Assembly: GCA_016927565.1 (NCBI GenBank)
Contig: JAFGMK010000013.1
Location: 8,796 to 72,795, forward strand
Length of the DNA: 64,000 bases
Reading direction: 5' to 3'
Source of the DNA: Minisyncoccota bacterium
GTDB taxonomy: Bacteria; Patescibacteriota; Microgenomatia; PFEM01; JAFGMK01
Shown here: positions 1 through 64,000 of the stretch, piece by piece
How the letters are laid out: each line of letters opens with the position of its first letter
Position numbering within the stretch: position 1 is the stretch's first letter
Notes under the pieces: model-generated
Told to the model about the DNA's origin: nothing
Databases searched by the model: none
The model's input: the letters and a program-made list of their open reading frames with translations, nothing else
Made by a program: the position numbers and the translations under genes

Positions 1-13
1 TAAAGTTTTAGAG

Positions 14-361
14 ATGCGCTATTTTAAAACTTACTTGCGGAAAACTTCCTGGATCGAACAAACTATGAGGGGCGAGGAGGTTTTATTAAAAGGGCGATTA
101 AAAAAAGTCGCTGGCGGTTATGTTTTAACTAGGGATCTTTATTGGCAGGGCGAGATGGTTTCTTCGCCTTTTCTGGCGAGTCTTTTCTTTGGTAAGTTTA
201 TTCTTGATAAACGGGGGGCGGCGGCAGCAGAGATTAAAGAATTCAGGAAGAGGCTGATTAAAAAATATAATCAAACAGAGCTTGAAAGTCTTTTTGCCTT
301 TGATCTTAAAAAAAGCCGGCCTGGTTTGCTGGGGAAAATCAAAAGGACAATTCTCAGTTGA
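14..361 (+). CDS. hypothetical protein; reading frame is open to the window start, so possibly the 3' part of a longer gene
   Basis: 115-aa ORF with no recognisable motif. The frame stays open upstream of the ATG at 14 back to position 2. Confidence 0.3.
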   Translation: MRYFKTYLRKTSWIEQTMRGEEVLLKGRLKKVAGGYVLTRDLYWQGEMVSSPFLASLFFGKFILDKRGAAAAEIKEFRKRLIKKYNQTELESLFAFDLKKSRPGLLGKIKRTILS

Positions 362-392
362 TTTTCAGCTTTGGCGTGTATTCTTTTTTTAA

Positions 393-1067
393 ATGAAAGT
401 TTTAATAATTGAAGACGAGCACAAAATTGCTAACGCGATCAAAAAAGGATTGGAACAAGAATCCTTTTCGGTTGACGTTGCTTTTGATGGAGAACTGGGT
501 TTTGATTTAGCGTCCAGTGAAGATTATGACGCAATCGTGCTCGATCTGATGTTGCCGAAACTTAACGGATTGGAACTTTGCCGGAGATTGCGTCAGGAAG
601 AGAATGTTCACACGCCGATTTTGATGTTGACGGCCAAGGGTCAGCTTGAAGATCGGGTTAACGGCCTGAATGCCGGAGCCGACGATTATTTGGCTAAACC
701 GTTTGCTTTTACCGAACTTCTGGCCAGAATCAGAGCTTTGAGCCGGAGACCAAAACAGTTGCTGAACGATGTTCTGGTTTGCCGGAATTTGACTTGCAAT
801 ACCCGCGATTTTGAAGTCAGAAGGGCAGGGAAAAAAATTAACCTCAGCAAAAAAGAATTTGCCCTGCTGGAATACTTTTTAAGATATCAGGGGAAGGTTC
901 TGACAAAGAATCAGATTATTAATGCTGTCTGGAATTATGATTCGGATATTTTACCGAATACGGTTGAGGTTTATGTCGGTTATTTAAGGAATAAAATTGA
1001 TCGGCCATTTAAAAATAAGGAGCCGCTGATTCAGACGGTTAGGGGATTTGGATATAAGATGGGATAG
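393..1067 (+). CDS. two-component response regulator, OmpR/PhoB family (receiver plus winged-helix)
   Basis: Receiver motifs LIIEDE, DAIVLDLMLP and LMLTAKG. The C-terminal half is winged-helix-like. It lies immediately upstream of a histidine kinase. Confidence 0.9.
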   Translation: MKVLIIEDEHKIANAIKKGLEQESFSVDVAFDGELGFDLASSEDYDAIVLDLMLPKLNGLELCRRLRQEENVHTPILMLTAKGQLEDRVNGLNAGADDYLAKPFAFTELLARIRALSRRPKQLLNDVLVCRNLTCNTRDFEVRRAGKKINLSKKEFALLEYFLRYQGKVLTKNQIINAVWNYDSDILPNTVEVYVGYLRNKIDRPFKNKEPLIQTVRGFGYKMG

Positions 1068-1115
1068 TTTAAAATAACGATCCCGGAGCGAATAATATCA
1101 GCTTGAGGGAGAATA

Positions 1116-2168
1116 ATGTTTCATTCAGCACGAATTAAACTGACCGGCTGGTATTTGTTAATTATTATGCTGATCAGTCTTTTTTTCAGCCTGGTGATTT
1201 ATGTGGGGATGAGCCGGGAATTAACTCGCGGCTTTCACCGGGCGGAACTAAGACTCAAGGCTCGAGAACTGGGGATTCATTTGCCGCTCCGGTTTTCCGA
1301 TCGTTTTGAAGAGTTGCCGCCGGTATTAAGAGAACTTGGGCCGCGTTTTTTGTTTCCTGAAGATCTTCGGGCCGCTCAAAAAAGGGTCGGGCTGAATTTA
1401 TTATTTATTAATGGGTTGATTTTGATTATTTCCACCGGCGTCGGCTATTTTTTGGCCGGGAGAACTCTTGAGCCAATCCAAAAGGTGATGGTTGAACAAA
1501 AGCGGTTTGTGGCTGATGCCAGCCATGAATTTAAAACCCCGCTAACAGCTCTCGGGGCTTCAATGGAAGTGGCTTTAAGGGATAAAAAATTATCTTTAGC
1601 TGGAGCAAAATCGGTTATCAGGAGCGGTTTGGACGATGTTGAGAGCTTGAATTCTTTATGCAACAATCTGCTGAGCTTGGCCAGTCTTCAGGCGAATGGC
1701 AAAAATTTCGTTTTTCAGGAAGTTGATGTTACCCGGGTAGTAAGGGAGGCCGGCAAAAAGATTTTTCCCTTGGCGGAGAAAAAAAATATCAGGGTTGTTT
1801 TGAAGCTCGTTGATCAAAAAATAAAAGCCCACCCGGAAACGCTGAAGGAAATGATAGTGATTTTTCTTGACAATGCGGTTAAATATACGCCCAAAAAAGG
1901 GAAAATTACAATTAAAACCGGAAGGAGTAAGAAGCTCTTAACTCTGGAAATTAGCGATACCGGCAGAGGAATCCCGGAGAAGGACCTGCCTTTTATCTTT
2001 GATCGTTTTTATCGGGCGGACCAGTCGCGTTCCAAAGAAAATGTATCCGGTTTTGGTTTGGGACTCTCCCTGGCTAAGAAAATTATTGAAATTCATCAGG
2101 GCTCAGTTGAAGTTAAGAGCCGGGTAGGCAGAGGGACAACTTTTACGGTTAAATTGCCGGCGGGTTAG
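1116..2168 (+). CDS. sensor histidine kinase (N-terminal TMs, HisKA, HATPase_c)
   Basis: H-box ASHEFKTPLTAL, G-boxes DTGRGIP and GFGLGLSLAKKIIE, and N-terminal TM helices. Paired with the upstream response regulator. Confidence 0.9.
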   Translation: MFHSARIKLTGWYLLIIMLISLFFSLVIYVGMSRELTRGFHRAELRLKARELGIHLPLRFSDRFEELPPVLRELGPRFLFPEDLRAAQKRVGLNLLFINGLILIISTGVGYFLAGRTLEPIQKVMVEQKRFVADASHEFKTPLTALGASMEVALRDKKLSLAGAKSVIRSGLDDVESLNSLCNNLLSLASLQANGKNFVFQEVDVTRVVREAGKKIFPLAEKKNIRVVLKLVDQKIKAHPETLKEMIVIFLDNAVKYTPKKGKITIKTGRSKKLLTLEISDTGRGIPEKDLPFIFDRFYRADQSRSKENVSGFGLGLSLAKKIIEIHQGSVEVKSRVGRGTTFTVKLPAG

Positions 2169-2252
2169 GTTTAAAGAGAGAATTTTCCTGTTTGGGCTTT
2201 TTTAACTGCTGGTTGGAGAATGCTGCCAATTTGGCAATCCGATGCTTCTCCG

Positions 2253-2290
2253 ATCCCGGATCGAAAGATTAAGACGATCCGGGATCGTTA
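2253..2290. terminator. 12-bp-stem hairpin (gatcccggatcg / cgatccgggatc) between convergent genes
   Basis: A perfect inverted repeat lies between the kinase stop and the stop of the minus-strand 141-aa gene. Confidence 0.5.
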
Positions 2291-2332
2291 TCTGTTCTTG
2301 TCAATATATGTTAAGAGATCGATTGCCGGCCT

Positions 2333-2758
2333 TTAGTTATTATCCGCTTCTCTTCTCCTCATAAAATCAGTTCCGATCTGGATGTTTTGGGCGGTCAGAC
2401 TGCCATCAGGGTTAGTTTGGCCGGTAATGAATACTTCTGTTTCCTCGGCAAGATCGTCAGTGGAGCCGGTTTCTGATTTGCTAATAGTGGTGGAATCAGC
2501 CAGGATGATAATCTTGCTGCTGTTATCCGGTAACTGAACGGTCAGGCTTGATTCGTCGGTGTGTAAGATCTTGCCCCTAACGATGCTTGGGCTATTCGGG
2601 TTTCCGTTTCTTTGCTCCCCAAATCGAGTTCTTATTTGATCAGAATTGGCGGGTCGACTTGGGGCTTTGGCACCTTGATACTTTGTGCCGGCGTAAAAAG
2701 AGGCGCTGCCAACGATAACCGCGGTTAAGATAATGGGAATAACAAGGTTGTTTTTCAT
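2333..2758 (-). CDS. secreted or membrane-anchored Ser/Thr-rich protein, last gene of the efflux operon
   Basis: N-terminal hydrophobic segment MKNNLVIPIILTAVIVGSASFYAG. Co-directional with the ABC efflux genes. Confidence 0.5.
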   Translation of the reverse strand: MKNNLVIPIILTAVIVGSASFYAGTKYQGAKAPSRPANSDQIRTRFGEQRNGNPNSPSIVRGKILHTDESSLTVQLPDNSSKIIILADSTTISKSETGSTDDLAEETEVFITGQTNPDGSLTAQNIQIGTDFMRRREADNN

Positions 2759-2807
2759 ATGAGGTTCCTTTCTTTATTTTGTTAATTCATTGTAATGTCT
2801 TAATTTT

Positions 2808-4040
2808 TTATTCATATCTTAGGGCTTCGATGGGTTCTAATTTGGCTGCTTTTTGGGCCGGGTACCAGCCGAATAAAATTCCCACTCCGGCTGAAACAGC
2901 AAAGGCTAAGAGGATTGATTTTAAAGAGAGGGTAAAAGGCAAGCTCATGTAGGTTGAAAGGAGATAGGAAATGCCAATTCCTATTGCCGCTCCGATTATT
3001 CCGCCAAGAAAAGTAATCATCACTGCTTCGGTTAGAAACTGGGCGGTAATGATCTTCCTTTTGGCTCCCAGAGCTTTCCTCAGGCCGATTTCCCGGGTTC
3101 TCTCAGTGACAGTTACGAGCATTATGTTCATAATGCCAATGCCGCCGACAACCAGCGAGATGGCGGCAATGCCGGTCAGAAGAGTGGTAAAGGTATCGGT
3201 TACCGAGGTGACGGTGGAAAGAATGTCCTCTTGGGAAAAAATCCGGAAATCAGCCTGCTCGGGGTTACTTATTTTGTGGCGGGCTAAAAGAAGCCGGGCA
3301 ATTTCTTCTTGAGCTTGAGTCATTACTTTTTCGTTAATGGCGCTGATTGAAATTGAGGAAACATAATCGACACCAAAGAGAAGCTTTTGGGCTGTTGTTA
3401 GGGGAATCAAGACCAGATCGTCTTGGTTCATGAAGCCGCTGCCGCCTTTGGACTGGAGAACGCCGATGATGTTAAACACCTGATCGTTGAGTCTGATCGT
3501 CCGGCCGATCGGATTAACATTTTCACCGAATAGATCGGTGACGGTTTCCGGTCCTAAAACGGCGACTTTGCTCAGAGAGCTGACCTGGAGGCCGGTGATA
3601 AAACTGCCGCTGGAAATGGCCAGATTTCTGATATCGGCATAATCCGGCAGAACACCGGTAACGTTGGTGTTGGTATTATTTTTTCCGGCGACTATTTGAG
3701 CCCGGGATGAAAATTCAGCGGAGATTTTGCTAAGGGTTGTAATTTGGGGTGAATTGGCAATTGCCTGAGCATCCTCGTAAGTCAGGGTTTGAACACTGCC
3801 GCCCCTGATACCCCCGGAAATTTGCGAGCCGGGGGAAATAGTTAATAAGTTTGAACCTAAAGATTGAATACTGCTGGTAATTGATTGCTGGGAGGCTTGG
3901 CCTAAAGACATTAGAGCAATGACACTGCCGATGCCAATGACGACACCTAACATGGCCAGACCGGTGCGAACCTTGTTGAGGGTGAGGGTGAGTAGGCTTT
4001 CAGTGATTAATTCTTGGTAATCCATGTTTAAAAATTTCAA
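2808..4040 (-). CDS. ABC transporter permease, MacB/FtsX family
   Basis: N-terminal TM helix, a large periplasmic domain and three C-terminal TMs. The order is typical of MacB, adjacent to an ATPase and an adaptor. Confidence 0.85.
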   Translation of the reverse strand: MKFLNMDYQELITESLLTLTLNKVRTGLAMLGVVIGIGSVIALMSLGQASQQSITSSIQSLGSNLLTISPGSQISGGIRGGSVQTLTYEDAQAIANSPQITTLSKISAEFSSRAQIVAGKNNTNTNVTGVLPDYADIRNLAISSGSFITGLQVSSLSKVAVLGPETVTDLFGENVNPIGRTIRLNDQVFNIIGVLQSKGGSGFMNQDDLVLIPLTTAQKLLFGVDYVSSISISAINEKVMTQAQEEIARLLLARHKISNPEQADFRIFSQEDILSTVTSVTDTFTTLLTGIAAISLVVGGIGIMNIMLVTVTERTREIGLRKALGAKRKIITAQFLTEAVMITFLGGIIGAAIGIGISYLLSTYMSLPFTLSLKSILLAFAVSAGVGILFGWYPAQKAAKLEPIEALRYE

Positions 4041-4065
4041 TATGACGATCCGGGACAGGATCTTT

Positions 4066-4788
4066 CTATAGGGCTATTTTTGTTAAATTTCTCCGTTTTT
4101 TGTTGGGTTTGTCTTTTTCCAAATGGCCGTCGCGGAGAAAAATTATCCTTTTGGTGCACTCTGCAATCTCGTTTTCGTGGGTAATTACCACAATTGTTCG
4201 GCCTTTTCGGTTCAGCTGATCGAGAATTTTCATAATTTCTATTGCTTGTTTGCTGGCAATATTGCCGGTAGGTTCGTCAGCGAGAATTATGCTGGGATTC
4301 ATGGAAAGGGCCCTGGCAATCGCCACCCGTTGTTGCTGGCCGCCGGAAAGCTGGCCCGGGGTATGTTCGAGCCGGTTTTGCAAACCAACCATTGCCAAAT
4401 AACTCCGGGCTTTTCTGGCCCGGTCTTCTTTGGCAATCCCGCCGTACATCATCGGAATCATGACATTTTTTAAAGCGCTGGTTCGGGGAAGAAGATTGTA
4501 GAATTGGAAAACAAAGCCGATCTTTTGATTCCTGATTTCCGCCAGCTCGTCTTCATTCAGCTTTTCCACATTTTTGCCTTCCAGCAGATATTGGCCGGAA
4601 GTGGGCTTATCGAGGGCGCCGATAATATGCATCAGAGTTGATTTGCCCGAGCCTGAGGGGCCCATGATGGCGACAAATTCACCCCGATTAATCTTAAAAG
4701 AGACATTATCAAGGGCTCTGACTTGAATTTCTCCGGTTTGGTAAACTTTGGCGATGTTCTGGATTTTGATCAGGGGTTGAGGAGTCAT
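4066..4788 (-). CDS. ABC transporter ATP-binding protein (MacB/LolD-like)
   Basis: Walker [13 protein letters not shown] signature [15 protein letters not shown] and Walker B ILADEPTG. Confidence 0.9.
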
Positions 4789-4800
4789 AATTTTTCCCTC

Positions 4801-6033
4801 TTAGCGCATCATCATTCTCCCGCTGCCCCCGCCAGCGGCGGGGCCAAACGGCAAGACGCCATTGCTCCTGTTTTGAGCGGATTGATTGGGGACGGAAATT
4901 GTACCGGTAATTACCACTTCGCCTTCACTCAGACCGGAAATAATTTCGGTTTCGATGTCGCTGGAAATGCCGACCTCAACAGTCTGGTTTGTCTTCTGAC
5001 CGTCTTTTAAAATTACCACTGCTGCGGTTTCTCCTTGATAATTGATAGCGGTTGAAGGAACGATTAAAATATCGCTTTTTGTTTGGACAATGATACTGGC
5101 GGTTGCCGCCATGTTGGGTAATATTTGGCCGGTGCTGGTATCGAATTGAATGATGACCGGATAATTAGTGACATTGCTGGTGATTGTTCCCACCCGGTCG
5201 ACACTGACAACTTTGCCGGTAAAAGTTTTGCCGCTGACTGAGTCAAGAGTGATAGTGGTTTTTTGCCCGGGTTTAATTTGAGAAACATCAATTTCCGAAA
5301 CATTAAAAGTGGCGATTGGCAGGCCGCCGGTACTGATTGTGGCTACTCTTTGATTTGCCCGGGCGCCGCTGGCGGTTTCGCTGGCGCCGATATTCATTCC
5401 TTCGGCAATAGTAACGCTTTTGACGATCCCGGCAACGGGAGAGGTAATGACCGGAGCGGTGGTTTTATAAGCCAGAGCTGTTGAGTTTAATTTGGCCTCG
5501 GCATTTTTAATAGCGTCGTAAGCGTTATCGTGGGCGACTTCGGCCCGGGTGCGTTGTTCTTTCATTTCCAGGGTTTCATCGCTGTCATGGCCTTTGATTT
5601 CATCATAAACAACTTCGAGCGAAGCCCTGGCCGAGCGATAGTTATTATTAGCCGAGTTAAGCGAGTTTTGAGCGCTAAGATAATTGGAATAGGCCGAAGC
5701 GTAATTCTGTTTACCCTGAACGTCAAGATTAATTTCAACTAACTTTTGACCGGCGGAAACTTCATCGCCGTCACTGACATAAACCCGGCTGACGGTGCCG
5801 CTGGCTTGAGTAGTGATGTTTTCAATGTTTGAGGAAATGATTTTACCGGAAGCCGTAATCGAAGAAACAATCGTTCCGCGTTTTGCCGTTGCGGTTTGAT
5901 TGATTATCTGGGGCTTGTCATTTTTTGACCTCTGTCGGAAAAAAATAACTCCGGCAAGAACGACAATAATGGCCAGAAAAATCCGGGTCTTTGACTTGAA
6001 ATTTTTTTTGAGTGGATTAAGAATCTTTTTCAT
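4801..6033 (-). CDS. efflux periplasmic adaptor subunit (HlyD/MacA family)
   Basis: N-terminal TM, a coiled-coil-rich middle and a beta-barrel-like C-terminus. First gene of the ABC efflux operon. Confidence 0.75.
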   Translation of the reverse strand: MKKILNPLKKNFKSKTRIFLAIIVVLAGVIFFRQRSKNDKPQIINQTATAKRGTIVSSITASGKIISSNIENITTQASGTVSRVYVSDGDEVSAGQKLVEINLDVQGKQNYASAYSNYLSAQNSLNSANNNYRSARASLEVVYDEIKGHDSDETLEMKEQRTRAEVAHDNAYDAIKNAEAKLNSTALAYKTTAPVITSPVAGIVKSVTIAEGMNIGASETASGARANQRVATISTGGLPIATFNVSEIDVSQIKPGQKTTITLDSVSGKTFTGKVVSVDRVGTITSNVTNYPVIIQFDTSTGQILPNMAATASIIVQTKSDILIVPSTAINYQGETAAVVILKDGQKTNQTVEVGISSDIETEIISGLSEGEVVITGTISVPNQSAQNRSNGVLPFGPAAGGGSGRMMMR

Positions 6034-6182
6034 AATTGATATTCTATAAAAGAAAGTTTACAAAAACAAACTGAGAAAAAGCTGAAATATCGCCCGGTAA
6101 AAAGATAAACGATAATCTGATCAAACTGTTCCCGCCGGGAAAGCAATCACCAATATAAAATGATAAAATTTCCCAGACCGCC

Positions 6183-6215
6183 TGAATACTGGTTGGAGGC
6201 GGCTTTTTTGGATAA
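6183..6215 (+). terminator. Rho-independent terminator-like hairpin plus T-run
   Basis: ccgcct...aggcgg stem followed by cttttttgg. Confidence 0.4.
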
Positions 6216-6790
6216 TAAATGTCAGTTTGGTGGTTGATTTTCCTGAAGCAAGAATAGTTTTAGCTGAGAGGAGGGGAATGAGGCGGCTTGTCCATGACAA
6301 TCGAGCTGAGATGGTCGTTTTGATTACTTTAAAAGACTTGGCCTGGAGACATCGGCAATGGTGCCTTATTGTGTTTTTCTGGGCGGAAGCTTTGTCCGAG
6401 TCGAAGGAGACAGGGCTTAGCGATCTTGACGACACTTTTTGTGTTAAAAAGCCTTTTAAACATTCCCGTTTCTTTTTTAAATAGTCAGCCTAAAGGGAGC
6501 GGAAAAGAACCAGAGTCATATTTATGCGGCCAGAGCTCTAGGTTGGCAGGCCCTCCTTGTTGACAAAAGTCTAGAAAAATTATGCTTAATAGAATAAAAT
6601 AATTCTGAGTATGGTAAATTCAGAACTTGAGTATAATCTGGCTGGTGGTTTACTCCTTACAATTCGAGAAGGAGATTTCCGTCGGTTACAAGAAGGTTTA
6701 ATTTAGGCGGGCTTTAACTATGGTTGTCTTCTTCCTTTTCGAGCCTTAACAGAGGGAGGGGTTGAGAAATTAAGAAATTTTCCTTTACAG

Positions 6791-7339
6791 GTGGTTCACT
6801 TTGAGGAGGCATGGAATCCAACAAGTCAAGATAATTTGGGAAGAGCGGTTTTGGCGGGTCTAATTGGTTACTGGAGAAGGTTTCATGGAGACAAAACTGA
6901 ACCTCCAATTCTTCAGGACTCCTTTTTTCCTAGTAAGGCTACCTGTCAGGGGCTTTTTAGAGAAATTGCTGAAGCTTTTCCCGAGGCAAAATATATTTCT
7001 CACAAGATCCAGACAAAATTTCCTGCCGACAGGCTTTTAGTAGAAATAAACCCGGGGATAAATCTTTCAGATAAAGAAATTTTAGATATGACTGAGGAGA
7101 GGGGAATTGGTTTGGTATTTGACCCCAGTCATCTTCTTGCTTCTGAGAGGATGGTAAGTCGTCCCGGCTTGCCGACTAGACAGCCAAAAGGAGAATGGGA
7201 GAGGCAATTTCAGGTTTTTTCGTCAAGACTAGAGGTTGTTGATATTAATCCCGGCGATCAAAAAGGTGATGTTGGTGATTTATTGGCGGGAAGAGGAATG
7301 TTAAAAGAATTAGCTTCGGCGGCAGCAGATGCGGGGTAA
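6791..7339 (+). CDS. hypothetical ORF in a low-coding, higher-GC stretch; possibly not a real gene
   Basis: 182-aa ORF with no recognisable motifs. It sits in a 1.3 kb region otherwise lacking long ORFs. Confidence 0.2.
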   Translation: MVHFEEAWNPTSQDNLGRAVLAGLIGYWRRFHGDKTEPPILQDSFFPSKATCQGLFREIAEAFPEAKYISHKIQTKFPADRLLVEINPGINLSDKEILDMTEERGIGLVFDPSHLLASERMVSRPGLPTRQPKGEWERQFQVFSSRLEVVDINPGDQKGDVGDLLAGRGMLKELASAAADAG

Positions 7340-7644
7340 ATTTTTTAAGAGTAGAGATTCCTATCCCTCCGATCCGACAAATACCAGGTTCTCCTTTACA
7401 AGGGAAAGGTTTTGAGTTTTTAAGGGAAATTGGAAATGCTCTTAAGGCTTAGCTGGGTTTAAGTGAATACCCCTCCTATGAAAGCATCATGTCAAGGGTA
7501 ATAGATGAGTCTTTTTCAGGGTTTTGCCAACCAGCCTCCTATTGCTGGCCAGCTAAACTGCCATACTTTATCTTATCGCGGTCGGGTCAGGGGCGTTCTA
7601 TCCTTCCGGAACAGCTCCGTCAATTATTGTATGATTTCACCTTC

Positions 7645-7687
7645 AAGACAAGTTATAATGGGCATTAGTTTATGAAAAAAGACAGTC
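7645..7687 (+). repeat. copy 1 of a duplicated ~43-bp promoter/leader repeat (AAGAyAAGTTATAATGGGCATTAGTTTATGAAAAAA...)
   Basis: About 40/43 identical to 10097-10139. Contains a TATAAT -10 box 13 bp before an ATG. Here the ATG opens only a 32-codon ORF ahead of the CYTH gene. Confidence 0.7.
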
Positions 7688-7782
7688 ACCTTTTGGCAAA
7701 GAATCCCGCTTTAAAATTACACCAAGTTAATCAGGATTATTTTATAAAGGCGATTAAAAATACTAATTAGGAGACACAGAGA

Positions 7783-8322
7783 ATGGACAAAGACTATTTC
7801 GAGGACGAGGTAAAGGTTCTGGATGTTTCGCCAGAACATCTAAAGAGGGTCTTTGCTAAAATCAAGGCTAAAAAGGTCTTTGATGACAAAAGACTATTTA
7901 CCTCCTTTGATTATCCCAATTTAAAACTTACAAAAAATGGTAAAGGAGTTAGGCTAACAGAAGAAGGAAAATTAAAACTAAGCTTCACTACCAAATTATC
8001 AACCAAATCGAAAGAGACAATTAAGCTTTTTGTTAGTCGGAAAAAAGAAGCGGTTGATTTTTTAGATAGACTAGGCCTAAAGCCGATTGCTGAATGCCCC
8101 TCACATCGAATATCTTGGGAATGGAAGGGGGTAGACTTTGACCTTGATCAATTTCCCCAAATTCCACCTTTTTTGGAAATTGATCCGGGTGATTCGGGGA
8201 TTGCTTTGAAAAAGATCCTAGAACTTCTTGATCTGGGGAATAGAGAAGTTGTTACTCTTAGTACTCGGGAGGTTTATACTAAATACGGCAAAGATTATTT
8301 AAAGCTGTTTGCTATTAAATAA
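7783..8322 (+). CDS. CYTH-domain protein (triphosphate tunnel metalloenzyme / class IV adenylyl-cyclase-like)
   Basis: N-terminal EVKVLDV acidic strand, later RLTEEGKLKLSFTTK and LEID segments, and length about 180 aa, typical of CYTH. Confidence 0.45.
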   Translation: MDKDYFEDEVKVLDVSPEHLKRVFAKIKAKKVFDDKRLFTSFDYPNLKLTKNGKGVRLTEEGKLKLSFTTKLSTKSKETIKLFVSRKKEAVDFLDRLGLKPIAECPSHRISWEWKGVDFDLDQFPQIPPFLEIDPGDSGIALKKILELLDLGNREVVTLSTREVYTKYGKDYLKLFAIK

Positions 8323-8356
8323 AGATTAAAATTGCTACTGTGATAAAATTTTCCTG

Positions 8357-8746
8357 ATGAGAGACAATAAACTTACGATAAAGATTAATAAACCTTCAGA
8401 TATAGTTTTTGCTTACTACACAAATCCGAAAAACACTCCTCTCTGGTGGGATGCGGTCACCGTTGAAGAAACAAGTGATTGGCCAATAAAAATTGGGACG
8501 ATATATAAAAGTAAAAGTAAAGAAAGTGGCAACTGGAGCGAATTTACGGTCACTGATCTTAAGGAAAACGAAGTCTTTGAACTGACCTCAAAAGACGGCA
8601 AATATCATGTCCGCTACACCCATAAGCCAATCGATAAAAATTCCATGGAGCTTGAGTATTATGAATGGGTTGACGAAGGAGAGCTGGAAGAGCCCTTTAC
8701 GATGGAAATCTTGAGTCTACTAAAAGCAGCTATAGAAAAACTTTAA
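8357..8746 (+). CDS. SRPBCC (Bet v1/AHSA1-like) small ligand-binding protein
   Basis: About 130 aa with the IVFAYYTNPKNTPLWW N-terminus typical of AHSA1/CalC-like SRPBCC proteins. Confidence 0.35.
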   Translation: MRDNKLTIKINKPSDIVFAYYTNPKNTPLWWDAVTVEETSDWPIKIGTIYKSKSKESGNWSEFTVTDLKENEVFELTSKDGKYHVRYTHKPIDKNSMELEYYEWVDEGELEEPFTMEILSLLKAAIEKL

Positions 8747-8755
8747 ATAAAAATA

Positions 8756-9735
8756 ATGAAACCTAACAAACACCCTTTCCAAAAGCGAATAAGTTTTAAG
8801 GGCCAGCTTTCAGTATTGCTAAAAGAAATAGTTAGTGACTATCACTTTGGTAGTTACTTGAGTCATAAGGTCATTGGGGTGGGATACGAAGACTTTAATG
8901 TTATTGTCAAGACAAGTAAAGGTAAGTATTTCTTCAAGTTTTTTGCCGACTTTAGAAGTGAGATTGATTGCCAGCGCTATGTTGAGATCATGTTGGCAGC
9001 GGTTACTGGGGGAGTAAGCCATCCGAAGTTATACGAGTCTATAACCAGGGTTACTTTCACAAAATCAAAACTGAGGATGGCCTGGTCAGGCTGGTGGCTC
9101 TTGAGTATATCGACGGCAAGAGTTTTTTTGATCTCAAACAAAAACCAACTGCCAAGGAGAGGGACTTTCTGGTCAGGCAGGCAGCTTTGATTAACGGTCT
9201 TCAGATTAGACCTAAACTTTTTTATGACTACTGGGCGGTAGTTAATTTCTTAAAAGAATATCAAGAAGTTAAAAAACATCTTGAAAAAAAGGATATAAAA
9301 CTAATTGATCCTCTGGCCGAAAAGTTCAAGCAGGTAGATGTCAAAAGTCTGCCTCGTTGTCTTGTCCATGGCGACATCATTGAAACTAATGTTATCCGTA
9401 GCCAAAAAGGAAGATTGTATATTTTTGATTTTTCTGTTGCCAATATCTATCCCCGAATTCAGGAACTGGCGGTTATGCTCTGTGATATTCTTTTTGTCCC
9501 GGAAAGAGGAAAGTTCCAGGCAATTTACCAAAGAACCCTTGATGTCTACCAAAAGGAGATCAAGCTTGAAAAAGCTGAGATTGAGGCGCTGCCTCTTCTT
9601 GTCCGGGCGGCTCATGCGATGCATATTATTGGTTCGGTAAAATATGCTCTTGAAGAGGGGGATTTTGAAGAAAATAAACATTGGATAAAGATGGGGAGGG
9701 AGGGTTTGGCTTTTACTAGAAAGTTTCGGGGATAA
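8756..9735 (+). pseudogene. aminoglycoside/small-molecule phosphotransferase (APH/ChoK fold) split by a single frameshift near 9040-9100
   Basis: Two overlapping ORFs in different frames (8756-9190 and 9094-9735). The first carries a nucleotide-binding loop region. The second carries the Brenner motif HGDIIETN and the IFDFS metal-binding Asp. Reading across gives ...KLYES / NQGYFHKIKTEDGLVRLVALEYIDG. Confidence 0.6.
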
Positions 9736-10096
9736 ATTTAACTGTTACAACATAAAGGGGACAGCTCTCTTTTAGGTAGGGTATTCGTAGAAACTTCATC
9801 CGGAATGCAAGATGGGACTCCACACAGGAGAGACATTCGTCCATGTTATAATTTCTTCATTATGTCATCATTCCAGGTGGGGACGGTCAGAGCGGGACTC
9901 CAACTTTAGCCTCAAACAATCAGTCAGAGCGAGAATCAACATTTCCAAAGAGTAGGGTGATTCCTTTTCAATTTGCGGTCAAAATGCCTCCGCCAAGGTA
10001 CTATCCGATGATTTTGAAAAGAGATAAGCTAGGGAGGATTGTAAAGGCAAAATTTCCTCCAGCGGCTTTTTAGCTCCTAAGGGCCAAAAAACTCTA

Positions 10097-10139
10097 AAGA
10101 TAAGTTATAATGGGCATTAGTTTATGAAAAAAACAATCA
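10097..10139 (+). repeat. copy 2 of the duplicated promoter/leader repeat; supplies the -10 box and the ATG of the methyltransferase gene
   Basis: Same sequence as 7645-7687. The ATG at 10124 begins the 272-aa ORF. Confidence 0.7.
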
Positions 10140-10942
10140 AAACTTGTTATCAAGATCGAGCCCAGGACGAATGGCGACGACTCATTAAGGATAATTTCCA
10201 TCGTTTGGAATTTAAGACAACCCTTCACTTTCTAAAAAAATATTTGCCTAAGGAAGGTCTTATTCTTGATGCTGGCGGGGGGCCAGGCCGCTACACGATA
10301 GAACTTGCCAAACAGGGCTATGAAGTTGTCTTGCTTGATTTAACTCCTAAGCTCTTGAGGATTGCCAAGAAAAAAATTAAAAAAGCAAAGGTGGAAGATA
10401 AGGTTACGGATATTGTTGAGGGTTCGATTGTTGATCTGTCAAAATTCCCAGATAATAGTTTTGAGGCCGTTCTTTGTCTTGGCGGACCCCTGTCTCATGT
10501 CGAAGGTGAAAAAAAGCGTCAGAAAGCGGTTTCTGAATTAATCAGAGTGGCTAAAAAAGGGGCGCCAATTTTTGTATCGGTCATGGGAAGGCTAGGGCTT
10601 CTGATCGAAACGCCAATGTATTGGCCTGATGAGATTAAGCCTCGAGAACACTTTCGTTCTCTTTGGCAAGCAGGTGATGATCAAGCTTGGCGATGGGAAT
10701 ACTATTGCCACTTCTTCTTACCGGAAGAGTTAAAAAAGCTTTTTGCCTCAACTGGGAAAACCGAAATCGTCGATTGTGTTGGTCTTGAAGGTCTGGCTCA
10801 TGCGAAAAGAAAGATTAGCCAGTTGGCTTCTGGTTCACCTCAAGCTTGGAGAAATTGGCAGGAGGCTCACCTGGAGCTTTGTACCCATCCGGCTGTATTT
10901 GCGACGAGCAATCATATGATGATAATTTTGAAAAAAAAGTAA
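10124..10942 (+). CDS. class I SAM-dependent methyltransferase
   Basis: Motif I ILDAGGGPGRYTIELA with an acidic residue after beta2 (VVLLDLT). Confidence 0.75.
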   Translation: MKKTIKTCYQDRAQDEWRRLIKDNFHRLEFKTTLHFLKKYLPKEGLILDAGGGPGRYTIELAKQGYEVVLLDLTPKLLRIAKKKIKKAKVEDKVTDIVEGSIVDLSKFPDNSFEAVLCLGGPLSHVEGEKKRQKAVSELIRVAKKGAPIFVSVMGRLGLLIETPMYWPDEIKPREHFRSLWQAGDDQAWRWEYYCHFFLPEELKKLFASTGKTEIVDCVGLEGLAHAKRKISQLASGSPQAWRNWQEAHLELCTHPAVFATSNHMMIILKKK

Positions 10943-10961
10943 ACAAGTTGTCTTATTAAAA

Positions 10962-11432
10962 ATGAAAGTTAAAACTTTTTTACAGTATAAACATCAGCAA
11001 CAAGCTTACAAGATTTTTAAGTCTTATCCGAATCTTTTTACTAAAGCGGAGTTGAAAATTTTAAGGGAGGATTTAAAAACCGGTGACAATAAAAGCCACT
11101 TTAAGTTTGTGGCGGTGGACAAGGAGCAAGTAGTCGGTTTCATTAGCTTAGCTACTTGTTACGCTACCGACTATAGTTGGCAGGTTAACTGGCTTGCTGT
11201 TCATCCTGATTTTCAGCGTCTAGGAGTCGGCAGGTTGCTAATAAACTTTCTATTCCAAAAGGCTAAAAAACTAGGGTTAAAAAGGCTTTTTGTTGAAACC
11301 TGTAGTTGTCAGGGTGAAAAGCCAGCTAGATTGTTTTATCAGAAGCATGGCTTTAAAAAGATTGCCAGGTTGCCAGACTTTTATGCTAGGAAACATTCGA
11401 AGGTGATTTATTTAAAAAATATTGTAGAGTAA
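10962..11432 (+). CDS. GNAT family N-acetyltransferase
   Basis: Motif A FQRLGVGRLLINFLFQKA; length 156 aa. Confidence 0.75.
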   Translation: MKVKTFLQYKHQQQAYKIFKSYPNLFTKAELKILREDLKTGDNKSHFKFVAVDKEQVVGFISLATCYATDYSWQVNWLAVHPDFQRLGVGRLLINFLFQKAKKLGLKRLFVETCSCQGEKPARLFYQKHGFKKIARLPDFYARKHSKVIYLKNIVE

Positions 11433-11433
11433 G

Positions 11434-12015
11434 ATGAAAATTAAAGAACCGGCTTCTAAACAACCAATTCCACCTCATGCTAAAAGAGTTTTTAAGGGTA
11501 AGATATTTGATGTTTACCACTGGGAACAAAAATTATTTGATGGTTCCACGGCTACTTTTGAGAAAATAAAAAGACAAGATACAGTTAATGTTTTCCCAGT
11601 TACAAAGGAGGGTAAAATTATTCTTAGCCAGCAGAGACAGCCCGGCGGAAAGGGTTTTATCGGTTGTTTGGGAGGTAGAATTGACAAGGGCGAAACTCCG
11701 CTTGAGACAGCCAAAAGAGAGCTTCTAGAAGAGGCTGGTTTAAAAGCCAAGACGTGGCTTCTTTGGGACGCAAGACATCTTTTAGGTAAAATTGATTGGG
11801 CAATTTATACTTTTGTGGCTAAGGATTTAAAAAAGGTCGGTAAAATTCAATCTGATGCTGGCGAGAAAATAAAATTGATTCAAGTTTCTTTTGAACAGTT
11901 TTTAAAAACTGTCACCAGAGATAATTACCGAGATATAGAGATTGCTTTGATGCTTCTTAAAGCTAAAGAAGATCCAAAGAAGCTTAGCAAGATAAAAGAA
12001 CTGTTATTGAAATAA
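11434..12015 (+). CDS. NUDIX hydrolase
   Basis: Perfect Nudix box GGRIDKGETPLETAKRELLEEAGL (GX5EX7REUXEEXGU). Confidence 0.85.
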   Translation: MKIKEPASKQPIPPHAKRVFKGKIFDVYHWEQKLFDGSTATFEKIKRQDTVNVFPVTKEGKIILSQQRQPGGKGFIGCLGGRIDKGETPLETAKRELLEEAGLKAKTWLLWDARHLLGKIDWAIYTFVAKDLKKVGKIQSDAGEKIKLIQVSFEQFLKTVTRDNYRDIEIALMLLKAKEDPKKLSKIKELLLK

Positions 12016-12030
12016 GTAGAATAGTAATAA

Positions 12031-13047
12031 ATGAAGATTAATATTGATAAGCCAAAGATCTCTGAGCTAGGTGTACTCTTAGACTTGTGGCGGGGTCAGT
12101 ATGATTACCATCATGGTCTTGATGCTGAGTATTATGTGGCTAATTCTCTGGTTCTTGATAAGAAGTTTAGAGTCTATCTTGAAAAAGCAATAAACAAAAA
12201 TGATCCTTTTATACTGGCCGCTTACGAGGGAGGCAAGCTTGTTGGTTTTATTACTTTTGAAATTTCCAAAGCCGACTACTTCGACACTAAAATTAAAAGG
12301 TACGGTGAGGTGATTGAGCTTTTTGTTGATAAGGCTTATCGAGGTAAAGGAATTGGCAAAAAGCTAATGCGAGCGACCGAGGATTTTTTCAAAAGCAAGT
12401 CAATTTCTTATATCAAACTCCAATGCTCAACCTTTAATAAAAAGGCGATTGGTTTTTACCAGCACCTGAGTTATATTAACCGCCAAGTTTTTATGTTTAA
12501 AAGAATCGTGTCTGAGATGACATCGGAATATGTTGTTGATTTATATATGGACTTAGAGGGCCAAGGAGTTAAGATTTGGTTAGATGGTGGTTGGGGAGTT
12601 GATGCCCTACTTGGTAAACAAACCCGACCTCACGAGGATGTTGATATTGTTATCCAAAAAAAGAATCTTGGCAAACTCCGGAAATTCTTGGAAGAGAGAG
12701 GATATCATGATGTAGAAAGACCAGACACTAAGCCCCACAACTTTGTTTTAGGCGATGATGAGGGCCATTTGTTTGATATCCACGTTATTGTTATTGATTC
12801 CAAAGGCGATGGGATTTATGGCCCGCCCGAAAAGGGTGAGAAGTATCCGGCTGACTCTTTAACTGGGAAGGGGACAATTAGTGGTCAAGCAGTAAGGTGT
12901 ATTTCAGCCAAGCGAATGGTCGAGTTTCATACTGGCTATGACCCCAGAGAAACTGATTATAAGGATGTTGCTGCTTTGTGCAAGAAGTTTGGGATAAAAT
13001 TACCTAAGGTGTATGTCCATTTTAAAAAGAAGCAGGAGAAAAGATGA
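12031..13047 (+). CDS. two-domain protein: N-terminal GNAT acetyltransferase fused to a C-terminal ANT(2'')/AadB-like nucleotidyltransferase
   Basis: N-terminal GNAT motif A YRGKGIGKKLM. The C-terminal IWLDGGWGVDALLGKQTRPHEDVDIV ... GQAVRCISAKRMVEF aligns by eye with AadB LWIGGGWAIDARLGRVTRKHDDIDL ... GRPVRCNSWEAII. Confidence 0.7.
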   Translation: MKINIDKPKISELGVLLDLWRGQYDYHHGLDAEYYVANSLVLDKKFRVYLEKAINKNDPFILAAYEGGKLVGFITFEISKADYFDTKIKRYGEVIELFVDKAYRGKGIGKKLMRATEDFFKSKSISYIKLQCSTFNKKAIGFYQHLSYINRQVFMFKRIVSEMTSEYVVDLYMDLEGQGVKIWLDGGWGVDALLGKQTRPHEDVDIVIQKKNLGKLRKFLEERGYHDVERPDTKPHNFVLGDDEGHLFDIHVIVIDSKGDGIYGPPEKGEKYPADSLTGKGTISGQAVRCISAKRMVEFHTGYDPRETDYKDVAALCKKFGIKLPKVYVHFKKKQEKR

Positions 13048-13877
13048 AGAAGGTTTTGATCCTTGGAGCTAATGGTTATTTAGGAGCGCGTCTTTATTAC
13101 GATCTTCGGGGAAATTTTAAGGCTTACGGAACTTATCACCGGGAGCAGTTTTGTAAGGATTTTATTCATTTGGACATTACCGTTCAGGATGAGCTTTCTG
13201 AGGTGTTTAGAAAATATAATCCTGATTTCATTGTTCATGCTGCTAATTATCCTAGTCCCAGGTATGCGGTAGGTAACGAAGAGGGGTATAAAAAGCTAAA
13301 TCTTACGGCGACTCGGCTTATAGTTAATACTGCTAATAAAATTGGTGCTAGGGTCGTTTTTATCTCTACATTAGCTCCTTCCATTCTAAAGAATATCTAT
13401 GGCCAGTTGAAGCTGGAATCTGAGGCTGTAGTTAAAAAGGTTGAGGCGGGCTATTTGGTTATTCGTCCTTGCCTGATCTTGGGTTTTAGCCCAAATACGA
13501 CTAATGGTCGGCCCTTCAATCGGATTCTGAAGCATCTTGATAATAAGACCACGGCTGAGTTTGATACCTCTTGGAAATTTCGGCCGACTTATGTTGGCCA
13601 TGTTTCTGAGGTAATAGGGACTTGCATTGAAAAGAACATTTTCAATAAAACCCTTTCTGTTTTTTGTGATTCATTGCAGACCCAATATTCAACTGCCCGG
13701 GACATTTTAAAACCCTTTGGAGTAGTGGTTAAGCCCATTGATAAGGGAGTTGATATTCCGATAGCTGAGGCGGATGAGGCAGAGCTTGAAAATTTGGGCT
13801 TGCCTACCATTAGCTATGAAGAGATGATAGCCAAAATCCATTGGGAGATTAAAAATAGAGGGGAGTTTGTATTATGA
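13044..13877 (+). CDS. NAD-dependent epimerase/dehydratase (SDR) family protein, RmlD-like
   Basis: Rossmann motif ILGANGYLGARL and a catalytic YxxxK (YGQLK). Overlaps the neighbouring genes by 4 bp at both ends. Confidence 0.65.
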   Translation: MKKVLILGANGYLGARLYYDLRGNFKAYGTYHREQFCKDFIHLDITVQDELSEVFRKYNPDFIVHAANYPSPRYAVGNEEGYKKLNLTATRLIVNTANKIGARVVFISTLAPSILKNIYGQLKLESEAVVKKVEAGYLVIRPCLILGFSPNTTNGRPFNRILKHLDNKTTAEFDTSWKFRPTYVGHVSEVIGTCIEKNIFNKTLSVFCDSLQTQYSTARDILKPFGVVVKPIDKGVDIPIAEADEAELENLGLPTISYEEMIAKIHWEIKNRGEFVL

Positions 13878-14506
13878 AATTATTTTTGGCAGCCGAAGCA
13901 AAAAATCCAGCTAGTATTAGAAAGCTTAGAAAGTTTATTGGTGGTAGTTTTAAGGGAAAAAAGATAGCCTATGTTCCCACTGCCTCAAATGGGGAATATT
14001 ATGGTGCCTGGAAAGGCGGAGAATCAATCAAGAAAGCAATGTCTTTGGGTGCTGACTTAAAGATTGTTCAGCTTGAGGACGCCTGTTACCGAGATGTTAT
14101 TAAGCCAATTAGAGAGGCTAATATTTTGTGGATGGCAGGTGGAATGTCTGGCTATCTTCTTTACTGGATAAGGCGAGTAAAGTTGGATAAGGCGCTTCCG
14201 GGTATTCTTGAGAAGGGAACAATCTACGTGGGATCAAGTGCGGGGAGCATGATTTGTGCCAAAACTCAATACTCATCCGAGTGGTACCTGGGCGAGCCAG
14301 AGCCAGGCGCGAGCCTGGTTTCTGGATTAGGCTTGATTGATTTTGAAATCTATCCTCATTACGAAGAAAAGCTGTTGCCTAAGATTAAGAAGCTTTGGAA
14401 AAGTGGTGAGTTATACCTTTTGAAGAACGGTGAAGTAATTACTGTTGTTAATGAAAAGATTGAGGTTTTAGGGAAGAGGAGAGTGATAAGAAAAGAGGAG
14501 AAATGA
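13874..14506 (+). CDS. peptidase S51 (PepE/cyanophycinase-like)
   Basis: ILWMAGGMSGY and the nucleophile elbow VGSSAGSM. Confidence 0.6.
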   Translation: MKLFLAAEAKNPASIRKLRKFIGGSFKGKKIAYVPTASNGEYYGAWKGGESIKKAMSLGADLKIVQLEDACYRDVIKPIREANILWMAGGMSGYLLYWIRRVKLDKALPGILEKGTIYVGSSAGSMICAKTQYSSEWYLGEPEPGASLVSGLGLIDFEIYPHYEEKLLPKIKKLWKSGELYLLKNGEVITVVNEKIEVLGKRRVIRKEEK

Positions 14507-14666
14507 TAACTACTAAAGCAATTAAAATAATCAGGGATTTTGTAAGAGAAAAGGGGACGGTTCTCAAATAGGCACGGAATTAGTGATTTTTAATGATTTT
14601 TATTTTCGGGGTGGATCTCTATCTGTAGCTTGGGATAAGCGGCGACTATGGTAAAATAGCCTCACT

Positions 14667-15728
14667 ATGGCATCATTACAGGTGGGGATAGTTGGGCTCC
14701 CGAATGCCGGGAAATCTACTCTTTTTAATGCCTTGCTTAAAAAGCAGGTAGCGGATACAACCAACTATCCCTTTTGTACGATTGAGCCGAACAAGGGGAT
14801 AGTAGAAGTGCCGGACGGGCGGTTGCCGGTATTGGCGGAAATTGTCAGAACCCAAAAAATTATTCCGGCGGTAGTGGAATTTATTGATATCGCCGGTCTG
14901 GTTAGAGGAGCTCATCAAGGTGAGGGTTTGGGCAACCAATTTCTGGCCCAAATTCGGGAAGTGGCGGTTATTTCTCAAGTAGTCCGCCTTTTCAAAAATC
15001 CGGATGTAGCCCATGTTGAAAAGAGGTTGAATCCGAAGGCTGATGTGGAAATTGTCAATAGTGAACTTATTTTGGCTGATTTACAGACTCTAATGAAGCA
15101 GAAAGAGCCGCGGATTTCAACCGATAAGGAAGCTCTTTTCCGCTGGCAGGCAATTCAAAAATTAAAAAGGCATCTTGATCAAGGGCTGTTGGCAAGAGAG
15201 GTGTCTTTAACACCGGCCGAGAGGGAATTAACTAAGGATTTGTGTCTATTAACAGCTAAGCCAATGATATATGTGGCTAACGTCGGTGAAGATAATTTGG
15301 CCGGGGCAGTAGTTGATTTTGATTATCAACCAGTAATTAAACTCTCGGCAAAATTGGAGGAGTCTCTGATTTTACTGCCTAAAAAAGAGCAACTTGACTA
15401 TTTAGCCGAGTACGGGCTGTCAGAGGCGGGGTTGTCGAGGTTAATCAAGACTGCCTATGAAACTTTGGGGCTGATTTCTTTCTTAACCGCCGGGGAAAAA
15501 GAAGTTAGGGCATGGACAATCAGGAAAGGAATGCGGGCTCAAGAGGCAGCAGGGGTGATTCACACTGATTTCGCCCAAAAATTTATCAAGGCGGAAGTGA
15601 TTTCTTTTGAAGATTTTGTTCAGGATGGTGGTTGGGCTAATTGCCGATCTTTGGGCAAGGTTCGGCTTGAAGGACGGGATTATCAAATCAAAGATGGGGA
15701 AGTGGTGGATTTTAAGATTGGAGCTTAA
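14667..15728 (+). CDS. ychF: ribosome-binding ATPase YchF
   Basis: G1 GIVGLPNAGKSTLFNAL, a C-terminal TGS domain and length about 353 aa. Confidence 0.9.
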   Translation: MASLQVGIVGLPNAGKSTLFNALLKKQVADTTNYPFCTIEPNKGIVEVPDGRLPVLAEIVRTQKIIPAVVEFIDIAGLVRGAHQGEGLGNQFLAQIREVAVISQVVRLFKNPDVAHVEKRLNPKADVEIVNSELILADLQTLMKQKEPRISTDKEALFRWQAIQKLKRHLDQGLLAREVSLTPAERELTKDLCLLTAKPMIYVANVGEDNLAGAVVDFDYQPVIKLSAKLEESLILLPKKEQLDYLAEYGLSEAGLSRLIKTAYETLGLISFLTAGEKEVRAWTIRKGMRAQEAAGVIHTDFAQKFIKAEVISFEDFVQDGGWANCRSLGKVRLEGRDYQIKDGEVVDFKIGA

Positions 15729-15771
15729 AAATTTTTTTGATTTGAGACTGTTGAATAAAAATTTTTTCCCC

Positions 15772-15846
15772 GTCATTCTGAACAAAGCGAAAGATTCCCC
15801 TCGGCAGAGATTATTACCCCCCCCGCCTTTGGCGGGTCAGAATGAC
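15772..15846. promoter_or_regulatory. nested inverted repeats (gtcattctg ... cagaatgac enclosing cccgcc-ttt-ggcggg) in the ychF-rpsF spacer
   Basis: Seen directly in the sequence. An outer 9-bp inverted repeat is separated by 57 nt, with an inner 6-bp tight hairpin. Confidence 0.35.
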
Positions 15847-15927
15847 AATGGATCAAGACGTTATTCAGCCGTCTCTTTTGATTTAAGGCTTGTTTCTTAA
15901 TTATACCTTTGCTATACTCTTTTTCAT

Positions 15928-16209
15928 ATGCGCGACTACGAGCTGGTTTTAATTACCAAAACCAAAACAGAAGCTGAAAACGAGGCGGTTCTCAAGTCAG
16001 TGAAAGAACTGATTTTGTCTTTTAAAGGAAAGGTTAATAAAACTAGTCCTTGGGGCAAGCGTGATTTGGTTTATCCGATTAAACAACAACGTTCCGGTTA
16101 TTATTTTCTTCTTCAGATAAAGCTTTCTCCGGAAAGTATAAAGGAATTTGAAAAAAAATTAAAACTTAACGAAAATGTTATCCGCTATTTATTAATCACC
16201 CGAGGATAG
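15928..16209 (+). CDS. rpsF: 30S ribosomal protein S6
   Basis: MRDYELVLI... N-terminus, about 93 aa, immediately upstream of ssb and rpsR. Confidence 0.85.
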   Translation: MRDYELVLITKTKTEAENEAVLKSVKELILSFKGKVNKTSPWGKRDLVYPIKQQRSGYYFLLQIKLSPESIKEFEKKLKLNENVIRYLLITRG

Positions 16210-16219
16210 GAGGTTTAAG

Positions 16220-16789
16220 ATGGCATCCCGATCTCTGAATAAAGTTTGTTTGATTGGCAATTTAACTCGCGATCCGGAATTGCGTTACACTCCCCAGGGA
16301 ACGGCGGTTTGTACGCTTGGTTTGGCAACTAACCGTTCTTGGGCAACCGAGGGCGGAGAAAGAAAAGAAGAAACCGAATTCCACCGTTTAGTAGCCTGGA
16401 ATAAATTAGCCGAAATTTGTTCTCAATTTCTGGCTAAGGGCCGCCGGATTTATGCGGAAGGAAGATTGCAGACCAGACAATGGACGGCTCAGGATGGTTC
16501 GCCCCGGCAGACAACTGAAATAATCCTTTCTGAGATGATTATTCTCGACAGTCGGAGACAGGAAGATTTTGCTGGTAGTTCGGTTGAGACTGAACCGGTT
16601 GGCGATGCTGCCGATTCATCCGGAACTGGTTCAGCTAAGACTGATGATCAGTCCCTGCCGGCTGACAATGACAGCAATGACGATAAAACCAAAAAAGCCG
16701 CTTTGACCCATCCTAAGAAGGCGGTTTCAAAAAAAGCTGAAAAGAAGGACGAAGCTGCCGAGATCAGCGAGGACGAAATTCCTTTTTAA
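16220..16789 (+). CDS. ssb: single-stranded DNA-binding protein
   Basis: OB-fold N-terminus (GNLTRDPELRYTPQG ... FHRLVAWNKLAE), an acidic tail and terminal DEIPF. Confidence 0.9.
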   Translation: MASRSLNKVCLIGNLTRDPELRYTPQGTAVCTLGLATNRSWATEGGERKEETEFHRLVAWNKLAEICSQFLAKGRRIYAEGRLQTRQWTAQDGSPRQTTEIILSEMIILDSRRQEDFAGSSVETEPVGDAADSSGTGSAKTDDQSLPADNDSNDDKTKKAALTHPKKAVSKKAEKKDEAAEISEDEIPF

Positions 16790-16806
16790 AAAAAAGTTTT
16801 TTAGTT

Positions 16807-17070
16807 ATGCCTCGAAAGCCAAGCAAAGCCAAGAGTTCAAAAAGTAAGATTCCTTTGCCGGCCGAACAGGAATGCTTTTTTTGCAAAAATAAAACCAGGC
16901 TCGATTTCAAAGAAATGGAAACACTGGCGCGATTTTTATCCGACCGGGGCAAAATCCTGCCTCGGTCAAGAAGCGGAGTCTGTGCCAAACATCAACGGGG
17001 ATTGGTTCTTCAGATTAAGCGGGCTCGATATTTGAGCCTTCTTCCCTATCTGGCTAAGGTTAAGGGGTAG
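16807..17070 (+). CDS. rpsR: 30S ribosomal protein S18
   Basis: CFFCKNK ... LARFLSDRGKILPRSRSGVCAKHQR motif. Confidence 0.85.
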   Translation: MPRKPSKAKSSKSKIPLPAEQECFFCKNKTRLDFKEMETLARFLSDRGKILPRSRSGVCAKHQRGLVLQIKRARYLSLLPYLAKVKG

Positions 17071-17110
17071 TCAAAAAGCGTATTCGGGTGGTAAGATAGG
17101 TTAGCTTTTC

Positions 17111-17920
17111 ATGGAAAATAAAAAGGGATTACTCGAGAATACTTCTTATCAATTAATTGTCGATTTATTGGGCGAGCCGGTTTCTTTAGTTAAAAAGGGT
17201 GACATGGTTTCCCGTGATGAGTTATTAATAAAGATTAAAAAGCCGGTTGATAACGAGATTGATTTGGCTGCCGAGTTGGGAATCAAGCCGCATCGGGCAA
17301 TGAGGTTTTTGAATAAGGAATTGGGCGAATCAGTTGTGCGGGAGGAGATAATTGCTCAAAGGGGCTCTTTTTTGTCAAGCAGGAAAGTTCTGTCGCCGGC
17401 AACAGGAGAATTGGCATCTCTGGATGAGACCGGTATCTTGGTAGTCCGCACCTTTATTAAAAAGGAAATCCGGGCGCCGATTGCCGGCCGGGTGAGCCTG
17501 CTTTCAGCTAAGAAACTGGGGATTACCTTTCCCTGTTTGAAACTGAAAGGAACTTGGGGAACAGGGGTCAGAATTGGCGGAAATTTGGCTCTAATTGAAG
17601 CTGATTCAGCTAAAGAAAGCGCTTTTCAAGTCCGAGGTGATTTTTCAGATAAGGTTTTAATCATCCAGGGACAACTTTCAAGAACTTTCTGGTTTAAAGC
17701 GGCCAGTCTCGGACTTTTGGGTTTAGTTTGTCCTTCGGCCGGAGAAAGCGTTTCCAAAAAATTCTTGCTGTCTCGAAATCAAATTCATCCTTCCTTGCTG
17801 GTAATTGGTCAGGAAAAATTTGACAAAAAAATTTGGGAAGATCTGAAAAAATATGAGGGTAGGGAAGTTTTAATTAATCCGGCTAAGGCAGAATTAATTA
17901 TTCCATTATCAGCTCGATAG
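17111..17920 (+). CDS. hypothetical protein
   Basis: 269-aa ORF with no recognised motif. Co-directional with the neighbouring genes. Confidence 0.5.
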   Translation: MENKKGLLENTSYQLIVDLLGEPVSLVKKGDMVSRDELLIKIKKPVDNEIDLAAELGIKPHRAMRFLNKELGESVVREEIIAQRGSFLSSRKVLSPATGELASLDETGILVVRTFIKKEIRAPIAGRVSLLSAKKLGITFPCLKLKGTWGTGVRIGGNLALIEADSAKESAFQVRGDFSDKVLIIQGQLSRTFWFKAASLGLLGLVCPSAGESVSKKFLLSRNQIHPSLLVIGQEKFDKKIWEDLKKYEGREVLINPAKAELIIPLSAR

Positions 17921-17928
17921 CTAATTTT

Positions 17929-19179
17929 ATGAGGCTAACTTTAAAACAAATTAGACGGGCGGCATTTATTTTGGCTTTTTTGTTTCTTGCCGGCTGGACC
18001 GGTTTTTGGCTGGGGCAAAAATCAGCCGGTCTTTTTTTTCCGGGAAGCCAATCGGGTTCTAACCTGAGTTTGTTGAAGAAAGGAAACGAAGTAAATCTTG
18101 ATCTTTTTTGGGATGTCTGGAACCGCCTGGAAAATTCTTTTATTGATCAAAGTAAACTTGACTCGGAAAAGATGATTTATGGGGCGATTGAAGGAATGGT
18201 TGCTTCGCTGGGTGATCCTTATACATCTTTTTTACCTCCGGAAGAAAACCAGCGGAGTCTTCAAGATTTAGCCGGCTCCTTCGGAGGAGTAGGGATTCAG
18301 CTTGGGTTTCTGGAGTCCGGCTTGGCAGTGATTGCTCCTTTAAGTCAAACTCCGGCTGAAGAAGCCGGAATTAAGGCAGGTGATCTGATTCTGAAAATTG
18401 ATGATCAGGAAACTCTGGCAATGAGTTTGCCTCAGGCGGTAAATCTGATCAGAGGCGAGGAAGGAACCCAAGTCAGCCTGATTCTTAAACGCGAATCAAT
18501 CAAGGAGCCTTTTGAAGTTAAAGTTACCCGGGGAGAGATTTTAGTCAAGAGCGTTGAGGTGGATTTCCTGAATGACTGGTGCGGCCAGTCAAAGTGTCCG
18601 CTAGTGACCCATTTGAAATTAATTCGTTTCGGTGATCGGACTAACGAAGAATGGTCTGAGGCGGTGGCATTGATCAAAAAAAAGTGCCCGGTCGAAAGTT
18701 CGGATTGCCGGGGAATAATCCTGGACCTTCGGAATAATCCCGGAGGATATTTGGCCAGTTCAGTTTTTATTGCCTCGGAATTTTTACCTTCGGGGACAGT
18801 AGCTCAGGAAGAAGACTCGAGTGGCCGCCGCCAACCTTTTTTAGTCAATCGCCAGGGTAGCCTGCTGAAACATTCTTTAGTAGTTCTGGTTGATCAGGGG
18901 AGCGCTTCGGCTTCGGAAATTGTTGCCGGAGCTCTTAAAGAAAACCAGCGGGCAGCAGTAATTGGAGAAGCTACTTTCGGCAAGGGTTCAATTCAGGATC
19001 TTCAGGATTTGAGAGGTGGTGGCGGGCTTTATATCACAACTAACCGGTGGTTGTTACCCGGCGGCCAGTCGGTTGAAAATCAGGGCCTTGAGCCTGATTA
19101 TTTGGTGGAAAATGATCCGGATCGGCCTGAAGAAGATAATCAATTGCAAAAAGCCATTGAAATTTTAAGCAGCTTGTAA
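17929..19179 (+). CDS. ctpA: carboxyl-terminal processing protease (S41) with PDZ domain
   Basis: PDZ domain (AGIKAGDLILKIDD) and S41 motifs GIILDLRNNPGGYL and LVDQGSASASEIVAGAL. Confidence 0.85.
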   Translation: MRLTLKQIRRAAFILAFLFLAGWTGFWLGQKSAGLFFPGSQSGSNLSLLKKGNEVNLDLFWDVWNRLENSFIDQSKLDSEKMIYGAIEGMVASLGDPYTSFLPPEENQRSLQDLAGSFGGVGIQLGFLESGLAVIAPLSQTPAEEAGIKAGDLILKIDDQETLAMSLPQAVNLIRGEEGTQVSLILKRESIKEPFEVKVTRGEILVKSVEVDFLNDWCGQSKCPLVTHLKLIRFGDRTNEEWSEAVALIKKKCPVESSDCRGIILDLRNNPGGYLASSVFIASEFLPSGTVAQEEDSSGRRQPFLVNRQGSLLKHSLVVLVDQGSASASEIVAGALKENQRAAVIGEATFGKGSIQDLQDLRGGGGLYITTNRWLLPGGQSVENQGLEPDYLVENDPDRPEEDNQLQKAIEILSSL

Positions 19180-19209
19180 TAGTATTAAAAGGTTAAAGGA
19201 AAGAGGTAA

Positions 19210-20400
19210 ATGGAAACATCTCAGAAGCAAAATAAATACGCCGTCAGGTTCTTTCTTTTTCTAGCTGTTTTTTTTCTTTTGGGAACAGCAGTAATTGGAG
19301 GGGCCGGACTGGACCGGTATTTCAAGTTTTCTTTTCTTGATGACTGGTTTCCCCGGTCGGAGTCCGGGGCATCTCAAATTGTTTCTCAGCGGATTCTGAA
19401 TGAAGAATCTCGGGTGATTGAGGTGGTGGAAAAAGTCGGCCAGTCAGTGGTAACGATTAATATTTCCAAAAAACAAGTGGTTTCTCCATTTGGCGGAATT
19501 GATTTGGGCCCGTTTGGTTTTTTTGGACCGTCAATTGGCGGTCGGGAAGAGCAGATTGAACAAGATATCGGCAGCGGTTTTATTATTTCGTCTGACGGTT
19601 TAATTGTCACTAACCGTCATGTTGTTGAAGACCGGGAAGCTGATTATAAAGTTATTACGAGCGATGATCAGACTTATGAAGTGGAAAAGATATACCGGGA
19701 TCAAGTTAATGACTTGGCGATTTTAAAGATTAATGGCGGGGATTTGAAGCCGGTTGAATTGGGTGACTCCGATAAGCTCAAAGTTGGCCAATTTGTAATT
19801 GCGATCGGAACTGCCTTGGGAGAGTTTAGAACTACTGTTACTACCGGGGTGATTTCCGGTTTAGGCCGGGGAATTACAGCCGGTTCGCCGTTTGAGGGTT
19901 ATGTTGAACAAATCGACAATGTAATCCAGACTGATGCGGCCATTAATCCGGGCAACTCAGGCGGGCCGCTTTTGAACAGCTTGGGACAGGTGATTGGAGT
20001 AAATGTTGCCGTGGCTCCTCAAGGAGAAAATATTGCTTTTGCCATCCCGATTGATGTTATTAAAGAAAGCCTGGATAATTTTAATGATACCGGCCAGTTC
20101 AGCCGGCCTTTTTTGGGAGTGCGTTACCGGATGGTTGGTCAGGATCTGGCGATTATGGCTGAAGTTCCCCAGGGAGCTTATATTGAAGAAGTGATTGTCG
20201 GGACTCCGGCTGAAGCGGCCGGTCTTAAAGCCGGTGACATTATCACCCGGTTTGAGGGCCAGCCGGTGAGAGATGATAAGGGCGGTTTAGCCAAATTAAT
20301 CAACCAGAAAAAAGTTAACAGCCGGATCCGTCTGACTGTTTGGCGAAATGGCAGCGAAAGCGAAATCGAAGTAGTTTTAAAAGAAGTTGATAATAATTAG
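19210..20400 (+). CDS. htrA: HtrA/DegP-family serine protease (trypsin-like plus PDZ)
   Basis: Catalytic His (VTNRHVV), Asp (NDLAILKI) and Ser (NPGNSGGPLLN), plus a C-terminal PDZ domain. Confidence 0.9.
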   Translation: METSQKQNKYAVRFFLFLAVFFLLGTAVIGGAGLDRYFKFSFLDDWFPRSESGASQIVSQRILNEESRVIEVVEKVGQSVVTINISKKQVVSPFGGIDLGPFGFFGPSIGGREEQIEQDIGSGFIISSDGLIVTNRHVVEDREADYKVITSDDQTYEVEKIYRDQVNDLAILKINGGDLKPVELGDSDKLKVGQFVIAIGTALGEFRTTVTTGVISGLGRGITAGSPFEGYVEQIDNVIQTDAAINPGNSGGPLLNSLGQVIGVNVAVAPQGENIAFAIPIDVIKESLDNFNDTGQFSRPFLGVRYRMVGQDLAIMAEVPQGAYIEEVIVGTPAEAAGLKAGDIITRFEGQPVRDDKGGLAKLINQKKVNSRIRLTVWRNGSESEIEVVLKEVDNN

Positions 20401-21095
20401 GTAAATTTTGAATTTTTCAGGGTCTTAACCACTTTTTCCAGATTGCCGTCAAGAATTTCTTCCAGATTGTACCATTTTTTATTGACCCGATGATCAGTAA
20501 TGCGGCTGTTGGGATAGTTGTAGGTTCTGATTTTCTCTGAGCGCATTCCCCGGCCGACAGCGGCTCGACGGAGTCCGGTAAGCTGTTTTTGTTTTTTTTC
20601 TTCTTCCCGCTGCCAAATTTTAGCCCGTAAAAGCTCCAGGGCTATTTTGCGATTTTGTTCTTGGAATCGTTCCTGTTCGCAGGTGGCAAGTAAGCCGGTG
20701 GGTTTATGGGTAACTCTGACAGCAGTGGAAACTTTCTGAACATTTTGACCTCCCTGAGTTGAGGCGCGGTAAAATTGCCAGTCGAGATCAGCGGGATTAA
20801 TTTTGATTTCGGTTTCCGGAATCAGGGGCAAAACCGCGACCGAAGCAGTTGAAGTGTGGATTCGGCCGTAGCGCTCGGTAGCAGGAATTCGCTGAACCCG
20901 ATGAACGCCGGCCTCGGTTTTCAGGCTTTCATAGGCTTCAGGGCCGTTGATCCGCAGAGTATTTTTTCCGGGCAATTTTACTTGCCAGCCTTTTTTTTGG
21001 CTGAAACGAAGATACATCCTCAGGAGATCATCCGCCCAAATTTTAGCTTCATCCCCTCCGGCGGCAGGCCTGATTTCGACAAGACAACTAGCCAC
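20397..21095 (-). CDS. class-I peptide chain release factor, RF1-type (PAT and GGQ motifs), lacking the entire N-terminal domain 1; GTG start
   Basis: Begins at the RF1 EIRPAAGGDEA region, which lies near residue 120 in full-length RF1. Has RIPATERYGRIHTS and GGQ. An in-frame TAA lies two codons upstream, and an rpmE terminator hairpin abuts the start. Confidence 0.75.
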   Translation of the reverse strand: MASCLVEIRPAAGGDEAKIWADDLLRMYLRFSQKKGWQVKLPGKNTLRINGPEAYESLKTEAGVHRVQRIPATERYGRIHTSTASVAVLPLIPETEIKINPADLDWQFYRASTQGGQNVQKVSTAVRVTHKPTGLLATCEQERFQEQNRKIALELLRAKIWQREEEKKQKQLTGLRRAAVGRGMRSEKIRTYNYPNSRITDHRVNKKWYNLEEILDGNLEKVVKTLKNSKFT

Positions 21096-21097
21096 TT

Positions 21098-21126
21098 TTT
21101 AAAAAAAAGACACTCCAAGAGTGTCT
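21098..21126 (-). terminator. Rho-independent terminator of rpmE (agacactc-ttgg-gagtgtct plus T8 on the minus strand)
   Basis: Hairpin followed by a T-run on the minus strand, directly 3' of rpmE. Confidence 0.7.
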
Positions 21127-21145
21127 GCAGATTAATAAGATTAAT

Positions 21146-21472
21146 TTAGCCTTTTTTCAGCATTTCCCGTAAGCTCTTGGGTCTTTCTCTTTCTTTTCTT
21201 TCTTCTTCAAGCCGTTTGATTTTCTCACTAGTTTCTCGTCTGATTTTTTTCTTGACAAAAATTTCTTTTTTGGCTTTAGCTTGTTTCTTTTGAAATTTTT
21301 CCACTTTTCCGAGAGTGTCAACATATTTCATCTCGCCGGTAAAAAAGGGATGACAGGCGGAGCAAATTTCAACTTCTATCTTGGGTTTAGTTGAGCCGGT
21401 AGTAAAAGTATTGCCGCAGGCACAAACAACCTGAGCTTGAGGATAATAAGTCGGATGAACTTTCTTTTTCAT
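21146..21472 (-). CDS. rpmE: 50S ribosomal protein L31 (zinc-binding type) with a long Lys/Glu-rich C-terminal extension
   Basis: CACG...CSACHPFF zinc ribbon. Total 108 aa against about 70 typical. Confidence 0.8.
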
Positions 21473-21513
21473 AAGAAGGATTTTACCATAAAGGCAAAAA
21501 TAAAAAAAGAGGC

Positions 21514-22464
21514 CTAGCTTTTACCCTTAATGATTTCGGAGCGGGACTCGGCTAAAAAAACACCCAATCCAATCAGACCGGCGCCAAGCCAAAAAGGCAG
21601 GCTCATTTTTTCGTCAAGCCAAAAAAAAGCCAGTGGAGCGGCAAAGACCGGCTGAAGATAGGTAAAAATGGTTCCTTCTGAGGCTTCAATCAGAGACATG
21701 CCCCAATTATGAGTGGTATAAGCGATAACGGAGGAAAAAATACTCATGTATAAGATGCCGGGGATAGCTTTAGGGTCAGGGGTAGCAACTCTTAGTGGTG
21801 GTTCCGGTGCTTGATAGGGGAAACGCTGAGGGTTGTAAAGGGCCTTTTGGTTGAGGAAAAGGGGAGTAAGGATTACAACGCCGGAGAAAAAAGTAATGGC
21901 GGTGAGGACTAAGGGAGAGTGTTTATCAGACTGTTTTTTTATCAAGATACAATAAGTGGTCCAGACAAAGTTATGGATTAAAAGTAAAAGATTGCCCCAG
22001 AGATGGGATCTGGCAAAGCCGTTGCCAGCAATGAGGGGTTGGATAACGGTAAGGACGGTGCCTCCTAAAGCAATGGTCAAGCCCAGTCTTTCTCTTTTAG
22101 TGACTTTTTCTTTTAAAAACCAGGCGCCTGAAAGAACAACTAATACCGGGGCCATGGCAATGATGAGTGAGGCGTTAAGAGAGCTGGTTCGGTCAGCGCC
22201 GAAAAAGATTAAAAGCAGAGTAATAGGACCGCCGATGGCCCCGATCCCGCCCAGCTTAATCAGTTGCCGGAGGGATAGAGGTTTTTTTCGAATGGCCATT
22301 AAAAAAGGAACCGAAAAAAGAAGGCTGACGAGAATAAATCGGTAAAACAAAAAGCTGATCGGATCAATGAAGGTTAAAGTGTATTTAACAATCGGGGCGG
22401 CGATGCCCCAAAGAGCGGCGGTAACCAGTAAGAGAAAATAAGCGGTCAACCTTTTTTTATCCAT
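21514..22464 (-). CDS. EamA/DMT-family transporter
   Basis: About 10 predicted TM helices in a duplicated EamA arrangement. Confidence 0.7.
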
Positions 22465-22742
22465 TAAGCATTATCTTATTATTCCTGAAGATTAATTTCA
22501 ATGACTGGCGATCGATCTTTGAATACAGATTTAATTTGATTTGGCGCTTATCGCTCAGGAAACTCAGGCTGATTAAAGTCAGGCTGCTAGATTTTAGTGA
22601 GGTTCAGGTCAAGCAGGAAAAGTTTTTAGAAATTAAAATAACCCTAAAGTTAAAAAGATAAGCGCTAGAACTAAATTGGGGTTACCCAGGTAAGTTAAAA
22701 AAGTAGTTGCTTATCAAAAAAACTAAAATCTCAAGGATCTAT

Positions 22743-22773
22743 AAAAAACTGCCGAAAGCCAGGCAGTTTTTTA
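22743..22773. terminator. bidirectional Rho-independent terminator (aaaactgcc-gaaagcca-ggcagtttt)
   Basis: Stem flanked by an A-run and a T-run, located 3' of the 148-aa TrpR-like gene. Confidence 0.6.
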
Positions 22774-22878
22774 TTGGCTTTAAAACGAAGCGGGATTTGT
22801 TGGACATCTTTGCCTTCACTTTGTTGATTTAAATTATTGAAATGGAAAGCAGTTCTTGTTTTTTTGCTGAAATTCGTT

Positions 22879-23325
22879 TTAACCGAAGGGAGCTTGGGCT
22901 GCTTTTCTGGCAGCTGCTTTGGTCCTAAAGGTTTCTTTCCAGTTTTTGCCTTTGGGTGGAAGGATCCGGCTTAACTGCCAGTCTATCTCAGTCCAAAACT
23001 GTTCACTTTTTTGTTTCTTAATCGCTCTGCCAAGGACCTCCCGGTAACCCTTCCCGGCATGTTTTAACCAAAGGGCGACTTTGCCTATTGTCGCTGAGCT
23101 AACCTTTAGAGTTTCGTTGATTGATTGGTAATCGTAGCCTTTCAAAAGCATGAGAGCAATGGCGACTCTTTTTCCCAGCATGATCTTTTCGGTGGGGCTC
23201 AACAAGTCTTTGAAAAAAAATTTAACTTCTTCTTTGCCGCGCAGGTCATCAATTACATCCGAAAAGAGCTTAAAAACCTGTTTTTCTACTTTCTTTTCTA
23301 AGGGATGTCGGGAAACTTGGGACAT
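22879..23325 (-). CDS. TrpR-like (YerC/YecD family) HTH protein, longer paralog
   Basis: FFFKDLLSPTEKIMLGKRVAIALMLLKGYDYQSINETLKVSSATIGKV...GKGYREVL parallels the 97-aa YerC-like protein at 29983-30276. Confidence 0.55.
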   Translation of the reverse strand: MSQVSRHPLEKKVEKQVFKLFSDVIDDLRGKEEVKFFFKDLLSPTEKIMLGKRVAIALMLLKGYDYQSINETLKVSSATIGKVALWLKHAGKGYREVLGRAIKKQKSEQFWTEIDWQLSRILPPKGKNWKETFRTKAAARKAAQAPFG

Positions 23326-23342
23326 TTTCCTCCTTTAAGAAT

Positions 23343-23372
23343 ATACTTTAATAATTTAAATTATTAAAGTAT
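23343..23372. promoter_or_regulatory. perfect 30-bp palindrome ATACTTTAATAATTTAAATTATTAAAGTAT upstream of the TrpR-like gene, followed by (GGTT)4
   Basis: Seen directly. It ends 18 nt upstream of the start codon and overlaps the promoter/RBS region of the 22879-23325 gene. Confidence 0.5.
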
Positions 23373-23489
23373 GGTTGGTTGGTTGGTTTTTGTCAAGAGT
23401 TACAAGTTGGGCAAGGATAGGAAATGAAGATTCTTAATTGGGGCTTGTGCTGAAGGGGATATTGCAGTTGAAGATTTATTTTTTAAGGT

Positions 23490-23866
23490 TTAAAACAGAG
23501 AGAGTGCGGGTCTTGACGAAGTTTTGGACAGCTTGGCTTCTTTCATAGCGGGGCATATCAGTCGGTTCGAATAATTCCCCGGCGTGGAAAAAAACGGGGG
23601 CTTCTTAGGGAGCCGGGTGGGTGTGGGCGCCGATGGGTTTGGGTCGTTTTTGAATTGAGAAGGGATTTGGGGTTGTCTGGGCATAAACGTCAGCCATTGT
23701 TTGGAGGCGTCTTGGTGAGATAGCAATGATGTTCTTGCCGGTACTTGTTAAAGTGTATTGACTGTCGTAAGATCAGCAAGGCTTTTACTAAGAGCAATAA
23801 AACCATCCGGTTTGAGAGAAATAAGATGGGTTAAATTACCAAATTTGTCTCCTGTTGGGGATTTTG
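23490..23866 (-). pseudogene. possible degraded metallophosphoesterase (YfcE-like) remnant downstream of hisS
   Basis: Minus-strand fragments in different frames read ...IGAHTHPAP* and ...FFSTPGNYS, resembling the GHTH and INPGS blocks of calcineurin-like phosphoesterases. Multiple frameshifts or stops are present. Confidence 0.3.
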
Positions 23867-25189
23867 TTATTTGGCGGAGATTTCTTTCAAAAGATCGTCT
23901 TGAGGAATGGTTTTTTGAGTTCTTTTTTTTAGGTTTTTGATAGTGACAGTTTTATTTTTGACTTCATCGGGACCGATAATGACGGCAACGGGAATGCCTT
24001 TGCGGTCGGCAAATTTTAACTGTTTGTCTAGTTTGGCTGGTTCGGGATAAAGCATAGTGCGGGTATTTTCTTGACGTAATGATTGAGCAATTTCAAGAGA
24101 GTTATTGAAAGTGTTTTCTTGGAAATAGGTGACTAAAACCCGGATTTTAGTAGGGGAAATCTCAATCATTTGCCGGTCTTTGATAAGCTCCACGATTCTT
24201 TCAATGCCAAAAGAGCCGCCGGTAGCCGGAATCGGGCGGCCGATGAAATTGCTGATAACTTGATCATAGCGGCCGCAGCCGGCAATGGAACCAACATTTC
24301 CGTCAAGGACTTCAAATTCCCAAATAGGGCCGGTGTAGTAAGCCAGGCCTCGAGCGATGTAGGGACAAAATTGGAAACGATCTGGTTTGATTCCGGCCTG
24401 GTTAAGATAATTAAAAATTTCGGTTAGCTCCTTGATTCCCTCTAAACCAATGGGGATTTTTTTTAAGCTCTTTTGATATTTTTCCAAAAGCTCCTTGCTG
24501 GAGCCGGTTTCGGTGATTATCTTTAAGATCTTTTCGGCAACTTGGCGGTTGATATTTCTTTTTTCCAAGAGTTCTTTTAAAACAGCTTTTGGACCGATTT
24601 TAGGCAGCTTATCGATGGTTAGGCAAATGGGCATGAAGTCTTTTCCCTCGGCGCCAGCTAACTTAATAATTCCGTTTAAAAACTTACGATTGCTGATGCT
24701 GGCCTGGAACTTTGAAAAACCCAAGGACTTAATCGCCTCAATGCCCATTTCGATAAATTCAGCATCACAAATTACGGAAGAACTGCCGATGGTGTCGGCG
24801 TCACACTGAGTGAACTCGCGATAACGGCCTTTTTGGGGTTTTTCGGCCCGCCAGACATTTTGGATTTGATAGCGCTTGTAGGGCAGAGGAATTTGGTTAA
24901 TATTTTCAGCCACGGCCCGGCACATGGAGATCATGACTTCGTATTTGAGCATTACTTCCCGGCCGCCCTCATCAACAAAGCGGTAAAAAAGCTTTTCGGC
25001 TTCTTTGCCGGCCTTGCCGGCAAAGATCTCGACTGGTTCCAGGGCCGGAGTTTGCAGGGGTTCATAGCCGTATTTTTCAAAGACTTTTTTAAAAGTGTTG
25101 ATAACATAATCCCGGACCTGGATATCGTCTGCAAAAAAATCCCGGAAGCCGGCAAGGCGTTTTGGGACGTCTTTTGTTTGTTTGTTCAT
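23867..25189 (-). CDS. hisS: histidine--tRNA ligase
   Basis: Class II aaRS motifs and an N-terminus (RLAGFRDFFADD...) typical of HisRS; 440 aa. Confidence 0.9.
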   Translation of the reverse strand: MNKQTKDVPKRLAGFRDFFADDIQVRDYVINTFKKVFEKYGYEPLQTPALEPVEIFAGKAGKEAEKLFYRFVDEGGREVMLKYEVMISMCRAVAENINQIPLPYKRYQIQNVWRAEKPQKGRYREFTQCDADTIGSSSVICDAEFIEMGIEAIKSLGFSKFQASISNRKFLNGIIKLAGAEGKDFMPICLTIDKLPKIGPKAVLKELLEKRNINRQVAEKILKIITETGSSKELLEKYQKSLKKIPIGLEGIKELTEIFNYLNQAGIKPDRFQFCPYIARGLAYYTGPIWEFEVLDGNVGSIAGCGRYDQVISNFIGRPIPATGGSFGIERIVELIKDRQMIEISPTKIRVLVTYFQENTFNNSLEIAQSLRQENTRTMLYPEPAKLDKQLKFADRKGIPVAVIIGPDEVKNKTVTIKNLKKRTQKTIPQDDLLKEISAK

Positions 25190-25227
25190 GTTCTTCCTTT
25201 CTTGGATGATAGCATTTTTTTGATTTT

Positions 25228-26727
25228 TTAAAAAGTTAAATTGGTTTTTAGAAACTTGTTTGGGTTGGCAAGATAAAGCTTTTTAAATTTTAAAAAAAGC
25301 TTTAAGCCCTGAGCGTATTCTTCTTTGTCTCGGGAGTAGGAGAGGCGAAGCCAGAAACCAAGCTCAGGATCGGTTTGCCAGCGTTTTTGGTCAAAAGCAA
25401 AGCAAGGACCAATTTGAGTAACGAGGTTAGTGCAAAGATAGAGATTAAGACAGAAATCAAATTGATTTATTTTTTCAAGACCTCTGATCTTGATGAAAGT
25501 GTTAAAGGCAGAGATTTTTGGAGTTCGGGTGATAAGATCTTTTTTTAAGATTCTGATCGCCCTGTCATACATCTGGCTGTAATAGTTTTTGATTCTTCGG
25601 TTATAAGCCGAATAGCCTCGGTAGGTGTCTTTTAATTTTTTAATACTCAGATTGGCAATGGTGGGGCTGAAATTACTAAAAGCTTTTTTAGTCGTTTTAA
25701 AAGTCCGGTTTAGGTTTTCAGTTGAGATAAGCTTAGTTTTTATGGTTTGGATAAAGCTGTCTAAAGCAATGACGCCAGTAAAACAGGAGGCGGCAGCAAA
25801 ACATTGTCGGCCTTCAGAAATTTTTTCGATGCTTTTTAAAAGTTCCTTATTTTTAGAGAACAGATAACCAATTCGGAAGCCGGCCAAATTTTTGGACTTA
25901 GAGTAACCCTTAACAATGACAATATTATTGAGGGCGTTTAATTTTCTGGCAATTAGATCAGTTGGAGCAGGGGGCTGATTATAGATTAGTTCGGAGAAAA
26001 GTTCATCAACAAGCAAAAGAATCTTTTTTTTCTGACAGATCTGAATCAGCTTTTCAAGTTGCTCAGGGGAGTAAATCTGGCTGCTGGGATTACTGGGCTG
26101 AACTAGGGTGATTAGCCTGGTTTTAGGATTAATTTTTGCAAGGATATCGCTTAAAGCATTAAAACTGGTTAGGCCGTTTTTTAATGGTTTGATTTGAAAA
26201 GCCTCTTGGTAGGCAAGGCTGTAAAAACCAGCTAAGTATTTATAAAGATAGTAGGTGGGAGTGGCAATAATCACTTCGGCTTGAGGATTTTTGTTTTTGA
26301 TAAACTCAAAAACTTGGGAGATGGCGCCGGTGCTGCCCTCGGTTAGGGCAAAGTCTTGATAGTTGTAAATTGGCTTATCTTTAAACTTGCTGTTTTCCAT
26401 CAGGGCCAATGTCTGGCGGGCTTCGGTATTGCCTAGGGGGCAGTTATAGCTGCGGTAATAACGGTTTTTTTTAAGATCAGAGATAATTTGGTCGAGATAG
26501 TCGCGAAAAGCCAAACAATCAGAAGTTCCTGCTGAGAGCTTGAATTTGTCAAAAGGGATTTGTGATTTAACCAAAGCCGAAAGATCGGGACAATCGTCAG
26601 TAAACTTATCGTTAAACTGATAATAATTGAATCCAGTTTGTTTTTTGGTTTGTTTGTATAGATTCTGGATTATTTTTTCTGCTTTATTTTTATAGCTTGG
26701 CGAGGGATATTTTAAATTGCCAGTCAT
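25228..26727 (-). CDS. PLP-dependent aminotransferase class I/II (fold type I), unusually long (499 aa)
   Basis: YNCPLGNTEARQTLA region and a PLP-lysine block KGYSKSKNLAGFRIGYL. Confidence 0.7.
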   Translation of the reverse strand: MTGNLKYPSPSYKNKAEKIIQNLYKQTKKQTGFNYYQFNDKFTDDCPDLSALVKSQIPFDKFKLSAGTSDCLAFRDYLDQIISDLKKNRYYRSYNCPLGNTEARQTLALMENSKFKDKPIYNYQDFALTEGSTGAISQVFEFIKNKNPQAEVIIATPTYYLYKYLAGFYSLAYQEAFQIKPLKNGLTSFNALSDILAKINPKTRLITLVQPSNPSSQIYSPEQLEKLIQICQKKKILLLVDELFSELIYNQPPAPTDLIARKLNALNNIVIVKGYSKSKNLAGFRIGYLFSKNKELLKSIEKISEGRQCFAAASCFTGVIALDSFIQTIKTKLISTENLNRTFKTTKKAFSNFSPTIANLSIKKLKDTYRGYSAYNRRIKNYYSQMYDRAIRILKKDLITRTPKISAFNTFIKIRGLEKINQFDFCLNLYLCTNLVTQIGPCFAFDQKRWQTDPELGFWLRLSYSRDKEEYAQGLKLFLKFKKLYLANPNKFLKTNLTF

Positions 26728-26750
26728 GTTATTTCTCCTTTTTTTAAAAG

Positions 26751-28427
26751 TTAAATAATTGGGATTTGGCGGTCGTAAACGGGATACTTCAGACTGTTTC
26801 CCAAATCAAGCTCTTCCCAAAGATCTAAAAAAATTGTTAGGCGCAATAGAGCTTGGGCTAATCTTTGCCTTGATAAACCTCCGTAAGTGATTCTGGTCCA
26901 AAATTTATTAGAGGGATTTTTTAAACCAAAGCATTGACTACTCATCGCCACAACGCCGGTGGTTAAAAAGAGTTTTAAGATTTTATCAAGGCCGTTGTTG
27001 GGGCTCGGGCTTTGCCAGCCGGCAAGGGTGTTAAAAGCAGCTTGGTCAGGAGATCGCCAGGATTGGCGTTGGTTTAGCTCTTCCAGGACAATTTCGATTA
27101 AAGCGAGATTATCCTGATAGTATTGCTGACTTTGCTGGCGCCAGTTTTGCCGGTCTTGATAAAAATTAGCCAATTGATCAGCTTGGTAGCTTGACAGCCA
27201 GGGGCTTCCGGTTAAGCTTTCAAGAGCGGCCTTTGTTTGGCCAAGGGCTTGCGCGTTTCCAGTTTTTAAAAATCCATAGTCAGTTTGAGTTTGGACTGAT
27301 CTGGCTAAGGCTTCAAACTGAAGATAAGGTTCGATAGTTAAGGGAGGGTTGCTTAGGCGAGAGATGCTGGCATAGTTAATTAATCTTTCCAGGGGTCTGT
27401 TTTTGGTGGCTAAAAGACCAATTCGAGGTCCGGCTAAGTTAGCGGATTTTGAAAAGCCATCAATAATTACAATTTGATCAAGAGCGCCTTCTTCGGCGGC
27501 AATCCTTAGTGGGTTGGGAGAGTTGTCTTGGTTGAGCCAAAGCTGATCGAAAAGAAGGTCCAGACAGATAATAATTCCTCTTTGTTTGGCTAGTTTGATG
27601 ATTTGCCTAAAATCCTCGTCCGGGTAGGTTTCGCCATTGGGGTTATTGGGGAGAGTGATTACTAGGGCTTTGGTGTCTTGAGGAAGTTTTCTGATCAGTT
27701 CGCTGGGAGTGGGGAAAAACTGACAGGTTCTGTTTTGATCTTTTTCTGAGATAAGACGACTAATCGGGAGGCCTTTGTCTTGGGCAGAAAGAGCCAAAAC
27801 ATAATAACTGGGACCCAAAAGAACAACTCGGTTTTGGGAGGGCGACTCTTGGCTTGTTTGTCGGGCAAGGGTTTCGTAAAAAAGATCGATAGCATAGGTT
27901 GAGGATGGGGTTAAATAAACATCTTGGGGCAGATAATCGGGGCTGTCAAGCCGAGGGCCAATTTTGGTGTTTAAAAGAACAGCTCCTGCCCAACGGCTAG
28001 CTTCTCGACCGCCAGGTGAGTCATAGTTAATCATTAAATCTGGTTGGTCGAGGCCGTCTTTTAGGAGCTTGGTAGCGCCTGACCAGGGAGTAAGACAGCC
28101 AACGCCGGAACCGAGCTCGGCCGGTTGAGACCAGTTAGTTTTAAATGCTTGATTTAGATAGGGAAGGAGGCGGGGACCATAAACAGTTTTGGCTTGAATT
28201 ACAGTGGCAAAATAAGTCCCAAAGCCAGAATCTACCCAAGGAGATCGGTTAATGGCTTGGCAGATTTGGTCAAAATAATCGCTAAATTTAGGAGAAGTCA
28301 GCATTGTTTTCATTGCTTCGAGAGTGCTTTGGTATGTTTCTTGGCTGAATTGGGTTAAAAGCCAGTCGAGGTCCACCCCGGCCTGGTTTTCGGCAGTGAC
28401 TTGGTTGAGAGTCAATAACTCAATCAT
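26751..28427 (-). CDS. PLP-dependent aminotransferase-like protein (fold type I), divergent, 558 aa
   Basis: PLP-lysine block IIDGFSKSANLAGPRIGLL with large N- and C-terminal extensions. Confidence 0.6.
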   Translation of the reverse strand: MIELLTLNQVTAENQAGVDLDWLLTQFSQETYQSTLEAMKTMLTSPKFSDYFDQICQAINRSPWVDSGFGTYFATVIQAKTVYGPRLLPYLNQAFKTNWSQPAELGSGVGCLTPWSGATKLLKDGLDQPDLMINYDSPGGREASRWAGAVLLNTKIGPRLDSPDYLPQDVYLTPSSTYAIDLFYETLARQTSQESPSQNRVVLLGPSYYVLALSAQDKGLPISRLISEKDQNRTCQFFPTPSELIRKLPQDTKALVITLPNNPNGETYPDEDFRQIIKLAKQRGIIICLDLLFDQLWLNQDNSPNPLRIAAEEGALDQIVIIDGFSKSANLAGPRIGLLATKNRPLERLINYASISRLSNPPLTIEPYLQFEALARSVQTQTDYGFLKTGNAQALGQTKAALESLTGSPWLSSYQADQLANFYQDRQNWRQQSQQYYQDNLALIEIVLEELNQRQSWRSPDQAAFNTLAGWQSPSPNNGLDKILKLFLTTGVVAMSSQCFGLKNPSNKFWTRITYGGLSRQRLAQALLRLTIFLDLWEELDLGNSLKYPVYDRQIPII

Positions 28428-29524
28428 GCCGCCCTCTCTTTAAAATTACTGGTTATAAAATCGACGAACCCCTTAAAAAGTTCTTTGTTGCTGGGGGGGA
28501 GGGGGACGCTCTGAGCGATGGTAGCTAGATACTGACTGGCCAGGTCCTCCAGTTCAATTGGAATATTTTCTGCTCCAAGATCGCGAACAAAAACTTCTTG
28601 GGCAAGTTGAAGTCTTCCGATTCGTGAGGCAAGTTTAACAAGGCGTCTGTTAAAGCCGGTTAAAACCTCTCTTTCGTTTCTAAGCTCCCGGACTTCGGGA
28701 CTGATTAATTTGGCAGCGATTTCAAGATAGGGATCTTCGTATTGAATGGACCACCAGCTGACAAAGAATCCGGGTTTTTTTAAAGTTTTGGTTTGTCTTT
28801 TTCCGGTAATTATTGGTCCAACTCTTTTGGTTAAATAGATGGGAAGGCAGGTGTTTGACAGTTGCTCTGCTTGTGAGAGCTCAGTCTCTGATTGCCAGGC
28901 TCCGGGATTTTTAAAAAAGATTTGACTGGTTTCCGAGGGGTAGGTGCAAAAAAGGGTTTTTAGTTCTGGCTTGATTCTTAAAAAATCTAAAAATTCTGGA
29001 TAAAGGAACTGATCTGGTTTTTCTGCTACTGTTGGCATGGTGTTTTGATCTTGGTTTCTAAAAAGAACTCCGGCGGAAAATCCAGCTAAAAAGACTTGTT
29101 GGGCCAGAACTGCTGGAGAGGAGGATAATTTGATTAAAGAGCCGACTGTATCTTGGGGTAAGTATCTTTTTCCTTCAGGGGTGGTTTGTTCCTGGGGAAA
29201 AAGAGTTTCTAGATAAATTAGGGTGGAAACAGCCTCAATAGCCTTAATGATAGCTGGGTCATAACCTTGTTGGTCAATCGTTTGGCCTAGTCCGTAACTT
29301 TTTTCAAAAAGCTGTTGGACATCATCGCTTCGGCTGGTGCCAATGGCAGCTAGGGCTTTCTTGACGGCTTGGAGTTTTTCGGCAGGTTGACCGTCGAAGC
29401 TGGGGTCGCGACTTAATGCCAATCGGTAAAGATCGCTTCTTTTTAAACCAAGCTTCGGATTAAAAATAGGTGGTTCATCTGGAACTTGGATTGTCCTGTT
29501 TAGAAGTTGCTCTTCTAGTGGCAA
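28424..29524 (-). CDS. hypothetical protein, first gene of the operon with the two PLP enzymes
   Basis: 366-aa ORF with no recognised motif. It overlaps the next gene by 4 bp, suggesting translational coupling. Confidence 0.5.
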   Translation of the reverse strand: MPLEEQLLNRTIQVPDEPPIFNPKLGLKRSDLYRLALSRDPSFDGQPAEKLQAVKKALAAIGTSRSDDVQQLFEKSYGLGQTIDQQGYDPAIIKAIEAVSTLIYLETLFPQEQTTPEGKRYLPQDTVGSLIKLSSSPAVLAQQVFLAGFSAGVLFRNQDQNTMPTVAEKPDQFLYPEFLDFLRIKPELKTLFCTYPSETSQIFFKNPGAWQSETELSQAEQLSNTCLPIYLTKRVGPIITGKRQTKTLKKPGFFVSWWSIQYEDPYLEIAAKLISPEVRELRNEREVLTGFNRRLVKLASRIGRLQLAQEVFVRDLGAENIPIELEDLASQYLATIAQSVPLPPSNKELFKGFVDFITSNFKERAA

Positions 29525-29603
29525 GCCAGTGAACTCCCTCCATTCTGGGTATTATGGTTGTTTTTTCCCGCGTGGTCATGTTGATTCCTTTCTTTAAAAT
29601 TAA

Positions 29604-29690
29604 ACCACCCCGCCGGTGGCGGGGATCGTCTTTAATAAATTAAACTGATAAAAAAATATCAGCTACACCCGCCGGAAAGCGGGGAGTGGT
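29604..29690. repeat. pair of related GC hairpins (ccccgccggtggcgggg and cccgccggaaagcgggg) flanking an AT palindrome ctgataaaaaaatatcag
   Basis: Seen directly in the 450-bp spacer between the YerC-like gene and the PLP-enzyme operon. Confidence 0.45.
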
Positions 29691-29982
29691 GAGCTTGATT
29701 ATTTCTGACTTGTTTTGTCTGGCCCATGGTCAACCTCTTTATTGCTGTATATTACTATGGTAGCATGATGTAATCATTATAACATAATTGTCAAATTTTT
29801 GGGCGGGAAAGGGCTGTTGAATAAAAATTCACTCACCGTTACCCTGAGCCAAGCTAAGGATCCTTTTCGGCGGAGACTCTCCCGTTTACAGCTGGCAGAA
29901 AACAGGGTGTCGTATGCAGACATTTTAAAAATATCGATGTTTTTGGGTGCCTTGCGGGAGTGGTTAGACACGATTGGTCTTA

Positions 29983-30276
29983 TTATTTTTTCTGAAGCCT
30001 TTTTAAAACTAGCCGGTAACCGCCGAGGCCATGGTTAAGCCAATGGGCGACTCGGGTAACAGTCGTTGTGGAAACCCGGCATTTTCGGGCGATTTGCAAG
30101 TAAGAGTGTTTTTTTTCGAAAAGTAATTTGGCGATTTGAAAACGAATGGTGAGGTCGTTAATTTCTTTCAAAGTCAGAAGATCGCGGAAAAAATCGGCGG
30201 CTTCTTTTTGGTTCTTAAGTTTTAAAATTGCCAGTAATAATTCGTTGGTTGATTTTTTTGTTTTTTCAGAGGCCAT
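29983..30276 (-). CDS. TrpR-like transcriptional regulator, YerC/YecD family
   Basis: 97 aa with FFRDLLTLKEINDLTIRFQIAKLL...YLQIARKCRVSTTTVTRVAHWL...GGYRLVL, the canonical YerC/YecD pattern. Confidence 0.75.
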   Translation of the reverse strand: MASEKTKKSTNELLLAILKLKNQKEAADFFRDLLTLKEINDLTIRFQIAKLLFEKKHSYLQIARKCRVSTTTVTRVAHWLNHGLGGYRLVLKRLQKK

Positions 30277-30361
30277 CTTTTAAACTTTAAATTGATTTAA
30301 TTGAAACTAACACGGATTTTGGCTGACTGTCAACTTGGAGGGGATGGCTTCCTTTTAATAT

Positions 30362-30395
30362 TCTTGATATCATGATTCATATCATGGTATCAAGA
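30362..30395. promoter_or_regulatory. 34-bp near-palindrome TCTTGATATCATGAT-TCAT-ATCATGGTATCAAGA upstream of the YerC-like gene; candidate operator
   Basis: 15-bp inverted arms with one mismatch and a 4-bp spacer. It matches the site at 51306-51339 at 31 of 34 positions. Confidence 0.6.
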
Positions 30396-30451
30396 GAAGG
30401 GGTTTGATAAAAAAAAGAGTTAGAGGGTTTTGAAGTTAGAAGGTTATTGGC

Positions 30452-31162
30452 TTAATTTTCTGTTTCGGTTTCTTTTCCAGCTTCCTCGGATTCCGGAATG
30501 GGAGAAGGAAGGGTGACAATCCGGATAGTTTTGGCTGAAATCTGGTTTTTTTCTTCAGACAGACCGATAATAATTAAAAGACTATCTTCAGCCAATGACT
30601 CCGGCTCCAGCTCCTGAATCTCGCCGGCATCATTCTGATTAATTATGGTTTTGGGAGTGAGGATGACTTGCCAAGACTGGCTGTTTCTGAGGGGTTCGAG
30701 GTCAAACTGAGTTCTTTCAAGATTTTTTATTCGCCCCATAACGGCAATACGGTTATCCTGTTTGGGTTGGGAAATAACAACCACCCGGTTGGTTTCCAGC
30801 TGGTCGGCAGACTGGGAATAGCCCATGGTGATCAGATAATTGTCAATTTCTAAATCCTCGAATTTAATTTTCTGTCTGTTAGCGCCGATCAGAATCGTTT
30901 CTTGATCTATTTTAGCGGTTTTTTTACCCTGATCTGTTTCTAAAACAATGGTCTGATTGAAAAGATCGCTTACCTGACCGAAAAAGCCTCTTTTTTGTTT
31001 TTGGCTGATTTCGGTTTTTTCCTCGATTTTTTCCTCGACTTTTTTTCTGATAGATTCAATTAATTCGGCTTCTCCGCTGGAAGTTTGAGCTAAAGGCAGA
31101 GGAGGAAAGGTTAAGAATAAGAAAAAAATCAATAGGGTCGTTATTTTTGTTTTTTTCTTCAT
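30452..31162 (-). CDS. secreted hypothetical protein (signal peptide)
   Basis: N-terminus MKKKTKITTLLIFFLFLTFPPLPLAQTSS. Confidence 0.5.
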   Translation of the reverse strand: MKKKTKITTLLIFFLFLTFPPLPLAQTSSGEAELIESIRKKVEEKIEEKTEISQKQKRGFFGQVSDLFNQTIVLETDQGKKTAKIDQETILIGANRQKIKFEDLEIDNYLITMGYSQSADQLETNRVVVISQPKQDNRIAVMGRIKNLERTQFDLEPLRNSQSWQVILTPKTIINQNDAGEIQELEPESLAEDSLLIIIGLSEEKNQISAKTIRIVTLPSPIPESEEAGKETETEN

Positions 31163-31593
31163 ATTTCCGCTGTGGAATAAATTAAATTAAGAGTTTTTTC
31201 GTCTTCCCGGCCATCGGGGCTGAAGGCTTTTATCGTGATTCGGTTAGCTCCTCCAATGAGGTCGATAGTAATTTCAAAATCGCCGGTTTCGTCTGCTTCC
31301 AAAATACTTTCACCCTCTTCAAACAAGACTACCACTGTTGTTCCCGGCTCAGTGCTGCCGGTTATTTTAATTTTTTCTTGATCACTAATGAAATAATTTT
31401 CGGGCGCCAGAACTTGAAGAAGCGAGGCGGGTGATATCGGAGTGGGAGTAGCCTCAATTGGGCTAGGCAAACTTTCTGAGGGGGTCGGGGCCGGTTTTTC
31501 CTGGATGGCCTTATTAGCGGTCCAAATGCTGAAAGTGATTACCAAGCCTAAAATAAAGCCTAAAGCAATGGCAACAACGACTTCTTTCCTCAT
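31159..31593 (-). CDS. membrane-anchored hypothetical protein with a Pro/Thr-rich linker
   Basis: N-terminal TM, and a 4-bp overlap with the downstream gene. Confidence 0.5.
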   Translation of the reverse strand: MRKEVVVAIALGFILGLVITFSIWTANKAIQEKPAPTPSESLPSPIEATPTPISPASLLQVLAPENYFISDQEKIKITGSTEPGTTVVVLFEEGESILEADETGDFEITIDLIGGANRITIKAFSPDGREDEKTLNLIYSTAEI

Positions 31594-31867
31594 AGTTCAT
31601 GAGCGGCAGGTAACGCTTTTTCTAAAGATCTTTAATTTAAAAGATTTTCCCGTACTATAGCTAAAAAACTACCGGCTGTCAAGCTGGCCGGCCGGTGGCA
31701 ATCATTCAGTCTTTTTTAAAAAAACCGTTACTCTCTCCGGCATATTTGCAGATTCTGCCTCCGGAGTGAAATGATTTTCCGGAAGCGGGAGCAATTACGG
31801 CGAATCAGCGGGTTGCCTTATATGGTAGTATTTATTATACTCAAAAAAGAAAGCGAGGAAGTAACTT

Positions 31868-32521
31868 ATGGAAATTATTAGTCTCGGCCATTCTGCCTTC
31901 AGGATAAAAACCAAAACGACCACCCTGGTGACCGATCCTTATGACTCTTCGATTGGCCTTAAGATGCCAAAAGTTGCGGCTGATATTGTGACTGTTTCCC
32001 ACCAGCATCATGATCATAATCAGGTTGATGCTGTTTCCGGAACATCTCAACACCCCCGGCCTTTTATTATTGCCGGACCAGGAGAATATGAGATTAATCA
32101 GGTTTTTATTTTGGGTTTGCCCACTTTTCACGACTCTCAAAAAGGGGAGAAGAGAGGGAAAAATACAATCTATTTAATTATGGCAGATGGCCTAAAGCTT
32201 TGTCATTTGGGCGATTTGGGCCACAAGCTTTCTGATAAACAGGTTGAGCAGGTCAACCAGGTTGATGTTCTGTTTATTCCTGTCGGCGGGACTTATACTC
32301 TGACTTTAGAAAAAATCGGAGAAGTGATTAATCATATCGATCCAAAGATTGTGGTGCCGATGCATTATCAGCAACCGGGATTAAATTTGGATCTTTTGCC
32401 GGTTGATAAATTTCTGGCCGAGTTGGGGATTGAGAAACAACCGCCAGTTGACAAATTGATTGTTAAGCCGGAAAGCTTGCCTGAAGAAAGAAAAATAGTT
32501 GTTTTAAAACAGAAAGCTTAA
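31868..32521 (+). CDS. MBL-fold metallo-hydrolase
   Basis: HQHHDHN (HxHxDH) motif. Confidence 0.75.
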   Translation: MEIISLGHSAFRIKTKTTTLVTDPYDSSIGLKMPKVAADIVTVSHQHHDHNQVDAVSGTSQHPRPFIIAGPGEYEINQVFILGLPTFHDSQKGEKRGKNTIYLIMADGLKLCHLGDLGHKLSDKQVEQVNQVDVLFIPVGGTYTLTLEKIGEVINHIDPKIVVPMHYQQPGLNLDLLPVDKFLAELGIEKQPPVDKLIVKPESLPEERKIVVLKQKA

Positions 32522-32528
32522 AAAATCC

Positions 32529-33842
32529 TTGGCTGATCTTAAAATTCCTCCCCATAGCCAAGAAGCAGAAAGATCGGTTCTTGGCGCTATCCTGATTGAA
32601 AAAGAGGCTATTGTTAATGTGGCTGAATTTTTACGGCCGGAGCATTTTTACCAAGAGGCCCATCAGATTATTTTCGAAGCGGCTCTGGCTCTTTATGAAG
32701 ATCGGAAGCCAATTGATATTGTTACTTTAAGCGAAAGACTTAAAAGGAAGAAAAGTCTTACCAAATCCGGCGGCCGCTCTTTTTTGGCCGGGCTGGCTGA
32801 GGCGGTTCCAACGGCGGCCAATGTTGAAAGCTACGGAAAGATCGTTAAAGATAATTATGTTAAAAGGGAATTGATCCGGGCGGCTGGGGTTATTGCTCAG
32901 GAAGCCTTTAATGATTCGGCTGAAGCTGACGAAGCTCTGGATACCGCGGAACAAGTGATTTTTTCGCTTTCTCAGAGACATATGAAACAGGCCTTTGTTT
33001 CGGTTAAAGAAACTTTGGCTGATTCCTTTGACCGGTTGGATGAGCTTCATAAAAAAGCCGGTGGTTTGAGAGGTCTCCCGACAGGCTTCCGAGATTTAGA
33101 TGATACCCTGGCCGGACTCCAGCCTTCCAACTTGATTATTCTGGCAGCCAGGCCGGGGATGGGGAAAACAGCTTTAATTTTGAATATTGCCCAACATCTT
33201 ACCGTTAATGAAAAAATTCCTGTCGGTTTTTTCTCTTTGGAAATGAGCCGCGAGGAGTTGGTTGACCGCTTGTTGATTGCTCAAGCCGATATTGACGCCT
33301 GGCGCTTAAAAACCGGCCAGCTCGAGGAAGAAGATTTTGCGAAACTTTCGGAAGCAATGGGAGTTTTGGCTGAAAGCCCTCTCTTTGTGGACGATACTCC
33401 TGCCTTGTCAATTTTGCAGATGAGAACTAAGGCCAGGCGACTGATCGCTGAACATAATGCCCAGCTTTTAATGGTTGATTATCTTCAGTTGGCGCGGAGT
33501 CGATCGTTGGAGAATCGGGTTCAGGAAGTTTCGGAAATTTCTCAGGGTTTGAAAAACTTAGCGCGGGAATTAAAGATTCCGGTTTTGGCTTGTTCCCAGC
33601 TTTCCCGGGCTGTAGAACAACGGGGGACTAAAAGACCGCAGCTAGCCGACTTGAGGGAATCGGGAGCGATTGAGCAGGATGCGGATGTGGTGATGTTTCT
33701 TTGGCGGCCCGATGAAGAGATCATTGAAAACATGATGTTGAATATTGCCAAACACAGAAATGGTCCTTTGAGGGAAATTCCGCTTTTCTGGAAAGGCAAT
33801 CGGATCCGTTTTTATTCAGTTGATAAAAAAAGAGAGAAGTAG
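32529..33842 (+). CDS. dnaB: replicative DNA helicase DnaB
   Basis: DnaB N-terminal domain (EAERSVLGAIL), Walker A GMGKTALILNIA, Walker B and an arginine finger. No intein. Confidence 0.9.
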   Translation: MADLKIPPHSQEAERSVLGAILIEKEAIVNVAEFLRPEHFYQEAHQIIFEAALALYEDRKPIDIVTLSERLKRKKSLTKSGGRSFLAGLAEAVPTAANVESYGKIVKDNYVKRELIRAAGVIAQEAFNDSAEADEALDTAEQVIFSLSQRHMKQAFVSVKETLADSFDRLDELHKKAGGLRGLPTGFRDLDDTLAGLQPSNLIILAARPGMGKTALILNIAQHLTVNEKIPVGFFSLEMSREELVDRLLIAQADIDAWRLKTGQLEEEDFAKLSEAMGVLAESPLFVDDTPALSILQMRTKARRLIAEHNAQLLMVDYLQLARSRSLENRVQEVSEISQGLKNLARELKIPVLACSQLSRAVEQRGTKRPQLADLRESGAIEQDADVVMFLWRPDEEIIENMMLNIAKHRNGPLREIPLFWKGNRIRFYSVDKKREK

Positions 33843-33899
33843 TTCAAAAAGGCTGTTTTTCGTCTTCGTGGTAAAATATATTTGTGTTTTTTAAAATTT

Positions 33900-33984
33900 G
33901 CCGAGATGCTGGAATTGGTAGACAGGCTAGTCTCAAAAACTAGTGATCTTAACGATCGTGCGGGTTCGATTCCCGCTCTCGGCA
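33900..33984 (+). tRNA. tRNA-Leu (anticodon CAA) with long variable arm
   Basis: Acceptor GCCGAGA/TCTCGGC, D-arm ...AATTGGTAGAC..., anticodon stem CTAGT/ACTAG with loop CUCAAAA, long variable arm, and T-arm GCGGGTTCGATTCCCGC. Confidence 0.85.
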
Positions 33985-34416
33985 CAGAGGAGAGAAATCA
34001 GTTTAATCTGGACAGCAGATTGACAAACTGGAGAACCAAAGATGAATCGTGAAAGAATAGGGTCGGTCTGTGGCCGGATTGGCCGAGCGGTTGCTGATTT
34101 ATCAACCGGCAGCGGCCGGCGGCAAATAGCGGCTGAAATAGGGACCGGAATTTTAAGCCATTCACCGCTGGGTTGTGGTTATGTCAGTCTTAAAAATCTG
34201 GCAACCGGGGGAAGAATTACTGCTCAGTATCACGATCATGGGCCCTATTTTGACGGTTATATTATGCTGGGGATGATGATAGTGCCTTATATCAGATCAA
34301 TTCATGGGCCGGTGATAAAATTTAAAAGACAGGGAGACCCGGTATATTTCGGGCGACCCCATCGGCATGGAGGAAATTCGCAAAACGGACCTTATGAATT
34401 TGATCTATGAGAAGGA

Positions 34417-35007
34417 TTGACAATGATTCCTGTAACTCAACTTAGAGCCGGGGCCGTTTTTGAAAAAGACGGCCAGCTGTGGCAAGTAATTAAATATGAA
34501 CACCAGAAAATCGGCCGCGGGAGCGCAAATATTAAACTCCGGGTTAAAAACATTAGAACCGGAGCTGTCAGCGATTTGACCTTTATTTCCGGATCCAAGG
34601 TGGAACCGGTAGATTTAATCCGGAAACAGGCCCAATTTCTTTATCGGGAGGATGATTTTTTTAATTTTATGGATCCGAAAACTTATGAACAAACCCAGCT
34701 GGAAAAAAGTTTTTTAGGCGATCAGGGAATGTTTCTTAAGGAAGGAGAAGTTTACGGATTGACTTTCTGGGAGGATAAACCCCTTGCGGTTGAGTTGCCG
34801 GTTTCTCTGGTGCTTGAGATCAAAAAGACCGGTCCGGGAGTAAAAGGCGATTCGGCTACTAACATTTTTAAAGAAGCGGTTTGTGAAAACGATTTAGTGG
34901 TTAAAGTACCTCTCTTTATCAAAGAGGGCGATCGGGTGAAGGTTGATACCCGGACAGGGGAGTATGTTGAAAGAGTTAAGGCAAAATCCCCGGCGGTAAA
35001 AAACTAA
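34417..35007 (+). CDS. efp: elongation factor P
   Basis: MIPVTQLRAGAVFEKDGQLWQVIKYEHQKIGRGSANIKLRVKN... is canonical EF-P. The true start is probably the ATG at 34423. Confidence 0.9.
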   Translation: MTMIPVTQLRAGAVFEKDGQLWQVIKYEHQKIGRGSANIKLRVKNIRTGAVSDLTFISGSKVEPVDLIRKQAQFLYREDDFFNFMDPKTYEQTQLEKSFLGDQGMFLKEGEVYGLTFWEDKPLAVELPVSLVLEIKKTGPGVKGDSATNIFKEAVCENDLVVKVPLFIKEGDRVKVDTRTGEYVERVKAKSPAVKN

Positions 35008-35501
35008 AGCCAAAGAAGAACGAGGACAAGGATAGTTATTTGAGGAAGCAGTCCGGGGAGGAGATGCTGGCTTTTCTGATGGCTAATGTTACTGTGAAAA
35101 TAATTAAGCCGGGGAAAAAGCTGCCAGCCGAAAAAGATTGCCGGGCCTTCCAAAAGATCGGGTAGAAGGCTGCAGCCAACTCCCAGCCAGAGGTTGGAAG
35201 AAAAGGGTTTGTTTCGCTGGAAAAAGACAAAAACTAAAAAAAGGCTCAGCATTCCGTCAAGGCTGGCTAAAATAAAGTTTTCCAATTTGCTTCTTTTATT
35301 AAAGCTGGTTCCCAAATCCCAGTGAGGAATATAATCCATTAAAAAATGGAAAATGAAAGCAAAGGGAAAGGAGAAAAGAGGGTTTTTTATTTTGGTAACG
35401 ATGGTGGCGCCCGCAAGGGCATGGGTAACCAAAAGCATTGTCTTGGAAGTATAAAAAAAGCAAGCGGATAAATCAATCCTGACTTGATAGTCCTCCGCCA
35501 T
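35004..35501 (-). CDS. small polytopic membrane protein, possibly a YdjM/DUF457-like metal-dependent membrane hydrolase
   Basis: LLVTHALAGA and HFLMDYIPHWD histidine-containing TM segments. Confidence 0.4.
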   Translation of the reverse strand: MAEDYQVRIDLSACFFYTSKTMLLVTHALAGATIVTKIKNPLFSFPFAFIFHFLMDYIPHWDLGTSFNKRSKLENFILASLDGMLSLFLVFVFFQRNKPFSSNLWLGVGCSLLPDLLEGPAIFFGWQLFPRLNYFHSNISHQKSQHLLPGLLPQITILVLVLLWL

Positions 35502-35575
35502 TGGGGTATCATTGTTTTCGTAAACGGCTTAATTCCGGATCAAAGATATCTGATAATTCGCGATTTGAAAGATAA

Positions 35576-36361
35576 ATGTTTCCGATCCTTTTTCAAACTG
35601 GTTCTTACCGTTTTTCTTCTCTTGGTTTTTTAGTGGGTTCGGGATTTTTTGTCAGCCTTTTTCTGATTTGGCGCCGATTGCGGGAAATGGGATTGGAAGA
35701 GGAAAAAATCATTGACGTTTATCTCTTGGCTAGCTTAATGGGAGCGATCTTCTCCCGGATTTTTTATGTTCTGGGCCATCCGCTTGCTTTTGGATTTGAC
35801 TTAGTTAAATGGTTTCATTTCGGCCGCTTTCCGGGTTTTTCTTTTATTGCCGGGGTTTTAATTTTTCTGATTTTTTTTGGTTATTTTGCCAAAAAAAATA
35901 AATGGAATTTTTACAAGATCAGTGATGAGCTTGTTTTTGGCCTGACTCTCTTTTTGAGTCTGGCTGCTGTCGGCCAGTTTCTGGACGGTAGTAATCTAGG
36001 AGGGGAAACCGGTTTTTTTTGGGGAGTTTTTTTTCCGGGAGATTTAGTCAGACGCCATCCGGTCAGTCTCTTTGAAGGGGTCTTGTTTTTATTGCTTTGG
36101 TTTTTTTTGATAAAGATTGAACGGCGCTGGCGGTCCTGGTCATGGTACAAGAGCAAGAAAGAGGGTTTTTTGCTGATTGTTTTTTTAGGCTTGGTATTTC
36201 TGATTAAATTCTTACTTGCCTTTTTAAAACCGGCTGGGTTATACTCAACTTGGGCAGAAAGAATAATTTATGGCCTCCTGGTTTTGTCGGCTGGAGCTTG
36301 GCTCTATTATCGTTCAGGCCGGAGGCTGAAAAAGGAAAAAAAATGGCGCAAAAAAATCTGA
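35576..36361 (+). CDS. lgt: prolipoprotein diacylglyceryl transferase
   Basis: Polytopic. N-terminal FPILFQ..., central G-rich loop and C-terminal RRHPVSLFEGVLFLLLWFFL resemble the Lgt signature region. Confidence 0.65.
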   Translation: MFPILFQTGSYRFSSLGFLVGSGFFVSLFLIWRRLREMGLEEEKIIDVYLLASLMGAIFSRIFYVLGHPLAFGFDLVKWFHFGRFPGFSFIAGVLIFLIFFGYFAKKNKWNFYKISDELVFGLTLFLSLAAVGQFLDGSNLGGETGFFWGVFFPGDLVRRHPVSLFEGVLFLLLWFFLIKIERRWRSWSWYKSKKEGFLLIVFLGLVFLIKFLLAFLKPAGLYSTWAERIIYGLLVLSAGAWLYYRSGRRLKKEKKWRKKI

Positions 36362-36720
36362 TTCAATTTCCGCTTCAGATTCTGAAGCCGATCAAGAATT
36401 TTTTAACCAGGGAAGAAAGCCGCTTAAGAAAAACAAAAGCAGATTTGACTAAGGAGGATCCTTTTACCGATGTGGCCCGGGTAGCTGATAACGCTGCAGT
36501 TGATACTGATGCTGCTGAGCAGGAAAGTCATGCCCGGGTGTCAGCGATCAAAAAAGAAATTGACCGGAGATTGATTCAAATCAGGCAAGCGTTGACCCGG
36601 CTTAAGCTGGGAAAATACGGCAATTGCGAAAAATGCGGCCGAATGATTTCCACCGATCGGTTAATGGTCCGTCCTGAAGCAACGACTTGCATTAATTGCG
36701 AAAAGAAAAAAAATCAATAG
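36343..36720 (+). CDS. DksA/TraR-family C4 zinc-finger protein
   Basis: A coiled-coil region followed by CEKCGRMISTDRLMVRPEATTCINC. The start at 36343 overlaps the lgt stop. Confidence 0.7.
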   Translation: MAQKNLIQFPLQILKPIKNFLTREESRLRKTKADLTKEDPFTDVARVADNAAVDTDAAEQESHARVSAIKKEIDRRLIQIRQALTRLKLGKYGNCEKCGRMISTDRLMVRPEATTCINCEKKKNQ

Positions 36721-37499
36721 GAAGCAGGAAAAGCGTGGCTTCTCAAGATACCCCGGAGGTTGTTTATCAGGACCGTCATTTTCTTGTTCTTAATAAACCG
36801 GCGGGCTTGATAGTCAATCGGGCTAAAAGTGTTAAAGGGCCTACTCTCCAGGATTGGATAGAGCAGAACTTTTCTTTGGAAGAAAATCGGGAAAATCTTG
36901 ATTTTATTAAAAGAAGCGGTTTGGTTCACCGGTTGGACAAAGACACTTCAGGCTTGATTTTAGTTGCCAGAACAGCCGGCGATTTTAAACGTCTCCAGGC
37001 TCTTTTTAAAAAAAGAAAAATTAAGAAAAGATATCTGGCTCTGGTCCACGGACAATTGCCCTGCCGGGGGAGAATCGAGATTCCTATTGGGCGGAATCCT
37101 TATCAGCGGGGCAGATTTCGGGTGACTTTTAGTGGAAAGAAAGCGCTGACTGATTATGAAACGCTTAGAATCTATCAGAAAAGCAAAAGAAACAAAGAAT
37201 TATTTTCTTTATTAGCGCTTTTTCCTTCGACAGGACGAACGCACCAGTTGCGGGTACATTTAAAACATCTCCATCGGCCGATCGTCGCTGATCCTTTTTA
37301 TGTTGGCCGGAAAACCTATCGGGAAGATCAATCCTGGTGTCCGAGGCTTTTTTTACACGCCAGCGATTTAAGATTCCGCCATCCCGAAACCGGCCGGAAG
37401 GTGTTTTTTTCAATCAATTTGCCTGAAACCCTAAGAAAGGTCTTGAAAGAATTAAGTGTATATGAAAAAGTTCAGCTTCAAAATTCTAACGAAGGATAA
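36696..37499 (+). CDS. RluA-family pseudouridine synthase
   Basis: Catalytic HRLDKDTSGLILVA motif. Confidence 0.85.
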   Translation: MRKEKKSIGSRKSVASQDTPEVVYQDRHFLVLNKPAGLIVNRAKSVKGPTLQDWIEQNFSLEENRENLDFIKRSGLVHRLDKDTSGLILVARTAGDFKRLQALFKKRKIKKRYLALVHGQLPCRGRIEIPIGRNPYQRGRFRVTFSGKKALTDYETLRIYQKSKRNKELFSLLALFPSTGRTHQLRVHLKHLHRPIVADPFYVGRKTYREDQSWCPRLFLHASDLRFRHPETGRKVFFSINLPETLRKVLKELSVYEKVQLQNSNEG

Positions 37500-38616
37500 A
37501 AAAACTCAGGCCCGAACGGGCTTGATTACTACCCTTAGCGGCAAAAAAATCTTTACCCCGGCTTTTGTTCCTGTCGGAACCCAGGCTACGGTTAAAAGTC
37601 TTTCGCCTGAGGATTTGCTGAAGATTGGAGTGCAGGTGATTTTTGTTAACTCTTATCACCTTCATCTCCGGCCCGGAGAGAGAACAGTTAAAAATTTGGG
37701 TGGCCTTAGTAATTTTATGAAATGGGCTGGCCCGATCATGACTGACAGCGGCGGTTTCCAGGTTTTTTCCCTGGGGAACGGTAAAAGGAAGCAGGCCTTA
37801 GGCTTGACCGGCGGAAATTTGGTTAAAACCAGTTCTGAAGGAGTCCGATTTCGATCTCATCTTGACGGTAAGTATTGTTTTTTGACTCCCCGGAAGGCGA
37901 TTCGGATTCAAAAAGACTTGGGTTCGGATATAATGATGGCTCTCGATGACTGCTCGGCTTACCCGGTGACTTTTAAAAGAGCTCGAAAAGCGATGGAACG
38001 AACTCATCTTTGGGCTCAGGAATCAATTCGCTGTCGTCAGCGGCTCGATCTTTCCGGAGCTCTCTACGGGATAATTCAGGGATCAGTTTTCAAATCTTTG
38101 CGGTTGGAATCAGCCAAATTTATAACCTCTCTGCCTTTTGACGGGATTGCTGTCGGTGGTTTGGCGGTGGGGGAAAGCAAACGGCAGATGAGGCAGGTGA
38201 TGAAATGGCTTGCTCCCTGGTTGCCGGAAACAAAGCCATGTCATCTGCTCGGCGTAGGTGAATTAGACGATATTGTGGATCTGGTCCAGTCCGGAGTCGA
38301 TACTTTTGATTGTGTAATGCCGACCAGATTGGGAAGGATGGGATGGATTATTGGCCAAAACGGGCGGTATGAGATTGCTAAGAAAGAATTCAGCAATGAT
38401 TGGCGGCCTCCGGACACTGGTTGCAAATGCTGGGTTTGTTGCCAGTTTAGCCGGGCTTATCTCCATCATCTTTTCCGCTCGAGGGAATTGTTGGCTTACC
38501 GTCTGGCCAGCTATCATAATTTGAGTTTTATGATTAGTTTTCTGGCAAAGATCAGAAAGAGTCTTAATGAAGGAACCTTTTCCCGGCTGGTGAGGAAGTT
38601 CAGAAATGAAAGCTAA
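37456..38616 (+). CDS. tgt: queuine tRNA-ribosyltransferase (tRNA-guanine transglycosylase)
   Basis: TIM-barrel motifs (PAFVPVGT, MTDSGGFQ, LDDC) and the C-terminal zinc site CKCWVCC...H. Confidence 0.9.
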   Translation: MYMKKFSFKILTKDKKTQARTGLITTLSGKKIFTPAFVPVGTQATVKSLSPEDLLKIGVQVIFVNSYHLHLRPGERTVKNLGGLSNFMKWAGPIMTDSGGFQVFSLGNGKRKQALGLTGGNLVKTSSEGVRFRSHLDGKYCFLTPRKAIRIQKDLGSDIMMALDDCSAYPVTFKRARKAMERTHLWAQESIRCRQRLDLSGALYGIIQGSVFKSLRLESAKFITSLPFDGIAVGGLAVGESKRQMRQVMKWLAPWLPETKPCHLLGVGELDDIVDLVQSGVDTFDCVMPTRLGRMGWIIGQNGRYEIAKKEFSNDWRPPDTGCKCWVCCQFSRAYLHHLFRSRELLAYRLASYHNLSFMISFLAKIRKSLNEGTFSRLVRKFRNES

Positions 38617-39580
38617 AAGAGAAAAAATAACTCAAAAGAAGAAGAAAAGGCGGCTTTTTGCCGGAAAGTTATTTCTGATAGCCGGTGGTTTGATTCTGCT
38701 GGTTTTGGGCCTGGTTTTGTTCAGATTTTTTCATCATTCCATCTTGCCGAAAGAGGGGCGCATCACGATCGGCCTCGGCCCGAAACCGCTGGTATTGGTT
38801 TCTTATTCGAAAGAAGAAGAAACCTTGGTTTTTTTATTGATTCCTGAAAAAATTTTGCTTCCGGCCGCTTATGGTTACGGCCAATATCGGATTGAGGCTT
38901 TTAAACGTTTGGCTGAATTGACAAATCGACCGTCTCTGCTTCAGGAAAGTTTATCATCCAGTTTAGCTTTGCCGCTTCATGGCTGGATAGAACAGCCGCA
39001 TTCTTTGCCGGAAGAGACCACTGGTCGCACTTTAAAAAAATGGTTTTTAGAGCAGATTAAGGAAAAACTTCTCGGTAAAGGCCAAACTGCTTTATTTCCG
39101 CTGGACCTTTTAAGATCGTGGTGGCTGATTTTGAGAAGTCCGGCTGCCAAGATCAGGGTTTTGACTTTGGCTGAGGATCGGGGCTTAAGAGAATCCGTTT
39201 TGCCTGACGGCAGTTTCTTTTGGGAATTTGCTGAAGAGGAAACCGATCAATTAGTTAAGGAGTTTTTTTCTGAAGGGCAAATTAAAAAAGAAAAAATTGC
39301 CATTGGGATTGCGAACGCTACCGGAAAGACCGGGTTAGCCAAAAAGGCAGCTCGCCTGGTGACTAATTTAGGCGGATCCGTGGTTGAGGTAACTGATTGG
39401 CCTTCATCCTTGACGAATTCTGTCCTCAGAATTGATCCTGATCGGGAAATTACTTTTTCAATTGAAAAAGTAGCCCGAGCTTTTAACTGCGAAATAAAAA
39501 GAATAAGCCCGGAGCCTTTTGCGGTTGATGCTCTTATGATTGTAGGTGAAGATTTTTCCCAAAAGATCGGTTTTGATTAG
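38606..39580 (+). CDS. membrane-anchored protein with a LytR C-terminal-like domain (possible LCP family)
   Basis: N-terminal TM. The C-terminal IAIGIANATGKTGLAKKAARLVTNLGGSVVEV resembles LytR_C. Confidence 0.4.
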   Translation: MKAKREKITQKKKKRRLFAGKLFLIAGGLILLVLGLVLFRFFHHSILPKEGRITIGLGPKPLVLVSYSKEEETLVFLLIPEKILLPAAYGYGQYRIEAFKRLAELTNRPSLLQESLSSSLALPLHGWIEQPHSLPEETTGRTLKKWFLEQIKEKLLGKGQTALFPLDLLRSWWLILRSPAAKIRVLTLAEDRGLRESVLPDGSFFWEFAEEETDQLVKEFFSEGQIKKEKIAIGIANATGKTGLAKKAARLVTNLGGSVVEVTDWPSSLTNSVLRIDPDREITFSIEKVARAFNCEIKRISPEPFAVDALMIVGEDFSQKIGFD

Positions 39581-40290
39581 TTCGCGCTTTCCTCTTCGCC
39601 CGTAGGAGTCATTTCGGGTTTATCCTCGTCAAATTTTCTTCGACGGAGAGGCAGAGGGGGTTCTTTAGGCGAAGGTTGAAAAGAAGGTTGATTGGCCAGA
39701 TTTGGGCTTCTTTTCGTCTCCCGGATAAAAATTTGCAGGTTTTTTCTGCCAATGCTTTTAATCCAGGCTTCGTACCGATTACCGCCGGCAATCAATTTTA
39801 AAAGCCGGAAAGACAGATCATCGGGAAGGATGCCGAGATAGCGCTGGCAATGGTCTCTGACTGAAATGAATCTGGTTTTAGGAATCAATTCAACCGGACT
39901 GGCACAATCGAGGGTGTTTAAAACCGGAGTGGGGGCAATTCTTAATAAGTTGACTACCTTGGTTTTGCCTGATTCTTCCAGAAATAAAGAAGGGGTTTTT
40001 TTTGTCGGTTTTTCCGGTGTTGTTACGACTGAGTTTTTGTTTTGGGGAAGCCTTTTTAAATTCTTTCTGGCGATCGGATTGTTTTTATCAATTGAAAGAA
40101 CTTTTTTATAACTGGCTCTGGCTTTTTGGTTCTGGCCGAGCTTGGTATAAGCCCAGGCCAAACGATTAAGGGCAGTAGTGTTCTGAGATTGAAGCTTTAG
40201 AAAACATAGATTAAATTCAACGGCTTTAGGCCAATTTTCCCGGACGGCGGCCTTAATCGCTTGTTTTTCTAAACTTTCAGCAGACGGCAT
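39577..40290 (-). CDS. TPR-repeat protein with a basic or disordered C-terminus
   Basis: N-terminal TPR-like repeats (AWAYTKLGQNQKARASYKKVLSID). Confidence 0.5.
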   Translation of the reverse strand: MPSAESLEKQAIKAAVRENWPKAVEFNLCFLKLQSQNTTALNRLAWAYTKLGQNQKARASYKKVLSIDKNNPIARKNLKRLPQNKNSVVTTPEKPTKKTPSLFLEESGKTKVVNLLRIAPTPVLNTLDCASPVELIPKTRFISVRDHCQRYLGILPDDLSFRLLKLIAGGNRYEAWIKSIGRKNLQIFIRETKRSPNLANQPSFQPSPKEPPLPLRRRKFDEDKPEMTPTGEEESAN

Positions 40291-40422
40291 TAAGAGATAA
40301 AATACTATGTTGGCCGGGAACTTGTCAAGGGGGAGGTCCGGATGGTTTTTTTATGCTAAAATATCAGCAGGCAGTTTTTTCTTTTACTAGTTGATTAAAA
40401 ATTAAAGGAGGGGATTTTTATT

Positions 40423-41151
40423 ATGTCCGGACATTCAAAATGGAGCACGATTAAGCATCAAAAAGAAGCCAAGGATAAAAAAAGGGGCAATATTTTTACT
40501 AAACTTTCCCGGGTGATTACGGTCGCGGTTATTAAAGGAGGTTCAGCGGACAGCGAAACAAACTTCAGTCTGCGCCTGGCGATTGATCGGGCGAGAGCCG
40601 CCAATATGCCCAAAGAAAATATCCAAAAAGCAATTGACCGGGCCGGCAGTAAAGGAGGGGAGGGGGGTCAGGGTTTGACTGAGGTAGTGTATGAAGGTTT
40701 TGGGCCTCACCAAATTGCTCTTGTGATTGAAGCTCTAACTGATAACACCAATCGGACTGTAGCCGAACTCAAAAAACTTTTAGAGAGGGGAGGGGGGAGT
40801 TTGGCTTCGCCCGGTTCCACCAGCTATCTTTTTGAAAAGATGGGGCTTTTGGCGGTGGCAAAAAAGGGCGATATTGAAACAATGATGTTGAAATTAATTG
40901 ATCTGGGAGCCGAAGACGTCGGGGAAAAGGAAGAAGAAATTATTGTTTATACAAAAGCAGAAAACCTGGGCAGAATGAGGGATCAGGTTGCTCTGGAAAA
41001 AAACTTTGAAATAACCAGGGCGGAAATAGTGATGAGGCCAAAGGTGGTTGTTAAGATTCCGGAAGTGTCTAAAAGTAAAAAAATTCAGAATTTTCTGGAT
41101 TCCCTTGAAGAACATGATGATGTTCAGAGAGTCTTTGCCAACATTGGCTGA
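40423..41151 (+). CDS. yebC: YebC/PmpR-family transcriptional regulator
   Basis: MSGHSKWSTIKHQKEAKDKKRG N-terminus is diagnostic. Confidence 0.9.
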   Translation: MSGHSKWSTIKHQKEAKDKKRGNIFTKLSRVITVAVIKGGSADSETNFSLRLAIDRARAANMPKENIQKAIDRAGSKGGEGGQGLTEVVYEGFGPHQIALVIEALTDNTNRTVAELKKLLERGGGSLASPGSTSYLFEKMGLLAVAKKGDIETMMLKLIDLGAEDVGEKEEEIIVYTKAENLGRMRDQVALEKNFEITRAEIVMRPKVVVKIPEVSKSKKIQNFLDSLEEHDDVQRVFANIG

Positions 41152-41160
41152 ATCAGGTTT

Positions 41161-41931
41161 ATGTCTAAAAGAAGAAGAATAATTATAACTGCCTTGCTGC
41201 TTTCTTCGGGCTTGGCGGCCATTCCCACCGAAATTGTTGTTTATCGTTATTGGGCGATTTTCGGTTTGTCCTTATTGGCCCTTTTACTAAGCGGCTGGTC
41301 ATTAAGGGAAAATTTAAATGGGATTGAATGGCTGACGGTCTTGATTCTGCCTTTTCTTTTTACCGGAGGTGTGGGTTTTTTTTACTTTCTCCTGTCATCT
41401 GCCTGGACGGCCCGGTTGCCGGTAATAGTATTATTTGCTCTGGGAATTTATGTTCTTTTATTAACCGAAAACATTTTTTCAGTTGCCAGCGTCAGAAACA
41501 TTCAACTTTTCCGGTCGGCGCAAGCCACTGGTTTTCTTTTGACTTTGCTGACGGCTTTTTTTCTTTTTGATACTGTTTTTTCTTTCCGGCTGTCACCCTG
41601 GCTGAATTTTCTTGTCTGTTTTCCGCTGGGTTTTTTACTTTTCTTTCAGGGTCTTTGGTCAGTAGTTCTAAGGGAAAAATTTTCCCCCAGAATATTATAT
41701 TTGGGTTTGGTTTTAGCTTTGGTTTTGGCTGAAATCGCCCTGGGAATTTCTTTTTGGCCTCTGGCAGTGTCCACTAGCAGTCTTTTCCTGATTACCGCTC
41801 TTTATGTTTTGCTTGGTTTGGTTCAAGGCAACTTACAGGAAAGGCTTTTTAAAAACACGATCAAAGAATATCTCTGGGTTGGAATGACGGTTTTGTTAAC
41901 GGTTTTGTTAACTACCCGCTGGGGAAGATAA
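41161..41931 (+). CDS. polytopic membrane protein, hypothetical
   Basis: Seven to eight hydrophobic segments with no recognised motifs. Confidence 0.5.
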   Translation: MSKRRRIIITALLLSSGLAAIPTEIVVYRYWAIFGLSLLALLLSGWSLRENLNGIEWLTVLILPFLFTGGVGFFYFLLSSAWTARLPVIVLFALGIYVLLLTENIFSVASVRNIQLFRSAQATGFLLTLLTAFFLFDTVFSFRLSPWLNFLVCFPLGFLLFFQGLWSVVLREKFSPRILYLGLVLALVLAEIALGISFWPLAVSTSSLFLITALYVLLGLVQGNLQERLFKNTIKEYLWVGMTVLLTVLLTTRWGR

Positions 41932-42375
41932 ACCGGAAAGGGGAGAGGAGTAAAGAGGATCACATCCTATAATAATTTAAGTTATCTAGTTTTCACAAAA
42001 AAAATTCTTTTTTCACAAAAAAAGCAATTCTTAACAGGTTTTGCTAATTTTTTTAAAAAAACGGTCAGGTTTCAAACGGGTAGACCGGGGCGAGCAGAGG
42101 GTTACATCTCCCTTCCCGTTTTTAGGCTTAAAATTGAAGAAAAGATAGCTGTTTCGAGCAAAACGAAGTAATTTTTGGGATAATTTTTTGATATTGTTTG
42201 ATATAGTATCCAAGTCCGGCTGTGGAAAACTGGAAATGCATAAAAAATAACCTTGCTTCTTTTCGTAAAAAAAGGCTAGACCATAATTTATTAAATATTT
42301 TATTTTTCAATTAATAAGATTACTTTCCCCTGAAGAAGAAAAGCGGAAACTATTCTGCGGTGGAGAATCAATTTG

Positions 42376-42391
42376 ATTAATGTCGCACAAT
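42376..42391. repeat. direct repeat copy A (ATTAATGTCGCACAAT)
   Basis: 15/16 identical to 43004-43019, lying 628 bp apart upstream of the Xer-like recombinase gene. Confidence 0.6.
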
Positions 42392-43003
42392 GATACTTTT
42401 GCGACAATCTTGGGCAATCGACTCGGGGGAGAGTGTGGCAGGTTCAAAATCGGCCGTTTCGGACTTTCTAAAATAAAAAAAATTTTTAACCTGGGCATTT
42501 TTTTATATTTTTCTTAAAAAGAATTAAAATCAGCCTTCTTTTATTTTCCGTTTTTTCTTGTTCTTCTTCAGCCTGAAATAAAATCAGACTCCCCTGCCCT
42601 TTTTTGATTAAAAAAAGAAGGGTTTTTTCATCATTGCCTAAATAAAGAGGTCTTAGATGAACGCTGGTGACTTGGCTAAGTTTGAAATATCTTGGGTTTT
42701 TTTGTTTTTTTATCCAAAATAAGATAGAATAATTTATTATTTTATTTTGAAAATATGATATCAAAAGAAAGACCCACTGTAATAGTCAGATACGGCGGCC
42801 AGGATGAAACTGAACAATTACAATCGGCTCTTGCCAAATTGGGAATGAGGGGGATCAGCACCGATCCCGGTGATTCACCCCGGATGCGGGTTTACATTCC
42901 CGGCAAAATGGGTTTTTTAACTCTGACTTCGGGTCTGGAACAGGAAATTGCCAACCTGGTGAATTTCGAGATAAACTTCCGTCTTTTGGAATGAACTCCA
43001 ACT

Positions 43004-43019
43004 ATTCATGTCGCACAAT
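43004..43019. repeat. direct repeat copy B (ATTCATGTCGCACAAT)
   Basis: See copy A; located 200 bp upstream of the recombinase start. Confidence 0.6.
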
Positions 43020-43220
43020 AGTTGATTATTTTAAAAAAAAATGCTATGCTTCAGCCAGTCCATTTCAGCCTGCCCGGTTTGGGAAAATGGGTGGGAAGTT
43101 TTTTTGATTGGTTAAGAAAAAAATAAATTTTTTGGCAATGCGAAATATCTAAAACTATAGGACTACTCCCCTTCCCCATTATAGGGTATCAGTCAGATAA
43201 AAATTAGTTATTAGTCAGAA

Positions 43221-44177
43221 ATGAAAAGAAATTTGAGTCTGAATCAATTAATTGAAGAGTTTTTAGAAGGCCTGGAAATCGAAAAGAACTGTTCTCCTTT
43301 GACGATTCGCAACTATCATCACTATCTGAACCGATTTGCCGGCTGGTTTACCCAAAATTTTCCCAAAAGTAGCCTGGCAAATCTGGATTTGGATAAAGTT
43401 AGAAAATTCAGGATTCATTTAGCCCGATTTACGGGTCAAAACGGGCAAAAGCTCTCTCTTGTCACTCAATCTTACCATGTGATAGCCTTGCGCTCCTTCT
43501 TAAAGTGGCTTAGAAAGTTTGATTATAAGACGCTGGCCCCGGAAAAGATTGACCTGCCGAAGGTTAAATCCCGGTCGTTGAAGTTCCTTAACACCATTCA
43601 AACGGAGCGGCTGCTGGCTCAGCCGGGTCTGTCGACTCTTCGCGGCCTTCGGGATAAAGCAATTTTGGAAATAATATTTTCTACAGGACTTCGTGTTTCC
43701 GAAACTGCAAAATTGGATCGGAACCAATTGGATTTGGACCGGCGGGAATTCGGAGTAGTAGGTAAGGGTGGTCGGGCAAGGGTTGTTTTTTTATCTCCCC
43801 GGGCGGCTAAATGGGTAGGTCGTTATTTGGAGAAAAGAAAAGATAATTTTAAACCATTGTTTATTGCCCACCGGGAAAAAGAAGATCAGGAAAAAATAGC
43901 GGAGAATCGGTCTGACGAACAAATGAGACTAAGCCCCCGGACAATTCAGCGGCTGGTAAAAAAATATGCCCGAAAAGCCAAGTTGCCGATCGAGGTGACT
44001 CCCCATGTTCTTCGTCACAGTTTTGCGACCGATCTTTTGATGGCTGGAGCTGACCTGCGATCGGTCCAGGAAATGCTGGGTCACAAGAACATTGCTACCA
44101 CTCAGATCTATACTCATGTCACTAACCGCCAGCTAAAAGACGTCCACGCTGCTTTTCATGGCAAGGGAGGTAATTAA
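43221..44177 (+). CDS. site-specific tyrosine recombinase, XerC/XerD family
   Basis: N-terminal SAM-like core-binding domain. Catalytic R...HxxR...Y: LRVSE, HVLRHSFATDLL and IATTQIYTHV. Confidence 0.85.
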   Translation: MKRNLSLNQLIEEFLEGLEIEKNCSPLTIRNYHHYLNRFAGWFTQNFPKSSLANLDLDKVRKFRIHLARFTGQNGQKLSLVTQSYHVIALRSFLKWLRKFDYKTLAPEKIDLPKVKSRSLKFLNTIQTERLLAQPGLSTLRGLRDKAILEIIFSTGLRVSETAKLDRNQLDLDRREFGVVGKGGRARVVFLSPRAAKWVGRYLEKRKDNFKPLFIAHREKEDQEKIAENRSDEQMRLSPRTIQRLVKKYARKAKLPIEVTPHVLRHSFATDLLMAGADLRSVQEMLGHKNIATTQIYTHVTNRQLKDVHAAFHGKGGN

Positions 44178-44386
44178 AAGTTTTCACTGGGGACTTAGGG
44201 GTCCGGGCGGCGGGTTCGATAGGATCTGGATGATTGACTCCAGAGACTGCAACCGTATTTTTAACGGATTATGGCCAAAAAACTGGTTCTTTAAGAAAAA
44301 AAGGTGCGGGACTTGTATTTCAATGATTCAGTTCATTGAACTATTTTTTATCGGGCGGGGGTGAGATAATAATGGGGTCTGATGGA

Positions 44387-45475
44387 TTAATAAAAACAGA
44401 CATAGGGTGAGATTTTGAGGATTTGGAGGCGCTGATTGGCTAACCAGGCAAGGTTTTTAACTCTCCCCTTCCCTCTTAACTTAAGGATTTTTTTGGCGGA
44501 AATTGGGCCAAGACCCGGAACTTTTAGAAGAGTCCAGTAGTCGGCCCGGTTAAGATTAACCGGGAAGAAATGGGGGTGTTTTTGAGCCCAAAGGGTTTTA
44601 GGATCAGTGTTTTCGGATAAGAAACCGTTTCGGTCAACCGGAATATCCTGAGGCAGAAAATGATAGAAGCGCATTAGAAAATCAGCTTGATAAAGCCGGT
44701 GTTCTCGAGTAAGAGAAACCGCCGGTTTGTTTTCCAGAGGTGTTTGTTTAACCGGCCGGAAGGCCGAATAGAAGACCCTCTTGAAAGAAAAGGTCTGATA
44801 TAAAAAATGGGTCATTTTGATAATTTCCCAATCTTTTTCCGAACCCGCACCGACGACAAATTGGGTAGTCAGACTGGGATTTTTCCGGCCGCTGAATTTT
44901 CTTTTTTCAAAAACTTTCTTGATTTCGGCTAGAGTGGAGAAAAAGCCCTTTTTTAAAGTTTTATCCGGTGATAATGAGATCAGGCTTTCTTCGGTGGGCG
45001 CTTCGATATTGAGAGAAATCCGGTTCGCGATTCCGGCCGTTTCCTCAATGCAGGAAAGCGACGCTCCGGGCATCAATTTGAGGTGAATATAGCCTTGATA
45101 CCGGTATTTTTGCCGGAGAATGTTAACAGTGTTGATCATTGAGGTCATAGTCCGATCGGCACTGTCTGAGATGCCTGAGGAAAGAAATAATCCTTGGACT
45201 AAACGGCGGGAATAAGCTGACCAGAAAGCCCGAGCCATTTCTTCGGGAGTGGTATTGACCCGCAAATAATTCCGATCACGCCGAAAAGCACAATAGTGAC
45301 AGTTATTCCGGCAAAAATTAGACTGCAAAACTTTAAAGATTTTACAAGTGTATCTCCCGCCGACTTTGGCTTCATAAACACCGGGAATATCAGTCGTTTG
45401 GCCAAAATCTTTTGGGCCGCAGGTATCATACTGTGCTCCAGGTCCGAGGATGGCAATTTTTTGGCCCAAGTCCAT
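44387..45475 (-). CDS. radical SAM protein with C-terminal helix-hairpin-helix; putative DNA modification/repair radical SAM family
   Basis: CRNNCHYC (CX3CX2C) cluster motif and C-terminal LLKVPGLGPISAKKIL HhH. Confidence 0.65.
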   Translation of the reverse strand: MDLGQKIAILGPGAQYDTCGPKDFGQTTDIPGVYEAKVGGRYTCKIFKVLQSNFCRNNCHYCAFRRDRNYLRVNTTPEEMARAFWSAYSRRLVQGLFLSSGISDSADRTMTSMINTVNILRQKYRYQGYIHLKLMPGASLSCIEETAGIANRISLNIEAPTEESLISLSPDKTLKKGFFSTLAEIKKVFEKRKFSGRKNPSLTTQFVVGAGSEKDWEIIKMTHFLYQTFSFKRVFYSAFRPVKQTPLENKPAVSLTREHRLYQADFLMRFYHFLPQDIPVDRNGFLSENTDPKTLWAQKHPHFFPVNLNRADYWTLLKVPGLGPISAKKILKLRGKGRVKNLAWLANQRLQILKISPYVCFY

Positions 45476-45545
45476 TCTTTTAATCTACCCATAAAAAACC
45501 CAAAAGTCAAGAGGTTAAAACAGCGGCAACGGTCAGTAAAAATTT

Positions 45546-45761
45546 CTAAACTTCTTTTTTAAAGAGAAAAATCAGTCCGAACGCGATTAGGGCATAAGGC
45601 CAGTATTCCAAGCTGTCGGGTAAATGTTTTTCCGCTAAAGCCACGACGCCAATAGTAATCAAGGCAATGGCGGCCATAGGCAAAGTGTTTTTTTCTTCTT
45701 CCTTTTTTTCTGTTTTTTCTTCAGCTGATTTTTTAACTTTCTTTTTAGGCATTTCTTTCAC
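45546..45761 (-). CDS. small (71 aa) membrane protein with charged N-terminus
   Basis: Strong GGAGG RBS and one or two TM segments (IALITIGVVALAEKHLP...ALIAFGLIFLFKK). Confidence 0.5.
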   Translation of the reverse strand: MKEMPKKKVKKSAEEKTEKKEEEKNTLPMAAIALITIGVVALAEKHLPDSLEYWPYALIAFGLIFLFKKEV

Positions 45762-45799
45762 CTCCCTTATTTGCGAATATAAAATGGATAAAGACCGGT

Positions 45800-45961
45800 T
45801 TATCCGCCGATATGCTTGAAAAGCATGCCGACGCCAATGCCGATCAGCAGAAGTGGTCCGAGATCAAATCCCGGAAGACGCCTTTCCAGTAAAAAAATGA
45901 CGCCGATTGTGATTAAAATCACTGCTTCCAAAGAAACTTTTTTATTTTTGGGTTTGTCCAT
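45800..45961 (-). CDS. small (54 aa) membrane protein, paralog of the adjacent 71-aa protein; not in the supplied ORF track (under 60 aa)
   Basis: Translation MDKPKNKKVSLEAVILITIGVIFLLERRLPGFDLGPLLLIGIGVGMLFKHIGG with a GGAGG RBS. Shares the ...ITIGV..L.E..LP....LI..G...LFK pattern with its neighbour. Confidence 0.5.
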   Translation of the reverse strand: MDKPKNKKVSLEAVILITIGVIFLLERRLPGFDLGPLLLIGIGVGMLFKHIGG

Positions 45962-46029
45962 AAACCTCCTTTCTTTATCAAACCTGAAACCATTATTTTA
46001 CAAAAAAAGAAAATAATCAAGGGGTTTCT

Positions 46030-48588
46030 TTAAAGACAAGTTGCAGCTGCAATCCGGTCGTTTGCCTTGCCGAAGCGCATAAGGATTACTCCCTGGGTGT
46101 CGCGGCTGAGAATCGGGATGTTTTTGATCGGTAATTTGATTACCTGAGCTCGGCGGCTGGTGAGGATTAATTGTTTTGAATTTTGGGTAACCAGCTGGGA
46201 AAGGACAACGTTGCCGGTTTTAAGAGTGATATTGGCTACTTTAACACCGACTCCTCCCCTCTTTTGCAAAGGGTATGAGGAAAGCGGACTTCGTTTCCCC
46301 AACCCTTTTTCCGTAACAGTTATAATATCCCGAAAATATTTTCTCCGGCGGTCTTTTGGTTTGACTTGTTTCGAGGGAAAGGTTTCGATTGAAACAACCC
46401 AGTCTTCTTTTTTAAGGTTAATGCCTTTTACTCCGGTAGTGTCTCGACCCATCGGCCTGACATCGGTTTCTCTAAACCGGATCGATTTTCCCTGGTGAGA
46501 AACCATTAAAATTTGATCTTGGCCGGAAGTGGTTTTAACCCAACAGAGTTGATCGTCTTCTTTCAGTTTAATGGCAATTAAGCCCGAAGACCGGATATGA
46601 GCGAATTTGCTGAGGCGGGTTTTTTTAACGATGCCTTTTCTGGTGGCGGTAAGGATGAATTGCTGCTCGGTTTTTTTCGACATCGGCAAGACGGCCATCA
46701 CTCTTTCGTTTTGATCAACGCTGATTAAATTAATCAGCGCGCTGCCTTTAGAAGTTCGGCTTCCTTCATTGATTTCCCAGGCGGGAATGGCAAAAACCCG
46801 GCCCTGATCAGTAAAGAAAAGGATCAAGTCGTGAGTGTTGCTTTTGAGAAGGTGGGCGATTTCGTCTTCTTCTTTTGTTCCCATTCCGACCACTCCTTTG
46901 CCTCCCCTTCTCTGGCTGCGATAGGTATTAACAGGGAGCCTTTTGATATAACCGGTTTTTGTGATTGTTACCAAACAATCCTCCGAAGGCACCAGATCTT
47001 CCTCTTTGAAATTTTTGATATCCTGAGGGAAAACCCTGGTTCTTCTCGGATCGTCATATTCTTTTTTAATTTCGGTTAATTCTTCATCGATGACTTCCAG
47101 GATTTTTTCGGGCTGGGTCAGCAGGATGGCCAAGCGCTCAATCAGTTTTTTTATTGCCTCATATTCGTCCTGGATTTTTTTCTGTTCCAAAGCGGCCAAT
47201 CTTCTGAGTTGCATTTCCAAAATGGCTTCGGCCTGAGCCTGGCTGAGTTTGAATTTTTTCTCCAGATTCTTTCTTGCTGTTTCCGAATTCTGAGATTTTT
47301 TAATTGTTTCTATTACTTCATCCAGATTGTCCAGAGCGATTTTTAAGCCCTCCAGAATATGAGCCCTTTTTTTAGCAACTTGGAATTCATAGAAAGTTCG
47401 GCGGGTAATTACGCGTTGGCGATGGCGGATAAAGTAAGTTAAAATTTGTTTTAAAGATAAGAGCCTGGGAACATCATTGACCAAAGCAACCATATTGGTG
47501 GAGTAAGAAGTTTGCAATTCGGTAAACTTATAAAGTTTATTTAAAACCACTTTCGGTTTGGCGGATTTTTTAAGCTCGACGACAATTCTCATGCCCTTTC
47601 TGTCTGATTCGTCTCTCAAATCGCTGATACCCGAGATTCTTTTGTCTTTAACCAGATCGGCAATTTTGGTAATTAGCTTGGCTTTATTTACTTGATAAGG
47701 GATCTCGGAAACAATGATTTGCAAACGTCCTCTGGCCGTTTCTTCAGTAGCTACTTTGGCCCGGATAATAATTTTTCCTTTACCGGTGGCATAAGCTTTT
47801 TGGATTTCTTCAAGGTTGTAGATTTGACCGCCGGTTGGAAAATCCGGCCCCTGAATATATTGCATTAGATCATCAACGGTGACTTTACTGTCAAAAAGCG
47901 GTATCTTGGGAGGCTTCTTAATCTCCGTTTTTAAAAGATCGATTTTGGAAATTTGAAATCCGCTTCTAGGTTTAGACTGGGCTAAACTGCCTTTTTTCAG
48001 CATGTGCTTCAATCCTCCGACAACCTCAGTCAAGTTGTGAGGCGGAATTTTGGTTGCCATTCCGACTGCAATCCCGTCTGATCCCATCAGGAGAAGATTG
48101 GGAATTTTGGCCGGCAAACAAACCGGCTCTTTGAGAGTGCCGTCAAAATTATCCCGGAAAGAAACAGTTCCTTTGTCCAGGTCCGCCAGCATTTCCCGGG
48201 CGATTTTAGCCATTTTGGCCTCAGTGTAACGCATCGCTGCCGGCGGATCGCCGTCAATTGAGCCGAAATTGCCCTGACCGTCTACCAGAGGGTAGCGCAT
48301 GGAAAAATCTTGGGCCAGCCTGACTAAAGAACCGTAAATCGGGCCGTCGCCGTGAGGATGATATTTGCCCATTGTCTCCCCGACGATTTTGGCCGATTTA
48401 GAATAGTGGCTTTGGTGGACTAGCCCCATTTCCTTCATGGCAAAAAGAATCCGTCGGTGAACCGGCTTCAGACCGTCACGCACATCGGGCAGAGCCCGAG
48501 AGACGATAACGCTCATGGCATAATCGAGATATGATTTTTTCATCTCTTGGGAAATTTCCGTCGAGATGACCTTACCGATATTGGACAT
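46030..48588 (-). CDS. gyrA: DNA gyrase subunit A
   Basis: Active-site Tyr region and C-terminal beta-pinwheel repeats; 852 aa. Confidence 0.95.
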   Translation of the reverse strand: MSNIGKVISTEISQEMKKSYLDYAMSVIVSRALPDVRDGLKPVHRRILFAMKEMGLVHQSHYSKSAKIVGETMGKYHPHGDGPIYGSLVRLAQDFSMRYPLVDGQGNFGSIDGDPPAAMRYTEAKMAKIAREMLADLDKGTVSFRDNFDGTLKEPVCLPAKIPNLLLMGSDGIAVGMATKIPPHNLTEVVGGLKHMLKKGSLAQSKPRSGFQISKIDLLKTEIKKPPKIPLFDSKVTVDDLMQYIQGPDFPTGGQIYNLEEIQKAYATGKGKIIIRAKVATEETARGRLQIIVSEIPYQVNKAKLITKIADLVKDKRISGISDLRDESDRKGMRIVVELKKSAKPKVVLNKLYKFTELQTSYSTNMVALVNDVPRLLSLKQILTYFIRHRQRVITRRTFYEFQVAKKRAHILEGLKIALDNLDEVIETIKKSQNSETARKNLEKKFKLSQAQAEAILEMQLRRLAALEQKKIQDEYEAIKKLIERLAILLTQPEKILEVIDEELTEIKKEYDDPRRTRVFPQDIKNFKEEDLVPSEDCLVTITKTGYIKRLPVNTYRSQRRGGKGVVGMGTKEEDEIAHLLKSNTHDLILFFTDQGRVFAIPAWEINEGSRTSKGSALINLISVDQNERVMAVLPMSKKTEQQFILTATRKGIVKKTRLSKFAHIRSSGLIAIKLKEDDQLCWVKTTSGQDQILMVSHQGKSIRFRETDVRPMGRDTTGVKGINLKKEDWVVSIETFPSKQVKPKDRRRKYFRDIITVTEKGLGKRSPLSSYPLQKRGGVGVKVANITLKTGNVVLSQLVTQNSKQLILTSRRAQVIKLPIKNIPILSRDTQGVILMRFGKANDRIAAATCL

Positions 48589-48623
48589 TGTTAGTTTATC
48601 TAAAGCTGTTGATTTTTCAGTTT

Positions 48624-49112
48624 CTACTTCTGCTTATATCTTTCCTGAGCTTTTAAGACCTCTTTTTCTGCTTTTTCCCGACTACCCCAGCCTTTTAATT
48701 TTACCCATTTGCCTTTTTCCAGGTCTTTGTAGTGTTCAAAAAAGTTTCTAATTTTGTCTTTGGTAATTTGATCAAGTTCTTCTGCCTGTTTGACTTTACC
48801 GAACAAAGGGTCGATTTTAACATCCGGAACGGCGAGGATTTTGGTATCCACTCCTCCTTCGTCTTCCATCTGAAGAAGGCCGACCACCTGGCATTTGATT
48901 AAACAGCCCGGCACCACCGGTTTTGATGACAAAACGACGACATCAATCGGATCGTTGTCTTCGCTGAGAGTTTCTTCGACATAGCCGTAATTAAAAGGGA
49001 AATACATAGCTCCGTGCAGAAAGCGGTCAACTCTGATCCGGCCTTTTTCTTTATCAAATTCATACTTAACCAACCCCCCTTTGGGAATTTCGATTAAAAC
49101 GTCAAGACTCAT
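48624..49112 (-). CDS. ppa: inorganic pyrophosphatase (family I)
   Basis: IEIPKGG...KYE and DPIDVVVL motifs. Confidence 0.9.
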   Translation of the reverse strand: MSLDVLIEIPKGGLVKYEFDKEKGRIRVDRFLHGAMYFPFNYGYVEETLSEDNDPIDVVVLSSKPVVPGCLIKCQVVGLLQMEDEGGVDTKILAVPDVKIDPLFGKVKQAEELDQITKDKIRNFFEHYKDLEKGKWVKLKGWGSREKAEKEVLKAQERYKQK

Positions 49113-49140
49113 CTGGCCTCCTTTTTTTCAAAAAAATAAA

Positions 49141-51135
<1,995 letters not shown>

Positions 51136-51305
51136 TTATTGAAGCAAGAGAGATTCTATTGCAATTCATTATAACCAGTTGTTTTTTGAGTTTCAAGAGG
51201 TGAAAGGTTCAGGGGTTGTTTTTCTTTATCGGTAAAATTCCTTTGGGCAAATCTTTTCCTCTCAAGGAGAAAATCCGGGGCCATTTACCCGAACGGGCAG
51301 TTTTC

Positions 51306-51339
51306 TCTTGATACCATGATTCGAATCATGGTATCAAGA
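51306..51339. promoter_or_regulatory. perfect 34-bp palindrome TCTTGATACCATGAT-TCGA-ATCATGGTATCAAGA about 200 bp upstream of gyrB; second copy of the candidate YerC-type operator
   Basis: Perfect 15-bp arms and a palindromic spacer. Matches the site at 30362-30395 at 31 of 34 positions. Confidence 0.6.
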
Positions 51340-51370
51340 ATCCTGGTCTTCTTGATGATTAATTATCCCT

Positions 51371-52186
51371 TTACCTCCTCCCTATCCCTTTACCCCCCTT
51401 ATCCATCGGTAAAACTTCTTTATCGGCAAGATTCCTTTTGCGGGAGGTGATTTGAGGATAGCGGAGGAAAAGATTATCGATGACTAGACGGTGATTGACA
51501 TTTTTATCAATTAATTGATATGCCTTGTTGATTTTTTTGATGAGAATGGCTGTTCGGGAAACTGTCAGGGAAGGAAATAGTTCTTTAAAATCTTTAAACT
51601 TATCCGGATTTTGTTTCTCTTCTAATCCGGCTAAAAGAATTTGCCGCCAGGCATGAAGTTGTCCCAGAATAAATTCGGGTGCTTCTTTTTTATCAACAGC
51701 CAGCTTGGCAGTCAGCTGTAGTTTTTCGCCCGGTGATAAAAACAGAGCCTGGTGGATGATTTTAAGGTTTTCCGACAGTTTATCTGAAAAAAAATCAGTT
51801 GTTTGGCCGGGAGGCAATTTTATTATTTGGACGCGAGAAAGGATAGTAGGCAAAAGAGATTCGGCTTGCCGGGAGGTTAAAATAAGAATCGTGTCGGCGG
51901 GCGGTTCTTCCAGGGTCTTTAAAAGAGCGTTTTGGGCAGGCAGGGTCAGTTTTTCGGCTCCATAAATCAAGCCTGCTTTAAGTTTTAAGGCAAGAGGCTT
52001 ATAGAACAGCTTTTTTTTTAAGTTCCTGATCTGGCTGATTTTAATTGAGTCATCGGACTCGATGATAAAGACATCGGGATTCTGCCTGAAGTTTTTAATT
52101 GGTTTTTTTTGGATTTTTTCGATTATATTTTGAGCTTTGGCAAGCCTGGTCGGCGCGTCGGCTCCGGTAATCAAAAAAGCGTGCAT
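51371..52186 (-). CDS. holB: DNA polymerase III subunit delta'
   Basis: AQNALLKTLEEPP and LPTILSRVQ (SRC-like) motifs with a degenerate P-loop, as is typical for delta'. Confidence 0.7.
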   Translation of the reverse strand: MHAFLITGADAPTRLAKAQNIIEKIQKKPIKNFRQNPDVFIIESDDSIKISQIRNLKKKLFYKPLALKLKAGLIYGAEKLTLPAQNALLKTLEEPPADTILILTSRQAESLLPTILSRVQIIKLPPGQTTDFFSDKLSENLKIIHQALFLSPGEKLQLTAKLAVDKKEAPEFILGQLHAWRQILLAGLEEKQNPDKFKDFKELFPSLTVSRTAILIKKINKAYQLIDKNVNHRLVIDNLFLRYPQITSRKRNLADKEVLPMDKGGKGIGRR

Positions 52187-52307
52187 GGATTAATTGATAA
52201 GTAATAAGTGACAATTGGGAAGTGAGAATTTTTCTTCTCTTTTCCTGCTTTTATCTTATTGCCATTTTTCATTGACATTTTATCATAATAAAGGTTAAGA
52301 TGGGGTT

Positions 52308-54044
52308 ATGAACAGCCTGCCCGTTCAGCCAAAACCGGCATCTTTTTTTTCGTTGGCTGATGTTTTGGCAGAAAAAGGGGCCATTACTCCGGATCAGCTT
52401 GAAGCGATTAAGCTGGAAAGCGTTTCTCAGAGCAGGCCGGTTGAGGAAATTATTCAGGAAAGAAATCTGGCTTCGCCAGATCAGCTGGCCCAAGCCAAAG
52501 GCCAACTCTACCGGATACCCTTTATCAATCTGGCTGATATCGGGATTTCGCCAACGGCTTTAAACCTCATTCCCCGGCCGGTAGCAGAAAACTTTGGCAT
52601 GATTCCCTTTGCTTATGATCGGGAAAAGAATGAGCTTTCTTTGGCGATGAGCGATCCGCTCAATTTGGATGCAATTAAATTTTCCGAACGCAAGTCAAAC
52701 GCCAAAATTATCCCCTACATTGCTCCGCTTGAAATCATCAGGAAAGCAATTGAAGAAAGATATGCTCAGAGTCTGGCAACTGAGGTTAAGGCTGCCCTCA
52801 AGAAGACGGGCTATGAGGCTTCGGTAAAACAAAAAGCAGTTGATATTACTCAATTGGGCTCAGTTATCAGAGAGGCGCCGATTGCAAAAATTGTTGCCAC
52901 TGTCTTGGAGTTTGCTATTAAGGCCAGAGCTTCCGATATTCATATCGAGCCTCAGGAAGAAAAAATTAGAGTCCGTTATCGGATTGATGGCATTTTGCAT
53001 GAAAAATTAGTTTTGCCCAAAAGCCTTCATGAGGCGATTATTTCCCGGATCAAAATCCTTTCGGAAATGAAGATTGATGAAAAGAGGATCCCCCAGGACG
53101 GACGGTTCACTTTTAGGGCAAATACCCGAATGGTTGACTTGCGGGTTTCTTGTTTGCCGACTGTTCATGGAGAGAAGATTGTAATGAGGCTTTTAAAAAA
53201 GGGAGGCGGAGTTCTTGATTTGCCGGATCTGGGTTTAAGAGGCCGGGCTTTAAAGAATCTCGAAGACGCGATCTTGAGGCCTCACGGAATCATTCTGGTT
53301 TGCGGACCGACCGGATCAGGGAAAACGACGACTCTTTATTCGGTCCTTTCCCGGATTAACTCCAGCCGGGTTAACATTTTAACTTTGGAAGATCCGGTGG
53401 AGTACGAAATCCAAGGGGTAAATCAAGTTCAGGTAAATCGGGGTGCCGGTCTGACCTTTGCTTCGGGGCTGAGAAGTTTTTTGCGTCAGGACCCGAACAT
53501 TATTATGGTCGGTGAAATTCGGGATGAAGAAACAACTGATTTGGCTATTCAGGCTGCTTTAACCGGTCACCTGGTTTTTTCAACTCTCCATACTCGGAAT
53601 GCCTCCGGGGCTTTGCCGCGTCTTTTGGATCTCAAGGCTGAGCCTTTTTTGCTGGCTTCTTCAATTACCTGTATTGTCGGTCAGCGGGTCGGCCGACGAA
53701 TTTGCGACGAGTGCAAAGAAGCTTATGAACCAACTCCGGAAGTAGTTGAAAGTATCAAAGATGTTTTGGGTAATCTTTACAAACCGGCCGACAAGATTAA
53801 ACTCTATCGGGGGAAAGGCTGTCCGATTTGCAACAATACCGGCTACATGGAAAGGGTAGGGATTTTTGAGGTTCTGCCGATAACCGAGAAAGTAGGGCGG
53901 CTAATTTTGGAGAGAACTGACTCGTCGGCAATTGAGAAACAGGCGGTTGAAGAAGGAATGATTACAATGAAGGAGGACGGCTTTCTTAAGGTTCTTGAGG
54001 GCGTTTCCAGCCTGGAAGAAATTTTAAGGGTAGCCGAAACTTAA
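52308..54044 (+). CDS. pilB: type IV pilus assembly ATPase PilB (GspE family)
   Basis: N-terminal GSPII_E_N domain, Walker A GPTGSGKTTTLYS, Asp and His boxes, and a tetra-Cys zinc motif. Confidence 0.9.
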   Translation: MNSLPVQPKPASFFSLADVLAEKGAITPDQLEAIKLESVSQSRPVEEIIQERNLASPDQLAQAKGQLYRIPFINLADIGISPTALNLIPRPVAENFGMIPFAYDREKNELSLAMSDPLNLDAIKFSERKSNAKIIPYIAPLEIIRKAIEERYAQSLATEVKAALKKTGYEASVKQKAVDITQLGSVIREAPIAKIVATVLEFAIKARASDIHIEPQEEKIRVRYRIDGILHEKLVLPKSLHEAIISRIKILSEMKIDEKRIPQDGRFTFRANTRMVDLRVSCLPTVHGEKIVMRLLKKGGGVLDLPDLGLRGRALKNLEDAILRPHGIILVCGPTGSGKTTTLYSVLSRINSSRVNILTLEDPVEYEIQGVNQVQVNRGAGLTFASGLRSFLRQDPNIIMVGEIRDEETTDLAIQAALTGHLVFSTLHTRNASGALPRLLDLKAEPFLLASSITCIVGQRVGRRICDECKEAYEPTPEVVESIKDVLGNLYKPADKIKLYRGKGCPICNNTGYMERVGIFEVLPITEKVGRLILERTDSSAIEKQAVEEGMITMKEDGFLKVLEGVSSLEEILRVAET

Positions 54045-54067
54045 TATTTTAGAAACGGAGAAAAAAA

Positions 54068-55135
54068 ATGACAATCGAAGATTTGCTTAACCTGGCTTTT
54101 ACTGAAAAGGCTTCAGATCTCCATTTGGTGGTTGATTTGCCGCCGATTTTACGAGTTAACGGGGTTATCTTAACTGTTCCCAACGAACCGTTATTGACAA
54201 CAGAAAGAAACGAAGAGCTGATTTTCTCACTTTTCACCGAAGAACAAAAAGAAACTTTTCTGATTAACAAGGAAATTGATTTTTCCGTGTCTTTAAAAGA
54301 TTTGGCCCGTTTTCGGGTTAATGCCTATTATGAAAAAGGCCGGCCGGCGGCTTCTTTAAGACTGATTCCTAATCAAATTATTCCCATTGATGATCTCGGC
54401 TTGCCGAAAATCAGTCATGATTTTGCCAAGTTGAAGCAGGGGTTGATTTTAGTCACCGGTCCGACCGGACACGGAAAATCAACCACTCTGGCGGCCATTA
54501 TTGATGAGATTAACGAGTTAAGGAGAGAACATATTGTGACGATTGAGGATCCGATTGAATATGTCCATCATCATAAAAAATCGATTATCTCCCAGCGGGA
54601 GCTGCGATCAGATACTCATTCGTGGGAGATTGCTCTCCGGTCGGTATTAAGGGAGGATCCGAATATAGTTTTAATTGGCGAGATGAGAGATTATGAAACA
54701 ATTGCCGCTGCTTTGACAATTGCCGAAACAGGTCATTTGGTCTTTGCTACCCTGCACACTAATTCAGCGGCCCAAACGGTAGACAGAATTGTTGATGTTT
54801 TCCCGCCTCACCAACAGCAACAAGTGAGAACTCAGCTGGCTTTTGTTTTGGAGGCGATTGTTTCCCAAAGACTAATCCCCTCTTTGGATGAAAGCCGGGT
54901 GGTTGCCTGTGAAATTCTTTTGGCAAATTCGGCAGTAAGAAATTCTGTCCGTGAAGGACAAACCCATTTGATCGACAACATTATCCAAACCTCGATTGAA
55001 ATGGGAATGATTACTTTAGAAATGGATTTAGCCAGATTAGTTAAAACCGGCAAAATCAGCTATGAACAGGCCAAGAATTTTGCCTTAAGACCGAAAGAGC
55101 TGGTTCGTCAGGTGAGCCGGTTAAAAAAGATTTAA
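54068..55135 (+). CDS. pilT: type IV pilus retraction ATPase PilT
   Basis: Walker A GPTGHGKSTTLAA and length 355 aa without the N-terminal extension. Confidence 0.9.
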   Translation: MTIEDLLNLAFTEKASDLHLVVDLPPILRVNGVILTVPNEPLLTTERNEELIFSLFTEEQKETFLINKEIDFSVSLKDLARFRVNAYYEKGRPAASLRLIPNQIIPIDDLGLPKISHDFAKLKQGLILVTGPTGHGKSTTLAAIIDEINELRREHIVTIEDPIEYVHHHKKSIISQRELRSDTHSWEIALRSVLREDPNIVLIGEMRDYETIAAALTIAETGHLVFATLHTNSAAQTVDRIVDVFPPHQQQQVRTQLAFVLEAIVSQRLIPSLDESRVVACEILLANSAVRNSVREGQTHLIDNIIQTSIEMGMITLEMDLARLVKTGKISYEQAKNFALRPKELVRQVSRLKKI

Positions 55136-55143
55136 GACGGGAC

Positions 55144-56352
55144 ATGATCAAATTTGATTATTATGCTCGCGATCCCCAAGGTAAGCCAAAAAAGGGAATT
55201 GTCGAAGCTATTGACCGGAATCAAGCAGCCTTAATCCTCCGCAGAATGGGCTTGATTTTAATTGAGATTAAGGTGAGGAAAGAAAGCTTTTTGACAAAGA
55301 TTCAGAGAGTTTTTTTAAGCCGGGTGAAAATAGATGATGTCGTCAATTTCACCCGCCAGCTGTCAACAATGATCAATGCCGGTCTGGTTATCACTGATGC
55401 CATGGTAATCCTCCGATCCCAGACAGAAAATCCCCGAATGGTTACCATTGTTGATTCGCTTCAAAAAGATATTGAGGGGGGAAAGAGTGCCTCTGAGGCG
55501 ATGGCCAGGTTTCCTCAGGTTTTTGATTCGGTTTATGTATCTTTAGTCCGCTCAGGAGAGACAGCGGGTATTCTAGATAAAATTTTGAGTCGGCTGGCAG
55601 ATAATTTAGAAAAAAAAAGAGATTTTCTGGGCAAGATTAAAGGAGCAATGGTTTATCCGGTTATCATTGTTACCGGCATGATTTTGGTGGCGGCGGTGAT
55701 GATGATTTTTGTAATCCCCAAACTGCTTGATCTTTATCAGGAATTTGAAGCAACTTTGCCGCTGGCAACAATGGTTTTGATGTCGGTTTCTAAATTTATG
55801 GCTCGTTTCTGGTGGTTGCTTTTGATTTTGGTCGGTTCTTTAGTTTGGGGATTCAGGCTTATTTTAAAAACTGAAACAGGGCGGCTGAAAATGGATTCAA
55901 TTATTTTTGCTTTGCCGGTAATCGGCAAGCTCAGGAGATCGATGATGTTGACTGAGTTTACCCGCACTTTCGGGTTATTGGTTGAGGGTGGAGTGTTGGT
56001 GGTTGAATCACTGGGTGTAGCCGAAGGAGCAATGGGAAGCCCGATTTATAAAAAAGCAGTATCTCAGGCTACGGCGGAAGTTGAAAGGGGGACTTCTCTG
56101 GCAGTTGCTCTGAGCCGAACCGAAGCTTTTCCTCCTCTCTTGTCACAAATGGTTTCAGTAGGCGAAGAAACCGGCAAGCTGGATGAAGTACTTTTAAAAA
56201 TTGCTTCTTATTTTGAGCAAGAGGCCTCAGCCGCAGTTCGGAATTTAACTACAGCGATTGAACCGATTATTATGATTGTTATGGGGATCGGAGTAACTTT
56301 TTTAATCATTGCTGTGATCATGCCGATCTATAACCTGACGAGTCAGTTTTAA
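55144..56352 (+). CDS. pilC: type IV pilus platform protein PilC (GspF family)
   Basis: Two T2SSF repeats with three TMs; 402 aa. Confidence 0.9.
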   Translation: MIKFDYYARDPQGKPKKGIVEAIDRNQAALILRRMGLILIEIKVRKESFLTKIQRVFLSRVKIDDVVNFTRQLSTMINAGLVITDAMVILRSQTENPRMVTIVDSLQKDIEGGKSASEAMARFPQVFDSVYVSLVRSGETAGILDKILSRLADNLEKKRDFLGKIKGAMVYPVIIVTGMILVAAVMMIFVIPKLLDLYQEFEATLPLATMVLMSVSKFMARFWWLLLILVGSLVWGFRLILKTETGRLKMDSIIFALPVIGKLRRSMMLTEFTRTFGLLVEGGVLVVESLGVAEGAMGSPIYKKAVSQATAEVERGTSLAVALSRTEAFPPLLSQMVSVGEETGKLDEVLLKIASYFEQEASAAVRNLTTAIEPIIMIVMGIGVTFLIIAVIMPIYNLTSQF

Positions 56353-56521
56353 AAAAATTTCCACTGGGACTCGATTTTTTGACAAAAAGAACTGGATAAT
56401 TTCCGGATGAAGGAAACTATTTGGAATGCAGGTTCGGATTAGGGTTGACAAACAAAGACAGGGTGTGGAATTATTAGTTAAGCTTCGATCAATAATTTTT
56501 TTTGTGAAAGTTTGAAAGGGG

Positions 56522-57019
56522 GTGAAAAAAATGAAAAAAACAAGCGGTTTTACGTTAATCGAAATGTTAATTGTAATTGCTGTTATCGGTATTCTGGCGG
56601 TGGCAGTTTTGTCGGCCATTAACCCGGTTGAGCAAATGAGAAAAGCGCGGGATACTCGGCGCCGGAGTGCTGCAGCCGAGCTTCTGAATGCTCTGGAAAG
56701 ATATTATGCGACTCATGAGGAATATCCCGGGGATTATTCTGATGGAGTGGTAGACGGAACGCTTTGCGATGCGACCGGCAGCCAGGTCACTTCCGATTTG
56801 TTGGCGACTTTGATTGACAATGATGAGCTCAAGGCAGAATTCTCAAATCGGATTAACGATTCAAGTACCTCGATTTACGGGGCGATTGACTATACCAGCG
56901 GATCTGAACTGGCGACTGTCTGCTATGAGATTGAGTCATCGGCTAATATCGACCGATATACCGGTGAAGTTAATTTTTGCGATGGCACTGATACCGATTA
57001 TGTTTGTCTGCCGGAGTAA
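56522..57019 (+). CDS. type IV pilin (prepilin-type N-terminal methylation domain)
   Basis: Class III signal ...TSGFTLIEMLIVIAVIGILA. Strong RBS and a strong downstream hairpin. Confidence 0.85.
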   Translation: MKKMKKTSGFTLIEMLIVIAVIGILAVAVLSAINPVEQMRKARDTRRRSAAAELLNALERYYATHEEYPGDYSDGVVDGTLCDATGSQVTSDLLATLIDNDELKAEFSNRINDSSTSIYGAIDYTSGSELATVCYEIESSANIDRYTGEVNFCDGTDTDYVCLPE

Positions 57020-57046
57020 ATAGAACTTATAAAGAGAATAACGATA

Positions 57047-57083
57047 ACCCGAACTCCGCCAAAAAAATCGGTGCGGACGATTT
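57047..57083 (+). terminator. perfect 15-bp-stem hairpin (ccgccaaaaaaatcg-gtgcgga-cgatttttttggcgg) after the pilin gene
   Basis: Seen directly. Likely a terminator or attenuator separating the pilin gene from the downstream membrane-protein gene. Confidence 0.55.
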
Positions 57084-57092
57084 TTTTGGCGG

Positions 57093-59168
57093 ATGGGTTT
57101 TGGTTCAAAAATAGCCTGCGGTTTTGATATGGCTTCAAAATTCAAAAACATCAGGAGAGGGTGCTTTCTTTTTTTTCTTTTTTTCTGTTCGGCCGCTTTT
57201 TTTATTTTTTTTCAGAGCCCGGGTTTAACCGGAGGAGATGCCGGTGATTTGGCCAGCGCTGCTTTTACACAGGGAATTCCTCATCCGCCCGGTTATCCTC
57301 TCTATACACTGATCGGCCGCTGGCTGGTCCGATTGCCGATCGGGTCAACGCCGGCCTACCGGTTGGGATTTTTGTCTTCTTTGCCGGCGGCGGCGACAGT
57401 GGCGTTGTTTTTTTGGCTGGCTCTGAAAATAGCCGATGATTGGCTGCCGGCTTTAATCGCTTCTCTTTCTCTGGCTTTTAATTATCTTTTCTGGTATCAG
57501 GCCGAAGTTCAGGAAGTTTTTATGATTCATACCTTTTTTTTATTCTTAAGTCTTTTTCTGGCCTGGCTTTGGCTGAAAAAACCAAGTTTTAAACTGGTTC
57601 TGCTTTTGGCTTTAATCGCCGGCCTTGAATTCGGCCATCATCATACCTTTGTTTTAGTTCTGCCGGCCTTGGGTTATCTTTTGTTTTCCTGTTCTAAGAT
57701 AAAGAATTTGTTTAAAAAAAAACCTTTGTTAAAAGGAGGACTGGTTTTGGCCTGCCTTTCCGGGGGAATCTTTCTCTATTTAATCCTTTTTTACTCGACC
57801 GATCCCCTTTCGCCGGTTAATTGGGCCTTTGGTCAGGATCTGCCGGCCTTGGTAAGGTTGATTTTTCGGTCTAACTACGGCACTTTCTCTCCGATGAAAG
57901 GAGCCCGGTTTTCTTTTTCCGGCGGTTTTTTAGCTCTTTTGGGCCTGGCTCATTTTATTTATTTTGAGTTTACTCTGGTTGGGTTGTTTTTAATGGTGGT
58001 TGGCTTTGTCTGGTGGTGGCAAAAAAACCAAGTTTTTTTGCGCTTCAGTCTGATCTGGTTTGGTTTTACGGGAGTTTTTTTTCTCTTTTATGCCGGCTAC
58101 CCGTTGTCGAATTGGTTTTCGATGGCAACTGTGGAACGGTTTTATCTTCTCTCATACCCGGTTTTTTTCTTGTGGTTGATTGGCGGCTTGGAATGGATTA
58201 AGGCAAGGATTGCCGTCTTAAAAATAAAGGCGGATTTTAAAAGAGGGTTGCTGCTTTTGTTTTTGGCCTATCCCCTATTTTTGTTTTTTCTGAACTTAAA
58301 GAAAAATGATTACCGTCACTTCTGGCAGTTTGACCGATTCGGAGAAAGGCTTCTGAACTCCTGTCCGGCGGAAGCGGTTTTTTTAAACGGGGGCGATTTG
58401 CAAACTTTTGCCAGTCTTTATGCCCAGTATGTTAAAGGAGTAAGGCCGGATTTAAAAATGATCAGTCTTTTTAACCCGGCTCGGGCGATTTTTCATCTCG
58501 AGGAACTGTCCCAATTCAGGAATTATTTTGAGGTCGGGGCTCAACCTCGGGAAGAGTTCTGGCCGGATTTCAAAACCTTTTTGAAAGAAAAGCGGTTTCC
58601 TGTCTGTTCGGCCGGAGAAATCAGTTTAGGCGAGGATTATTTAGTTTATCCCCGGGGTTTAGTTTATGTCCATGCTTTGGGTTTTGCTCCGGACATTCAG
58701 ACGATTTTTGCTGATAATGAAAAACTTTGGAACGAATGGAAACCGGAAATCTTTGTAACCCGGAATTCGCTTTATGAAACCTTTTTTAATCGGCAATTGC
58801 TTGATCTTTATTATCAAAAAGCTTTTTCCCTAAGTGAATTTTTTTTCTTAAACAACGAGTTTGAAAAAACCCGGAGCTGGCTTGAGAAGGCTCTTTGGTA
58901 TCAACCCAATTCCGCTTCAGTTTTAAGAACCAGTATTTTGGTGGACATTAAAACCGGTCAATGCCAGGAGGCCGAGTCAAAGATTAGCCGGTTCCGTCTT
59001 TTGTTTGAAAAGATTAAATCCTGGCCGCTGATTGAAGCGGTTTATGAAAAAGAATGTTTGGGAAAGGAAGAAAAATATCAGCAGCTTTCGCGAGATTTGG
59101 GAATGGTTGAAGCTTCAGGCTCTTCTGAGATGGCCGAGGGAGACAAGGAAGAAAAAATACACCCCTAG
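57093..59168 (+). CDS. DUF2723-like polytopic membrane protein with C-terminal TPR-like region; putative GT-C type protein glycosyl/mannosyltransferase
   Basis: GDAGDLASAAFTQGIPHPPGYPLY N-terminal motif characteristic of DUF2723/TMEM260-like proteins, many TMs, and a soluble TPR-like C-terminus. Confidence 0.55.
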   Translation: MGFGSKIACGFDMASKFKNIRRGCFLFFLFFCSAAFFIFFQSPGLTGGDAGDLASAAFTQGIPHPPGYPLYTLIGRWLVRLPIGSTPAYRLGFLSSLPAAATVALFFWLALKIADDWLPALIASLSLAFNYLFWYQAEVQEVFMIHTFFLFLSLFLAWLWLKKPSFKLVLLLALIAGLEFGHHHTFVLVLPALGYLLFSCSKIKNLFKKKPLLKGGLVLACLSGGIFLYLILFYSTDPLSPVNWAFGQDLPALVRLIFRSNYGTFSPMKGARFSFSGGFLALLGLAHFIYFEFTLVGLFLMVVGFVWWWQKNQVFLRFSLIWFGFTGVFFLFYAGYPLSNWFSMATVERFYLLSYPVFFLWLIGGLEWIKARIAVLKIKADFKRGLLLLFLAYPLFLFFLNLKKNDYRHFWQFDRFGERLLNSCPAEAVFLNGGDLQTFASLYAQYVKGVRPDLKMISLFNPARAIFHLEELSQFRNYFEVGAQPREEFWPDFKTFLKEKRFPVCSAGEISLGEDYLVYPRGLVYVHALGFAPDIQTIFADNEKLWNEWKPEIFVTRNSLYETFFNRQLLDLYYQKAFSLSEFFFLNNEFEKTRSWLEKALWYQPNSASVLRTSILVDIKTGQCQEAESKISRFRLLFEKIKSWPLIEAVYEKECLGKEEKYQQLSRDLGMVEASGSSEMAEGDKEEKIHP

Positions 59169-60383
59169 GATAAATCCCAAAGTGAGAAGTTGATTAAAAA
59201 TCGGTCGGAAGCGGGGTTTCTTTTTCAACCAGCGAAGATTGATAAAAATAAGCAATGGTAAAAAATCGTTAGCATAGCGCGAGCCGATTTGGAAACTGCC
59301 CTCTCCCCAAAAGGAGAGAATTGATGCCAGAATGGCTAAGACGGTGATCAGGAAAGGCCAGTCTTTATGCCACCGGTGGGAATAAAAAAGGTATGGCAGA
59401 AACCAGGGCATAATAAAGATCAGACCGACACCATACCTCGAGAGTTCAAAATAAGGGAAAATGAACCTAAGCGCGGGATTGATTAGCGGTCTGGGGGGGT
59501 TGATCAAAAGATAAAGGGCGTTACTTAAAAAATAATCTTCGGGACCTTTCTCCCGGAACTTTCTTAAATCCCTGAATTCTGCATCCGGAATCCTTTGATA
59601 GCGGTAGCCAAAAGAAAGCGGATTGTCAAACCGGAAATAATTATAAGCGGAAATCAAGATCAGGCAGGTAATCAGGCTTAAGATCAAGACGGCACCCTCA
59701 TTCTTAAGATGCTTGCGGGGATTTTTTAAAATTTTTAAAGCAGGAAGAAAGTAGTAAAAAATAGTGGTCGGGCGGGTGAGAACTAGGGGGATAAGCCAGA
59801 AACTGGCCCAGCGGGAATGTTTGACTTTAAAAAACCACAAAAAGGCCAAGGCTAAACCGCCGGCGATTAAACCGCTGAGATACCAGGGCCCTTTAAAAAC
59901 CAGACAAGTCAAAACCGGCGAGGCGGTAATTAAAAGAAGGCTGTTTAAAAAAGCATTCCGGGGCTGAAAATGTTGAACCAGTTTAAAAAGAAAAAAAAGA
60001 GTAAAAATAAGAAAGAAACCGCTTAAGCTGATTAAATGCCGGTCTTCCCCGAACCCTAGAAAAGCCACCCCGGCGATAGCCGGAAAGGGACCCATCGGGA
60101 CAAAATATTTGTCTTTATAAATAGAGTAGTCAAAGGCGTAAGTTAGGTTTTGGCTGTATTCTGATTTTACCTGAGCGGTCACGTCAAGCTTTCCTTTCAG
60201 AAAAGAACGGGAAAGGAAAAAATAGTGCTGGGTGTAAGGCGAGTCAATCGGATTTCTTAAAAAGACGATCGTGCTTAAGAAGAGAAAAATAATTCCGGCT
60301 AAAACCGGTTTGGGCAAAATTTCATTAGTTTGTTTCATAAAAGGTTTTTCCGACTGGTTTTTACCATTATCCAGGGAAAACAA
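59115..60383 (-). CDS. polytopic membrane protein, possible GT-C-fold glycosyltransferase
   Basis: At least ten hydrophobic segments. Co-operonic with the methyltransferase and GT2 genes. Confidence 0.4.
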   Translation of the reverse strand: MFSLDNGKNQSEKPFMKQTNEILPKPVLAGIIFLFLSTIVFLRNPIDSPYTQHYFFLSRSFLKGKLDVTAQVKSEYSQNLTYAFDYSIYKDKYFVPMGPFPAIAGVAFLGFGEDRHLISLSGFFLIFTLFFLFKLVQHFQPRNAFLNSLLLITASPVLTCLVFKGPWYLSGLIAGGLALAFLWFFKVKHSRWASFWLIPLVLTRPTTIFYYFLPALKILKNPRKHLKNEGAVLILSLITCLILISAYNYFRFDNPLSFGYRYQRIPDAEFRDLRKFREKGPEDYFLSNALYLLINPPRPLINPALRFIFPYFELSRYGVGLIFIMPWFLPYLFYSHRWHKDWPFLITVLAILASILSFWGEGSFQIGSRYANDFLPLLIFINLRWLKKKPRFRPIFNQLLTLGFILGVYFFFLVSLGHLRRA

Positions 60384-60937
60384 AATTGCAATTCAATGTT
60401 TTTGAAATAGGGTTTAATTTGGGAGATGAACTGTTTTGGCGTCCAATGGTTAATGTGGCCCGGAGTATTGCCCAAACCGGAAACATATTTCAACCGGAGC
60501 AGGTTCAAAATCCGCCACCAGGGTTCTAAAGGAATCGAAAAAAGACAGTTTTGTTTGGTCACCCGGCTGGCTTCGGCAATTGCCCGGACGGGATTTTCAA
60601 GATGTTCGAGAACCTCACAAAGAAGAACCAGATCAAAGCGGTTGTTTTTAAAGGGAAGCTGTTCAGCATTAGCTTTTATGATCTTTGCTTGGGGATTTTT
60701 TCTTTGAGCCAGACTGACCATTTTTCCCGAGAGGTCAATTCCCCAATATCGGCCTTGGGGGTAGTTTTTCCTCATGACTTCCAGAAGGTAGCCTTCGCCA
60801 CAACCGACTTCCAGCACCTCGGGTCGATTTCCGGCCGGCCGGCCTAATTTAATCAGGCTCAATAAAAAATTTTTTACAAAAATCTTTTTAAGCGGGTTTT
60901 TGGCTTCGTACTTATTTTCGAAATTCCCCTCAATCAT
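60335..60937 (-). CDS. class I SAM-dependent methyltransferase
   Basis: Motif I VLEVGCGEGYLL and post-I LLCEVLEHL. Confidence 0.7.
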   Translation of the reverse strand: MIEGNFENKYEAKNPLKKIFVKNFLLSLIKLGRPAGNRPEVLEVGCGEGYLLEVMRKNYPQGRYWGIDLSGKMVSLAQRKNPQAKIIKANAEQLPFKNNRFDLVLLCEVLEHLENPVRAIAEASRVTKQNCLFSIPLEPWWRILNLLRLKYVSGLGNTPGHINHWTPKQFISQIKPYFKNIELQFCFPWIMVKTSRKNLL

Positions 60938-61959
60938 TTTAAGGATTGGCCTAATTTATTAATCAGTTTTCGGTTTAAACCAATCAAATCGGCCAAAATT
61001 CCCATTAAAAAAGTGGAAAAGCCGGTTCCGATTAGAATTGAGGCTAAAATCAGGGATTGAATATGGCCGTTTCCTTTGCCGGCGAAATAGAAAAATAAAA
61101 ATCGGCCGATTCCAAAAATTCCTGACAATATCAACACCAGGCCAAGAAGGCTCAAGTATTTGAAAGCCCGGTAGACCAAAATAGTCCGGACAATGATCGC
61201 TCCGGATGTTTTAATATGGGTCCAAATGTTTTTGATCAATCGGGAATGGCCGAATTGTCTTTTTTTAAAGGTGATCGGAATTTCAATTATGCGAAAGTCA
61301 TTAAGGGCTGCGTGGATGATGCTTTCATGGGTATAGGTGTGGCCTAAGAAACAGCCAAATGAGCTAGCCAGTTCGCGGCTGAAAGCGCGAAAACCGGTGG
61401 AGGCGTCTCTGATTTTGGTTCCGGTTAGTTTTCTGATTGTCCAGCTTCCCAATAGGTTCCCCCATTTTTTGGCAATCGGCATATGTTTAAGTTTCCTGAT
61501 CTGCCGGTTTCCCAGGACAAGGTCGGCCCTGTCTTTTAGAATCGGCTGAACCAGTTGGGAGATTTGGCTTTGGTTGTATTGGTTGTCGCCGTCAGTATTA
61601 ACAATGATATCAGCTCCGATGGTCAAGGCTTTTGCCAGACCGTCTTCAAATGACTTCGCCAGCCCTTGGTTTTTTTTGTGAATGACAAGGTGTTTAATCC
61701 CGGCTTTTTCAGCAATAGTCCGGGTTTGATCTGTCGAACCGTCATCAATGACAACCACTTCTATCCGGCCGATTCCCTTGATCCTTTTCGGAATTGAAGC
61801 TAAAACCCGGCCCAGACTGGAAGCTTCATTCAAACAAGGAATCATCACTGCTAATTTTTTATTTTTTTCGGCCGACGCTTTGGGTTTTTTAAACAAAGAT
61901 TGATTTCTAATTGGTTTTGACATCAGAGTAAGTTTAGCTAATAATAGAAAAAAAGGCAA
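60934..61959 (-). CDS. GT2-family polyprenyl-phosphate glycosyltransferase (dolichyl-phosphate mannose/glucose synthase-like) with C-terminal TM anchor
   Basis: VMIPCLNE, VVVIDDGSTDQT and NTDGDNQY (DXD-like) motifs, plus two C-terminal TMs. Confidence 0.85.
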   Translation of the reverse strand: MPFFLLLAKLTLMSKPIRNQSLFKKPKASAEKNKKLAVMIPCLNEASSLGRVLASIPKRIKGIGRIEVVVIDDGSTDQTRTIAEKAGIKHLVIHKKNQGLAKSFEDGLAKALTIGADIIVNTDGDNQYNQSQISQLVQPILKDRADLVLGNRQIRKLKHMPIAKKWGNLLGSWTIRKLTGTKIRDASTGFRAFSRELASSFGCFLGHTYTHESIIHAALNDFRIIEIPITFKKRQFGHSRLIKNIWTHIKTSGAIIVRTILVYRAFKYLSLLGLVLILSGIFGIGRFLFFYFAGKGNGHIQSLILASILIGTGFSTFLMGILADLIGLNRKLINKLGQSLK

Positions 61960-61962
61960 AAA

Positions 61963-62820
61963 ATGCTATTTTGTTCAGGAGTGGTTTTTCTTTTTGGTTT
62001 GATAATCGGCAGTTTTTTAAATGTGGTTGTTTGTCGCCTTAATAATTTTGATCAGGCGCCGGCTCGGAAAAATACGCCGATTGAGGGCCGTTTTTTGCTT
62101 GGAGGCCGTTCTTTCTGCCCTCGCTGCCGTCATCAATTAAGCTGGTTTGACAATCTTCCCTTAATTTCATTTTTTTTATTAAAAGGCCGTTGCCGTTACT
62201 GCCGGCAGCCAATAAGTTGGCAGTATCCTCTGGTTGAATTGACCGCGGCAGTGATTTCGGTAGCTGTTCTCTGGTGGCAGAATCTTTATTTTCAGCTTCT
62301 TATCTGCCAATTCGCCGAGGCGGTTAAGCCGGCCATTTGTTTGGAAAGAATGATTTTTTTTGTTTACACGCTCTTTATTTTTTATTGCTTAATTGCCATT
62401 TTTGCTTCCGACTTTGTTTATCAGACTATTCCTGATCAAATTTCCTATCCGGCAATTTTGATATCGATATTTTATCGTTTATTAAGGCCATCTTTCCGAA
62501 TTTTTCTGGTTTCAGGATTGGGAGGTGCCTGGCTGTTTTTTTTGATGCATTGGCTGACTAAGGGAAAGGGAATGGCAATTGGCGATGTTAAGCTGGCCTT
62601 GCTTTTGGGGTTATTTTTAGGCTGGCCCGGGGTTGGTTTTTGTCTCTATCTGGCTTTTTTAACCGGAGGCCTGTTCGGATTGATTCTGATCTTAACCGGC
62701 CGAAAAAAATTTGGCCAGGTGGTTGCCTTCGGGCCTTTTCTGGTTTTGGCGGCAGCCTCGGTTTTTTTTGCTCAAGATTATTTGATATTATTTTATCATC
62801 GGCTGATCGGTTTATCATGA
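61963..62820 (+). CDS. pilD: prepilin peptidase (A24 family)
   Basis: N-terminal tetra-Cys zinc region (CPRCRHQ...CRYCRQ), catalytic Asp motifs and polytopic topology. Confidence 0.9.
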   Translation: MLFCSGVVFLFGLIIGSFLNVVVCRLNNFDQAPARKNTPIEGRFLLGGRSFCPRCRHQLSWFDNLPLISFFLLKGRCRYCRQPISWQYPLVELTAAVISVAVLWWQNLYFQLLICQFAEAVKPAICLERMIFFVYTLFIFYCLIAIFASDFVYQTIPDQISYPAILISIFYRLLRPSFRIFLVSGLGGAWLFFLMHWLTKGKGMAIGDVKLALLLGLFLGWPGVGFCLYLAFLTGGLFGLILILTGRKKFGQVVAFGPFLVLAAASVFFAQDYLILFYHRLIGLS

Positions 62821-63317
62821 AACGGCTTAAGAGGGAAATTCTTAATGCGGCGGAAAAAAGGGTAATTTTATTTACTCTCCTTTTGCTCGGAGTTTTGATC
62901 TGGCTTAGTCTTCAGTCCAGCTGGCGGTTGCAAAGAGAGATTTCCCGAAAAGGAGCTTTGGGGAGGATTGAATCAGCTCTAAAGAATTATTGGCGGGTTA
63001 AAAAACAATACCCGCCCAATTCAGCTGAAAATGAACTTTTGGCTTGCGGCGCGGAAAAAAATCTGGCTTGCGGCGGCGGACAGAAATGGGAAGATGAAAA
63101 TTACCTTTATTTGGATTCTTTCCCCGATGACCCTCTTTTTTCCAGCGGGGCTGATTGGCCTAATTTTGGCTACCGGACTAATCAGGATCAATCTTTTTTT
63201 TGGCTTTGGGTTTTTTTGGAAAATGAAGCTGATCCTGATCTTGCCTCATCTTGGCAAAACTGCCCCGGTTTGTGGGAAAAAAATCAGTATGTTATTTGCG
63301 GCGGGAATAACTTTTAA
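62817..63317 (+). CDS. membrane-anchored hypothetical protein. Its start overlaps the pilD stop (ATGA); the track's longer ORF from 62640 is an out-of-frame overlap with pilD
   Basis: MKRLKREILNAAEKRVILFTLLLLGVLIWL single TM with no class III signal. Lies between pilD and the pilin genes. Confidence 0.4.
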   Translation: MKRLKREILNAAEKRVILFTLLLLGVLIWLSLQSSWRLQREISRKGALGRIESALKNYWRVKKQYPPNSAENELLACGAEKNLACGGGQKWEDENYLYLDSFPDDPLFSSGADWPNFGYRTNQDQSFFWLWVFLENEADPDLASSWQNCPGLWEKNQYVICGGNNF

Positions 63318-63357
63318 GAAGGATTTGCAAAAGCAATAAAGTCTGTTATAGTGTTAG

Positions 63358-63876
63358 TTGGGAATGATGAAAAAAACTGCCGGGTTTACGATGATTGAGC
63401 TGATGGCCTCAATGGCAATTTTGGCGGTCCTGATTGGTTTCTCCCTTACCTTGCTTAATCCCCGCGGCCAGTTGGCGAAGGCAAGAGATGTTCAGCGGAA
63501 AGCTGATCTTGATCAGTACTCTATTGCTTTGGAGGCCTATGCAACGGCTAATAACAGTCTTTATACCCGGCGAAACGGCCGGCAAACTGCCAGCTCTTAT
63601 CCCTGCGATGTTCTCAATCCGATTTTTCTGGCTAATTGTCCCAGTGATCCCGGCCATAATCCGGGAACTGCTCCTAATGACGATTACCGCTATCGAACTG
63701 ATAATCCCCCTGGTTGCGGCGATCCAGGTGAGCCTTGTGCAACTCAATATGTTCTCTGGACTTATTTGGAAACGGGTGGTGTTTGGGAAATATGTTCGGA
63801 TGGCCGCCGGGGAAAGCTTGAAATCAACCCCCCGGCATTGCCTTCAGATAGCGGTGGTAATTGTGAGGTGCCCTGA
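63358..63876 (+). CDS. type IV pilin / pseudopilin
   Basis: Class III signal KKTAGFTMIELMASMAILAVLIG. Confidence 0.8.
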   Translation: MGMMKKTAGFTMIELMASMAILAVLIGFSLTLLNPRGQLAKARDVQRKADLDQYSIALEAYATANNSLYTRRNGRQTASSYPCDVLNPIFLANCPSDPGHNPGTAPNDDYRYRTDNPPGCGDPGEPCATQYVLWTYLETGGVWEICSDGRRGKLEINPPALPSDSGGNCEVP

Positions 63877-64000
63877 TGAAGAAAAAAATCAGCCCAAAGG
63901 GCTTTACTCTGGTTGAGCTTTTAATTGCGATTAGCATTCTGGTGATTTTAATGGGAGTGGGACTGGTTTCATTGCGAGGATCGCAGGCCGTTGCCCGGGA
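63876..64000 (+). CDS. type IV pilin / pseudopilin, 3'-truncated at the window end
   Basis: MKKKISPKGFTLVELLIAISILVILMGVG... Its start overlaps the previous stop (ATGA). Confidence 0.7.
   Translation, partial: MKKKISPKGFTLVELLIAISILVILMGVGLVSLRGSQAVAR

Follow-up and report, generated by a model that had tools for sequence, protein, structure and literature searches.

A candidate histidine-limitation operon carrying a pair of divergent PLP-dependent enzymes in Patescibacteria

What does a TrpR-family regulator control when it is encoded beside two unusually long PLP-dependent enzymes, a protein of no evident family, and a histidine--tRNA ligase? The question is raised by a locus within a 64,000-nt stretch of DNA (hereafter, the window; GCA_016927565.1, contig JAFGMK010000013.1, positions 8,796-72,795 of the forward strand) from a Candidatus Pacebacteria bacterium, a tiny and nutrient-dependent organism. 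The locus lies on the minus strand and consists of a yerC/hisR-like gene (29983..30276) for a 97-aa helix-turn-helix regulator of the TrpR family; U366 (28424..29524), encoding an all-alpha protein of 366 aa and serving as the operon’s first cistron in this genome; PLP-A (26751..28427), encoding a divergent fold-type I aminotransferase-like protein of 558 aa; its 499-aa paralog PLP-B (25228..26727), located 23 nt downstream of PLP-A; and the histidine--tRNA ligase gene hisS (23867..25189), the unit’s last gene, 38 nt downstream of PLP-B. A 458-bp spacer (29525-29982) separates yerC from U366. The U366 gene starts with TTG, preceded by a GGAGGGAG Shine-Dalgarno sequence, and its reading frame shares 4 bp (28424-28427) with that of PLP-A. 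The two PLP proteins carry the PLP-lysine motifs DGFSKSANLAGPRIG and KGYSKSKNLAGFRIG. The gene order and sizes given in the initial annotation were recovered, as were its PLP-lysine motifs, its 4-bp overlap, and its pair of GC hairpins.

The regulator matches the Pfam Trp_repressor family (PF01371) at 80.5 bits. By profile score, it falls, within the TrpR family, in the YerC/HisR (histidine repressor) branch and is not TrpR proper, reaching 76.0 bits against TIGR02531 (YerC/YecD; cutoff 42.2) and only 35.3 bits against the TrpR equivalog TIGR01321, below the cutoff of 67.25. Its length lies in the ~90-105 aa range of the family, and it aligns full-length with solved HisR structures, its best matches in the PDB being 3G1C, the HisR protein of E. 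eligens (E=3.4e-17, residues 8-94), and 3FRW (E=4.4e-17). YerC is the HisR of Firmicutes, a histidine-dependent repressor, and the R. gnavus HisR has been purified and studied by EMSA or fluorescence polarisation (PMC9413887). The 97-aa regulator is thus probably a histidine-responsive repressor. Since the YerC score exceeds its cutoff and the TrpR score does not, the relevant amino acid would be histidine and not an aromatic one; the amino-acid pathway originally proposed by analogy with TrpR survives as an amino-acid-related module, but with a different amino acid at its center. The proposed association of a TrpR-family gene with the PLP pair was borne out, as the two are adjacent in 11 of the 14 informative loci, which come from different Patescibacteria lineages, and yerC, PLP-A, and PLP-B recur together in differing genomic surroundings.

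The regulator had also been described as heading the operon. The operon has a separate sigma-70-type promoter inside the spacer (29765..29794, minus strand; TTGACA-18-CATCAT, with 10/12 matches in a promoter scan), and is predicted from it to be transcribed on its own, with yerC not heading the same transcript here. In related loci (designated below by L numbers), the promoter reads TTGACA-17-TATCAT and is followed by ATGTTAACACGTTAATA, once per locus and at exactly that position. A conserved GTTAAYAYGTTAAT lies directly 3' of the -10 element, as a single copy per locus, in L004, L016, L023, and L027. This operator motif is conserved in Roizmanbacteria-like loci; the window carries a degenerate version, an inverted repeat (ATTAC...GTAAT) that follows the promoter at the position of the related loci’s conserved palindrome, and the candidate operator is not clearly defined there.

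Between the promoter and U366, the spacer encodes a 22-aa leader ORF, MGQTKQVRNNQAHHSPLSGGCS (29659..29727, minus strand), with an AGAGG Shine-Dalgarno sequence and two tandem histidine codons, CAC CAC, at 29686-29691. Two such codons represent the lower bound among known attenuators, a bound at which E. coli trpL, likewise with two regulatory codons, also stands. Hairpin 1 (regions 1:2; 29668..29683, minus strand; CCCGCU/GGCGGG) begins 8 nt after the first His codon, and the leader’s stop codon lies just 3' of it, where a terminating ribosome would mask region 2. Hairpin 2 (regions 3:4; 29596..29631, minus strand) was called as an intrinsic terminator by a terminator scan. Its stem (29608-29624, CCCCGCC-ACC-GGCGGGG) comprises 7 bp, all GC, and is followed by a U-rich tail, UGGUUUAAUUUU, in which the U-tract is interrupted, as compared with the U6-U7 tracts of relatives. 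The 5' arm of hairpin 2 can base-pair with the 3' arm of hairpin 1, providing for a 2:3 antiterminator. Short GC blocks, almost identical to one another, make up the hairpin arms and are separated by an AT-rich spacer, and the pattern CCCGC-N2-8-GCGGG occurs four times in the window versus 0.37 expected. On this computed architecture, the spacer elements make up a predicted leader-peptide attenuator of the classical kind, based on His codons, to which the paired GC hairpins of the initial annotation belong.

At least nine other Patescibacteria loci carry the same attenuator ahead of the PLP pair, with HH leader ORFs in L004, L007, L010, L016, L017, L021, L022, L023, and L027. In ten loci, including the window, the distance from HH to hairpin 1 is fixed, the His codons vary synonymously (CACCAC, CATCAC, CATCAT), and the rest of the peptide diverges. 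Across the leaders, region 1 starts 6-8 nt and region 2 starts 17-21 nt after the first His codon. When region 1 was treated as masked by the ribosome and the RNA was ended before region 4, the 2:3 antiterminator formed in 9/9 leaders (5-8 bp, dG -13.5 to -22 kcal/mol); in the window, the co-transcriptional fold with a His-stalled ribosome has 7 bp of 2:3 pairing and a dG of -18.9 kcal/mol. At equilibrium, the terminator stays the most stable structure in most leaders, so the attenuation model depends on kinetic, co-transcriptional folding. The full attenuator signature had no further occurrence across about 400 kb of loci and none in 100 random 64-kb sequences. An Rfam search gave no sequence homology between the leader and any Rfam family, and the spacer did not match His_leader (RF00514) at the gathering threshold or at E<=10.

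A third type of histidine-sensing device occurs in sister loci L006 and L011, which have neither yerC nor an HH leader and carry a T-box-like leader instead. The L011 leader matches the T-box model RF00230 end to end (E=1.1e-4; 29.1 bits versus a gathering score of 93), including the core AAGGAUGGGACCGCG and a terminator; the T-box search returned no RF00230 match for L006. In both leaders, the hairpin loop GUCACGA carries a CAC specifier, and two stem pairs change compensatorily between them. The UGGG bulge matches C73 of tRNA-His, and Stem I is cut to a 5-bp hairpin whose 7-nt terminal loop holds the codon. In L006, a tRNA-His gene directly precedes PLP-A. Judged by these features, the two leaders are putative reduced variants that work like a T-box.

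Turning to the cargo, the two PLP proteins match Pfam Aminotran_1_2 (PF00155) at 59 and 102 bits (cutoff 19.7). Both retain the complete catalytic set of PLP-binding Lys, Asp, Asn, phosphate-binding Arg, and carboxylate-binding Arg, with invariant residues K327, D290, N262, R335, and R512 in PLP-A and K277, D241, N213, R285, and R461 in PLP-B. Orthology to standard enzymes such as HisC, AspC, or DapL, part of what would have spoken against the initial annotation, did not emerge. The best NCBIfam equivalogs scored far below their cutoffs (PRK07568 for PLP-B, 101 bits versus 389; GntC for PLP-A, 84 bits versus 415), as did the hisC equivalog (74 bits versus 277). The named candidates HisC, AspC/AspAT, DapL/DapC, AlaA, TyrB, and GntC all fell below their NCBIfam cutoffs. 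With the AF2 model of PLP-A (pLDDT 87), the top Foldseek matches were Asp/aromatic aminotransferases from archaea and bacteria (E~1e-17, 15-18% identity). These nearest structural relatives are generic and carry no histidine-specific signal. Like the I-gamma-type aminotransferases (T. maritima AspAT, 1O4S; P. horikoshii aromatic aminotransferase, 1DJU/1GD9) and GntC, PLP-A and PLP-B have fold-type I and all PLP- and carboxylate-binding residues. Unlike these enzymes, to which they are 15-18% identical, they invariably occur as a coupled A/B pair, have Phe in place of the Tyr of the DExY motif, and are longer, exceeding canonical aminotransferases by 100-170 aa with a shared N-terminal helical extension and a helical insertion of ~90 aa. 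A profile-profile comparison of PLP-B with the PLP-A family gave E=6e-62 over 478 columns, and the two are mutual closest relatives. By homology, the pair is a set of ancient paralogs restricted to Patescibacteria. In 8 of 14 loci, the two genes share a 4-bp overlap; they are nearly always translationally coupled, and their products probably work as a heteromer.

The claim that the 366-aa protein lacks a family holds for Pfam and NCBIfam, where U366 had no matches, but an exhaustive HMMER search recovered 13 distant relatives, nearly all of them the N-terminal ~350 aa of 514-1106-aa proteins. Its AF2 model (pLDDT 80) had no fold match in the PDB. In each of its four contexts (the window, L008, L027, and L028), U366 lies behind yerC, and in L027 the homolog follows the shared promoter motif together with the HH attenuator and precedes an aminotransferase and hisS. 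No other PLP-pair locus has the gene, and the family is not co-conserved with the pair; from its distribution, U366 is best described as an optional regulon member and not as a core partner.

The hisS gene is counted within the unit, as more than a neighbor. The gene product matches TIGR00442 at 383 bits (cutoff 287), the gap between PLP-B and hisS contains no terminator, and hisS lies downstream in five loci (the window, L011, L014, L021, and L027). Partners in sister loci include AstE/AspA-like, M20, NicX/M29-like, and HutH proteins. In L004 (Roizmanbacteria), for example, hutH comes first after the same attenuator, and its product scores 550 bits against TIGR01225 (cutoff 539). A histidine ammonia-lyase in a starvation-induced operon would be counter-intuitive unless it serves a reverse reaction or another role.

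Several other readings of the locus were weighed. The His-sensing devices might control hisS, a classical target of amino-acid-specific leaders, with the PLP enzymes riding along as housekeeping (e.g., Asp/aromatic) aminotransferases, the very class to which PLP-A’s structural neighbors belong. In most loci (L001, L002, L004, L007, L016, L017, L022, and L023), however, the attenuator or yerC stands before the PLP pair in a unit without hisS, and it is the pair that forms the constant cargo. Moreover, the pair was found in five loci among 185,579 species genomes, within a few Patescibacteria lineages, a poor fit to a housekeeping enzyme, and we regard this reading as unlikely. A Hut-like catabolic module, induced by histidine through YerC, would explain why hutH heads the L004 operon, and aminotransferases, being reversible, could strip histidine or its products of the amino group. 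Such a module is decidedly improbable, given that the His attenuator and His T-box would activate at low charged tRNA-His, the opposite of catabolic logic, that hisS and tRNA-His are co-located with the pair, and that hutU, hutI, and hutG were found in none of the loci examined.

The locus could also be viewed as a peptide natural-product (RiPP-like) cluster, in which the HH peptide is a precursor modified by the PLP enzymes and, in some loci, by radical SAM/SPASM proteins, with the hairpin setting the precursor-to-enzyme ratio. A short conserved peptide gene is indeed followed by a hairpin, and radical SAM/SPASM proteins are encoded after PLP-B in L014 and L021, with peptidases nearby. Against this view, the peptide conserves nothing but HH and those residues that the RNA stem requires, yerC ends in a fusion with the peptide in L001, L002, and L014, the T-box loci L006 and L011 retain the PLP pair without any such peptide, and just 2 of ~14 loci have the radical SAM gene; we give it very little credence. 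Finally, both hairpins lie downstream of yerC and might be its tandem terminators, or else dispersed GC-rich repeats, with the regulator acting as the tryptophan or aromatic repressor that its family name, like the initial annotation, suggests. Yet yerC is separated from the hairpins by a promoter and by a leader ORF that has a Shine-Dalgarno sequence of its own, and the two-hairpin unit persists in loci with a divergent yerC or one 3.4 kb away (L016, L017, L022, L023, and L004). Together with the TrpR score below and YerC score above cutoff, and with no Trp codons or trp genes associated, these observations make this the reading we find hardest to credit.

We instead favor, with some confidence, a histidine-limitation operon that is controlled at two levels, as the E. 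coli trp operon is, but tuned to histidine. From the computed gene and RNA architecture, its conservation, and three interchangeable His-sensing devices, we infer repression by histidine, actual attenuation, heteromer formation, and the chemical reaction. When histidine is plentiful, YerC/HisR would repress the promoter at 29765-29794. If charged tRNA-His runs short, a ribosome would stall at the His codons and cover region 1, such that regions 2:3 pair, the 3:4 terminator is blocked, and transcription reads through into U366, PLP-A, PLP-B, and hisS; with plentiful His-tRNA, the ribosome would reach the leader’s stop codon and cover region 2, and the terminator would form. The HisRS made from the operon would raise charging capacity, and the PLP heteromer may make L-histidine from a scavenged precursor, most simply by transaminating imidazole-pyruvate or a related 2-oxo or acylated intermediate. 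The AstE/AspA-like, M20, NicX/M29-like, and HutH proteins, along with U366, would then complete the same salvage toolbox as lineage-specific accessories. As induction at His-tRNA shortage implies a cargo that serves histidine supply, the genes most likely form a histidine-limitation regulon for histidine acquisition.

A close parallel is E. coli trp (TrpR and trpL), which shares the TrpR-family repressor, the two tandem codons, and the 1:2/2:3/3:4 hairpins with an intrinsic terminator. The present system differs in its His codons, YerC/HisR-branch regulator, and non-canonical-pathway cargo, and in that some relatives of the locus fuse the leader ORF to the repressor gene. In the enterobacterial his leader (RF00514), a His-codon leader peptide likewise controls a downstream terminator, but with seven His codons as opposed to two. 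The His T-box (RF00230) is approached by a sister locus rather than the window: L011 has the core, terminator, CAC codon, and UGGG bulge, although with a reduced Stem I and 29 bits against a gathering score of 93. In Firmicutes, HisR (YerC) regulons comprise the his biosynthesis operon and the transporters hisXYZ and yuiF, and HisR control can be replaced by His T-boxes or His leader attenuators, as described by Ashniev et al. (2022; PMC9413887), whose work did not cover Patescibacteria. The same regulator family and three interchangeable His sensors before one gene set are seen here, with a Patescibacteria-specific PLP pair, an unknown family, hydrolases, and hisS as cargo, and with a candidate operator of the GTTAAC-AC-GTTAAT type versus cacTTTA-N6-TAAAgtg for Firmicutes HisR.

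Patescibacteria are commonly regarded as incapable of amino-acid synthesis. It is tempting to suggest, as something possible rather than probable, that the PLP heteromer, joined according to lineage by U366 or by AstE/AspA-like, M20, or HutH proteins, is a previously unrecognized route to L-histidine in this group, and that in some lineages the 3' fusion of leader to repressor lets translation of the repressor report His-tRNA status to the downstream terminator. Control of the operon by histidine shortage would tie unknown enzyme families to histidine supply.

The window derives from a Candidatus Pacebacteria MAG (Patescibacteria/CPR), and the ORFs of the initial annotation were all confirmed, every one on the minus strand. 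In order of transcription, these encode a 97-aa TrpR-family protein (29983-30276), followed by a 458-bp spacer; the 366-aa protein U366 (28424-29524), with a TTG start and the Shine-Dalgarno sequence GGAGGGAG ahead of it; the 558-aa aminotransferase-like protein PLP-A (26751-28427), overlapping U366 by 4 bp; its 499-aa paralog PLP-B (25228-26727), 23 nt beyond PLP-A; and hisS (23867-25189), a further 38 nt downstream. Within the TrpR family, the 97-aa protein falls in the YerC/YecD branch by Pfam and NCBIfam profiles, with a TIGR02531 score of 76 bits versus a cutoff of 42, while the TrpR equivalog falls below its own cutoff; among solved structures, 3G1C and 3FRW are its closest relatives (E~4e-17). 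In Bacillus subtilis, YerC is HisR, a histidine-dependent repressor, and HisR, His-specific T-boxes, and His-codon leader attenuators substitute for each other upstream of histidine genes in the Firmicutes (PMC9413887). Given this identity of YerC, the spacer was inspected more closely.

The spacer contains, all on the minus strand, a sigma-70-type promoter, TTGACA-18-CATCAT (29794-29765), a 22-aa leader ORF, MGQTKQVRNNQAHHSPLSGGCS (29727-29659), with an AGAGG Shine-Dalgarno sequence, and two hairpins: hairpin 1 (29683-29668), followed by an AT-rich stretch, and hairpin 2, CCCCGCC-ACC-GGCGGGG (29624-29608), followed by a U-rich tail. The two His codons of the leader, CAC CAC, stop 2 nt short of hairpin 1. 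Since the arms of the two hairpins (regions 1 to 4) are near-identical, base pairing is possible between the 3' arm of hairpin 1 and the 5' arm of hairpin 2, and, as read from sequence, this 1:2 / 2:3 / 3:4 layout is that of a classical leader-peptide attenuator. The spacer matched no Rfam family, the enterobacterial His leader included. A 34-aa ORF (29475-29579, minus strand; AAAGGA Shine-Dalgarno) begins immediately past the attenuator terminator and overlaps the U366 start in a different frame; it may be either a short upstream ORF or a product of chance. The ~190 nt from the yerC stop to the leader promoter (29795-29982) shrink to only ~45 nt in L007, the closest relative with the same layout. 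Two other window hairpins of the form CCCGC...GCGGG, at 4828 and 15822, were rejected as attenuators, one lying within a coding region and the other being without a U-run. The intergenic stretch at 15745-15850 holds a GC hairpin, CCCGCCTTTGGCGGG, within a longer inverted repeat, GTCATTCTGA...TCAGAATGAC; this hairpin lacks a U-run and does not qualify as an attenuator.

The window was compared with other loci carrying the PLP-A/PLP-B pair or U366 relatives (given L numbers here, plus a JGI contig). The PLP pair has the same attenuator unit ahead of it in L004 (with its duplicates), L007, L010, L016, L017, L021, L022, and L023; in L027 the unit stands before a U366 homolog. The leader peptides diverge nearly throughout, the constant parts being the HH pair and those residues set by the RNA stem, and the His codons themselves vary synonymously (CACCAC, CATCAC, CATCAT). 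Counted from the first His codon, region 1 always starts after 6-8 nt and region 2 after 17-21 nt, with the leader stop codon inside region 2 or just beyond it. A regular expression for the whole signature matched these leaders only in ~400 kb of loci, and 100 random 64-kb sequences gave none. In most leaders the terminator was still preferred at equilibrium, even with the footprint of a stalled ribosome masked out. In the classical trp attenuator the terminator is likewise favoured at equilibrium, the choice being kinetic; the RNA preceding region 4 was therefore folded as it would be co-transcriptionally, with region 1 masked, and the 2:3 antiterminator formed in nine of nine leaders (5-8 bp, dG -13.5 to -22 kcal/mol). 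In L001, L002, and L014, a separate leader is absent, and a C-terminal extension of yerC (L001 4438-4482; L002 7850-7885; L014 5210-5243) holds His codons instead, overlapping a hairpin-1-like stem with a terminator next to it. The L014 extension, ...NHQNLAPAG, clearly corresponds to the free-standing L027 leader, ...SHHYLAPAG, and in these lineages the leader ORF appears to have been fused to the repressor gene.

A plausible YerC operator is the palindrome ATGTTAACACGTTAATA, found identically, once per locus, immediately after the promoter -10 element of Roizmanbacteria-like loci. At the window's own leader promoter, the inverted repeat is no more than degenerate, so that repression by YerC there can only be proposed. 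The window also encodes YerC2, a 148-aa YerC/TrpR-like paralog (22879-23370, minus strand; 54 bits to Pfam, and 41.7 bits to TIGR02531, slightly below the cutoff). A perfect palindrome of 26 bp, ACTTTAATAATTTAAATTATTAAAGT (23345-23370), occurs nowhere else in the window and overlaps the promoter of this paralog, TTGACA-17-CATACT. Its half-sites are similar to the Firmicutes HisR consensus, but their spacing differs. The YerC2 gene has its own terminator and is followed by an EamA-family transporter gene (21514-22464); the spacer between the two was rejected as another leader, having a plain terminator and no leader. On its other side, a stretch of ~540 nt (23326-23866) separates hisS from the YerC2 promoter; it is ORF-poor and yielded no RNA families at the gathering threshold.

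A different kind of leader is predicted in L006 and L011, which lack both yerC and the HH leader and have long conserved blocks in common upstream. The L011 region matched the T-box model end to end (E=1e-4) under permissive filters only, and L006 gave no match at all; at the gathering threshold, Rfam detected only tRNAs in the window and loci. Stem I of these T-box-like leaders is a 5-bp hairpin only, with two pairs showing compensatory changes between the loci, and its loop, GUCACGA, includes the His codon CAC. UGGG in the T-box bulge suits the discriminator base of tRNA-His, C73. In L006, the T-box-like leader and PLP-A are separated by a tRNA-His(GUG) gene (7860-7932) that has C73 and an encoded G-1, and that would thus be controlled by an element sensing the same tRNA. 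A second long hairpin with a U-run, CCUCUCGUUCC...GGAAYGAGAGG UUUUUU, is conserved after the T-box terminator (L011 7590-7650; L006 7745-7815).

Other links to histidine come from the neighbouring genes. For example, five loci (the window, L011, L014, L021, and L027) carry a co-oriented hisS downstream, which follows a radical SAM gene in L014, and a radical SAM gene plus an M20 peptidase gene in L021. Of the radical SAM proteins between PLP-B and hisS (L014 8490-9686; L021 5601-6836), the one in L014 has a SPASM domain as well. In L004 (Roizmanbacteria), the HH attenuator is followed by hutH, a ThrC-like PLP protein, PLP-A, and PLP-B, and this HutH passes the equivalog cutoff (550 versus 539 bits). 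Taken as a whole, the HisR-type repressor, the His-codon attenuator, and the putative T-box-like leader are three independent predicted histidine sensors, concordant with hisS, tRNA-His, and hutH.

PLP-A and PLP-B have the class I/II aminotransferase fold, and their initial description as divergent held up, their scores being three- to five-fold below every named equivalog cutoff, including HisC, AspAT, DapL, and GntC. Homolog clusters (17 for PLP-A, ~74 for PLP-B) occur only in Patescibacteria (Pace-, Chisholm-, Roizman-, Davies-, and Dojkabacteria), outside of which scores fall sharply to ordinary aspartate aminotransferases. The two families are mutually closest (~25% identity; profile-profile E=6e-62 over 478 columns) and have an unusual helical insertion and C-terminal tail in common; a normal-sized aminotransferase in L027 was rejected on comparison as a close relative. 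The PLP-lysine, pyridine-N aspartate, NP-motif Asn, phosphate arginine, and alpha-carboxylate arginine are invariant in both. The AlphaFold model of PLP-A (pLDDT 87) aligns with archaeal and bacterial Asp/aromatic aminotransferases at TM 0.75-0.84, with only 15-18% identity, and it has two additions, a helical region at the N terminus and a helical insertion of ~90 residues. With this fold and these catalytic residues, both proteins are predicted to be active, amino-acid-binding PLP enzymes.

Only five PLP-pair loci were found in 185,579 species-representative genomes; together with ten from a metagenome scan, these gave ~14 non-redundant loci. PLP-B always follows PLP-A, with a 4-bp overlap in 8 of 14, a gap of 1-3 nt in three, and a gap of 18-26 nt in three, and this coupling and strict co-occurrence suggest that the two probably work as a heteromer. 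A yerC-like gene adjoins the pair in 11 of the 14 informative contexts (same strand in six loci and the JGI contig, divergent in four), and is 3.4 kb off in one more. Beyond this, the loci have unrelated surroundings; one module is embedded in a ribosomal-protein, secY, and infA cluster. The association of the regulator with two PLP enzymes, as first proposed, is thus recurrent; U366, which had been counted in the set, is missing from every other PLP-pair locus, a 108-aa ORF at its position in L007 having been rejected as unrelated.

U366 was initially described as having no recognisable family, and it does lack Pfam and NCBIfam matches; a word-index homolog search returned only itself, and exhaustive HMMER searching uncovered 13 remote relatives. 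In most of these, the part related to U366 is the first ~350 residues of a larger protein (514-1106 aa) devoid of Pfam domains (ten were scanned, with no match). Its AlphaFold model is all-alpha (pLDDT 80) and matched no solved structure. All relatives with retrievable context lie directly behind a yerC gene: in L008, yerC precedes a 645-aa relative; in L028/L029, yerC is followed by a 792-aa relative and an AstE/AspA-like protein; and in L027, yerC is divergent, and next to it come the shared promoter motif, the HH attenuator, a 1037-aa relative, a 347-aa aminotransferase, and hisS. Because U366 is absent from other PLP-pair loci and its relatives sit behind yerC, it is best regarded as an optional member of a predicted regulon rather than as a constant companion of the PLP pair. 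AstE/AspA-like hydrolases also follow PLP-B in L007, L017, and the JGI contig, and U366 in L028; other neighbours include an M20 peptidase (L021) and a NicX/M29-like protein (L007).

His-codon attenuators and His T-boxes both activate genes when charged tRNA-His is low, and the cargo should therefore raise histidine supply. HisRS fits this directly. The most economical reading is that the PLP pair may convert a scavenged precursor to L-histidine, for example through transamination of imidazole-pyruvate or, alternatively, via an acylated intermediate afterwards processed by a deacylase; the hydrolases and HutH could be alternative one-step sources. HutH within a starvation-induced operon is awkward for this supply model.

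Other readings fit less well. A histidine catabolism module would accommodate HutH, but the predicted control would switch it on when charged tRNA-His is scarce, against the logic of catabolism. The PLP pair might hitch-hike on the control of hisS, its neighbour in some loci; in most loci, the unit behind the attenuator or yerC includes the pair and no hisS. If the HH peptide were instead the precursor in a RiPP cluster, the radical SAM genes would find a place, but this reading was considered and rejected; the peptide is constant only in HH and the residues set by the RNA stem. Finally, the hairpins, both downstream of yerC, could be plain terminators, but a promoter and a leader ORF with its own Shine-Dalgarno sequence stand between them and yerC.

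Patescibacteria comprise a large part of bacterial diversity and have tiny genomes with many proteins of unknown function. The regulatory devices described here are of known kinds; what is new, judged from sequence comparison, is a non-homologous His attenuator, a reduced T-box variant, and leader-repressor fusions, and the genes under their predicted control belong to families of unknown function seen in Patescibacteria only. The searchable literature yielded no description of ribosome-mediated attenuation or a reduced T-box-like leader in Patescibacteria, nor of this attenuator, T-box variant, fusions, or controlled families. The regulatory logic ties histidine to at least three uncharacterised families, PLP-A, PLP-B, and U366, with an AstE/AspA-like hydrolase recurring in the histidine-linked gene set, and turns "hypothetical aminotransferases" into a concrete, testable hypothesis.

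Follow-up and report, generated by a model that had tools for sequence, protein, structure and literature searches.

Two nearly identical palindromes stand in the window, the whole 64-kb stretch of DNA analysed here, one upstream of a gene for a TrpR-family regulator and the other upstream of gyrB. They raise the question which protein might read them and whether they tie the regulator to the expression of gyrase. Read directly from the sequence, their general form is TCTTGATAYCATGAT-N4-ATCATGGTATCAAGA, in the following two versions:

30362..30395, no strand assigned: site 1, TCTTGATATCATGAT-TCAT-ATCATGGTATCAAGA, with a single arm mismatch (T instead of the expected C)
30364-30393: 30-bp core of site 1, TTGATATCATGA-TTCATA-TCATGGTATCAA
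51306..51339, no strand assigned: site 2, TCTTGATACCATGAT-TCGA-ATCATGGTATCAAGA, a perfect 34-bp palindrome
51308-51337: core of site 2, TTGATACCATGA-TTCGAA-TCATGGTATCAA

The first-pass annotation had described a two-copy palindrome whose second copy is perfect and whose first departs from it at one arm position and in the spacer, and both direct reading and shuffles bear this out. The sites agree at 31 of 34 positions and have arms of 15-17 bp, site 2 being readable as 17+17 with zero spacer; their similarity ends at 34 bp and their flanks are unalike. The half-site occurs nowhere else in the 64-kb window without mismatch, while 14 matches with up to three mismatches compare with 2.7 expected, a count reached by 0 of 100 shuffles. 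In a scan with the wider motif described below, which has 20 informative positions, both sites score 20/20, and in the same scan a score of 18 was never attained in 300 first-order Markov shuffles. In the window and in a 686-kb Blackburnbacteria contig the palindrome is low in copy number (two strong sites and one weak one, site 3, in the former; two exact copies in the latter), with all copies intergenic, and not a high-copy repeat. Sites 1 and 2 are dyad-symmetric DNA of a size that fits a helix-turn-helix (HTH) dimer or tandem dimers.

Around site 1, we distinguish three further features:

29983..30276, (-): gene for a 97-aa YerC/YecD-type TrpR-family HTH protein, a candidate binder; ATG at 30276
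30304..30333, (-): predicted yerC promoter, TTGACA-18-(TGt)TAGTTT, between site 1 and the gene
29757..29785, no strand assigned: site 3, a weak candidate, ATGGTAGCATGA-TGTAA-TCATTATAACAT, matching 17/20 motif positions with a 5-nt spacer

Counted from the ATG of the 97-aa gene, site 1 occupies positions 86-119 nt upstream, exactly as annotated, and the assignment of the product to the TrpR-like YerC/YecD type is equally sound: it matches PF01371 with 80.5 bits and TIGR02531 (YerC/YecD) with 76 bits against a cutoff of 42.2, and has PDB relatives 3g1c, 3frw and 3kor at E values of 1e-12 to 1e-17, the closest chains being 3g1c and 3frw. The site is also located 56 nt past the stop of a co-directional 236-aa gene. 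It ends 28 nt upstream of the yerC -35 element, its centre at about -81.5 from the predicted start site, without overlapping the core promoter. Site 3, found about 200 nt past the stop codon of yerC, overlaps sequences that resemble extended -10 elements (TGtTATAAT, TGcTACCAT) and precede a 22-aa ORF; the site is followed by an operon with a leader ORF and aminotransferases that ends in hisS; at a score of at least 17/20, 0.013 such sites are expected per window (p about 0.013 window-wide). Relatives of this locus share the recognition helix (VSTTTVTRVAHWL) and the gene order, with just 37-47 bp upstream of yerC, and despite YerC identities of about 64-70% and the identical helix no such motif occurs within about 4 kb of the gene. 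Two of them, L013 and L018, have equivalent yerC promoters (TTGACA-18-TAAGAT and TTGACT-18-TAAGTT), with the palindrome absent. Autoregulation of yerC, as proposed in the first-pass annotation, is therefore only partly borne out: it is favoured by a gene flanked by site 1 and the weaker site 3, two of the three sites in the window, but disfavoured by the distance of site 1 from the -35 element and by relatives that possess the same helix without the motif.

The surroundings of site 2 are more intricate:

46030..51102, (-): gyrB (49141..51102), ppa (48624..49112) and gyrA (46030..48588), identities confirmed
51168..51196, (-): predicted gyrB promoter, TTGAAA-17-TATAAT, 11/12 positions, starting 110 nt downstream of site 2
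51222..51244, (+): left copy of a 23-bp direct repeat, TTCTTTATCGGTAAAATTCCTTT; right copy at 51416-51438, 21/23 identical; weaker copy at 51399
51273..51294, (-): terminator-like hairpin followed by a T-run, between site 2 and the gyrB promoter
51371..52186, (-): holB-like ORF (DNA polymerase III delta'), PF13177

The annotated distance of about 200 bp between site 2 and gyrB corresponds to 204 nt from the first ATG (51102), or to 258 nt with the 635-aa NCBI start. At its other end, the site begins 31 nt past the stop of the co-directional holB-like ORF, the final 25 or so residues of which read through extra DNA beside the site; related HolB proteins comprise 238-240 aa and end in ...YP(x)n. 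The hairpin likely represents the end of the holB transcript. As with site 1, a separate canonical promoter intervenes between the palindrome and its supposed target gene. Three gyrB relatives (L026, L027 and L028; 78-81% GyrB identity) have the same holB-gyrB order, two of them also with ppa downstream, and a gyrB promoter of the same type (TTGAAA/TTGACA-17-TATAAT), with the palindrome absent. Conservation of the motif upstream of yerC and gyrB orthologs was thus not observed, as neither L013-L018, on the yerC side, nor L026-L028 contain any site of at least 16/20. Both palindromes sit in lineage-specific extra DNA, which measures about 128 bp beside yerC and about 190 bp beside gyrB, and the 23-bp repeats around site 2 mark the limits of a stretch of about 193 bp missing from the relatives. 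The assembly of the same genome in Logan has a contig that terminates within site 2. Because site 2 is centred about 161 nt (at about -161.5) upstream of the predicted gyrB start site, with the hairpin in between, and because the three relatives manage without it, the regulon of gyrase and pyrophosphatase that had been suggested is weakly founded; control of gyrase by the palindromes is not supported.

What the palindromes are becomes clearer from their occurrence elsewhere. Both fit the motif TTGnTAnCATGw-N6-wCATGnTAnCAA, a 30-bp dyad mostly with a central CG. When about 186,000 species genomes and JGI metagenomes were scanned without bias for the strict pattern, no more than 11 loci emerged, the genome scan showing the strict palindrome to be rare in Patescibacteria (CPR). 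One of these loci, the metagenome contig L009, carries three copies within 8.4 kb, two of which flank a TrpR-family gene (PF01371): the half-site TTGATATCATGA precedes its ATG by 5 nt and recurs 2 nt past its stop. This layout of palindrome, gene and palindrome, with a TrpR-family gene of 150 aa, was found in five Patescibacteria lineages (that of this contig and four further ones), the best-documented loci being those of Gottesmanbacteria-type genomes. In 5 lineages the upstream operator candidate, O1, leaves 5-8 nt to the ATG and shares sequence with an extended -10 element; its counterpart O2 is placed 2-14 nt past the stop codon of the regulator, at a spacing of 450-600 bp. These positions have been retained in all of the orthologous loci, whose protein identities are 83%, 79%, 65% and 57%, and in L033/L034 the unit is kept though thrS no longer adjoins. 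O1 and O2 are the only strong sites within 16-20 kb of each 150-aa gene, except for an additional O3 in L020. Not every copy has such company: no TrpR-like gene was seen within the 6-8 kb examined per Blackburnbacteria or Saccharibacteria locus, or in the DNA around the copies in L010, L011 and L005. An ArsR-type HTH gene lies just upstream in L011, where the palindrome is a longer, different hairpin. Matches in L002 (Flavobacteriales) and L006-L008 (TTGATAACATGA-N7/8-TCATGTTATCAA) were judged to be unrelated hits to a loose pattern.

Across lineages, 15 of the 30 columns are invariant. The invariant positions coincide with the extended -10 promoter TGnTAnnnT. Arm positions 4 (A/T/C) and 12 (A/T), on the other hand, vary symmetrically and in step at both sites of a genome: in 14 distinct sites, 95.8% of the arm cells are dyad-symmetric, 3/12 arm positions vary on both sides, and the observed covariation score was attained by 0 of 500 shuffles. 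Motif, conservation, positions and joint changes can all be read directly from the sequences. Within one genome the copies are alike even in their spacers, which copying descent explains as well as selection does. Judged from sequence, base changes that are symmetric and coupled between the two copies are the signature of a transcription-factor operator, and not of an RNA hairpin, a terminator or a high-copy repeat. Since both palindromes of the window belong to a conserved 30-bp motif flanking TrpR-family genes, they are most likely repressor binding sites, and we consider it probable, if far from certain, that they are high-affinity operators for an HTH regulator of the TrpR family. The dimeric HTH architecture proposed in the first-pass annotation fits this reading, as the palindrome behaves like an operator for an HTH dimer or tetramer.

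How such operators might work can be outlined, with binding itself, the paralogue involved, its effector and the sign of regulation all inferred. The length of 30 bp suggests a dimer of dimers, in the manner of the tandem binding of TrpR. At the 150-aa loci, O1 overlaps the extended -10 promoter of the regulator itself, which is apparently leaderless, so that binding to O1 would repress the regulator's own transcription. O2 is probably an auxiliary operator that could act by DNA looping or by occlusion of the downstream thrS promoter. In line with this division of labour, O1 copies break symmetry exactly where a -10 element needs T (TATCAT, TAGCAT, TAACGT) and end 6-8 nt before the ATG, and O2 copies retain CAA, as would fit O1 being promoter and operator and O2 operator only. 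For the window, the same model would have sites 1 and 3 most likely set the expression of yerC, and perhaps also of the downstream operon with the leader ORF, the aminotransferases and hisS, while site 2, in the holB-gyrB spacer, would offer the same protein a third, strong binding site. If site 2 affects gyrB at all, it would then do so indirectly, by looping or by forming a roadblock where holB ends.

Several observations might also suit a REP- or MITE-like element, small, palindromic and either mobile or copy-pasted, that landed in intergenic DNA and plays no regulatory role at yerC or gyrB. Such an element would account for the extra DNA at both loci, for the 23-bp repeats, for the near-identity of the copies in a genome including the spacer (31/34 in the window, 30/30 in Blackburnbacteria, three copies in L009) and for the many copies located 1-8 nt past a stop codon in unrelated contexts (glycosyltransferases, an ASCH/CCA-adding enzyme locus), and short palindromes past the stops of co-directional genes, near-identical within a genome, are indeed a property shared with REP/BIME sequences. 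However, the copies are alike over 34 bp only, there are just 2-3 of them per 64-686 kb instead of hundreds, and O1 and O2 are held at orthologous positions across genera, down to 57% protein identity and in tight linkage to a transcription-factor gene. The genes examined near the sites include no transposase or RAYT-like gene, the only recombinase, XerC/D-like at 43221..44177, is syntenic in a relative without palindromes, and viral contigs gave no matches. In the 64-kb window and the 686-kb contig we did not find the many copies, conserved ends and target-site duplication or transposase that characterise REP/MITE-type repeats, and regard this origin as unlikely; a larger mobile element around the palindromes was rejected because the flanks of the two copies share no similarity. 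A little less likely still is a symmetric pair of extended -10 promoters, bidirectional or leaderless, in place of a repressor site. The invariant TG.TA..AT does match the extended -10 consensus on both strands, TTGATA and TATCAA are 18 nt apart like a -35/-10 pair, and exactly 6 nt separate the end of the arm from the ATG in O1 of L020, in O1 of L033 and at a Blackburnbacteria GT2 gene. Yet a promoter needs neither a perfect 30-bp dyad nor a conserved central CG, separate canonical promoters follow sites 1 and 2 and the O2 copies, and in most copies one side faces the 3' end of a gene. Moreover, purely symmetric copies have A, not T, at the key position -7: the inner arm reads TGATA(T/C)CAT, with T at -7, and the outer arm TGnTATCAA, with A.

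A hairpin at the 3' end of an RNA, terminating or stabilising the transcript of the upstream gene, would explain why sites directly follow the stops of co-directional genes, and the predicted stabilities of -15.9 and -25.4 kcal/mol (z-scores -4.1 and -5.3) are in its favour. What makes it very improbable is that no copy has a U-tract, that 15/30 invariant columns far exceed the needs of base-pairing, that changes are joint across separate sites of one genome, that O1 lies upstream of the start codon and, should the mRNA be leaderless, would for the most part not be transcribed, and that the mismatch in site 1 would yield a C-A pair on the transcribed strand. Sites 1 and 2 likewise do not look like intrinsic terminators, having an A+T-rich stem and no T-run on either strand, and a terminator scan made no call at either; a search of the sites against Rfam, at gathering thresholds or E <= 1, revealed no known RNA family. 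The sites could further be read as lox- or dif-like targets of site-specific recombination with a 13-8-13 structure, served by the XerC/D-like enzyme encoded between the two copies. loxP and FRT have a length of 34 bp and this 13-8-13 architecture, which the palindromes resemble, a tyrosine recombinase gene is at hand at 43221..44177, and spacer orientation is flipped between lineages. Against this, the recombinase gene is syntenic in the relative L026, where palindromes are absent, site 2 is directionless as its spacer is itself palindromic, up to three copies coexist in 8 kb of L009 with gene order conserved beside them, and the sites are unlike dif. With neither the asymmetric 6-8-bp spacer of a tyrosine-recombinase core site nor a dedicated recombinase, we give this explanation hardly any credence. 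A replication origin or parS-like site was dismissed, given a GC skew that is positive window-wide without a switch and a motif unlike parS or DnaA boxes, as was a phage origin, given that IMG/VR has no exact pattern match and viral contigs no relatives of the 97-aa family.

If the palindromes are operators, their reader need not be the protein encoded next to site 1. The recognition helix of the 150-aa subfamily is VSFTTINRVSTAL, versus VSTTTVTRVAHWL in the 97-aa protein, whose family is widespread (893 matches) with a nearly invariant helix, compared to 65 matches for the rarer 150-aa subfamily. As the motif is elsewhere tied to the latter, the binder here may be a paralogue and not the adjacent 97-aa protein. 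The window encodes a second TrpR paralogue, of 148 aa, with a different recognition helix and with a 30-bp palindrome of its own, P2 (23343-23372), on its promoter; P2, which carries the HisR-like half-site ACTTTA, suggests that long palindromic self-operators are a habit of the family here. Owing to its differing helix and to P2, this paralogue was judged an unlikely binder of sites 1 and 2. The thrS-infC-rpmI-rplT-pheST cluster is absent from the 64-kb window, and a paralogue linked to thrS could therefore be encoded elsewhere. We accordingly entertain, as a tentative minority view, that the sites are operators for such a thrS-linked paralogue of about 150 aa, and that site 1 reflects cross-regulation between paralogues or mere coincidence. 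All conserved instances of the motif found via proteins belong to the 150-aa subfamily, the position of the cluster outside the window leaves room for such a gene, the motif is absent near those relatives of the 97-aa protein whose recognition helix is identical, and the rarity of the strict pattern matches that of the rarer subfamily. The flanking of the 97-aa gene by sites 1 and 3 argues the other way, since we estimate the chance of adjacency to one of 2-3 TrpR genes in about 1000 at roughly 1%, as does the sole long-type paralogue in the window, the one of 148 aa, with its different helix and palindrome.

Among known regulators, one parallel is E. coli TrpR, which belongs to a family of winged-less HTH dimers, regulates its own gene and binds as tandem dimers to extended palindromes (the trp, aroH and trpR operators). 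TrpR shares the recognition-helix positions T-R with the 97-aa protein. Unlike the TrpR system, the sites of the best-case loci flank the regulator gene on both sides, and those of the window are located upstream of core promoters without overlapping them. In having two strong, identical operators, one promoter-overlapping and one distal, the O1/O2 pair of the 150-aa family resembles the twin operators of lac (O1-O2/O3), gal (OE-OI) and deo, and sites 1 and 3 of the window can be likened to such a pair; looping, however, is here only inferred, and the distal operator follows the stop of the regulator's own gene instead of lying inside or upstream of a structural gene. The TrpR motif, TGTACTnGTnnACnAGTACA (PMC9413887), has no similarity to the one described here, and our sites are longer. 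The YerC family had been called poorly understood, but it is not obscure: YerC of B. subtilis is known as HisR, the histidine repressor. Its motif, cacTTTA-N6-TAAAgtg, has 20 bp, its operators are palindromic and often found upstream of its own gene, indicating autoregulation, and its regulons are small (PMC9413887). The 97-aa protein passes TIGR02531 and is thus of the same family as HisR, but a direct comparison of the 20-bp motif (PMC9413887) with the 30-bp motif revealed no similarity. Nor do the sites resemble a HisR regulon: no genes for histidine biosynthesis or transport were identified near sites 1 and 2, whose neighbours are the yerC-like gene, holB and gyrB, and an operon with hisS as its last gene follows only the weak site 3.

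In sequence and in its length of 30 bp, the motif differs from the TrpR and HisR operators described so far, and our search of the literature on CPR regulons or TrpR-like operators in Patescibacteria brought up nothing relevant. CPR bacteria have few regulators and cannot be grown alone, and to our knowledge almost nothing is known about their transcriptional control. The motif and the TrpR-family gene thus offer a concrete candidate pair of operator and regulator that is testable in vitro with synthetic DNA and recombinant protein. A link to gyrase would be of interest, as it would bring DNA topology under the influence of an amino-acid signal; so far, its basis is a single non-conserved, promoter-distal site. 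More speculatively, and with considerable doubt, Patescibacteria may possess an undescribed class of TrpR-family regulators with twin 30-bp operators, one at a leaderless promoter and one behind the stop codon, in which extra operators would couple an amino-acid signal to operons for aminoacyl-tRNA synthetases and translation factors (thrS-infC-rpmI-rplT-pheST, and the hisS operon here) and, in this genome, to the gyrase operon. If such a class exists, its operators would be among the earliest cis-regulatory codes to be defined in these bacteria with minimal genomes.

Direct reading of the window bore out that it carries two closely related 34-bp palindromes, identical at 31 of 34 positions, and the identities given for gyrB, ppa and gyrA were likewise confirmed. 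The source MAG belongs to the Patescibacteria (NCBI label Candidatus Pacebacteria). No further exact half-site occurs in the window besides these two sites, and the half-site match count was never reproduced by shuffled sequences. When we rescanned the window with the family consensus TTGnTAnCATGw-N6-wCATGnTAnCAA (20 informative positions, spacer 5-7), sites 1 and 2 both scored 20/20, and a weak third candidate reached 17/20, with an expected count of 0.013 per window at 17/20 or better.

TrpR-family genes and palindromes in the window
22879..23325, minus strand: second TrpR-family gene, 148 aa (PF01371), adjoining hisS
23343-23372: perfect 30-bp palindrome of the 148-aa gene, ATACTTTAATAATTT-AAATTATTAAAGTAT
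29757-29785: site 3, ATGGTAGCATGA-TGTAA-TCATTATAACAT, 17/20
29983..30276, minus strand: YerC/YecD-type TrpR-family gene (yerC), 97 aa (PF01371, 80.5 bits; TIGR02531, 76 bits, cutoff 42.2)
30362-30395: site 1, TCTTGATATCATGAT-TCAT-ATCATGGTATCAAGA, arms with one mismatch, spacer asymmetric
51306-51339: site 2, TCTTGATACCATGAT-TCGA-ATCATGGTATCAAGA, perfect 34-bp palindrome

Both sites closely follow the stop of a co-directional gene, at 56 nt for site 1 (a 236-aa gene) and 31 nt for site 2 (a holB-like ORF), and each is separated from its supposed target gene by a distinct promoter. The predicted yerC promoter (TTGACA-18-(TGt)TAGTTT) begins 28 nt downstream of site 1, whose centre falls at about -81.5 relative to the predicted start site; the predicted gyrB promoter (TTGAAA-17-TATAAT, 11/12 positions) begins 110 nt downstream of site 2, centred at about -161.5, with a terminator-like hairpin in between.

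The first-pass annotation had suggested that the 97-aa protein regulates both its own gene and gyrB-ppa-gyrA, and had named conservation of the motif upstream of the orthologues as a check; in the relatives examined it is absent at both loci. Relatives of yerC (~64-70% protein identity) have the recognition helix VSTTTVTRVAHWL in common with the window's 97-aa protein and keep the gene order Big_6, 236-261-aa gene, yerC. Their gap to the upstream gene is only 37-47 bp and contains a matching promoter, TTGAC(A/T)-18-TAAG(A/T)T, and no palindrome, nor is there any site of at least 16/20 within about 4 kb of yerC. Three gyrB relatives (78-81% identity) keep holB followed by gyrB, two of them with ppa downstream, and their holB-gyrB spacers (110-180 bp, same promoter type) are free of the palindrome. 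The window's holB ORF has ~25 extra C-terminal residues running into extra DNA, and site 2 sits within a ~193-bp segment bordered by 23-bp direct repeats. Beyond one non-conserved, promoter-distal site, the proposed control of gyrB-ppa-gyrA finds no support.

Several other elements mark this region. A 17-23-nt motif, (TTCTTT)ATCGG(T/C)AA(A/G)A(T/C)T(T/C)CTTT, occurs in three copies that flank site 2 (51222-51244, 51399-51421, 51416-51438), and the C-terminal extension of holB contains two of them; the copies possibly represent a duplication, an insertion scar or protein binding sites. An independently assembled Logan contig of the same genome (L019) ends at window position 51335, inside site 2, and such palindromes appear to break up de Bruijn graph assemblies. 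The gyrB 5' leader holds a hairpin followed by a U-run downstream of the promoter (51131-51152, minus strand), also found in two relatives (L026, about 5936-5970; L028, about 150-180), which suggests a conserved attenuator-like leader. In L026, a perfect 18-bp palindrome, TGACAGTTGCAACTGTCA, overlaps the -35 of the gyrB promoter (5892-5909); it is unrelated to the window motif, and no second copy was found in the loci compared.

A scan of GTDB genomes, one per species, and JGI metagenomes with the strict pattern TTGATANCATGA-N4-8-TCATGNTATCAA returned only 11 loci. All CPR (candidate phyla radiation) matches have the half-site and the 6-nt gap between TCATGA blocks in common, and the core of the L010 palindrome is that of site 2. 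A 686-kb Blackburnbacteria contig carries two identical copies. An ASCH-domain gene stops 7 nt before one of them, while the other takes up the whole 37 nt between two glycosyltransferase genes and ends 6 nt short of the second gene's ATG. In a Saccharibacteria contig, a single copy precedes a diacylglycerol-kinase gene. The element is thus a rare one of low copy number, intergenic in every case and not limited to yerC or gyrB. Elsewhere, a Peptococcaceae MAG (L005, high-GC Firmicutes) has a 51-bp palindrome of TGATA(T/G)CA units, as in the motif, at 1179-1229; it contains three motif matches that overlap at 11-bp intervals, and the genes to either side, for a nitroreductase and an SPFH protein, are divergent. 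L006-L008 hold a different palindrome, TTGATAACATGA-N7/8-TCATGTTATCAA.

At L009, three full copies lie within 8.4 kb. The first ends 5 nt upstream of the ATG of a 150-aa TrpR-family gene (PF01371, by tblastx), another begins 2 nt past its stop and lies 50 nt upstream of thrS, and the remaining one is located after pheT. We compared the loci of homologues (83%, 79%, 65% and 57% identity), and in every one a 30-bp palindrome occupies the positions both before (O1) and after (O2) the gene; within 16-20 kb of these loci the only other strong site is an extra copy (O3) in L020.

Palindromes at loci of the 150-aa subfamily
L020: TTGATATCATGA-AACGGA-TCATGATATCA(A/T)
L022/L024: (T/C)TGTTATCATGT-AACGGA-ACATGATA(A/G)CAA
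L029: TTG(T/C)TATCATGT-...-ACATGATAAC(AA/GT)
L033/L034: T(T/C)GCTATCATGT-AACGGT-ACATGATAGCA(A/T)

Across the family sites 15 of 30 columns are invariant and the dyad is kept in 95.8% of arm cells. At arm positions 4 and 12 the changes are symmetric and occur jointly at both sites of one genome. The observed covariation score was reached by none of 500 shuffles, and in L033/L034 the palindrome-gene-palindrome unit is kept though the neighbouring genes differ. O1 copies end 6-8 nt before the ATG and lose symmetry exactly where a -10 element requires T (TATCAT, TAGCAT, TAACGT); O1 therefore looks like the combined promoter and operator of a leaderless mRNA, and O2, which retains CAA, like an operator only. 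The distance from the end of O2 to the -35 of the thrS promoter is 3-4 nt in L020 and L022 and 15-22 nt in L024 and L029. In the same four loci, thrS has a leader of 150-250 nt in the region after O2, in which a segment, gcatgagacgtaac(c/g)aacctcaaagagaagcgc, is conserved and a hairpin resembles a terminator; CPR genomes could here have a thrS leader of the T-box-like or another type.

Judged from sequence, operators of TrpR-family proteins are the best explanation of the palindromes, and a reasonably probable one. Recognition of DNA by a protein is favoured over an RNA hairpin because of the joint changes at separate sites, the stem conservation beyond pairing needs and the position upstream of a start codon; as for a terminator or RNA hairpin, the predicted hairpins are stable, but they lack a U-tract and their sequence conservation is too high. 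In favour of a REP- or MITE-like element are the identical spacers, the direct repeats bordering site 2 and the extra DNA that is specific to this lineage; the small number of copies, flanks that are not shared and the conserved orthologous positions speak against it. The invariant TG.TA..AT positions agree with a bidirectional promoter of the extended -10 type; the perfect dyad and the central CG disagree with it, as do the separate promoters downstream. Against a recombinase site speaks the XerC/D-like gene that is syntenic in a relative without palindromes. A replication origin was rejected, as the window shows no GC-skew switch.

The first-pass reading as an operator holds as the best explanation, and the adjacent 97-aa protein is one of two candidate binders. 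This protein is a possible, if doubtful, binder. Its gene is flanked by motif instances, sites 1 and 3 lying on either side, which echoes the O1-gene-O2 layout. Site 3 lies ~200 nt past the yerC stop and overlaps extended -10-like elements 5' of a 22-aa ORF, followed by two terminator-like hairpins and an operon in which a 366-aa gene is joined by two aminotransferase genes and hisS. The small unit between yerC and the 366-aa gene (29590-29800, minus strand) resembles a leader of the attenuator type placed before this operon: it has extended -10 elements TGtTATAAT and TGcTACCAT, the 22-aa ORF MGQTKQVRNNQAHHSPLSGGCS (29727..29659) and a pair of G+C-rich hairpins with T-runs. The other candidate, an unseen paralogue of the 150-aa type, we consider rather unlikely. 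The thrS cluster (thrS-infC-rpmI-rplT-pheST) is not present in the window, and a thrS-linked TrpR paralogue could therefore be encoded elsewhere. The 150-aa subfamily (65 matches) has a recognition helix, VSFTTINRVSTAL, unlike that of the 97-aa protein, whose family is abundant (893 matches) with a nearly invariant helix; the rarity of the strict palindrome fits the rarer subfamily better.

B. subtilis YerC is the histidine-dependent repressor HisR, with a 20-bp motif, cacTTTA-N6-TAAAgtg; in vitro, binding was validated for the R. gnavus protein. For TrpR, the motif reads TGTACTnGTnnACnAGTACA (PMC9413887). The window's 30-bp motif resembles neither. The HisR half-site ACTTTA is instead found in the palindrome of the 148-aa paralogue, which overlaps the -10 of that gene's TTGACA-17-CATACT promoter and is readable as two HisR-type boxes (TTTA-N6-TAAA) with an 8-bp offset. 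Over an 84-aa tblastx match, the 148-aa protein shares 38% identity with the L009 protein, and its helix SSATIGKV comes nearest to the HisR type (STATISRV in 3g1c); its probable target is its own palindrome rather than the TTGATA motif. A weak copy of this palindrome (21/30 identical) lies just past the gene's stop at 22816-22845. Among other repeats in the window are a 63-nt intergenic direct repeat (29814-29876 and 15748-15810, 75% identity) without an Rfam match, and a 36-nt repeat, AAGAYAAGTTATAATGGGCATTAGTTTATGAAAAAA (7645-7680 and 10097-10132, 97% identity), which holds a TATAAT box and an ATG, a promoter and gene start duplicated before two genes.

On their sequence features, the palindromes would belong to a known class, transcription-factor operators with autoregulation. 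Our searches of open-access text turned up no account of TrpR-family operators from CPR bacteria; the conserved twin-operator arrangement at their TrpR-like genes is the broader finding.

Follow-up and report, generated by a model that had tools for sequence, protein, structure and literature searches.

A perfect palindrome in the holB-gyrB spacer of a patescibacterial genome belongs to a motif family found upstream of long TrpR-like regulator genes

Introduction

A perfect 34-bp palindrome, TCTTGATACCATGATTCGAATCATGGTATCAAGA, is found at positions 51306–51339 of the 64,000 nucleotide stretch of patescibacterial DNA analysed here (the window), in the spacer between a holB-like gene and gyrB. 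Its position raises the question of whether it is an operator, as was suggested in a preliminary description of the window, and, if so, which protein binds it and whether gyrB is under its control. To our knowledge, transcriptional regulation in the Patescibacteria (CPR) is almost uncharted. No TrpR-family regulator linked to a motif in Patescibacteria was found in the literature searched, nor was the pairing of a 148 amino acid (aa) regulator with this palindrome, which is proposed below, found to have been described there.

Results

The palindrome was examined using a palindrome search of the window, which confirmed the sequence and the coordinates first given for it and identified it as the longest perfect palindrome present, the runner-up being a sequence with 15-nt arms at 23343–23372. 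It had been described as having 15-bp arms around a TCGA spacer. As the TCGA centre is itself self-complementary, there is no spacer, and the palindrome is perfect with arms of 17 + 17 nt. Chance occurrence was modelled using 40 first-order Markov simulations of the window, in which the maximum arm reached 11 nt and a sequence contained on average 0.18 palindromes with arms of at least 11 nt. The palindrome is therefore real and far beyond chance. It includes a 26-bp core that was matched in 70 loci elsewhere, and an inner 14-bp core (ATGATTCGAATCAT; coordinates 51316–51329) that is common to the sites located upstream of long TrpR-like genes. The pattern ATRATTNNAATYAT was matched in the window only at 51316–51329 and 23351–23364, with 0.01 matches expected.

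The palindrome had been presented as the second copy of a repeated site, and an earlier copy (copy 1, TCTTGATATCATGATTCATATCATGGTATCAAGA) is indeed present at 30362–30395, with one arm mismatch, a TCAT centre and one mismatch to the 14-bp core. Copy 1 is located 85 nt upstream of a gene for a 97-aa YerC/YecD protein and 56 nt past the stop codon of the open reading frame (ORF) at 30452–31162. The two copies share 39 bp (AT, the 34 bp and GAA), with the holB-gyrB copy inverted relative to copy 1, and no similarity between them was detected outside these 39 bp. As alignments of the flanks were no better than those of shuffled sequences, a wider repeat unit of the MITE type was rejected. A third copy from the same organism was found in locus L083 (coordinates 561–594), 8.7 kb beyond the start of the window, and shares its asymmetric TCAT centre with copy 1, bringing the count for this organism to 3 copies in ~81 kb of window and flanking sequence. 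The non-coding stretches that carry the three copies are unusually long, at 176 nt, 268 nt and ~800 nt.

The site was said to lie 3′ of holB and 5′ of gyrB with both genes on the minus strand, and the ORF matches agree. The holB-like gene (51371–52186, minus strand), the product of which matches DNA_pol3_delta2 (DNA polymerase III delta′), is upstream of the site, and gyrB (49141–51102, minus strand), the first gene of a gyrB-ppa-gyrA group, is downstream. The palindrome is 31 nt past the holB stop codon and 203 nt ahead of the gyrB ATG. A predicted gyrB promoter, TTGAAA-17-TATAAT (51196–51168, minus strand), is conserved in relatives, with identical hexamers in L080 and L082 and the version TTGACA/TATAAT in L081. 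The palindrome is separated by 109 nt from the -35 hexamer of this promoter, on its upstream side, and is centred at about -161 from the predicted gyrB start, so that it neither overlaps nor closely flanks the promoter. The 23343–23372 palindrome, by contrast, does so before the regulator gene described below. In L080, L081 and L082, which share the gene order pilB-holB-gyrB-ppa-gyrA and have holB-gyrB spacers of 46–180 nt, the core motif was absent from this spacer, suggesting that the 51306–51339 copy was gained in this lineage specifically, in a spacer that has become larger. The proposed placement of a gyrB operator was thus not borne out by either the distance from the conserved promoter or the three relatives, and the link to control of gyrB appears weak, unsupported by position or by conservation.

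Enlargement of the spacer is marked by a 27-aa C-terminal extension of the holB product relative to its closest homologue (P0177), by direct repeats (TTCTTTATCGGTAAAATTCCTTT) on both sides of the palindrome, and by a weak resemblance of the spacer to the holB 3′ coding sequence (score 43 versus 25.7 ± 4.3 for shuffles). The sequence TCTTGATGA, reported as a partial third half-site, is present at 51350–51358 (plus strand), one base from the position given for it, but is not supported as a half-site. It aligns locally with the weak duplicate of the holB 3′ coding sequence, and TTGAT occurred 10 times in the flanks of the sites against 5.9 expected, which is too weak an enrichment for a general feature. 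On the gene strand, a separate, weak terminator-like hairpin followed by TTTCTCC (51273–51294, minus strand) is found 11 nt past the palindrome and could mark where transcription of holB ends.

Two TrpR-family genes, either of which might encode a cognate regulator, are present in the same genome sequence, at 22879–23325 and 29983–30276 (both minus strand), and a further 17 kb of flanking sequence from this organism yielded no third TrpR-like paralogue. The second of these is the 97-aa YerC/YecD (HisR-type) gene downstream of copy 1, the product of which matches PF01371 (E 1e-22) and, with 76 bits, exceeds the cut-off of 42.2 for TIGR02531 (YerC/YecD). Copy 1 had implied this adjacent gene as the source of the binding protein. 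However, orthologues of the 97-aa protein with 68–70% identity retain the gene order Big_6 protein, 245-aa protein, YerC, with spacers of 7–47 nt in which no palindrome of the copy 1 type was found, and it is the ~148-aa family that carries the palindrome. An autoregulatory operator of the 97-aa gene was therefore rejected as the main reading. Motifs resembling TACTATAGTA were found upstream of the orthologous genes, and again downstream of them, behind a conserved promoter. The 97-aa protein is probably a neighbour of the site rather than its binder; it is possible that its gene is a target of the 148-aa regulator, or that the protein is an alternative binder.

The first gene (22879–23325) encodes a 148-aa "long YerC-like" protein of the TrpR family, for which a PF01371 match was precomputed (P0121, the same protein) and which scores 41.7 bits against TIGR02531, just under the cut-off of 42.2. 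Its relatives in the PDB are 3frw, 3kor and 3g1c. In an alignment, the long family is distinguished by an N-terminal MxQVSKYPL and a C-terminal LPPKGxNW extension, and at 50% identity (E≤1e-10) its members fall into at least 433 clusters. Located 17 nt upstream of the regulator ATG is the perfect 30-bp palindrome ATACTTTAATAATTT followed by AAATTATTAAAGTAT (23343–23372), which has the symmetric variant core ATAATTTAAATTAT and begins 18 nt after a TTGACA hexamer (23396–23391), hence at the -10/+1 position. This palindrome is presumed to be the autoregulatory operator of the 148-aa regulator.

Elsewhere, TrpR-family genes for proteins of 146–155 aa (PF01371, E 1e-11 to 1e-15) were found with their 5′ ends facing the palindrome in L010, L021, L046/L052 and L063. 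The association was also tested in reverse. Orthologues of the 148-aa protein were picked by protein similarity alone (four, L076–L079), and ATGATTNNAATCAT was found, with at most one mismatch, 15–34 nt upstream of the ATG in three of the four (L076, TTGATTTAATGATTTAAATCATTGATACA; L077, TACTTCAATGATTTAAATCATTGAAGTA; L078, TCAATGATTTGAAACATTGA). The core was absent upstream of the L079 gene, where ATGATTCGAATCAT is instead present 11 nt past the stop codon. In L045, TTACTATGATTTAAATCATAGTAA lies 8 nt ahead of the regulator ATG and a GATACC-type copy lies at the regulator stop codon. The feature common to the sites upstream of regulator genes is the 14-bp ATGATT-NN-AATCAT, with variable outer arms. 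With at most one mismatch, it is found 8–64 nt upstream of the start codon in 8 of 10 long-type genes (L010, L021, L045, L046, L063, L076, L077 and L078), the remaining two being that in the window, which has the variant core, and that in L079, which has none upstream. The chance of finding the core in a 70-nt region is estimated at ~1.5e-4.

Within single genomes, the arms vary and the core is kept (TTACT versus GATACC in L045, GATATC versus GATACA in L021, and a degenerate second copy in L004), a pattern that would be expected of binding sites. As the same 26-bp core is found beside regulators that are only 45–68% identical, its preservation points to purifying selection and not just recent copying.

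Species-representative genomes were searched for exact matches to TTGATAYCATG-N8-CATGRTATCAA, and 3 loci were identified, of which one is on a Saccharibacteria contig and the other two belong to a Candidatus Blackburnbacteria MAG of 686 kb. These align with the window over the palindrome only and are not from the window organism. A search of metagenome contigs for the exact 26-bp core, GATAYCATGAT-N4-ATCATGRTATC, identified 67 loci, with a chance expectation of <1; with 20 fixed and 2 two-fold positions, this pattern is estimated to match by chance about once per 4e12 bases. The matches sort into three classes. Class C is the window type, GATACC...TCGA...GGTATC. Class B (aGTGATATCATGATTTAAATCATGATATCACt), the commonest, has GTGATA/TATCAC outer arms and was found in many groundwater samples with diverse flanks. 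Class A, from genomes of ~60–65% G+C, includes a palindrome made of tandem GATATCAT units, many intergenic copies and a related 48-bp palindrome. Class A, in the loci of which no TrpR-like gene was found, was set aside as a separate, REP-like phenomenon.

There are ~31 distinct contexts with 33–54% G+C, and in all but two of them the site is intergenic, the exceptions (L015 and L068) being possible artefacts of ORF calling. The 14-bp core within palindromes of 26–34 bp ranges from Pacebacteria to Saccharibacteria, and the central bases are uniform inside one genome and different between genomes. The neighbours of the sites include gyrB-gyrA, dprA, a gene for a UvrD-like helicase, dcd-thyX, folD, trpS, obg and lepA, and topA and glyA end just before sites.

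Discussion

The palindrome at 51306–51339 is best interpreted, with a probability of about 0.6, as an operator-type DNA site of a Patescibacteria-specific subfamily of ~148-aa TrpR-family proteins, represented here by the product of the ORF at 22879–23325. As the palindrome family is found just upstream of the gene for this regulator, its members are most likely the binding sites of that protein. The preliminary description of the palindrome as a candidate operator can be retained at the level of the family, where the core is conserved and lies upstream of TrpR-family genes, but not in respect of control of gyrB or of the adjacent 97-aa regulator.

The long palindrome may be occupied by two or more dimers of the regulator, which would repress its own gene and would repress or insulate neighbouring transcription units; further copies stand before other genes. 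The 51306–51339 copy would have been gained in one lineage, and the protein bound there would most plausibly form a roadblock or insulator to read-through from holB into gyrB-ppa-gyrA, or the copy would be a distal auxiliary site. As the gyrB promoter is 109 nt further downstream, it is probably not occluded.

The nearest characterised precedent for this family as a whole is HisR/YerC. YerC of B. subtilis is HisR, a TrpR-family histidine repressor that recognises palindromes of 20 bp (cacTTTA-N6-TAAAgtg) and controls its own gene in about half of genomes, and the TrpR consensus, TGTAcTnGTnnACnAgTACA, is also 20 bp (PMC9413887). The system proposed here is similar in that the protein proposed to bind is a PF01371 member that falls at or close to the YerC/YecD model, the site is palindromic, and one site is upstream of the regulator's own gene with others before further genes. 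In addition, by eye, the 23343–23372 palindrome contains two TTTA-N6-TAAA units, which is the core of the HisR consensus, 8 bp apart. Tandem dimer binding is known for E. coli TrpR, where an 8-bp offset corresponds to tandem phasing. However, the motif here is ATGATT-NN-AATCAT within 26–34 bp, the regulator is ~148 aa with a C-terminal extension and not <100 aa, and the neighbouring genes are not for amino acid biosynthesis. Likewise, the 51306–51339 palindrome departs from the HisR consensus and adjoins holB and gyrB and not his genes, placing it outside a HisR/YerC regulon. Some sites here are also at the 3′ ends of genes or between convergent genes, and intragenomic copies are near-identical.

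These last features are among several that count against the operator interpretation. The intragenomic copies are near-identical over 27–39 bp, including their asymmetric features, which is unusual in a regulon and typical of copy-and-paste elements. In L076, four identical 27-mers are located after topA, before the regulator gene, and filling the spacers between the regulator gene and dcd and between glyA and folD. Sites at gene 3′ ends or between convergent genes, with no promoter to control, were found in L001, L025, L041, L045, L078 and L004 (position 4594). The site before the gene for the regulator in the window has an ATAATT core in place of ATGATT, and different arms, and the genes neighbouring the sites across genomes have no single functional theme. 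The near-identical copies, the copies at 3′ ends and the insertions found beside palindromes (below) mean that a mobile or a recombination element remains a live rival.

The palindrome could be a small mobile, copy-and-paste element (REP- or MITE-like) recently inserted in the holB-gyrB spacer, with no specific role at gyrB and with any protein binding incidental or serving the element. This is unlikely, though a number of features would suit it. The copies are near-identical down to their asymmetries, and the spacers are long here, with the syntenic counterparts of two of them short (7–47 nt and 46–180 nt) and free of the element. At many sites, the palindrome adjoins or itself provides the stop codon of the ORF before it, or lies between convergent genes. 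It also forms the end of many metagenome contigs, and the high-G+C genomes carry the related 48-bp palindrome in many intergenic copies. Like REP, BIME and MITE sequences, the sites are short extragenic palindromes in several near-identical copies, often just past stop codons, and present in some relatives and absent from others. However, the shared unit is only 39 bp, and no terminal repeats, target duplication or wider similarity of the flanks were detected. The copy number also appears low for such an element, at 3 copies in the ~81 kb from this organism and 2 strict matches across the 686-kb Blackburnbacteria MAG. REP sequences are usually species-specific, and here the core is conserved over phylum-level distances. 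Neither the window nor the flanking extensions showed a transposase, no RAYT-type transposase is in view, and there is no 5′ GTAG-type signature. Viral contigs searched for the motif gave 0 matches, which argues against a mobile element, and an association with phage was rejected. Repeated tight placement 8–64 nt upstream of the genes of one regulator family would not be expected of a selfish repeat.

A further interpretation is that the palindromes also serve in Patescibacteria as junctions for module exchange or homing, with the long TrpR-like protein as the factor that recognises the site. A TrpR-like gene, dprA-comM-like genes and a gene for a 225-aa helix-turn-helix (HTH) protein were each found bracketed by, or inserted at, palindromes of 26–34 bp. 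Module exchange would explain the near-identical copies, the lineage-specific gains, the alternative junctions seen in metagenomes and the uniformity of the centres within a genome, but is given only a small share of the probability.

Smaller again is the probability that the palindrome is primarily a target for recombination or homing, either as the boundary of exchangeable gene modules, as in the pdif modules of plasmids, or as an insertion site for HTH genes that is cut or recombined by a site-specific enzyme. The evidence for this comes from structural variants. L044 corresponds to the L004 locus with a 715-bp insertion exactly at the edge of the palindrome, carrying the 225-aa HTH protein gene, and a gene 78% identical to this one adjoins another palindrome in L035. 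Similarly, L062/L055 correspond to the L013 locus with ~190 bp beside the palindrome swapped for a 330–380-bp segment, which adjoins a different palindrome in L042/L043. Regulator genes or operons lie between two palindromes in L045, L076, L078 and L004, and centres that are uniform within and different between genomes are what recombining partners require. In size (~26–34 bp) and in having two inverted arms around a short centre, bracketed genes and structural variants, the sites resemble dif, pdif and loxP-like sites. However, the hybrid junctions may be assembly chimeras formed at a repeat of 32–34 bp, the sites have no recombinase or nuclease gene as a constant neighbour, and the HTH matches of the 225-aa protein are weak. 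The DNA between the copies in the window is housekeeping (gyrA, gyrB, ppa and tRNA-Leu), and a centre that is 4 bp or fully palindromic is atypical of the core sites of tyrosine recombinases. The dif site recognised by Xer is single, is located at the replication terminus where the GC skew switches, and has an 11-6-11 architecture. The palindromes do not resemble the dif sequence, and GC skew is positive throughout the window, with no terminus in it and no copy at a skew switch. The multiple copies, of which there are 4 in 10 kb in L076, exclude a dif site, and a terminus- or origin-related site was rejected on the lack of a skew switch.

Slightly less probable still is a role in RNA, in which the palindrome in the holB transcript would form a hairpin of 15–16 bp that, with the hairpin and U-rich tract that follow, stabilises or terminates the holB message. 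The location 31 nt past the holB stop codon would fit this, as would the many family members right at gene 3′ ends, and the predicted fold of 51345–51262 (minus strand; -32.3 kcal/mol, z = -4.25) contains a pair of hairpins, with UUUUCUCC after the second. However, the stem is AU-rich and the palindrome is not followed directly by a U-tract. Most copies precede start codons, among them copies in divergent promoter regions. Across distant genomes, the primary sequence is kept over 14–26 bp and does not covary, which argues for sequence-specific recognition. A known RNA family was rejected, as the only Rfam match in the window is tRNA-Leu and none is at the palindrome, and an intrinsic terminator was rejected as the terminator scan did not call the palindrome, its stem is AT-rich and neither strand has a T-run behind it.

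Least credible is the reading that the palindrome acts ahead of the gyrase operon as a cruciform that responds to supercoiling or as a self-contained bidirectional promoter (TTGATA-N18-TATCAA with TGn). This would suit a perfect, spacer-less, AT-rich palindrome beside gyrB, the L076 copy 50 nt after topA, and the promoter-like spacing seen by eye in TTGATA ... TGgTATCAA, but most family members adjoin genes unrelated to DNA topology, the GTGATA/TATCAC arms of the commonest class do not conserve the -35-like hexamer, the -10-like TATCAA lacks the final T (T6) and went unreported in the promoter scan, and the conserved gyrB promoter is elsewhere.

Conclusion

The comparative evidence supports the operator interpretation at the level of the family, and the protein that binds is likely to be the 148-aa TrpR-like regulator and not the adjacent 97-aa protein. 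There is a smaller chance that the palindromes double as junctions between modules. The holB-gyrB copy itself calls for caution, being a lineage-specific gain far from the conserved gyrB promoter. The outcome is a concrete candidate pair of regulator and motif, namely the ~148-aa family and the 14-bp core within palindromes of 26–34 bp. If the predicted binding is true, this would be among the first regulons defined for the reduced, uncultured Patescibacteria, and the pair could be used to predict control linked to growth or to DNA metabolism in these organisms.

The gyrB leader and the 3' end of holB

On the minus strand, the gyrB 5' leader contains a hairpin that resembles a terminator, CTCTCTTgcttcaatAAGAGAG (window coordinates 51131-51152), with T7 after it, and this hairpin sits between the predicted transcription start and the ATG. 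An analogous hairpin with a T-run was also present in the gyrB leader of one of the gyrB-synteny relatives (L081; about 6840-6880), and the hairpin in the window may be an attenuator.

The product of the holB-like gene was found to carry a C-terminal extension of 27 aa when compared with its closest homologue. Direct repeats of TTCTTTATCGGTAAAATTCCTTT (51222, 51399 and 51416) and a perfect 12-nt inverted pair (51250-51261 and 51464-51475) are also present in this region (51222-51475). Together with the extension, they suggest that the holB 3' end was partly duplicated and that this enlarged the holB-gyrB spacer.

Variable DNA adjacent to the palindromes

Comparison of L044 with L004, both loci carrying the core of the 34-bp palindrome, revealed that one dprA-locus variant has a gene for a 225-aa protein inserted exactly at the palindrome edge. 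The protein has an HTH at its N-terminus and no confident family match. A gene 78% identical to that in L044 adjoins another palindrome, upstream of trpS, in L035 (5307-5984). The inserted gene appears to be mobile and to target palindrome sites.

Alternative sequences directly beside the palindrome were also seen in five loci that represent the same population in different metagenomes (L013, L042, L043, L055 and L062), with the flanks combined as a+b, c+d and a+d. These combinations reflect either real recombination at the palindrome or assembly chimeras formed at the 34-bp repeat.

In genomes of 60-65% G+C (L005, L009, L011, L012, L014, L018, L022, L028, L029, L033, L047, L053, L065, L066 and others; contigs Ga0156236 and Ga0156027), a palindrome of ~48 bp, made up of tandem GATATCAT units around AGCT, is present in numerous intergenic copies, some of them between convergent genes. 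This REP-like element has a periodicity of 8 bp, and the loci that carry it contain no TrpR-like gene. In the window, a perfect 16-nt inverted repeat (TCCGCCAAAAAAATCG / CGATTTTTTTGGCGGA; loop of 7 nt), located between two plus-strand ORFs (57055-57093), looks like a bidirectional terminator-like hairpin.

Sites associated with TrpR-family genes

The second TrpR-family gene, on the minus strand and encoding 148 aa, has its own palindrome, the two together spanning 22879-23372. This is a perfect 30-bp palindrome (23343-23372) at -10/+1 of a TTGACA promoter. Read by eye, TTTA-N6-TAAA occurs twice inside it, with an offset of 8 bp, and resembles the consensus core of HisR, the TrpR-family repressor YerC of B. 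subtilis. The ACTTT...AAAGT arms of a perfect 22-bp palindrome, TACTTTTTCAATTGAAAAAGTA (39451-39472), within a plus-strand ORF (38606-39580), recall the HisR-type half-site.

On the minus strand at 29590-29830, downstream of the 97-aa YerC/YecD gene, a promoter (TTGACA ... TATAAT-like) is followed by the motif [A/C]TAC[C/T]ATAGTAATAT and by two CCCCGC...GCGGGG hairpins. Relatives (L071-L075) have this promoter and motif downstream of their YerC orthologues as well, together with hairpins of the CCCGC...GCGGG type, and in L074 the next gene encodes an aromatic/histidine ammonia-lyase. The region had no match in Rfam. It may serve the short YerC (HisR-like) regulator as operator and leader, or it may be an RNA that has not been annotated.

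Further copies of the palindrome

A third copy of the palindrome in the window organism, TCTTGATATCATGATTCATATCATAGTATCAGC, was located outside the window, 8.7 kb beyond its start (L083; 561-594), within about 800 nt that include no called genes. It has T-runs on its flanks, and a radical-SAM gene lies 205 nt downstream.

At the locus of one orthologue of the 148-aa protein (L076), a single 10-kb contig carries four identical copies of the 27-mer GATTTAATGATTTAAATCATTGATACA (2256, 2391, 2868 and 6182). One follows topA, one precedes the TrpR-like gene, and two lie in spacers, the first ahead of dcd-thyX and the second between glyA and folD. This placement points tentatively to a connection with thymidylate/folate and DNA-topology genes.
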